A DNA stretch of 32,000 nucleotides from Promethearchaeia archaeon (GTDB lineage: Archaea > Asgardarchaeota > Lokiarchaeia > Sigyniarchaeales > SOKP01). Each line of letters opens with the position of its first letter. Positions within the stretch are counted from its first letter, which is position 1. Made by a program: the position numbers and the translations under genes. The DNA lies in NCBI GenBank assembly GCA_046497275.1, contig JAWOFX010000019.1, positions 69,552 to 101,551 on the forward strand, in the 5' to 3' direction. The notes under the pieces are model-generated. The model did not search any database, was not told the DNA's origin, and saw nothing but the letters and a program-made list of their open reading frames with translations. This document shows, one piece after another, positions 1 to 32,000 of this stretch.

Positions 1-2
1 AA

Positions 3-440
3 ACCTGGTATTTGATCGGGAGCTTCTGGTACTGTTGGAGAGCCCGGATTTAATAATAATACATTGAATCTAGTTCCTTTTATCACTGGTTTATGAGTAT
101 GACCATATATCAAAATTCCCCCAGTTAATTTCCTTTCGTCACAAAACTTTTCTAAATCTTCAGGTAATTTATGAATGATTCCTATCGGATTTGGAAATTC
201 TTTGGTTGAGAAAAATAAGAATGGATTTGAATTTTCACCCTTATCGCACTCGCCGGCAACTTGCTTAACAGGTGCTATTAGTTTCAGTTTCTCTATTATT
301 TTTTTAGAACCTATATCTCCCGCATGAATTATCAAATCAACATCTTGAAAAATGTTTTCAACTTCTTCTAGAAAAGCGTTTATCTCTTTTTCATTTAAAT
401 TCTCTGTATGTGTGTCTGAAATTATTCCATATTTAACCAT
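3..440 (-). CDS. Calcineurin-like metallophosphoesterase, YfcE/MJ0936/Vps29 family (partial, runs off the window start)
   Basis: Not in the ORF track; translated by hand from ATG at 440: MVKYGIISDTH...IIHAGDIG...VAGECD...GIIHK...IYGHTHKP...LLNPGSPT. All family motifs are in order; the usual GN[C/H]D reads GECD. Lies 12 nt downstream of the CPBP stop on the same strand. Confidence 0.9.
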   Translation of the reverse strand, partial: MVKYGIISDTHTENLNEKEINAFLEEVENIFQDVDLIIHAGDIGSKKIIEKLKLIAPVKQVAGECDKGENSNPFLFFSTKEFPNPIGIIHKLPEDLEKFCDERKLTGGILIYGHTHKPVIKGTRFNVLLLNPGSPTVPEAPDQIPG

Positions 441-452
441 GTCATTTAAACT

Positions 453-1520
453 CTATATTGGAATTAAAAAGAAACCTAAAATAAATATAAGTAAGCCAAT
501 AAATATATCTATTAATATACGGAGATATTTGTCGGATGTTGATTCTTCAATTTTTTTATTATTTTTGAAGTATTTTCTAAACTCTCGTAAACCAATGCGC
601 ACAGCAGATTTAATTTCTGAAAATTGCCATATAAATAAAACGATACTAATGATTAGTAAAGGAATGTAAAGATAGAGTGAAAATGGGATAAAAGGGTTTG
701 GATGATTCCATAACACATGCGCAGAAATGATATTATTAAATGCATGGGCGAAGATCAACGGAAAGATCCATTTTTTTCTTAAGATTAATAATGCCAAAAT
801 TATAGCCACGAGAAAGGTTTGTGTAAACCAGACCAGAGGATACCATAAGGGATAATTGGCGCTTATCGGGTTAAAAAAGTATGCAAAATGCCCCAACCCA
901 AAATAAAGAGAGGAAATAATAACAGCAGAATTTTTTTGAAAAAAATCGCTCCCTCTCTTTGCAATAAAACCTCTTGCGAGAGTCTCTTCATATATTCCTA
1001 CAGAAATTTGGATCACTAAAACAGATAATAGAAATATTAAGTAATCTGGTTCTAATAAGTAATTATTTAAAGTGGTTTCATATGTCAAAGATTCTATAGT
1101 ATAATCAATAGTCCCGGGTAATAAAAGATAAATAATAAAATCTAAAGGAATAAATAAAATGAATAAAATGAGAATACCGTATAACAGTTGATATTTGAAA
1201 TTTGAAGTAGTTAAGCGATATAATTTCAGATGGCTTTTTGCAGGATTTATATCTTCTTCTAATATTACTTTCCTTTTTTGCCATTCGAGAATGAAATTTG
1301 TGAGTAATAAAAATATTGGAATTGCAAGAAAATATGTGATGGCTTTTAAAAGAAAATAAAGAGGACCATAATAAACAGAATTCTCATCTACTAATTCTGG
1401 TAGAAGCAACCGAGGCATCAGACTAAATAAAAATATTCCTATAAATACTAAGATAACCTCAATAAAAAAACGACCTCGATCTCTGAATATTTTTTTTCTT
1501 GGTTTTTCATTAATACTCAT
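453..1520 (-). CDS. CPBP-family (Abi/CAAX, Rce1-like) intramembrane glutamic protease
   Basis: Multiple TM segments with motifs YEETLARG (EExxxR), FGLGH (FxxxH) and HAFNN (HxxxN). Confidence 0.88.
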   Translation of the reverse strand: MSINEKPRKKIFRDRGRFFIEVILVFIGIFLFSLMPRLLLPELVDENSVYYGPLYFLLKAITYFLAIPIFLLLTNFILEWQKRKVILEEDINPAKSHLKLYRLTTSNFKYQLLYGILILFILFIPLDFIIYLLLPGTIDYTIESLTYETTLNNYLLEPDYLIFLLSVLVIQISVGIYEETLARGFIAKRGSDFFQKNSAVIISSLYFGLGHFAYFFNPISANYPLWYPLVWFTQTFLVAIILALLILRKKWIFPLIFAHAFNNIISAHVLWNHPNPFIPFSLYLYIPLLIISIVLFIWQFSEIKSAVRIGLREFRKYFKNNKKIEESTSDKYLRILIDIFIGLLIFILGFFLIPI

Positions 1521-1571
1521 TATGCAAATCTCCTTTCTTATAGTAATTTGAAGAGTAATAAATTAGAAATT

Positions 1572-2546
1572 TTAAATTTTGTTGTTTAGAATCTTTTCAA
1601 AATTCTTAACTAAGGCAAGATCGGGAATCCCGTATCGAGCACCTAGATGTTGGATACAATTCGCAGCAACAAAATTTCCGATTTTAACACATTTGATTAA
1701 ATGATCAAATTCTATAGTGGGATTTTTAGAGAATTTATATATAAAACCTGCAGAAAACGCATCTCCTGCCCCAGTAGTATCCACAACATTCTCTACTTTA
1801 GTTGATGTGATGAGTTCTGAATCTTCATTAGTAATTAAAACAGCACCCTTCTCTCCAAGCGTAGCAATTACAACTTTTATTCCTAATTCTAACAATTTTG
1901 ATGCATTATTTTTTACAATTGATTCATTTATGCCTGATTGGTCAATTTTTAATAATGTTTTAAACTCCCTTTGTGAAAGAATAAGAATATCTATTAGTCC
2001 CAAAATTTTTTTTATATTATCAAACCCTTGATCAACGATCAGCATACCAGGATTCAGTATAGTAGGGATATTATTCTTTTTTCCTATGTTCGCAGCTTTA
2101 ATAAAAGGTTCTAAATTTTTTAAACTACTTAAAAAAATTACTTTAGTTAATCTTAATTCATTTTCCAGAATATCTTCCTTGGATAAATAATTTGCTGCCC
2201 CACTATAAGCATAAATTCTTCTGTCACCCTTTTGATTTAAAGCTACATAAGCAGATCCAGTACCATGGTCCTTGGTATATTTTAATAGTTCAGTAGATAC
2301 GTTAACTTCTTTAAAATCGTCAATTATTTTAGAGCCAAAAATATCATTTAAGCCTAATTTTCCTAAAAATGCAGACTTCAAACCAATTTTTGCACAAGCA
2401 AAGGCAGAATTCGCTGCGGCACCTCCCGATAAAAGTATTAAATCTGAAACAAAAACCTCATCATCTTCTAATGGGTGCCTCTCAACCTTCGCCACCATAT
2501 CAACAAGGGCGGCACCTATACAAATAACATCAAATCTTTTTTTCAT
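1572..2546 (-). CDS. PfkB/ribokinase-family carbohydrate or nucleoside kinase
   Basis: N-terminal GGAAAN signature and C-terminal DTTGAGDAF anion-hole signature; 10 nt downstream of purM. Confidence 0.92.
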   Translation of the reverse strand: MKKRFDVICIGAALVDMVAKVERHPLEDDEVFVSDLILLSGGAAANSAFACAKIGLKSAFLGKLGLNDIFGSKIIDDFKEVNVSTELLKYTKDHGTGSAYVALNQKGDRRIYAYSGAANYLSKEDILENELRLTKVIFLSSLKNLEPFIKAANIGKKNNIPTILNPGMLIVDQGFDNIKKILGLIDILILSQREFKTLLKIDQSGINESIVKNNASKLLELGIKVVIATLGEKGAVLITNEDSELITSTKVENVVDTTGAGDAFSAGFIYKFSKNPTIEFDHLIKCVKIGNFVAANCIQHLGARYGIPDLALVKNFEKILNNKI

Positions 2547-2556
2547 GAATAATCAC

Positions 2557-3738
2557 TCAACTATACTCAAAAGATCCAAATTCTGACTTAATTTCTACCA
2601 TATTTTTCTCTTTTAATGGAGATCTTTCACATTGGCCTATAATTTTTGCTTCAATATCATACTTTTTTGCAACATTTATAAGATTTTTAGTAATGGATTC
2701 ATTACAGTAAAGTTCCATTCTATGACCCATATTAAATACAGAATACATTTCTTTCCATTGAGTTTCAGAAGAATTTTGAATAATTTCAAATATCTTTGGC
2801 AAGCGGAATAAATTGTTTTTTATATATTTAATTCCTTTTCCATAGTGAAGGTTTTTAGTTTGTCCACCCCCCGTATTATGGATTATTCCATGAATTTCTG
2901 ATCTATATTCCTTCAAAATATGTAATAATACAGGTGCGTAGGTTCTTGTAGGAGAGAGAAGAGCCTTACCTACTGTAAGTTTTAAGCCTTTTGGTTTATC
3001 AGTAAGTTTATGTTTGCCAAAAAATACTAATTTTTCTTCTATTTCCTTATTATAACATTCGGGATATTTTTCATAATATTCATGTGAGAGTGTACCATGT
3101 CTTGCTAAGGTTAAACCATTACTTCCAATTCCACTATTATACTCTTCTTCATAGCTTGCCTTTCCAGAGCTTGCTAACCCAACAATTACATCATCTGTTT
3201 TTATATTTTCTGTGTCGATAACATCTGTACGTTTCATGCTAGTGAAAATTGAAGCGTCTAACATGACAGTCTTAACTAAATCACCAACATCAGCAGTTTC
3301 TCCACCACACATTACCATCTTAACCCCTAAATTTGTTAATCTTTTACTATAATCATTATATTCTTTGATAATTGTTCCTATAATTTCTCCAGAAATAAAA
3401 TGACTATTTCTTCCAAGATTATTAGAAAGAAACATGGCTCCTGTTGCACCTACGCACAAAATATCATCAATGTTCATTACAATTGCATCTTTAACAACTC
3501 CTTTGAATATTGAAAGATCTCCTGTTTCTCTGTAATACATATACGCTAGACTTGATTTTGTTCCTGCTCCATCAGCATGAAATATAGAACAATAATCCTC
3601 TCTGCCATTCAAATCTTCTACAATCTTACAAAAGGCTCCAGGATATAATCCTTTATCTAAACTTTTTATGGCTTCATGAACCTCTTCCTTTTGGGAAGAG
3701 ACTCCTAATTTTGAATATATATTATCGTTTTCTGCCAT
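2557..3738 (-). CDS. purM: Phosphoribosylformylglycinamidine cyclo-ligase (AIR synthase), long Bacteroidota-like type
   Basis: Motifs ADGAGTKS, MNIDDILCVGA, GGETADVG, GIGSNGLTLARH, LLSPTRTY, IHNTGGG, VFNMGH; adjacent to purB. Confidence 0.92.
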   Translation of the reverse strand: MAENDNIYSKLGVSSQKEEVHEAIKSLDKGLYPGAFCKIVEDLNGREDYCSIFHADGAGTKSSLAYMYYRETGDLSIFKGVVKDAIVMNIDDILCVGATGAMFLSNNLGRNSHFISGEIIGTIIKEYNDYSKRLTNLGVKMVMCGGETADVGDLVKTVMLDASIFTSMKRTDVIDTENIKTDDVIVGLASSGKASYEEEYNSGIGSNGLTLARHGTLSHEYYEKYPECYNKEIEEKLVFFGKHKLTDKPKGLKLTVGKALLSPTRTYAPVLLHILKEYRSEIHGIIHNTGGGQTKNLHYGKGIKYIKNNLFRLPKIFEIIQNSSETQWKEMYSVFNMGHRMELYCNESITKNLINVAKKYDIEAKIIGQCERSPLKEKNMVEIKSEFGSFEYS

Positions 3739-3745
3739 CCTAATA

Positions 3746-5104
3746 CTATAATTTATATTTCTGTTTTAAATTTTTAACGAGATTTTCTACTTGCTTTTTA
3801 GCTTTGCCAATATATTTATGAGGATCAAATAATTCTTCCATTTCCTCTTTAGTGAATTTATTTATAATATCTTCCTCTTCCATAAGAATATCTTTCATGA
3901 ATCTATCTTCATTTCGAGCTTTAATTGCGGCTTGACGTAGTAATTCATGAGCATCTTGTCTTCCTATGCCCCGCTTAACCAATGAGACCATAACTTTTTC
4001 AGCTAAACATGCCCCTTTTGTAAGGTTGAGATTTTTTTTAACATTTTCTTCATTGAAAACTAATCCTTTAATATTTTTTGTTAATTCTTTGATCATAAAA
4101 TCTAAAAAGATAAAATTTTCTGGAAACAATACCCTTTCATTTGCGGAATTTGTTAAATCTCTTTCATTCTCTAATATTATATTATCTAACCCCACAATAA
4201 CATTTGACTTTAAAATCCTCGCCAAGCTGCATATTCTCTCCGATTTATGAGGGTTTCTTTTGTGGGGCATTGTTGAACTCCCTACTTGTTTTTCTTTAAA
4301 TGGTTCAAACATCTCTGCAATTTCGTTTCTTTGTAATATTCTATTTTCCCTTGCTATTTTAGCTAAAGATTGACCAATTAAGGCAGTTAAAATAATAACC
4401 TCTGCATGCCTATCTCTCTGTACAATTTGATTTGCTATTTTTACTGGTTTGAGATCAAGTTTTTCCATCACCATGTTTTGAATCTTAATTCCTTCTTCCC
4501 CAAAACTTGCCATAGTTCCTACAGCACCAGACATTTTCCCATAGGATATTCTTTCTCTTATTTGATGTAACCTATTGATATGCCGATCTATTTCATATGC
4601 CCAAACCCCAAACTTCATTCCATAGGTTGTTGGTATCGCATGTTGACCATGTGTGCGCCCAATGCAAACTAACTCCTTTTTATTTTCTGCTACTATTATT
4701 AATTCTTTTAAAAGTATTTTTAGGGAATTCTCAATATAATTCAAGGCAGCTCTTAATTGTAAAGCGGTTGCAGTATCTTCAATATCATAACTCGTGGCTC
4801 CTAAGTGAATATATTTCCCCGCATCACCCTCGCATTGCTCAGCTAGAGCTTTCACCATCGCCATTAAATCATGATGTATTTCTTTATCAATTGCTTTAAC
4901 TCTTTCAACTTTTACAAAATCTAGATTTGCTTTTTTATCTATTTCCTTAGCAGCATCTATTGGTATATTCCCTAACTCTGCATGAACTTTTGCTAAAACA
5001 GCTTCAACTTTTAACCAATTTTCTAATTTTTGATCTTCTGTAAAAAGATCTGCGATTTTGGTTCGATATCTTGTTTCAATGGGATGGATAAATTTATGAT
5101 TCAT
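3746..5104 (-). CDS. purB: Adenylosuccinate lyase
   Basis: Fumarate-lyase signature GSSTMPHKRNP, plus HLGATSYDI, GRTHGQHA and SGAVGT; 7-nt gap to purM. Confidence 0.96.
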   Translation of the reverse strand: MNHKFIHPIETRYRTKIADLFTEDQKLENWLKVEAVLAKVHAELGNIPIDAAKEIDKKANLDFVKVERVKAIDKEIHHDLMAMVKALAEQCEGDAGKYIHLGATSYDIEDTATALQLRAALNYIENSLKILLKELIIVAENKKELVCIGRTHGQHAIPTTYGMKFGVWAYEIDRHINRLHQIRERISYGKMSGAVGTMASFGEEGIKIQNMVMEKLDLKPVKIANQIVQRDRHAEVIILTALIGQSLAKIARENRILQRNEIAEMFEPFKEKQVGSSTMPHKRNPHKSERICSLARILKSNVIVGLDNIILENERDLTNSANERVLFPENFIFLDFMIKELTKNIKGLVFNEENVKKNLNLTKGACLAEKVMVSLVKRGIGRQDAHELLRQAAIKARNEDRFMKDILMEEEDIINKFTKEEMEELFDPHKYIGKAKKQVENLVKNLKQKYKL

Positions 5105-5265
5105 TATATTTATTAAAAAGAATTATTCAAAAATATATTTTTTAGTGGAAGAAAAAAGATCTTATTAATGTGGAATCAAAATATTAGATTTAAATTATAT
5201 AATAAGAAATTAGTAATTTAATTCTCTGTTTTCTTTTTAGAAAGAGTATTTCTTATTTTTAAAAA

Positions 5266-5526
5266 ATGGATAATATAAAGAAATTCTATTTTTTTAGATG
5301 TTATCATTGTGGAGAATGGTATTATTCATCAAAGAGAATAAAAATAAAAAAATGTTGGAAATGTAATAAATCATTTAAGTTTAAAAACGCAAAAAAATTC
5401 TCAAAAGAATGTTCAACAAGGGAAGCCATTGAAATAATTAAATTATTAAAAGAAAAAGATATTAAAAAAGAACTCCAGACTCATACAGGGAAGAAATTTC
5501 TCAATTTTGCTAAATTTGATTTATAA
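5266..5526 (+). CDS. Small zinc-ribbon protein (DUF1922-like)
   Basis: Two CxxC pairs (CYHC, CWKC) followed by a short helix, matching the recalled layout of archaeal DUF1922 proteins; 86 aa. Confidence 0.6.
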   Translation: MDNIKKFYFFRCYHCGEWYYSSKRIKIKKCWKCNKSFKFKNAKKFSKECSTREAIEIIKLLKEKDIKKELQTHTGKKFLNFAKFDL

Positions 5527-5601
5527 GAACAAAATTTTTAAACTATTTTTCTAAGAATTTTTTAAGGATTTGTAAATAATACAACTATAACTTACTTTAT
5601 A

Positions 5602-7059
5602 ATGGCGAATTATGTGGAGTTACCAGAAGAGTTAAAAATATTTGACGATAATCTTATTCGTAAACTCAATAAAGCAGCAGCAGATAAAATTGATTATTGG
5701 GATATAAGAGTCGGAATAAAAACCGGTTCCTCAATAGAATTTACAGACCTAAAAAGTCGAGAAATCTCTTCTTTTGAAACCTCCAAATGTGGTATTAGGA
5801 CTTTTTATAATGGAGGTTGGGGTTTTCTTGTCTTAGAAGATTTAACAAGAGAATATGTTGAAAATAATTTTAACAAAGCTGTTAAACTGGCAAGATTATC
5901 AGAGTCACTTAATAAACGTAAGTTTAAGATTAATGAAAAAAATCCCCTAGAAAAAAGTTTCAAACTAAATTCTAAGAAACCTTTAGAAGATATGGATATT
6001 TCTGAAAAAATTGAAATAGTCAAAAAACATGAACAGATTGCAAATGAATTTAGTAAGTTCATTAATAATACACATACATTATATTTTGATGGTAAGGGGG
6101 TAAATCTCTACATAGATTCATGTGGATCAATGATTAATCAAAAACTTTCGATATTACGAATGTTTTCAGCTGTTTTTGCCCAGAAAAATGGAATTATTCA
6201 AAGAGGATTTAACTCTATTGGAGGATTAGGTGGGTTAGAAATACTTGAAACTCCGAAAGCAGAAAATCTAAGTAAAAAATCGGCGGAAGATGCGGTGAAT
6301 CTTTTGGATGCAGAATCTCCAGTCGGCGGTAAATTTACTGTAATTATGGATCCGAGTTTAACGGGAACTTTTATTCATGAGGCTTTTGGACATGCTTGTG
6401 AAGCAGATTTAGTACTAAACAAAGAAAGTATCTTAGAAGGAAAAATTGGGGATAAAGTCGCAGCAGAAAATATTACCGTAATAGACGATCCACGAATGGG
6501 CAAAGGAAAGGACGCAAAATTACCATATGAATTATACGGTTCCTATTTTATCGATGATGAGGGCATCCCTTCCCAAAAAACAACTATAATAGAAAACGGG
6601 ATCTTTAAAAATTATTTACACAATCTAGAAACGGCCTCAAGAATGGGGTATGAACCAAATGGACATGGTAGAGCATCATCTAATACAAATAAGCCGCAAG
6701 TACGAATGGGTGTTACTATATTAGAACCAGGAAATTGGACTTTAGAAGAGATGATCTCAGAAACTAAAAATGGGGTTCTTTGCGAAGATTTCAATTATGG
6801 ATATACGGATCCTACAACAGGGAATTTTCAATTTAAAGCAAAATTATCTTATAAAATTGAGGACGGCAAAAAGAAAGAATTAATGAGGGATGTATCGCTT
6901 TCAGGGATGACCCTTGAAGTGTTAAATAGAATAAACGCCATTAGTAAGGATCTAAAATTCTCAGATGGGAATTGTGGAAAAGGTGGGCAGAGTGTTCGAG
7001 TTTCAGATGGTGGACCTTATATTAGAGTTGATAATATTGTTGTTGGAGGTTTAAAATAA
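5602..7059 (+). CDS. tldD: TldD metalloprotease (catalytic subunit of TldD/PmbA)
   Basis: HExxGH motif (IHEAFGHACEAD), YFIDDEG, GHGRA, PQVRM and C-terminal Cys ligand in GNCGKGGQ...GGP. Confidence 0.93.
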   Translation: MANYVELPEELKIFDDNLIRKLNKAAADKIDYWDIRVGIKTGSSIEFTDLKSREISSFETSKCGIRTFYNGGWGFLVLEDLTREYVENNFNKAVKLARLSESLNKRKFKINEKNPLEKSFKLNSKKPLEDMDISEKIEIVKKHEQIANEFSKFINNTHTLYFDGKGVNLYIDSCGSMINQKLSILRMFSAVFAQKNGIIQRGFNSIGGLGGLEILETPKAENLSKKSAEDAVNLLDAESPVGGKFTVIMDPSLTGTFIHEAFGHACEADLVLNKESILEGKIGDKVAAENITVIDDPRMGKGKDAKLPYELYGSYFIDDEGIPSQKTTIIENGIFKNYLHNLETASRMGYEPNGHGRASSNTNKPQVRMGVTILEPGNWTLEEMISETKNGVLCEDFNYGYTDPTTGNFQFKAKLSYKIEDGKKKELMRDVSLSGMTLEVLNRINAISKDLKFSDGNCGKGGQSVRVSDGGPYIRVDNIVVGGLK

Positions 7060-8438
7060 TGGAAAAATATACAGATGTAGATTTTCATAGAATCTCTGAA
7101 AAATTATTAACTAACCTTGAAAGGATGAACAGCCATGTGAAATGCGCGGAAATTTATGTTGACCTTAATCAATATATCAATATTGAAATCGAAGAGAATT
7201 CAATTAAAAATAGTGAAATAGGGATGGAAAATGGAATTTCTGTTAGGGTTTTTGATAAGAGAGGTTCTCTCGGATTTTCCTTTACAAATCGATTTCAAGA
7301 AAGTTCCTTAGATCATATGGTCAAAAATTCCTTAAAAATGATGGAAGTTGGTACTCCAGATTCTGATTTTAAAAATATACCTGGAGAATATAAAAATTAT
7401 CCTAAAGTACAAGCACTTTATAATGAAAATATAAAAGAATTGAGCATAGAAGAAGCTTCTGATTATATTAAGGATTTAATTAAAGTTTGTGAAGATGATG
7501 AGATGGCAATTTCACAATCTGCAAATTTAAAAGCAAATTATTCTAAAACTTATATATTTAATTCTAATGGGTTAGAGATTTCTGGTAAAAAAACTATTGC
7601 TTCAATCTCATCAACAATTATTGCAAAAGATAAGGAAACTAACGAAACGTCATCGGGGTTTGAAACACAATCAGTTAGAAATTTAAATGAACTTGACGCT
7701 ATAGAAACTGCTTCAAATGCATTAAAGGATGCGAAACAGAATTTAAATAGAAAGAAAATTAAAAATATGAGTGTCCCAGTCATTTTAACTCCTAAAGGGG
7801 TGATTAATTTAATTTTAAGGCCTTTATCTTCGGCAATCAATGCTGAAACGTTTCAATATAAACGAAGTTTTTTAGTAGGAAAGAAGGGAAGTAAAATTGG
7901 ATCTGAATTGCTGAATATCGAGGATAATGCATTAATCGATGGCGCGTCTGGCTCTGCTATATTTGATGATGAAGGTGTTCCATGTAGAAATAAGAAAATT
8001 ATTGAAAAAGGAAGATTTCTTGAAGAAAGTTTATTGCATAATAGTTATACAGCAGCTAAAGCAGGAGTTGAAAGTACGGGTAACGCAGTCCGCTCATCGT
8101 ATAGCTCAACCCCATCAATAAGTTCAACTAATTTTATAATGAAAACTGGGGATAGATCTAAAGATGAAATTATAAAAGAAGTTAAAAATGGCATCCTTTT
8201 TGATTATACAGGTGATTCTCCTAATATTTCAACTGGAGACTTTTCTGGATTAATTTTGCATGGTAATTTAATAAGAAATGGTGAAATTACACACTCTCTA
8301 AATGAAACTATGTTTGGAATAAATCTAATAGATCTGTTTAACAAAATTTCTGCCGTTTCAAAAGAATATAAAAAATATGGATCCTATTGGGCACCCTATG
8401 TAAAAATAGAGAATATACCTATAATAGGCTCCGCATAA
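7059..8438 (+). CDS. pmbA: PmbA/TldE non-catalytic partner
   Basis: TldD/PmbA-family motifs (FDDEGVP, STGNA, TGDFSG) without HExxxH; stop and start overlap tldD (TAATG), suggesting translational coupling. Confidence 0.9.
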   Translation: MEKYTDVDFHRISEKLLTNLERMNSHVKCAEIYVDLNQYINIEIEENSIKNSEIGMENGISVRVFDKRGSLGFSFTNRFQESSLDHMVKNSLKMMEVGTPDSDFKNIPGEYKNYPKVQALYNENIKELSIEEASDYIKDLIKVCEDDEMAISQSANLKANYSKTYIFNSNGLEISGKKTIASISSTIIAKDKETNETSSGFETQSVRNLNELDAIETASNALKDAKQNLNRKKIKNMSVPVILTPKGVINLILRPLSSAINAETFQYKRSFLVGKKGSKIGSELLNIEDNALIDGASGSAIFDDEGVPCRNKKIIEKGRFLEESLLHNSYTAAKAGVESTGNAVRSSYSSTPSISSTNFIMKTGDRSKDEIIKEVKNGILFDYTGDSPNISTGDFSGLILHGNLIRNGEITHSLNETMFGINLIDLFNKISAVSKEYKKYGSYWAPYVKIENIPIIGSA

Positions 8439-8472
8439 TTAATTCTAAAGAAATATTCTTCAAAAATCCAAT

Positions 8473-8982
8473 CTATAATACTTCTATTCTTAAGTATACA
8501 ATATTTATAAATAATTCTCCAGAAGCAGTATTTTCAAATAATTGAGCTATTAATGTTCTATTTCCTCCTGTGTAAAACGAAATAGTTAATTTTTCAGAGA
8601 TCCAATCTTCATTATGCTGTAAAGTGATATTTGAAATTGAAAAATTCAATTCAGCATTCACCGCTCCATTTAGTCCTAATATTGTATTATTATCTCCTTT
8701 CGAAATATTTACATTAAAAGTGACTTCTCTTTCTAAATAATTACCTATTCCGACATAAAAGGAAATATTCTCTCCGATAGTTGCGTTTGTAGGATAATCT
8801 TCCATTTTTTTATCTTCATTTAAAATAAAAACCGTAGTGAAAGGTGGTTCTGGATTAACGACGTAGTATATAATAAAACCCGAAATTATGAGGATTCCGG
8901 CAATTAAGCAGATAGTTATTATCTTATCGAAATGCTCAAAACTTTCCTTTAATTTTCTACTATTATTATCGTTATCACTCAT
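8473..8982 (-). CDS. DUF1616-like membrane-anchored protein
   Basis: Single N-terminal TM helix followed by EPPFTTVFIL...YPTNATIGENISFYVGIGNY, as in archaeal DUF1616; start overlaps the end of the SDR gene by 8 nt. Confidence 0.65.
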   Translation of the reverse strand: MSDNDNNSRKLKESFEHFDKIITICLIAGILIISGFIIYYVVNPEPPFTTVFILNEDKKMEDYPTNATIGENISFYVGIGNYLEREVTFNVNISKGDNNTILGLNGAVNAELNFSISNITLQHNEDWISEKLTISFYTGGNRTLIAQLFENTASGELFINIVYLRIEVL

Positions 8983-10042
8983 TTTCTATATCCCTAAACC
9001 ACGCGATTGTTTTTTTTAAACCCTCTCTTAAGGGAGTTGTAGGTTTCCAATTCAATAAATTTTTAGCTTTTGTCAAATCAGGACATCTTCTTTCAGGATC
9101 ATCTATTGGAAGAGGTTTAAAAACTATTTCTGAATTAGAATCAGTTAATTCTACAATAATCTCCGCCAGTTCTAATATAGTATATTCTTTGTCATTTCCT
9201 AAATTTATAACTTCACCAATAGCTTCGTCTTTCCGAACCATTTTTAAAATTCCCTCAATTTCATCGGTGACATATGTAAACGAACGAGTTTGCGAACCAT
9301 CTCCAAAAACTGTGATATTTAAATCATTTAATGCTTGATGGATGAAATTTGGAATAACTCGACCAAATTCCGGACCATATCGGATTCTTGGACCCGAAGT
9401 ATTGAAAATACGAACTATCTTCGCACGCATATTATGTTGAAGTTCATATGCTTTAATAAAAGCCTCCCCCGCTCTTTTAGACTCATCGTAGCAACTTCGT
9501 GGACCTACTGGATTAACATGACCGAAATATTTCTCAGAGGTTGGAACAGCCTCATCTGGAGGATTTCCATACACCTCTGATGTGCTAGTGTAGAAAAATA
9601 AAGCATTATGAGCTTTAGCGATGCCTAAAGCATTCATAGTTCCTAAAGTGTTACTTTTTAAAATAGGAATAGGAAATTGACGAAATTCGAAGGGAGAGGC
9701 TCTGCTTGCCATATGCATAACAACATCAAGTTTTTTAATATCTCCAATGCATATCCCTTCAGGATGATTACTAAAACCAAAATAAATAGGTTTAGAAATA
9801 TCATGATTAATAAATCTAAAATTTGGATGATTTCTTAGATGTTTAATATTCTCAAATTTGCCAGAAGCGAAATTATCTAAACAAATACAATATGCACCCT
9901 GTCGTACTAAGACATCACAAACCCATGATCCTAAAAATCCAGCACCTCCAGTCACTAATATTTTAAGGTCCTTGAATGAAACATTATCATTCTCTAATCT
10001 TCTAATTATATCATTGATATCTTTTTCTATATCATAGTTCAT
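8975..10042 (-). CDS. uxs: UDP-glucuronate decarboxylase (UXS1-like extended SDR)
   Basis: GGAGFLGS NAD-binding motif, ASRASP, TSTSEVYG, catalytic RSCYDESKR (YxxxK), RIFNT, VFGDGSQTRSF, DDPERRCPD. Confidence 0.85.
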   Translation of the reverse strand: MNYDIEKDINDIIRRLENDNVSFKDLKILVTGGAGFLGSWVCDVLVRQGAYCICLDNFASGKFENIKHLRNHPNFRFINHDISKPIYFGFSNHPEGICIGDIKKLDVVMHMASRASPFEFRQFPIPILKSNTLGTMNALGIAKAHNALFFYTSTSEVYGNPPDEAVPTSEKYFGHVNPVGPRSCYDESKRAGEAFIKAYELQHNMRAKIVRIFNTSGPRIRYGPEFGRVIPNFIHQALNDLNITVFGDGSQTRSFTYVTDEIEGILKMVRKDEAIGEVINLGNDKEYTILELAEIIVELTDSNSEIVFKPLPIDDPERRCPDLTKAKNLLNWKPTTPLREGLKKTIAWFRDIENE

Positions 10043-10283
10043 ATTTTATCCAATTCTAAAAAATATTTAATTCTATATTATCTTTTTTAGTTAGATCCTC
10101 TTTCTAAAATTTTTAAAATTAGTTGTTTCCTAGATCTATTATAATTTTTTTATATGGAATGAAGTTTAAAGGTTACCATATTCTAAAGAAACGCAGAGAA
10201 TAAATAAGAATACTAATATTTTCGCTAATCAGTCTAAGATAGAAAATATTATTATTCTAATAAAAAGGATGATATTATAGAAA

Positions 10284-10895
10284 TCATTGAGTTTTTCTGC
10301 CACAATATTGACAGAATTTCTGTTCAATGGGGTAAAAGCTTCCACAATTAGGACATTTTTTTAAACTATTATTCAATATTTCTCTTGCGAGCATTTGAAA
10401 GGCTTGTTCCACATTCTCTCCGGTTTTAGCTGAAGTACTTATTATTTCACCTTGAAAATTATATTTATCAAACAACCTTTTTCCTTCTTTTTTTGATACT
10501 TCTCTTAGATTTTCCAAATCACTTTTCGCTTCAAGTAATAATTTTGTTTTAGGACTATTTGGTACTGAAGTGATTACTTTCATCCAATCATGCAAATCTA
10601 TAAGGGATTCATTATTGGTGATATCATAAAGTATAAGGGCACCTGATGCTCCCGATACATAAGAAGGTAATAAAATACGAAATTTTTTCTCTCCAGCAAA
10701 GTCCCAAATATTTAGAAGAATATCTGTGTCGTCTACCTCAACCTTTTTGGTTTCAAAATCGACTCCAATGGTTGAAAGTAGATCAGAATGGAATTTCCCC
10801 GTGCAATATTTCCTGATCAAACTAGTTTTCCCAACATTTTTAGCTCCAGCAACTATAACCTTAAATTTGACTAATCTTCTAGAATTTTCGGACAT
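10284..10895 (-). CDS. Rab/Ras-like small GTPase with C-terminal zinc ribbon
   Basis: G1 GAKNVGKT, G2 STIGVDF, G3 WDFAGE, variant G4 EAKSD, G5 TSAK; C-terminal CPNC-x10-CQYC. Confidence 0.92.
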   Translation of the reverse strand: MSENSRRLVKFKVIVAGAKNVGKTSLIRKYCTGKFHSDLLSTIGVDFETKKVEVDDTDILLNIWDFAGEKKFRILLPSYVSGASGALILYDITNNESLIDLHDWMKVITSVPNSPKTKLLLEAKSDLENLREVSKKEGKRLFDKYNFQGEIISTSAKTGENVEQAFQMLAREILNNSLKKCPNCGSFYPIEQKFCQYCGRKTQ

Positions 10896-10977
10896 TTCTA
10901 ACCCATTTTTAGTATATATATAATATAATTACCTTTATTGATTAATAATTTTTTTTTGTATAAGATTTTACCAATAA

Positions 10978-11286
10978 TTGAAATTTATAGATCATCCTTT
11001 AATTATAGAAGTTATTAAAATAGAAGGAATATGTCCCGTCTATATAGTTGGGGATAAAACAATTATAAAAGGGTCCATTATAGATATGGAAAAATCTGAT
11101 GCTGTCTGTATCCACTCCTTGTTTTGCCTTCGACTATTTATTATGGCATTAAGGGAAGGAGTTATATCAGCTGATCTTGGATTGTCTACTAAAAAGAACG
11201 GACTTAGATATTTTCAGCGTTTGGATCCCGGTAAACCTTATACTAACAGAGAAACTGTAACATTTAAGATATTATCTTCTATTTAA
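10978..11286 (+). CDS. TIGR04076-family Cys-motif protein, possibly degenerate
   Basis: GICPVY.VGD, AVCIHS, ALREG and LDPGKPYT match the recalled family pattern; TTG start; the third Cys position reads Arg (CGT). Confidence 0.6.
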   Translation: MKFIDHPLIIEVIKIEGICPVYIVGDKTIIKGSIIDMEKSDAVCIHSLFCLRLFIMALREGVISADLGLSTKKNGLRYFQRLDPGKPYTNRETVTFKILSSI

Positions 11287-11343
11287 AATGAGCTTTAGCA
11301 GAATATATTAAAAACAAGAATTTTCAAAATTATTAAGAAATAA

Positions 11344-11428
11344 GGAAGGAAGTACTTTATTGGTACTTCCTCCCGTCGAACTCCACCGATACTTTGGTGA
11401 CTTATTCACCTCTTATCTGATTGAGTTC
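11344..11428. other. GC-enriched intergenic element with several inverted repeats (candidate structured RNA or terminator)
   Basis: GGAAGGAAGTAC(11344-55)/GTACTTCCTCCC(11363-74); GAACTC(11378-83)/GAGTTC(11423-28); CACCGA(11384-89)/TTGGTG(11394-99); GGTGA(11396-400)/TCACC(11406-10). Confidence 0.4.
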
Positions 11429-11607
11429 ATATTATATAAATCCAATTATCCTTTTAATTATTGTGTAAATAGATTATAAATTCTAGGATTCATTTGGTTA
11501 AGATTTTTAAATTAAGTTAAGGATTTTCAAACATTAGTATTTTAGCAAAATTATACTATTTTTTTAAAAAGACTATCTTATTAAATCAAAGATTAGAAAT
11601 AGAGAAT

Positions 11608-13935
11608 TTAATCCGTTTTTTCCTTCTTATATTTAAATCGACTAATTTTGTATATTTCTTGAGCAATTTTCTTTCCAATATTCTCAATTTTCATCAAATC
11701 TCCAATATCTGCGTTAAAAATAGTTTGCAATGTTTCCATTTTGCTTAATAAATTTTTTGCTCTTAATTTGTTCACTCCAGGTATCCCCGCGATAACATAT
11801 TCTAACAAATATGATATATCGAGAGGGGCTTTCTCGAATCTAAGTTTTTCAGTTGATTTTTCATTTGTTTGTTCTTTTTTTGTTATATGATATAAGAAAT
11901 TAACTGTTTCCTCAACATTTTTAGTTCTATAGAGAGTTATTCCTAAATTTAGAATAATGGATGAGATCGCACCATATATTGCATTCTCGGTGATATTAGT
12001 ATTTTCGAAAGGATCTCCTTCTAATATTAAAATAGGACGTTCGAAATTATTATTCAAATCAATTAATTCCTTAAATAACCTGCCATCTTTAATAGAATCA
12101 TTAAAATCTTGACCACTTTTCCTTTCAATACCCACACGATTTGATATGATATAATCAGCCACATCAAGTTGTTCTAATTCCAAATTCACTCCCATTAATG
12201 AGAGCTTCCTAACGATGGGTGATGCAGTCTCTCTATTATCACAAACGACTTTAAATTTTTCAGCTCCTTCAATTTTTTCGTTTTGTGTAGGATCTCCCTT
12301 GCCTTTATTTTTATCTTCTGAAATATAACTCATTAGACTTTTCTGCTCATTTGAATCTGATGTTTGCTGGAAATTTTTTATCTTTTTTAAATTTCTCCGC
12401 ATATTTGATTCTTTAGCCTTCTCCGCCCAATAGTATCCTTCATCTCGAGTCCCTTCCGCCATCAAAATAAATACTTTCCCTTCCTTTTTTCGCCCGGTTC
12501 TTCCCCTTCTTTGAATCGATCTAATCGCACTCGGGACCACATCATAAAAGACTACTAAATCACACTCAGCAATGTCTAATCCCTCTTCCGCAACACTGGT
12601 ACCAATTAAAGTATTATAAATACCATTCTTAAACTCTTCCAACAGTTCAATTTGACGTTTCTGAGTTAATCCTTTGTCTGATCCTTTATTTGCTTGTCCA
12701 ACAAACTTATGAGCTTTTACAATTGAATCTTCATCGAAGTAATCTACGATATTATTAACGGAGTCACGGTAATGGCAAAAAACTAAAATACGAGATAATG
12801 AATTCTTAGTAAGCTGATCATGCAAGAGAGTTTTTAATTTTTCCATTTTAGGATGAACTATTCCTTTTGCTTGAATTTGATTTGTAAGATTAATCACTCG
12901 TTTAAAATCATTATCACTAAATAATTCCTTTAAAGATTTATTTGCCTTATTTTGTTTAATTTTTTCCTTATTTTTATCTATGTATTCCTTAAGTGCATTA
13001 ATGCCTTGGGTTTCTATAAGTTCAGACATATGGGATATCCTGATCGCATTTGCCTGCAGTTTTTTCGCATAAAATAATGCAAATTTCTCATCTTCCGACT
13101 TGGCTGAGGATAGTTTTCTATTAATCTTTTTATTTAGCTTTAAGAGATCCTTTCTTGTGACTTTACTTGTATCATATGAATCTAGTAAATCACCTTTTTT
13201 TAGATGTTTATAAATCTTTTTTAATTTCTCGTTTAGAATATTTAGGATTTCTGAGAATTCATTTGGCAATTTTACTTTTATCCATTCATTATCAACCTTA
13301 TGAATATAGGGCTTTACATCTGCATCATTTTCTGTCCGTATCTCAATATGGTCAATAAATAAATTCTGTTTGATCTCTTTTATTTTTTCCTCCTCAGAGC
13401 CTGGACTGGCAGTTAGCCCTAAAATATGTGCATTCTGCGAACTTTCCACATATTTTTTTGCTATAAAACAATACGCATAATCCCCCACTGCCCTATGGCA
13501 TTCATCAAAAATAATTAATGAAACCTCTTCTAAGGAATATTGATTTGAGATAATATCATTTTGAAGTACTTGTGGCGTCATAAACGCAACCTTCAGATCG
13601 CTCCATAATTCTTTCCTCTCCTCTGGGGGCGTGGTTCCAGTTATGGGCTTTAATGAATCTTGCTCTAAAACTGTTAAATCAAGAAAGGAATGATAATGTT
13701 GATTTACTAATGGTTTTGTAGGAGCAAGAAAGATAACCTTGGAATCCGGGATTTCAGTTAATCTATGTACTGCCAGCATTAATCCGATTATTGTTTTTCC
13801 CAATCCTGTGGGGATCACTACTAAAGAATTTTGGTTGAGACAACTGATAAAAATATTTTCTTGATAGGATCTTCTAAGAATTAAATCTTTTTGAATAAGG
13901 GGATGAGAGATATACTCTTCTTTTTCTGAAACCAT
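11608..13935 (-). CDS. hef: Hef: FANCM-like SF2 helicase fused to ERCC4/XPF nuclease and HhH2
   Basis: PTGLGKT (motif I), DECH (II), TASP (III), QRRGRTGR (VI); nuclease DNRE...DY...ERKS..DF; C-terminal IPGVNKLRA and IENIGKKIA HhH motifs. Confidence 0.95.
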   Translation of the reverse strand: MVSEKEEYISHPLIQKDLILRRSYQENIFISCLNQNSLVVIPTGLGKTIIGLMLAVHRLTEIPDSKVIFLAPTKPLVNQHYHSFLDLTVLEQDSLKPITGTTPPEERKELWSDLKVAFMTPQVLQNDIISNQYSLEEVSLIIFDECHRAVGDYAYCFIAKKYVESSQNAHILGLTASPGSEEEKIKEIKQNLFIDHIEIRTENDADVKPYIHKVDNEWIKVKLPNEFSEILNILNEKLKKIYKHLKKGDLLDSYDTSKVTRKDLLKLNKKINRKLSSAKSEDEKFALFYAKKLQANAIRISHMSELIETQGINALKEYIDKNKEKIKQNKANKSLKELFSDNDFKRVINLTNQIQAKGIVHPKMEKLKTLLHDQLTKNSLSRILVFCHYRDSVNNIVDYFDEDSIVKAHKFVGQANKGSDKGLTQKRQIELLEEFKNGIYNTLIGTSVAEEGLDIAECDLVVFYDVVPSAIRSIQRRGRTGRKKEGKVFILMAEGTRDEGYYWAEKAKESNMRRNLKKIKNFQQTSDSNEQKSLMSYISEDKNKGKGDPTQNEKIEGAEKFKVVCDNRETASPIVRKLSLMGVNLELEQLDVADYIISNRVGIERKSGQDFNDSIKDGRLFKELIDLNNNFERPILILEGDPFENTNITENAIYGAISSIILNLGITLYRTKNVEETVNFLYHITKKEQTNEKSTEKLRFEKAPLDISYLLEYVIAGIPGVNKLRAKNLLSKMETLQTIFNADIGDLMKIENIGKKIAQEIYKISRFKYKKEKTD

Positions 13936-14127
13936 ATTAACCAGAATGATTTAAATACTATTTTGAATATTCAATGATACTGAATGCGTCCAGTTATATA
14001 AAATGATAGAGTCCACTGATTAACTTAAATACATTTAATATCTTTTTAATAAAATTAGATAAGACGATATTTTACCTTGAAAAATAAGAAAATTTAATTG
14101 AGAGTAGAAATTAATTTTTATAAAAAT

Positions 14128-14233
14128 GCGCGGATGGTTTAGCCTGGTATAACGACACGCTCACACCGTGTAGGTTCGAGGGTTCAAAACGATTAAATCG
14201 TTTAGATACTGCGTGGAATTCCCTCTCCGCGCA
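14128..14233 (+). tRNA. tRNA-Val: tRNA-Val(CAC) with 31-nt T-loop intron, CCA not encoded
   Basis: Acceptor stem GCGCGGA/TCCGCGC plus discriminator A; D-arm GTTTAGCCTGGTATAAC; anticodon stem ACACG/CGTGT with loop CT-CAC-AC (anticodon 14162-14164); 6-nt variable region; T-stem GAGGG/CCCTC; T-loop TTCAAA^T interrupted by the intron. Confidence 0.93.
14189..14219 (+). other. Non-canonical tRNA intron at position 59/60 with bulge-helix-bulge
   Basis: Outer helix is the T-stem; central 4-bp helix TTCA(14183-86)/TGGA(14214-17); 3-nt bulges AA^A(14187-89) and AT^T(14218-20); inner pairs CG/CG. Cutting after the 2nd nt of each bulge restores an exact 7-nt T-loop TTCAAAT. Confidence 0.88.
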
Positions 14234-14396
14234 TTCTTTCTTATACGCTCAAGATAAAAATCATTCTATAAAATATGTTCATTCTGATTTCATCCTTCAA
14301 TATCTTTTTAACATATAAATTCGCAATAAAAATCATAAAAATTAAATGAAATGCTATATTTAAAGAAATAATTACCTTTTTCTGAGTTAATTCACC

Positions 14397-14702
14397 TTGT
14401 CCAGCTTTATAGAATCTCGCGAGTTACGTAAGAAATACAAAGAAGTAAAAGAATATGTTAAGATTGGGCCGATATTCCTAACTAGATATGAAAAAGCGAG
14501 AATAGTTGGTGCTCGAGCATTACAGATTAGCTTTGGCGCTCCTATTTTGGTTGAAAAATCTACGGACTTAATTGACCCGATAAAAATCGCCCAAGTAGAG
14601 CTTAAATCTAGAATTCTTCCATTAACAATAAGAAGAGAGCACCCTAGCTCAAATGAAATTCAAGATATCCCAATCAATAAACTTATTCTAAAGAAAGATT
14701 AA
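14397..14702 (+). CDS. rpoK: DNA-directed RNA polymerase subunit K (Rpo6/RPB6)
   Basis: [22 protein letters not shown] and [13 protein letters not shown] are the Rpo6/RPB6 signature; TTG start, position uncertain. Confidence 0.95.
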
Positions 14703-14724
14703 TTATAATTCAATTTATTCTATT

Positions 14725-15156
14725 TTATTGAATTTTGTATCGTCCTTTTTCAGAAAGATAATAGACTCTATTTGGCCCCACGATTTCAGTTTTTACATAT
14801 CCTTTTGCAATGAGATTATCTAAAATCTCTTCCAATTCTGCCTTTTTAAACGGTTCTTTGCCCATCGGCATCCTACTCTGATTAGTAATTATCGCAATTC
14901 TATTTAAAAACATCCTTTTATCTTGTATGCTTTCTATTACCGTGATTTCATTATTACTTAATTTCTCAAAGCTATCATGAGTTATCACCTCATCTCTCAA
15001 TGTTTGAGCAAGATTAATTGTTTCCTCACTAGGTTTTTGCTTTTGCGTATCCACATGAGTCAATTCTACCAAATCTTTCGCAACTTTTTTTTCCTTGCCT
15101 TTGGCAGTCTCTTCAAAATAGGATCTCATTTTTTCCTTTTTCTCATCATCTCCCAT
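14725..15156 (-). CDS. Hypothetical protein with probable C-terminal winged-helix domain
   Basis: Charged N-terminus, then helix-helix-hairpin pattern LEEILDNLIAKGYVKTE...VYYLSEKG typical of wHTH wings. Confidence 0.6.
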   Translation of the reverse strand: MGDDEKKEKMRSYFEETAKGKEKKVAKDLVELTHVDTQKQKPSEETINLAQTLRDEVITHDSFEKLSNNEITVIESIQDKRMFLNRIAIITNQSRMPMGKEPFKKAELEEILDNLIAKGYVKTEIVGPNRVYYLSEKGRYKIQ

Positions 15157-15203
15157 AATTACATTATAAACAATTTTATTATTTAAACACTTATATTTAC
15201 CTA

Positions 15204-15770
15204 ATGAAAGAAGATTATACTCTCGAGAATGGAGAGAAAGTTATTATTCGTCATGTAAAGAGGTCAGATGTTGAGGGAGTATGGAATAATTTTAATCAAG
15301 TGGTAGAAGAGGGCATATATCTTCCCGTGTTTTTCCCAGTTAAAAGTCATTTTGAAAAGCAAAATTGGTATGATAATCTTAAAAAGGATAATGAAATATG
15401 TATTGTCGCGGATTATAAAAATCTGAAAAGACCAATCAACATAATTGGGCAATGTGAGATTTCAAACGTTGAATGGGATGCTGCTATTCATGTTGGAAAT
15501 TTAGGGATCATCGTTCAAAAAAAATATAGAGATGAAGGTATTGGGAGGAAACTAATAGATATCGCAATAAAAGAATCTAAAAAATTACTTGAAAAGGAAA
15601 AAATCATTTTAAGCTGCTTCTCTTCAAATAAACGAGCCATACACCTTTATGAATCAATAGGATTCAATATCGTAGGGATTAGAAGAAAGCAATTTCTAAT
15701 TGAAGACCAATATTACGATGAGGTATTGATGGAATTATTCATTGATGAGTATTTGGGGGCAACTAATTGA
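15204..15770 (+). CDS. GNAT-family N-acetyltransferase
   Basis: Acetyl-CoA-binding motif A (KKYRDEGIGRKL) and motif B (NKRAIHLYESIGF). Confidence 0.9.
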   Translation: MKEDYTLENGEKVIIRHVKRSDVEGVWNNFNQVVEEGIYLPVFFPVKSHFEKQNWYDNLKKDNEICIVADYKNLKRPINIIGQCEISNVEWDAAIHVGNLGIIVQKKYRDEGIGRKLIDIAIKESKKLLEKEKIILSCFSSNKRAIHLYESIGFNIVGIRRKQFLIEDQYYDEVLMELFIDEYLGATN

Positions 15771-17210
15771 TTATGGATATCGTGATCGTCGATTATAGCA
15801 AATTTTAGATTCAGGGGTGAGAGGATTATCATTCAAAAAAATGAAATTTAGATTTTGTAATTTTTCTATTTTTTCATTATTAAAATGAGTGATTTCATTG
15901 CTCTTGAGAAATAAAATAATTAATTGTGTTAATGCATCAATTCCTCTGATTTCCTTGATTTTATTATTGTCCAGAAATAATTCTTGAAGCTTATGAAGGG
16001 TATCTAACCCCTCAATCTCCTTAATTTTATTATTGGATAATTCAATTTTTCTCAATTCTATGAGAGTATCTAAGTTTTCTATTTTTTGAATATTATTATT
16101 GGACAGATATAAACCCTTCAAATCGTTTAAATTTTCTAATCCTTCTATCTTTTCGATTTGATTATTGTTTAAGTGGAGCCAATGAAGATTTCTCAAACGG
16201 TCTAAACCAGAAATCTTTTTTATATCATTGAACGATAAATTTAATTTTTCTAATTTAGGTAAATCTATAAGACCCTTTATTACTGTGATTTTATTATTGT
16301 TAAGATTTAAATCTTCTAAATTACTTAAGCCAGATATTTCGCTTATCTCAGTTATTTGATTATGATCCAATGTGACCTTTTGGATGCTCTGGAGATTATT
16401 TACATTCTTAATTTCTTTTATTTGGTTATGGGATAAATTTAGTTCCTTTAGATTTTGTAATTTATCTAAATTATCAATTGTTTTAAGTTTGTTATGGGAT
16501 AAATCGAGGATTTGTAGATTTTCTAAATGATTTAATCCATAAATATTTGTAATTTTATTCCGCTTAAGTATTAAATGCTCTAAATCAGTCAATCTTTCTA
16601 TTACTGGAATCTCATCTATTGAACCAAATCCAGAACCCTCACAATTCAAAAGAATTATTTTTCCTCCTCGAAGAGTCACATTAAAACCACATTTTTTAAT
16701 AAAATAATCATATAGAATGATATTTAAACAAAAAACAATGAGATCTTCATTAATAGGACTATGAGATTTTAAAAAGATTTTCTCTGGATACTCTGATAAT
16801 TCAGTTGTCTTAATAGATTTGATAGAATTTTGAAGATAGTCTTTAAGGAGCTTCCAGGACTCTCTGTTATTAATTTTTTTTAGTATTTCAAGAGTTAAAA
16901 GTTTTTTTTCTATTAATTCAACTTTTTCTAGAACATATTTTGTTAGCGAAAGAAGCTTCGTTTTTTCAATATATTTATCTTTTAAAATTTTACCAGAGAT
17001 CAAACAAATCTTAATATTAGCATCAGATAAGAATAATTGTTCAAAAAAAGTATAATGGTTGCCCTTATCAAGATTTCCTAATATCTCTAATGCCTTTTCT
17101 CGAAGTTTTTGTTCATTAGAATTCAAAATCCATTCCATTAATAGAGATGAAGCTTCTTTAGTCCCTAATTCACCTATATGTTCCTTTATATTTCTTGGAT
17201 TTAATTCCAT
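15771..17210 (-). CDS. Leucine-rich repeat protein: helical N-terminal region plus about 12 SDS22-class LRRs
   Basis: From residue 207, 22-aa repeats of LxxLxxLxLxxNxIxxIxGLxx ending in LNDNPL; N-terminal 200 aa helical, possibly HEAT-like; stop abuts the GNAT stop with zero gap. Confidence 0.9.
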   Translation of the reverse strand: MELNPRNIKEHIGELGTKEASSLLMEWILNSNEQKLREKALEILGNLDKGNHYTFFEQLFLSDANIKICLISGKILKDKYIEKTKLLSLTKYVLEKVELIEKKLLTLEILKKINNRESWKLLKDYLQNSIKSIKTTELSEYPEKIFLKSHSPINEDLIVFCLNIILYDYFIKKCGFNVTLRGGKIILLNCEGSGFGSIDEIPVIERLTDLEHLILKRNKITNIYGLNHLENLQILDLSHNKLKTIDNLDKLQNLKELNLSHNQIKEIKNVNNLQSIQKVTLDHNQITEISEISGLSNLEDLNLNNNKITVIKGLIDLPKLEKLNLSFNDIKKISGLDRLRNLHWLHLNNNQIEKIEGLENLNDLKGLYLSNNNIQKIENLDTLIELRKIELSNNKIKEIEGLDTLHKLQELFLDNNKIKEIRGIDALTQLIILFLKSNEITHFNNEKIEKLQNLNFIFLNDNPLTPESKICYNRRSRYP

Positions 17211-17282
17211 TTGTCAAAATGTATAATTATTAGGAATTCAAAAAGCTGCCAAATGTGAAGACTTTAAATAATTTTTACCCAT

Positions 17283-18398
17283 TTAAGAGTATATGTAATC
17301 TTTTACACTATGTTCTTTATCAATTATATCTGTAAGTGCTTTATTGAAATGAATTTGATTTATAAATTCACTTCTCTCTCTTAAAGCTTTTATACCTGCC
17401 TCTGTGACTAATGCTTTAATATGAGCTCCGCTAAATCCCTCTGTTTTTCTGGCGAGTTCTATAAAATTAACATCCTTCAAAGTCATTTTGCGCGTATGGA
17501 TTTTCAAGATCATTTTTCGTGCTTCTTCAGTAGGTAAATCAAATCTTATTACTCGATCAAAGCGGCCAGGTCTTAATATCGCGGGGTCTAATACATCTTC
17601 TCTATTAGTGGCTGCGACAAACATGATTCCCTCAGTATTAGCAAATCCATCGAGCTCAGAGAGCAATTGCATAAAGGTTCTCTGAACTTCTCTGTCTCCT
17701 TTATACACTTCACTGGTTCTTTTAATTGCTATCGCATCAATTTCATCTATAAAGATTATTGCGGGAATATTTTCTTTTGCTAATGTGAATACTTCTCTTA
17801 CCATCCTTGAACCTTCACCAATGAATTTTTGCACCAAATCCGAGCCTACTAAATGTATAAATCGTGCATTCGTTGAATTCGCAATAGATTTTGCTGTGAG
17901 CGTCTTTCCGGTTCCGGGAGGGCCAGATAAAAGCGCACCAGAAGGAGGATCAATACCAAGCTTTTCAAATAATTCTGGATGTAAAAGGGGTAATTCAACT
18001 ACTTCTCGAATCGCTTGAATTTGAGCATCTAATCCTCCAATATCTTCAAATGTTACGTCAGGAGACTCCACCAGTTCCATACCTGCGACATGACCACGAA
18101 TCTTTCTGGATAAAATCTCTAAAATTTGATAACTTTGTGGATGAAGAGTGACTTGATCTCCTGCTTTGGGTTCAAGATGATCATTTGGAGGTAAAATCAA
18201 ACGATTTCCGGGAGCATGAGATATGATTACTCTTCCATCCTTTAGAACTCTCTCAACAGTGCCTATAAGTAAAGGCTTCTTCTTGAGATTGTTAATTATG
18301 TCTCTGAATCCACTTATTTCCCGCTTAAGTTGTTCATTCTCTTTTTCTAAAACACTAAGTTTCTTCTCTAGTTTTTTTACGGTTGATTCGGTCATCAT
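17283..18398 (-). CDS. pan: Proteasome-activating nucleotidase (AAA+ ATPase)
   Basis: N-terminal coiled coil and OB region, Walker A GPPGTGKT, pore loop KFIGEG, Walker B IFIDEID, ATNR and RPGRFDR SRH, C-terminal HbYX (I-Y-S). Confidence 0.93.
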   Translation of the reverse strand: MMTESTVKKLEKKLSVLEKENEQLKREISGFRDIINNLKKKPLLIGTVERVLKDGRVIISHAPGNRLILPPNDHLEPKAGDQVTLHPQSYQILEILSRKIRGHVAGMELVESPDVTFEDIGGLDAQIQAIREVVELPLLHPELFEKLGIDPPSGALLSGPPGTGKTLTAKSIANSTNARFIHLVGSDLVQKFIGEGSRMVREVFTLAKENIPAIIFIDEIDAIAIKRTSEVYKGDREVQRTFMQLLSELDGFANTEGIMFVAATNREDVLDPAILRPGRFDRVIRFDLPTEEARKMILKIHTRKMTLKDVNFIELARKTEGFSGAHIKALVTEAGIKALRERSEFINQIHFNKALTDIIDKEHSVKDYIYS

Positions 18399-18659
18399 CT
18401 ACAGTTCTATCTTATTAATCATATCAAAAATATTTAATTGTTTTACTCTTTCTCGTTTCGTTATGATCTCCATTTTATTCACTATTATTAATATTTAACG
18501 TGACAACATGCTATTTTCTACATTCTCTCCCCAAAAAAAACTGTAAATTCTATCCTTAAATAACATGACTTAATTCTAAAATGCATAGAACTAATAAAAA
18601 AGATTAATTAATACAAAAATAAGTAAAAAAAAAAGAATTAAATCCTAAAATTTCCTCAA

Positions 18660-20498
18660 TTAATAAAGATCTTTTATAACAAAGTCTAAATTCAATTCGC
18701 TTAGAGTATTTTTTAAAGGATAAGCATTATTAGGGTTCCATCCTAGTACTTCACAAAATCCTTTATAATCCTCAAAATAATTCACGTCTACTATTCTTTC
18801 TGGCAGTTTATTATTAATAACATCTATCCCCTCTCTCAAATTGAAGGAATGGCGAAGAATATAGATTCTCAAGCCTATTCTGATTAATTCATCAATATTT
18901 ATATCCCATCCAACTATCGCTTTAAATAATTCAATTAACGGATATTTTTGAAAAAAAACTGCGAATTCACAGAGCCCAATACTCGCCAATACCTGTCCAA
19001 TCGCAACACTTAATTTTTCCGCTTCACTTCGATCATGCCCTGGTCTTTTGAATTTTTTAGGCAAAGTAATACCTTCAATTAATCCATTTGGTTTTATAAA
19101 CGGACCAATTGCCATCATATCTAAGGAAGGAACTGTATGTCTGCCGGGAGTGGGTTCAAATGCATAACTCATTCCCAAACTTTTATAATATTTAGGAGAG
19201 TGCATTCCAGGTTCTTGTCCCATAGAATGAATAGCATATTTTTTACTTCCTCCATTTATTTTCTCCGAAGCAATTTTAACTCCATCCGCCAAAAGATCAC
19301 CAAGACCTTCTCTGCGTATCATATTCTTAACTAACTCAATAATTGCTTTGGAATTCCCCCAAGTTAAATTCAACCCTCCTGTATCTTCTTTACTTAATAT
19401 ACCATTCTCATAACATTCTATAGCAAAAGCAACCGCTGTTCCTGCGGAGATTGTGTCGATTCCTGCTCGGTTGCATAAATCATTTATCATAAATAAAGAC
19501 ATAAGATCATCATTGAGTAATAAATGTCCGAAACTTGCACATGTCTCGTATTCGGGCTGGTGTGTTTCTTCAAGGTTCAAATCAGGCACATTCATGATGC
19601 CTCCACATTGAATTGGACATGAGAAGCATCCATAATTTCTTTCTCTATATTTTATTAATTCTTCTCCAGAAATTTTACTGATTTTTTCCATAGGAAAATC
19701 TTTTATTGTTCCGCCCCAATTTTTAATTGGAGTATCTCCTAATTGAGCACTGAATACATTTGCGAAGGCTGTTCCAATTTCTTTCCATGCTACGATTGCA
19801 CCCGTAGTAGCACTATTAATACCTTCATTATATTCTTTTGTAAGACGTAATAGTGTATTTCTCTCTGACACCTCGATTTTTTTATTTCCTCCGAGAACAA
19901 TCGCTTTTAAATTTTTAGATCCCATTAATGCTCCTAATCCAGATCTAGCCGCAATTCTGGCCTTATCATTAACGATTCCAGAAATCAAAGAGCGTTTTTC
20001 ACCAGCTTGACCGATGCTCATCACTTGAACCTTACCATACTTTTGATGTAATTTTTCTTCTGTTTGAACCACGTCTAATCCCCATAGATTAGAAGCGTCT
20101 AAAACTTGCTTCTCTCCATTATTGATCAAGATATATTTTGGCTCTTTCGCTCTCCCCTTCACAATGATCGCATCATAACCACATTTTTTAATTTCGGGAC
20201 CAAAATATCCTCCGCAATTAGAATCTCCCCAAGTCCCAGTTAAGGGAGATTTTCCCACCACCATAAAACGACCCGTCATAGGTGCTACAGTACCAGTAAA
20301 TAATCCTGGAAAAAATCCTAAAAGCGCTTCAGGGTCAAATGATTCAATTTTAGGGGGGAGATTCTCATAAAATAATTTGCTCGCTAATCCATAACCTCCA
20401 AGATATTGACGATAAATCTCTTCGGATAATTTTTCTTCTCTAAATGAATCTTCACTCAAATTAATCCATAAAATTGTACCCATATAACCATTTGGCAT
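18660..20498 (-). CDS. aor: Tungsten-containing aldehyde:ferredoxin oxidoreductase family protein
   Basis: KSPLTG, SNCGGYFG, GLGALMGSKNLKA, CFSCPIQC [4Fe-4S] motif, PEYET, GIDTIS, distal GLCEF. Confidence 0.93.
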   Translation of the reverse strand: MPNGYMGTILWINLSEDSFREEKLSEEIYRQYLGGYGLASKLFYENLPPKIESFDPEALLGFFPGLFTGTVAPMTGRFMVVGKSPLTGTWGDSNCGGYFGPEIKKCGYDAIIVKGRAKEPKYILINNGEKQVLDASNLWGLDVVQTEEKLHQKYGKVQVMSIGQAGEKRSLISGIVNDKARIAARSGLGALMGSKNLKAIVLGGNKKIEVSERNTLLRLTKEYNEGINSATTGAIVAWKEIGTAFANVFSAQLGDTPIKNWGGTIKDFPMEKISKISGEELIKYRERNYGCFSCPIQCGGIMNVPDLNLEETHQPEYETCASFGHLLLNDDLMSLFMINDLCNRAGIDTISAGTAVAFAIECYENGILSKEDTGGLNLTWGNSKAIIELVKNMIRREGLGDLLADGVKIASEKINGGSKKYAIHSMGQEPGMHSPKYYKSLGMSYAFEPTPGRHTVPSLDMMAIGPFIKPNGLIEGITLPKKFKRPGHDRSEAEKLSVAIGQVLASIGLCEFAVFFQKYPLIELFKAIVGWDINIDELIRIGLRIYILRHSFNLREGIDVINNKLPERIVDVNYFEDYKGFCEVLGWNPNNAYPLKNTLSELNLDFVIKDLY

Positions 20499-20739
20499 AT
20501 ATTTCCAACTCTTTTATATTTATTCCTTAAAAAAAGGATATCATCTTTTGACCAAAAAAAAAATCTATTTTAAATGGATATGAGTTCTATAATTACATTT
20601 TTTTATATAAATCTATCTAAAGAACAAAAATGAATCAAAAATCTTAAAACAAAAACAAAAAAATGAATTCATATCACAGAGGAGATTCCAAACTATAAGA
20701 ACTTTTATTATTACCTTAAAACCAAATTTAGAACATCAA

Positions 20740-21025
20740 ATCACGGGAGTAAATTTTTTAGATGATACAAATGAAGAAAATTGACCATTCGCAATTTATT
20801 TCAAATATTCAATAATTTTATAATTCCTTTAATTAGTAAGGAGGAGCAAGATTCTTAGAGGAATTTGAGAGTCTTCTCCTTCAAAAAGTAGAGCTTAAAA
20901 TGGATTTTAATAAAAAAGTGTAAGAATTGTTTCCATTATTATGAGAGGGTAACTATATCCAACATTAAAACCAGTATGTAAATATTGAAAAGCTTGGGAT
21001 GCTATATGAAATTTTACTAGCAATC
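20740..21025 (+). pseudogene. Degraded N-terminal fragment (~95 codons) of an acyl-CoA dehydrogenase paralogous to 21123-22382
   Basis: Manual translation with two -1 frameshifts (near 20779 and 20853) gives ITGVNFLDDTNEE/LTIRNLFQIFNNFIIPLISKEEQD/LEEFESLLLQKVELKMDFNKKV*ELFPLL*EGNYIQH*NQYVNIEKLGMLYEILLAI, colinear with residues 4-99 of the intact gene; stops TAA 20921, TGA 20942, TAA 20966. Confidence 0.9.
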
Positions 21026-21087
21026 CATCAAATAAAATTTAATATATAAAAAAACTTTCAAGTTTGTCTTATTTCATCCCAATAGAT

Positions 21088-21106
21088 ATCAAAGTGATAA
21101 AATTTT
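21088..21106 (+). repeat. 19-bp direct repeat, copy 1 (ATCAAAGTGATAAAATTTT)
   Basis: Identical to 22613-22631; the two copies flank the intact acyl-CoA dehydrogenase gene. Confidence 0.75.
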
Positions 21107-21122
21107 ATTATACGATAATCAA

Positions 21123-22382
21123 TTAAAGAGCCAGTCTTTTCACAATATCTTTAATTGCTCTACTGACTAAATATAACTGAATATTACGTGCTCCTCCTAT
21201 GATTTCTTGTACTTTTGCCACTTCTAATGCCTTATCAATTCTCATATTATCAGTAAATGCTATCCCCCCGCAGAGTTGTTGCGTTTCATAGGAGATTCTC
21301 TGTGCAAGGTTCGAAGCTAAGAATTTTGTGCCTGAACTGAATGCAGCATTGTATTTGATGAATTTTCGATCCCCATATTTAAGAGTCTTTCTGTATTCTG
21401 ATGCGGATTTAAATCCTAACTCTGTGGCTGCCATTAATTCAGTGAATAATTGAGTAATTGGAAAGGAAACTGCTTGAAAGTCATATAAAGGTCTCCCAAA
21501 TTGCGTTCGAAGATTTGTATATATTAACGCGGTTATCGCTGTGAGCCATCCTATACCAAGACTAGAACCTATAATTGCATCTCTTTCTGCTACTAGACCA
21601 GAAAATAGATTTCGATAGCCAATACCTCTCTCACCAATAATATATTTCCTAGGGACTTTTACTGAATTGAAAATCGTTTGACTTACCTCTACTCTGGGAA
21701 TTGATTGAATCCCTAATCTATTCGTTTCGATACCTTCGAAATTACGATCGATAACCATTTGATACATTGATCCTCTTGGATCATAACGATTCGAGACTCC
21801 ATATACGATAAAATAGTCTGCTTTTGACCCATTCGTGGTATATACTTTTTCCCCATTTAAAATAAGATGATCTTCATTTTCTTCCACAATAGTTTGCATA
21901 TTAACCGCATCAGAGCCGTGCTGCCGTTCTGTGATACAAATTGCTCCCACTTTCTTTCCAGACATAATTTCCCCTAAAATCTGATCAATATGTTCACCTT
22001 TCCCGTGCTGAAATAACGGATTTGCAAAAATAACTCCAGACACAACACGTGCTAAATCCAATTCAGGATCAACGATAGATACTGCCATAGCTAAAAGAAT
22101 CTCATAGCGCATACCATAATGTTCTGTATCGCCATATTGATTTAAACGCTGTATATAATTTCCCTCTCCCAAAATAGGAAATAAATCATAGACTTCTTTA
22201 TTCAGATCTATCTTTGGTTCAACCTCTTCTAATAAAAACTCTTCAAGAGTCTCTAAGAAATCTCTTTCCTCTTTACTTATCAGCGGGATTATAAAATTAT
22301 TGAATATCTGAAAAATATTACGTGTATTCAGCTTCTCCTCAATTTCATCATCTAAGATATTAACTCCAGTAATTTTTTTCAT
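21123..22382 (-). CDS. Acyl-CoA dehydrogenase family protein
   Basis: ICITERQHGSDA, LNGEKVYTTNG, RTQFGRPL, QQLCGGIAF and QEIIGGARNIQ match ACAD FAD-binding and catalytic motifs. Confidence 0.92.
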   Translation of the reverse strand: MKKITGVNILDDEIEEKLNTRNIFQIFNNFIIPLISKEERDFLETLEEFLLEEVEPKIDLNKEVYDLFPILGEGNYIQRLNQYGDTEHYGMRYEILLAMAVSIVDPELDLARVVSGVIFANPLFQHGKGEHIDQILGEIMSGKKVGAICITERQHGSDAVNMQTIVEENEDHLILNGEKVYTTNGSKADYFIVYGVSNRYDPRGSMYQMVIDRNFEGIETNRLGIQSIPRVEVSQTIFNSVKVPRKYIIGERGIGYRNLFSGLVAERDAIIGSSLGIGWLTAITALIYTNLRTQFGRPLYDFQAVSFPITQLFTELMAATELGFKSASEYRKTLKYGDRKFIKYNAAFSSGTKFLASNLAQRISYETQQLCGGIAFTDNMRIDKALEVAKVQEIIGGARNIQLYLVSRAIKDIVKRLAL

Positions 22383-22612
22383 AATTTAGACTAAAATCAA
22401 ACCAATTTAAATATTATTATCCTAAACGGTTTCAATGTGAATTTATTCCCATTTCAATTAAATTGATATCCTCTTTGACCATAAATATTTAGTGTGAGAT
22501 GAGCTGAATGGTGCACTAAAAAATTGTTATAAAAAATTCATCTCATAATTCACAAATTTAAATTGATTATATCATCACTATTGTTATTTTGTTTAATTTT
22601 ATTCCGATAAAA

Positions 22613-22631
22613 ATCAAAGTGATAAAATTTT
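22613..22631 (+). repeat. 19-bp direct repeat, copy 2 (ATCAAAGTGATAAAATTTT)
   Basis: Identical to 21088-21106; this copy extends into a GTGA-N8-TCAC palindrome (22619-22634). Confidence 0.75.
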
Positions 22632-22851
22632 CACCCCTAATTTCCTTGAATATAAAAAGATTACTTTTTGTATTAAAAAAATTTATAAATATAGAATTTT
22701 ATTATACCATTAAATTTTAACTTATATCTATTGTTCTAAAAAACAAAATTTCATAGATAAAAATATATAAAAGTTAAAATAATTATATTAGGAATATAAT
22801 TATACAACTAAAAAAAATCTAATAGTAAAAAAATTAACAAGGCTGAAAAAA

Positions 22852-23997
22852 ATGGCAGAAGAAGAGAGTTTCCTCAGCGCTAAGGCCCTCGTGGTCGATA
22901 ACGGGACGGGAATTTCGAAGAATGGGTTCGCTGGTGAAGATCAGCCACGTTCGGTGTTTCCTACGCTTATTGGATATCCAAAATATGAGTCAATCATGAC
23001 TGATGTCGAGCATTATACTCGAGAGTACTATATCGGAGAAGAAGCAATGCAATTGAAAGGTGTTTTGAAACTCATGTTTCCAGTAGAGCATGGTATCATT
23101 GAAGACTGGACTGCTATGGAAAAGATCTGGCACTACACCTTCTACACTGACTTACGCATCGATCCTTCCGAACATCCGGTATTACTGACAGAAGCGCCAT
23201 TAAATCCTCGACCAAATCGAGAGAAGATGGCAGAAATAATGTTTGAAACCTTTAATGTCCCTGCTCTTTACGTTGCGATGCAGGCAGTTTTATCATTATA
23301 TGCTTCTGGTCGTACCACTGGATGCGTTATTGATATTGGAGACGGTGTATCTCACGTTGTCCCAATTTTCGAAGGATTCGCATTAAGTCACGCAATTCAA
23401 AGAATCGATTTAGCGGGCAGAGATATCACTACCTATCTACAACGATTATTACGGCAAAAAGGTTATTCATTTACCACCTCCGCCGAGAAAGAAATTGTTC
23501 GGGATATTAAAGAGAAATTGTGCTATGTTGCAATTGATCCCGAAAAAGAGATGATGCTTTCCAAGAAGGTAGCAGGTATGGAGAAAAGCTACATGTTACC
23601 TGATGGTGAGACCATTAACGTGGGAGTAGAAAGATTTCTTGCGCCCGAATGCTTTTTCAATCCGTCCGTCATTGGGAAAGAATTAGAACCTTTAGACGAC
23701 GTAATTGTGAATTCCATTTCAGAGTGCGATGTCGATCTTCGACGAGACCTCTACAGCAACATTGTCTTATCTGGAGGTTCCACGATGTTCCCTGGTATCA
23801 AAGAGAGACTTACCAAGGAAATTAAGGAACAAATCCCAGAATCTGTTGATGTAAAGATCATCGCACCACCCGAGAGAATGTATTCGGTCTGGATTGGCGG
23901 CTCAATCTTGAGCTCCTTAAAAACATTCCATAGAATGTGGGTAACCAGGCGAGAATATAAAGAGATGGGACCACAAGTAATTCATAGATGTTTCTAA
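22852..23997 (+). CDS. Lokiactin (conserved Asgard actin)
   Basis: [90 protein letters not shown]-terminal HRCF; visibly more GC-rich than its flanks. Confidence 0.97.
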
Positions 23998-24001
23998 ATA
24001 T

Positions 24002-24021
24002 GCCTTCGGGCTTTATTTTTT
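24002..24021 (+). terminator. Hairpin plus U-tract terminator-like element after lokiactin
   Basis: GCC-TTCG-GGC (cUUCGg tetraloop) 4 nt after the stop codon, followed by TTTATTTTTT. Confidence 0.55.
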
Positions 24022-24315
24022 AATTTCACACGAATTTTTTTATTTTTCTTTTTTTCTTGTTTCCGATAAGAACTTAAATTTTTCAATTAAAAATTATAGT
24101 TTTATGAATCTAAAAGCTATTCAATAAAACTCATATAATGTGGGTTACCCGACGAGTCATTAATTCATTTTTATTTTAATTTCTTTTCTTGTTCCCCATG
24201 TTTTATGCTTTATAAAAATATTATTCAAAATTTTTATAATAAATAAACAAACTCAGTCCTAAATTAATAAACCAAAGAACGAAAGTATTTTTTCTAAAAA
24301 GATTATCTAAAACCC

Positions 24316-24927
24316 ATGATGGAGGAAATAATTTTTTATGCGGGAATAGGCATATTTAGCCTTACTACGTTAACTTTCTTAATTTTGAAGAAAAAGAATC
24401 CGAAGGTAGCGTCAATCAACATGATAGTTAACTTCGTAACCATTATCTCCTATACTCTTATGCTGAGCGGATTGGGAGCTATAACTGCAAATAATGGAGA
24501 ATTTATCTATTGGACAAGATGGGCGTTTTATGCGATAAGTTGCTCATTCTTGATGGTCGAGGTATCATTGATTCTGAAGATTGACAATAGAACTATGGCT
24601 GAAATTATCCTCTTCAATACTATGGTGATGGTCGCGGGATTGTTTGCAAGCATTACCCTTGATCTTATCAAATGGCTTTTCTTCGCGCTTAGCACGGTTG
24701 CGTATGTAAATGTGCTTTATCAAATTGGCAAAAATCTTTCTGAAGAGAAATTTATTGTTTTATTCGTCGCGATATTTTGGAGCGGCTTTCCAATTATTTG
24801 GTTGATTTCACCAGCAGGGTTTTTGGTCCTAGACGCATTCTGGACTGCTTTATTCTACCTTGTTCTTGACTTGATTACGAAGGTATATTTCGGATACCAT
24901 ACAACATTGAAGTACACTGACATGTAA
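24316..24927 (+). CDS. Schizorhodopsin (Asgard microbial rhodopsin, predicted inward H+ pump)
   Basis: 7-TM pattern; helix C YWTRWAFYAISCSFLMVE; helix G LDLITK with the retinal Lys. From the second Met (24319) the numbering is R67, F70, S74, C75, E81, D184, K188, as in characterised SzRs. Confidence 0.95.
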   Translation: MMEEIIFYAGIGIFSLTTLTFLILKKKNPKVASINMIVNFVTIISYTLMLSGLGAITANNGEFIYWTRWAFYAISCSFLMVEVSLILKIDNRTMAEIILFNTMVMVAGLFASITLDLIKWLFFALSTVAYVNVLYQIGKNLSEEKFIVLFVAIFWSGFPIIWLISPAGFLVLDAFWTALFYLVLDLITKVYFGYHTTLKYTDM

Positions 24928-25052
24928 AATTAAGAAATCTAAAATTTAATAATTGAAATCTAAATTTTATTCTTTTTCTTATTTTCTAATTAGAATAAGT
25001 CAATGAATGGTCTAAATAACATAAATAAATAAGGAAAACAATTATTTAGATC

Positions 25053-25901
25053 ATGAATGTTAGCAAGAATTCTCCTTCAGAATTTCCGAAATCAAATAAA
25101 TTTATTAAAAGACAAGGTTTAATACTCTTTTTTATTCTAAGTTATTCATTAATTACATTTGCCGTCATAATGAGATATTTCCTAGGTGAAGCATTTCCCG
25201 AGATATTATTTTGGTTCATCTCCTACTGGAGTCCAACAATCTCTGCAATTTTTATCTCTGGATTGATAGGTGGATGGACTTAAATAAAATCATTACTTAA
25301 AGGCTTATTAAAATGGAGAGTGGGACTGAAATGGTATTTAGCAGCATTTCTTATAATGTTGGCCCCACTTTTATTTGCCTTAATTTATATTCTAATCGGA
25401 GGTGAATCTCCTGGAATAGATCCTTCACTGACTCTCCCCCTCCTTGTGTTTAATTTATTTTATACCTTATTTTCGGGACCATTAAGTGAAGAACTCGGGT
25501 GGCGAGGGTTTGCTTTGCCAAGATTACAGTCAAGATTCACTGCATTACTCTCAAGTATTATCTTAGGTTTCATATGGGCATCTTGGCATTTACCCTTATA
25601 TTTTATTCCGCCACAAAGAATTGCTATCTATATTTTTATACCATTAGTGTTAGTTATTTCTATTCTTATGACGTGGGTCTATAACAATACTGGTGGAAGC
25701 GTTTTATTAACCATTATCATGCATTTTAGTTTCAATTTTGATATGGCTTTTATTGTGGGCTATTTGGGTTTGATGCCAACTATGATATTCTATATTAGTG
25801 CAAGTATAGCAATTGGAATTTATCTTATTGCGGTGATTGGTTACGCTGGCCCTAAAAAACTTTCTCGAAAACGCGATTCCGAAATACCTAAAATAAATTA
25901 A
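25053..25901 (+). pseudogene. CPBP-family intramembrane protease interrupted by one in-frame TAA
   Basis: Track ORFs 25053-25283 and 25320-25901 share a frame; reading through TAA 25281-83 gives ...GLIGGWT*IKSLLKGLLKWRVGLKWY..., 282 codons with SEELGWRGF, WASWH and HFSFN intact. Confidence 0.85.
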
Positions 25902-25966
25902 TCAGTAAAAAATTTTTTTTACATCTTTTACTTTAAATTTTTATTAGAAAGAAGAAATAATATTTT

Positions 25967-26764
25967 TTAATCTAATGTATAAAGCGTGGGTGTTCTATCA
26001 TCAAAAAGATCATTATATTTGTTTAATTTTTTATCATGTGCCTTAGAAAGATCAATATCCACAATTTGCACAATTGATTCATCTTTTGGAGCTTTTGATA
26101 TTATTTTCCCATCATAAGAGGTGATCTGGCTTTGACCAGTGAAACTAAACTCATCTTCGCCTCTTTTTTCTTTTCCAATACGATTTGCAGTAACTGAGAA
26201 AACACGATTCTCTAAACAGCGTATTTTCATAGCATCTTGGCAATACGGGAGTACAAGATTTGATGGATGAGCAATAATCTCTGCTCCTTGTAAAGCTAGG
26301 CTCCGTGCTACTTCAGGAAATATCCAATCAAAACAAATCATCACTCCAATCTTCATATTATTGACTTCAAATACTTTTAATTTTTTTTCTCCCGGTGAAA
26401 ACCATAATTTTTCTTTATTAAATAGATGAATTTTTTGATAGGTTCCAACTAATTCCTCTCTAAACACAACCATTGATGAATTAAATATTTTTTCCCCAAT
26501 CTTTTCCACAAATCCACCAACAATTACAGCATTTGTCTCGTTCGAAAGTTTTTTAAAAAAATTGAATGTGTCTCCATTAGCATTCTCTGCCAAATTTATT
26601 GCTTCATCTTTTGATACAAAGGAATATCCTGTTGCGAATAATTCCGGTAAAACAATTAAATCAGCGCTAATTCCTTTTGAAAGTTGAATAATTTTATCAA
26701 AATTGTTCTCTTTTTCTCCAAAAGTTGGGAAAAATTGAATATAACCGATTTTCATCGAATTCAC
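25967..26764 (-). CDS. Carbon-nitrogen hydrolase (nitrilase superfamily amidase)
   Basis: Glu-Lys-Cys triad in LPELF, YQKIHLF and ICFDWIFPE; also ANRIG and FTGQSQI. Confidence 0.92.
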   Translation of the reverse strand: MNSMKIGYIQFFPTFGEKENNFDKIIQLSKGISADLIVLPELFATGYSFVSKDEAINLAENANGDTFNFFKKLSNETNAVIVGGFVEKIGEKIFNSSMVVFREELVGTYQKIHLFNKEKLWFSPGEKKLKVFEVNNMKIGVMICFDWIFPEVARSLALQGAEIIAHPSNLVLPYCQDAMKIRCLENRVFSVTANRIGKEKRGEDEFSFTGQSQITSYDGKIISKAPKDESIVQIVDIDLSKAHDKKLNKYNDLFDDRTPTLYTLD

Positions 26765-26858
26765 ATTATCATTAATATTTTTTATAATTTAGTTTAGATT
26801 AGAGACAATTTATCATTTTTGAATAGCGGAGAAATATTATATTTGATATAAAGAAGAA

Positions 26859-27788
26859 TTATTTGCTTTCTCCAATTTTTTCAATTGCCACTTGTCGTTT
26901 ACCTAAAAGATATGCACTTACAATGATGAAAGAGATCCCCAGTATTAAATATACAAAAGAAGAAAGATTCAATAAAGGCATTAAAAAGACTAAGAAATAA
27001 ATCAATATAGGAAACGTTTGAATAGGGATCTGTTGGATCGCGATTAAATTACTTGCTTGTCCAACGGTGAATGCTTGTTGCATTTTTATTACACCATACA
27101 TATTTGTTGCGATTAAGATAATTGTGCTAACAATAAATAGAATTAATTCTTCCACCATAAAAGATCCTCCAAATACTTTAGTAATTGTATTTATCAGCAA
27201 AGAAACCCATAAATTTGATAAGGCAAACATATTCCCAGAAAAAATAGCGAGTGGGATTCCTTGATTAGTAATAGATTTTCTACTGAGAACTTCAAGTAAA
27301 ATAGATATAATACATAAGATTAATGTGAACATAGATACTCTAAACAAAAAATCTGATGCCAAAACATTACTTTCAGAAATTTCAATGGATAGTCTGCTGA
27401 ACCCTAAGAAAGTTATTGCTATAATCATTAAAAAAATTCCTAATATCTCTTTTTTTTTCAAATTTTCATTTAAAATAAAGATAGAGCCTATTGCTAAGAT
27501 AATTAATCCAGATGCCATAAGCCCAGGGATGAGTGCTGGACCAATGAGCGATTGAGCTAGTAAATAAAAAATTGATCCAACCCCAAAGTTAATTAGAAGC
27601 CCTAAAATCCATATTTTATCTCGTATTAGGATTCTCATGAGACTTTTTTTTGAGGGTAAATCATTAGTAATTTTATTAACTACTTTCTTTTGTATAATAA
27701 CGCCAGTATTGGAACATATTCCAGATAAAATCGCAAATAGTACCCCACTTAAATAAAGATCATAACTAATTGAATATCTCACCACCAA
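26859..27788 (-). CDS. DMT-superfamily transporter, NIPA (Mg2+ transporter)-like
   Basis: About 9 TM segments; QKK after TM1, RDKIWILGL, IGPALIPGL and FILNENL parallel the NIPA/EamA pattern. Confidence 0.7.
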   Translation of the reverse strand: MVVRYSISYDLYLSGVLFAILSGICSNTGVIIQKKVVNKITNDLPSKKSLMRILIRDKIWILGLLINFGVGSIFYLLAQSLIGPALIPGLMASGLIILAIGSIFILNENLKKKEILGIFLMIIAITFLGFSRLSIEISESNVLASDFLFRVSMFTLILCIISILLEVLSRKSITNQGIPLAIFSGNMFALSNLWVSLLINTITKVFGGSFMVEELILFIVSTIILIATNMYGVIKMQQAFTVGQASNLIAIQQIPIQTFPILIYFLVFLMPLLNLSSFVYLILGISFIIVSAYLLGKRQVAIEKIGESK

Positions 27789-28193
27789 ATTTTACTTATA
27801 AACAAAATATATTAGGTATTCCTACTAATATTAAAAAATAGTAAATCTGAATTAAAAACGTATCCGTTTTTAAATTTTTAAATGTTTGGAACCTCTAAAT
27901 CTAAACTAAAAATTCTTTTCCATTAAAATTGGATTGTTTGATAAAAATGTGATAAAATAAGAGATTGAAGTATAATGTAAAAAATTAAATCTAGAATATT
28001 ACGAGATTTCAGATTTAAAAAGAACTAATTTGGAATATTTTGGAAAGAACTAATAAAAAAGATAAAAATAAATTATATAATGAAATAATGTCAATTTTGA
28101 CAGAAAGGATAAATTTCTAATTATTATCAATTAAAGAATCTCTCATTAATAACCCTTTATGATAATCTTTATATATCTCTTAAACTAATATAG

Positions 28194-28228
28194 AATTTGA
28201 TCAAAAAACGATTAAGGTTGATCAAATT
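28194..28228. promoter_or_regulatory. 11-bp perfect inverted repeat abutting the start codon (candidate operator or translational hairpin)
   Basis: AATTTGATCAA(28194-204)-N13-TTGATCAAATT(28218-228); the right arm ends at the first base of the TTG start. Confidence 0.4.
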
Positions 28229-29487
28229 TGAAAAATCGACATTTTTCTAAAAAAAATAAAATTTACTTACTAAGTATTTTAATAATCGTTAGTATGGTTT
28301 TTGGTTTTACTTCGGTATATGCGGGATTAATCGCAACTGGAGATGCCTCTACTACTGAAATTAGAACATCTTTCGCAAGTTCTGGCACGAATGATATGAG
28401 TAGCGCCAATCTGTTGCCTGGAGATGTTATTTTATTAGGGACAGATAATTCTATGTTTGATTATCTCATTCCTGGAAAATGGTCACATACAGTTATATTT
28501 GGTGGAATCGCAGGATATCACCAGATTTGGGCAACGGAAGAGGGAACATGGGTTCCGCAAGGTGAGGCATGGGTGGTTCATTCAACGAAGGACGATACTG
28601 ATTCGGGTTTAAGAACATCTCGATTCACAACTGTTGTCAATGATCATGCTGGAAATGTAGTGGCTATGAGAATCTTAAAACCTGGTGGCGTTCTATTGTC
28701 CTCTTCTGAAAGACAAGCTATCGTTAATTTTGCAACCAGTAAAATTGGTTTAGATGAAGGATATGATTGGAACTGGCTCGGCAAACAAGTTGGAATTGAT
28801 ACAGCAGATCCAGAAATCGCTCCAGATGGTTATTATTGTTCAGAATTAGCTTGGGCAGCTTATAAATCGGTAATAGGGATTGATTTAGACGGAGATTTCT
28901 CTCCTTTTAATATTGGCGTATCCCCAGAAGATTTATACTGGTCTCAATATGCTCAAGTTATTGCATTGGAAATGAATTCTGATCCAAATGGAAATGGCGT
29001 CCCTGGAGGTGCTTATGCGGTAGATGCTTCTAATGATCTTTATAAAATGACCGTCTATGTGGATGAAGTCTATTATGATGATGAACACGAGGGATGGTTA
29101 ATGGGCGACGGGGAAATGTATCTTAAGTTATGGATCGGAGAAGCTTATTTCCCCAGCTGCGCTGCTAGCGGGGATGTGAACAGCAATCATCTGGATAAAA
29201 TTGATGACGCTGGAAATGATTATACAAGAGCAGGAAAGAATGAGGCCATAGATTGGAATAATCAACACTTTGCCCTCTTTTCTTATAACTCCTATGCGAA
29301 AGTAAGAGTTCAGGCGTCTGAATACGATTCCACATCTGGTGATGATGATTATCCTGTTTTTCAATGGTGGTTCAGCCCCTCTCAATGGCATGGATATGTG
29401 GATAATGGATGGTATTGGTCTGGTTACCGTTATGATATGGGTGATTGTCGCTATACCATTTGGTTTAGAATCGATTCTGTCTATTAG
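28228..29487 (+). CDS. Secreted permuted papain-like NlpC/P60 (YiiX/YebB-like) hydrolase with an uncharacterised C-terminal domain
   Basis: Signal peptide ending VYA; LLPGDVILL; His before Cys (KWSH87; YYC204SEL); YDWNW; VSPEDL; Asp/Trp/Tyr-rich C-terminal ~170 aa; TTG start. Confidence 0.82.
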   Translation: MKNRHFSKKNKIYLLSILIIVSMVFGFTSVYAGLIATGDASTTEIRTSFASSGTNDMSSANLLPGDVILLGTDNSMFDYLIPGKWSHTVIFGGIAGYHQIWATEEGTWVPQGEAWVVHSTKDDTDSGLRTSRFTTVVNDHAGNVVAMRILKPGGVLLSSSERQAIVNFATSKIGLDEGYDWNWLGKQVGIDTADPEIAPDGYYCSELAWAAYKSVIGIDLDGDFSPFNIGVSPEDLYWSQYAQVIALEMNSDPNGNGVPGGAYAVDASNDLYKMTVYVDEVYYDDEHEGWLMGDGEMYLKLWIGEAYFPSCAASGDVNSNHLDKIDDAGNDYTRAGKNEAIDWNNQHFALFSYNSYAKVRVQASEYDSTSGDDDYPVFQWWFSPSQWHGYVDNGWYWSGYRYDMGDCRYTIWFRIDSVY

Positions 29488-29630
29488 ATTCACTACTCCT
29501 CATACTCAGAAGCGTAAAATCAAAACCTCTTTTTTTTTATTTTTTTACCAATAAGACATTTTTAACAAATTTAATAAATTGATTGTACCCTTTATTAATT
29601 ATTTACAAATACGTAAATGGTTTAATCGAA

Positions 29631-30368
29631 ATGAAATTAAAAAAGTTTACGATAACGTTAGTATCGATCTTTATTTTATTGATTTTAACCACTCCTTTTG
29701 CTTTAGCTCAAGAATACACTTGGAACATCAGCATCGGTGAAGAATTTATTTGGAAAGTTGATCTAATAGATCAAGATGCCTTAAACACAACATTTGGGAT
29801 GAATTGGGAGGAAGATCTTGAGAGTGAGTTTGGAATTGGCGCTTATAATCTCAATGCTACGAAGAAATACAAATTTATCAACATAAATTCAACTTCAAAA
29901 TATTGGTATCTTGATTTTGATATTTGGCATTGGACAACTTCTAATTTTGCGGAAGTGTCAGACATTTCAGATAATATTCCTTATCAAACTTTCGAGGGGA
30001 CATACCCTTTTTTAGGTCCTTGGGGAAAAAATGTCTATTTTTCGCCACTTGATGTTGATCAGTATCTTTGTGAGTATGATGCAAATGAGAACAGATATAA
30101 CGTCAATAATTCATGGGTCTATAACGAAGATGATCTTACAAATTATTCAATAATATACACGTTTAACAGAGACACAGGGGTTTTATCAAAAGCAGAGATT
30201 AAAAATGAGAATGAAGAGGTCATCTACCAATTTAGTATTCAAAGTGGAGGAGGTGATAATAAGATTCCATTTTCGAATATTTTCGTTATAATAACACTAT
30301 TCTCTCTAACAACTGTAGCATTTTTCATCAGAAAGAAGATAAAGATACAATATAGTTTTAATTTATAA
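29631..30368 (+). CDS. Exported surface protein with C-terminal Loki-CTERM-like anchor
   Basis: ATG at 29631 (in frame with the track's TTG at 29583) gives a signal peptide MKLKKF...ALA; C-terminus GGGDNK-IPFSNIFVIITLFSLTTVAFF-IRKKIK (linker, IP motif, TM, basic tail). Confidence 0.75.
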   Translation: MKLKKFTITLVSIFILLILTTPFALAQEYTWNISIGEEFIWKVDLIDQDALNTTFGMNWEEDLESEFGIGAYNLNATKKYKFININSTSKYWYLDFDIWHWTTSNFAEVSDISDNIPYQTFEGTYPFLGPWGKNVYFSPLDVDQYLCEYDANENRYNVNNSWVYNEDDLTNYSIIYTFNRDTGVLSKAEIKNENEEVIYQFSIQSGGGDNKIPFSNIFVIITLFSLTTVAFFIRKKIKIQYSFNL

Positions 30369-30588
30369 CATAATAAGGAAAATTAATTAAATTCATTAGA
30401 AATTCAAAAAATTTTCCACCTTTTTTTTCCCTACTTCAAAGAAAACGTTTGAAATATCTGAAAACTTACAATATTATCAAAAATATTTCACAAAACTATC
30501 AAATATTTTAATACCTATTTTTATATTTGAAGTATAGGAATAAAAAAACATCATTAAACTAAGAAATAATTGCTTTTCAATCTTTGAA

Positions 30589-32000
30589 ATGGAAAATCCG
30601 GAATATAATAAGGAAGAAATTCGCTCGAAGTATCGAGATTTATTTCAGCATTCCTTAGATTATATCTATGTGAATGATTTAAAAGGAAACTTTTTAGATG
30701 CGAATAATATCACTTTAAAAGCGTTAGATTATGAAGAAAATGAAATTTCTTCTCTTAGTTTTTTGGATGTTTTAGCTGATGAAGAACAATTAATTACTGC
30801 GATGGAAACAACTAAGGAAATTATAGAAAAAGGGAGACAACAAAAAAGAAGCAGATATAAATTAAAAACGAAAAATGGAAATATTATTTATTTAGAAACT
30901 TACGGAATCCCTCTCAAAAAAGACAATAAAATTTATGCTATTTTAGGTATTGGAAGAGATATTACACTCAGAAAATTAACTGAACATAAATTAAAAGAAT
31001 CTGAGAAAAGATTTAGAAATCTATTTGAGATGAATCCTTACGGAATTGTTATTTTTGACCTAAATGGAAAAATTATCGATTCAAATCCTACTACGGAAAT
31101 TTTAACGGGCTATAAAAAAGAATCCTTAATAGGGAAACATTTCAATGAGGTTCTTGCGATTAAAAAAAAAGATCTTCCTTTAATTACTAAATTATTTAAT
31201 AAAATGGTAGAGGGTATTCATGTACACCGAATCGATATTGAATTAAGAAAAAAGAATGGTGATTTTATATGGACAAATATTCAAGGGTCTGTTGTTAAGT
31301 TTGAAGACACGTCCTTCATGCAAATAATTTTGCATGATATTTCTAAACGAAAAGAAGCCGAACTTCTCATTAATAAACAATTAAAAAAGTTAAAAGAATT
31401 AGATGAGATGAGAAAAAATTTAATGGTGAGAATCTCTCATGAATTAAAAACACCATTAATGTTGATTAGCGGAGGAGTGGAATATTTATTTGAGTCTAAA
31501 GAATCAATGTTAGATCAAGATATAACAGAAATCCTAAAAACTATAGAAAGAGCAAGCTTAAGACTTAAAAAATTGATTGAAAATTTAATAGACGCTACAA
31601 AAATAAATTACAATAAACTTAAACTGGATAAGAAGAAGGTTAATTTTTCTGAAATAATTAATGATTCAATTTTAGATTTAAAACATATAATTAATAAACG
31701 TGATTTATTGCTTAATAGCAATATACATGATGAATTGAATCTAATGATGGATGAGTTAAGGATAAAACAAGTTATTGCCAACCTATTATTGAATGCTATT
31801 AAGAACACACCCCCACAAGGTAAAATATCTATATTATTGGAAAAAAATGATGATTATGCCAAATTTTCTATAAAAGATACAGGAATTGGATTAACCCAAA
31901 AAGAAATGAATATCTTATTCACTCAATTTGGAAAAATCGAACGGGAAGATCAAAATCTTGATTTTATAGATATTCAAGGATCTGGTTTAGGTCTCTTTAT
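30589..32000 (+). CDS. Cytoplasmic PAS-PAS sensor histidine kinase (partial, runs off the window end)
   Basis: Not in the ORF track; open from ATG 30589. Two PAS/PAC units ending GRDIT and HDISKRK, H-box SHELKTPL (His codon 31438), N-box NLLLNAIK, G1 KDTGIG, F-box LFTQF, G2 GSGLGL. Confidence 0.93.
   Translation, partial: MENPEYNKEEIRSKYRDLFQHSLDYIYVNDLKGNFLDANNITLKALDYEENEISSLSFLDVLADEEQLITAMETTKEIIEKGRQQKRSRYKLKTKNGNIIYLETYGIPLKKDNKIYAILGIGRDITLRKLTEHKLKESEKRFRNLFEMNPYGIVIFDLNGKIIDSNPTTEILTGYKKESLIGKHFNEVLAIKKKDLPLITKLFNKMVEGIHVHRIDIELRKKNGDFIWTNIQGSVVKFEDTSFMQIILHDISKRKEAELLINKQLKKLKELDEMRKNLMVRISHELKTPLMLISGGVEYLFESKESMLDQDITEILKTIERASLRLKKLIENLIDATKINYNKLKLDKKKVNFSEIINDSILDLKHIINKRDLLLNSNIHDELNLMMDELRIKQVIANLLLNAIKNTPPQGKISILLEKNDDYAKFSIKDTGIGLTQKEMNILFTQFGKIEREDQNLDFIDIQGSGLGLF

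Follow-up and report, generated by a model that had tools for sequence, protein, structure and literature searches.

The window, that is the whole stretch of 32,000 nucleotides that was analysed, carries at positions 14128-14233 a valine tRNA gene of an Asgard archaeon (SOKP01) whose T-loop is interrupted by a bulge-helix-bulge (BHB) intron. The gene sits in an intergenic gap between a minus-strand open reading frame that ends at 13935 and a plus-strand open reading frame that begins at 14397. Its parts, and the sequence directly following it, are listed below.

14128..14188, plus strand: 5' exon, comprising the acceptor 5' strand, D arm, anticodon arm, 6-nt variable loop, T-stem 5' strand and T-loop nucleotides 54-59 (ARAGORN on the spliced sequence)
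14162-14164, plus strand: anticodon CAC, within the 5' exon
14189..14219, plus strand: BHB intron of 31 nt at tRNA position 59/60 (cloverleaf restored on removal, hBHBh' geometry, recovered in an independent genome scan)
14220..14233, plus strand: 3' exon, comprising T-loop nucleotide 60, the T-stem 3' strand, the acceptor 3' strand and discriminator A73, with no encoded CCA
14234..14242, plus strand: T-rich trailer TTCTTTCTT directly 3' of the discriminator, a candidate archaeal terminator as judged by sequence only

When 14189-14219 was deleted in silico, ARAGORN called a tRNA-Val(CAC) of 75 nt on the plus strand of the locus, with a 7-bp acceptor stem, D and anticodon stems, a 5-bp T stem, the 7-nt T-loop TTCAAAT and discriminator A. 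On the unspliced DNA the same program found no tRNA anywhere in the window. The predicted exon junction is …GGGTTCAAA joined to TCCCTCTCC…, i.e. GGGTTCAAA/TCCCTC. The initial annotation had proposed that the cloverleaf closes only after removal of 14189-14219; sequence inspection and ARAGORN agreed with it on this point as well as on the coordinates, the junction and the CAC anticodon.

In Rfam searches at the gathering score the window gave no match, and in E-value mode a single truncated tRNA match of 17.3 bits (14128-14182) was obtained. As ARAGORN and Rfam both miss the gene, the genome would by their output seem to be devoid of tRNA-Val(CAC), and herein lies the value of the locus for annotation. 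The earlier statement that such genes are easily overlooked applies to these two programs but may not extend to tRNAscan-SE, by which Asgard T-arm introns are mostly detected according to a 2026 preprint (10.64898/2026.10.13.758758).

The complete hBHBh' motif claimed at the two junctions was checked base by base and was found as described, with the following elements.

14178..14182, plus strand, paired with 14221-14225: outer helix h, 5 bp, identical to the T stem GAGGG/CCCTC (base-by-base geometry)
14183..14186, plus strand, paired with 14214-14217: central helix H, 4 bp including one G.U, formed by TTCA (T54-A57) and intron TGGA (geometry)
14187..14189, plus strand: 5' bulge AAA, 3 nt (geometry), with a predicted cut at 14188/14189
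14190..14191, plus strand, paired with 14212-14213: inner helix h', CG/CG, 2 bp (geometry), which is the minimum for a canonical motif
14218..14220, plus strand: 3' bulge ATT, 3 nt (geometry), with a predicted cut at 14219/14220

The insert shows the following features of hBHBh' introns: (i) bulges of 3 nt; (ii) four of four pairs in H; (iii) no fewer than 2 bp in either of the flanking helices h and h'; (iv) a cloverleaf restored by excision. Archaeal splicing endonuclease (EndA) cuts after the second base of each 3-nt bulge, and cuts at these bonds would release 14189-14219, an intron of 31 nt. The layout mirrors that of canonical introns at 37/38, in that next to a stem four bases of the loop pair with the intron's 3' end, and the cut follows the sixth base of the loop. 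Since the sixth base of the T-loop precedes the cut, the intron position is 59/60.

Because the splice register is fixed by the tRNA, the rate at which such a motif arises by chance could be measured directly. With the register held, the strict motif (H 4/4, h' of at least 2 bp) was formed by 0.38% of 200,000 shuffled introns and by 0.29% of all 31-mers of the window when placed at the insert site. In an independent scan of the whole 3.85-Mb genome the order of search was reversed: strict BHB motifs were collected first (456,292 candidates), and ARAGORN was then applied to the spliced products. This motif-first scan recovered the exact intron at G000:C156:83740-83770, which corresponds to window positions 14189-14219.

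For the naked precursor a fold more stable than the BHB is predicted, owing to a competing hairpin inside the intron. The conformer that combines cloverleaf and BHB has a free energy of -23.3 kcal/mol versus -32.9 kcal/mol for the minimum free energy (MFE) structure, a gap of 9.6 kcal/mol. When the T-arm piece was folded alone, the MFE structure kept h and h' and left the strands of H unpaired. BHB motifs are recognized by a protein and commonly fail to appear in unconstrained nearest-neighbour folding; the non-optimal fold is a caveat but no disproof. If it is nevertheless taken to mean that the likeness to a BHB is fortuitous or arose in assembly, and that the insert is no splicing substrate, three observations together come near to refuting this reading, whose probability we regard as negligible: the chance rate of 0.3-0.4%, the recurrence of the sequence, without a single difference, in contigs from four RNA libraries, and the homologous inserts of the same geometry in other species.

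One salt-lake study comprises four metatranscriptome runs whose RNA-library contigs span positions 14122-14383, including the intron, and confirm the sequence of the locus in independent data. Contig X1 extends from 14142 to 14321 and contig X4 from 14122 to 14251; beyond the T-rich trailer, the contigs continue to 14321 and further. Positions 13962-14121 are covered by no RNA contig, and we draw no inference from this gap. All contigs are unspliced and contain no joints; as contigs of this kind cannot reveal a mature tRNA of 75 nt, its start or its end, they carry no weight for or against splicing. They could be derived from precursor or from contaminating DNA. Splicing at 14189-14219, for which we rely on sequence and geometry rather than on spliced RNA, is very probable.

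Contig X4 (record 7, 14122-14251) carries remnants of Illumina adaptors at both sides. Its first 11 bases repeat its own 3' end (14241-14251) in reverse complement and are followed by AA and then by 14122 onward; this arrangement may be a library or assembly artefact. Visual inspection of the AT-rich upstream DNA gave several candidates for a TATA box, for example at about 14090-14099, from which no claim is drawn.

The gene is the only one for tRNA-Val(CAC) in a genome with an estimated completeness of 98.9%. Queries of 106 nt and 61 nt matched only themselves, and a direct search of the genome for Val(CAC)-type anticodon arms found one in a tRNA context, that of the 14128-14233 gene. A second, intron-less Val(CAC) gene, named in the initial annotation as the finding that would speak against a functional locus, was not detected in this genome. 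The locus might still be a decaying or unexpressed pseudogene that was disabled by the insertion, with GUG codons being read by tRNA-Val(UAC). The gene for the latter is present (G000:C156:4408-4513), and tRNA-Val(UAC) could in principle read GUG by wobble. Also in line with decay is the lack of a spliced product among the RNA contigs (which cannot reveal the 75-nt mature tRNA), as is the atypical variable loop of 6 nt (AGGTTC, 14172-14177). A loop of this length is unusual in class I tRNAs, and most orthologues with an uninterrupted variable region have 5 nt; the extra base is compensated by the D loop, which has one base fewer than that of most relatives, and the sequence of the variable loop is corroborated by the RNA-library contigs. 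We consider a pseudogene very unlikely, given that (i) all stems are intact; (ii) the exons are 92% identical to those of a congener while the insert has diverged; (iii) a strict BHB is formed by fewer than 0.4% of inserts by chance; (iv) the architecture is kept across many species and genera; (v) no other Val(CAC) gene exists in the genome. Moreover, the Val(UAC) gene is itself interrupted at 59/60, so that a means of removing such introns is needed in this organism regardless.

Matches to the gene were found in 35 of 61 genomes of the same family and typically covered query positions 1-61, i.e. exactly the 5' exon, which is 81-98% identical to its orthologues in 34 of the 60 other family genomes. 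When these loci were mapped against the mature sequence, the Val(CAC) orthologues proved to contain zero to three intervening sequences each, at 37/38, near 29/30, in the variable region or in the T-loop. The 37 genes that were parsed comprise the family loci and those added by a class-level search. A T-loop insert of 29-36 nt is present in 23 of them and absent from 14, counts that are descriptive and do not represent independent trials because the sampled genomes are kin. The class-level search contributed hardly any loci from beyond the family, as 126 of the 150 sampled genomes belong to it. When 185,579 species genomes were scanned with an exact pattern for Val(CAC) bearing a T-loop insert, four loci were obtained, each of them within the sampled family or next to it; the pattern is too strict for this number to serve as a measure of distribution.

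Most T-loop inserts among the 23 orthologues form H with 3-4 of 4 pairs and h with 4-5 pairs, in one of two registers. The 59/60 register, in which the whole T stem serves as h, is found in the 14128-14233 gene and in L004, L007, L008, L014, L015 and L024. Thirteen orthologues (L016, L018, L021-L023, L027, L029, L041-L044, L046 and L047) have their best BHB at 58/59, and three (L005, L036 and L038) fit both registers poorly. A BHB at 58/59 requires both that G53 be moved from the T stem to the central helix and that the GGGGG/CCCCC stem shift by one position (G52.U60). Cleavage at 58/59 in the gene of the window would leave the T-loop TTCAATT instead of TTCAAAT, and the product obtained after removal of 14188-14218 is also accepted by ARAGORN as a 75-nt tRNA-Val(CAC). 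Together with the 13 orthologues this makes the adjacent register worth considering, but the 58/59 class goes along with slippable GGGGG/CCCCC T stems, whereas the stem here is GAGGG/CCCTC. The 59/60 register scores H 4/4, h 5 and h' 2, and no comparable alternative leaves a viable tRNA. A real intron cut at 58/59 is accordingly judged highly improbable, and the assignment as a non-canonical T-loop intron at 59/60, made in the initial annotation, was upheld.

Within the genus of the window the intron is present in L004 and L024 and absent from L010 and L012; the two intron-less congeners score 63-64 bits on the Rfam tRNA model. Compared with L004, 69 of 75 exon positions are identical (92%) versus 22 of 31 in the intron (71%), where several indels occur and the length and the 3' GRAAT end are retained. 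The fourth pair of helix H, A57-T in the gene studied here, is G57-C in L014 and L015, which is one double-sided compensatory change. The other differences in helix H are single-sided and affect the intron strand (G.U/G-C and U.G/U-A), as is expected with an exon strand that is the conserved T-loop. Judged from these alignments, the intron sequence diverges among homologues while the BHB geometry is kept.

In the Val(CAC) genes L003-L047, nearly all non-canonical introns (T-loop, variable region, near 29/30) measure 29-32 nt, and the canonical introns at 37/38 measure 18-20 nt. The coexistence of 59/60, 58/59 and absent states, taken together with the uniform size of about 30 nt, might reflect an active, size-constrained gain, loss or sliding of introns in tRNA and protein-coding genes. 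We regard this as a speculative and on balance unlikely reading; if it is true, a single genus would suffice to date the process and to dissect it. The differences in register and in presence or absence are the most interesting loose thread of this work and, among congeners, offer a small and defined case for intron gain and loss.

With regard to the processing enzymes, two tRNA_int_endo genes were identified by PF01974 matches at G000:C46 (102.9 bits) and G000:C168 (70.3 bits). The α subunit (L001:1168-1773, 201 aa) can be aligned over its full length, with no gap, to the catalytic subunit 3P1Z_B of Aeropyrum pernix (E 3e-38) and retains the Tyr/His/Lys triad. In its Crenarchaea-specific loop the lysine equivalent to Lys44 of the A. 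pernix protein (APE) is kept, with 'SKPR' aligned to APE 'EKPR'. Lys44 was identified as the RNA recognition site behind the broad specificity of this EndA, for which the biochemical proof was obtained with a D-loop intron (Hirata 2011, PMC3241643). The β subunit (L002:1216-1818, 200 aa) has no residue aligned to the catalytic His, as expected for a structural subunit. The pair resembles the (αβ)2 EndA of A. pernix (PDB 3P1Z, 3AJV; PMC3241643) in the α subunit over its entire length, loop and lysine included, and in the possession of a second, His-less subunit. It differs in that β is nearest to the EndA of M. jannaschii (most similar) and M. kandleri and not to crenarchaeal β chains. An Asgard (αβ)2 EndA with an L1 insert, along with disrupted Asgard tRNA genes, was described by Kaneta 2018 (PMC5829648), and the gene pair of the present genome agrees with that type. 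These comparisons support a crenarchaeal-type two-subunit EndA, predicted to assemble as (αβ)2 and to have a broad specificity, in keeping with the endonuclease type anticipated at the outset. In addition, the genome encodes two full-length paralogues of the ligase RtcB (G000:C100:5154-6461, minus strand, and G000:C145:7959-9266, plus strand; 570.7 and 552.7 bits to PF01139).

The following sequence of events is proposed with high confidence as a whole: (i) the single functional tRNA-Val(CAC) gene would be transcribed as a precursor with a core of 106 nt; (ii) the precursor would adopt the BHB by means of the T stem, the pairing of T54-A57 with the 3' end of the insert, and the short inner helix; (iii) the (αβ)2 endonuclease would make a single cut in either 3-nt bulge, at 14188/14189 and at 14219/14220; (iv) RtcB would join the exons to a tRNA of 75 nt with the T-loop TTCAAAT; (v) the 31-nt intron would be released, probably as a circle. 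The observed foundations of this scheme are the sequence, the geometry of the motif and its rarity by chance, the single copy, the arrangement kept in relatives and the presence of the enzyme genes.

Position 59/60 is explicitly listed among the non-canonical intron sites of archaea (Yoshihisa 2014, PMC4090602). A study of 2024 (PMC11291895) reported Asgard genomes in which 92-95% of the tRNA genes are interrupted, in many cases at non-canonical sites; the supplementary table of that study gives intron coordinates with no tRNA positions. The 2026 preprint (10.64898/2026.10.13.758758) names 37/38 and the T-arm as the places where most called introns of Asgard tRNAs accumulate, and states that the T-arm inserts most often form a canonical BHB. 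With 59/60 listed in PMC4090602, an Asgard EndA described in PMC5829648 and T-arm introns reported in the preprint, the novelty for Asgard archaea that the initial annotation had implied had to be abandoned. The question of Asgard EndA specificity, which the locus was thought to open, is already framed in the literature. As the sole gene for its isoacceptor, with a single intron and a strict motif, the locus would provide a convenient test RNA for a first T-loop assay of an Asgard EndA.

The intron was further compared with the crenarchaeal set (SPLITS/SPLITSdb catalogue; Marck and Grosjean 2003; Sugahara 2007, 2008; reviewed in PMC4090602). Like the non-canonical introns of Thermoproteales and other Crenarchaeota, it has an hBHBh' motif of which half is exon and is located at position 59/60 (PMC4090602), and it likewise belongs to a setting of multi-intron genes and of presence/absence differences among relatives. 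Unlike that set, it occurs in an Asgard host with an AT-rich genome that is presumably no thermophile, and the non-canonical introns observed here differ strikingly little in length (about 30 nt). With the Asgard tRNA introns of the 2026 preprint it shares the superphylum, the phenomenon, and a pattern of repeated gain and of presence or absence among close relatives. The focal families in the accessible parts of that preprint and of Kaneta 2018 are Freyrarchaeaceae, Jordiarchaeaceae and Atabeyarchaeaceae, whereas the family studied here apparently lies outside them; these same parts contain no description of the Val(CAC) gene at 14128-14233 or of its split between 58/59 and 59/60.

T-loop introns are routine in the SOKP01 genome. 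ARAGORN alone reported about 26 tRNAs, several of which are dubious. A T-arm scan with a GC filter, followed by ARAGORN after splicing, revealed at least six further tRNA genes with T-loop introns of about 30 nt, along with several multi-intron candidates.

G000:C25:39448-39549: Ala-GGC, T-loop intron at 58/59 (ARAGORN after splicing)
G000:C32:2611-2714: Lys-TTT, T-loop intron at 58/59 (ARAGORN after splicing)
G000:C32:1156-1258, minus strand: Thr-CGT, T-loop intron at 58/59 (ARAGORN after splicing)
G000:C85:8694-8819: Arg-CCT, T-loop intron and a further insert (ARAGORN after splicing)
G000:C156:4408-4513: Val-TAC, T-loop intron at 59/60 (ARAGORN after splicing)
G000:C172:75565-75699: two-intron tRNA gene with a T-loop intron (ARAGORN after splicing)
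C34:27775-27920 (minus strand), C33:4579-4725, C158:20657-20790 (minus strand), C122:1367-1529 (minus strand) and C34:37189-37330: multi-intron candidates

A scan of the T-arm without the GC filter had given 507 hits, mostly spurious in this AT-rich genome, and was superseded by the filtered scan.

Since T-loop introns are common in this genome and Asgard cases are already catalogued, the locus is a solid but unremarkable case: it was identified correctly and belongs to an intron class that is already known. Taken alone it matters little, being one more non-canonical BHB intron in a lineage rich in them, in a genome whose type of endonuclease was already predicted to handle such introns.

Alignment of the Val(CAC) intron with nine other T-loop introns of the genome gave a best score of 3 versus a 99th percentile of 6 for the null, and thus no sign that it might be a copy of one of them. 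Among the 58/59 introns of Ala-GGC, Thr-CGT, Lys-TTT, C34:27775-27920 (minus strand) and C122:1367-1529 (minus strand), a weak similarity was observed, with scores of 7-8 versus a shuffled-null 99th percentile of 6, which hints at a shared origin or at a shared constraint beyond the BHB.
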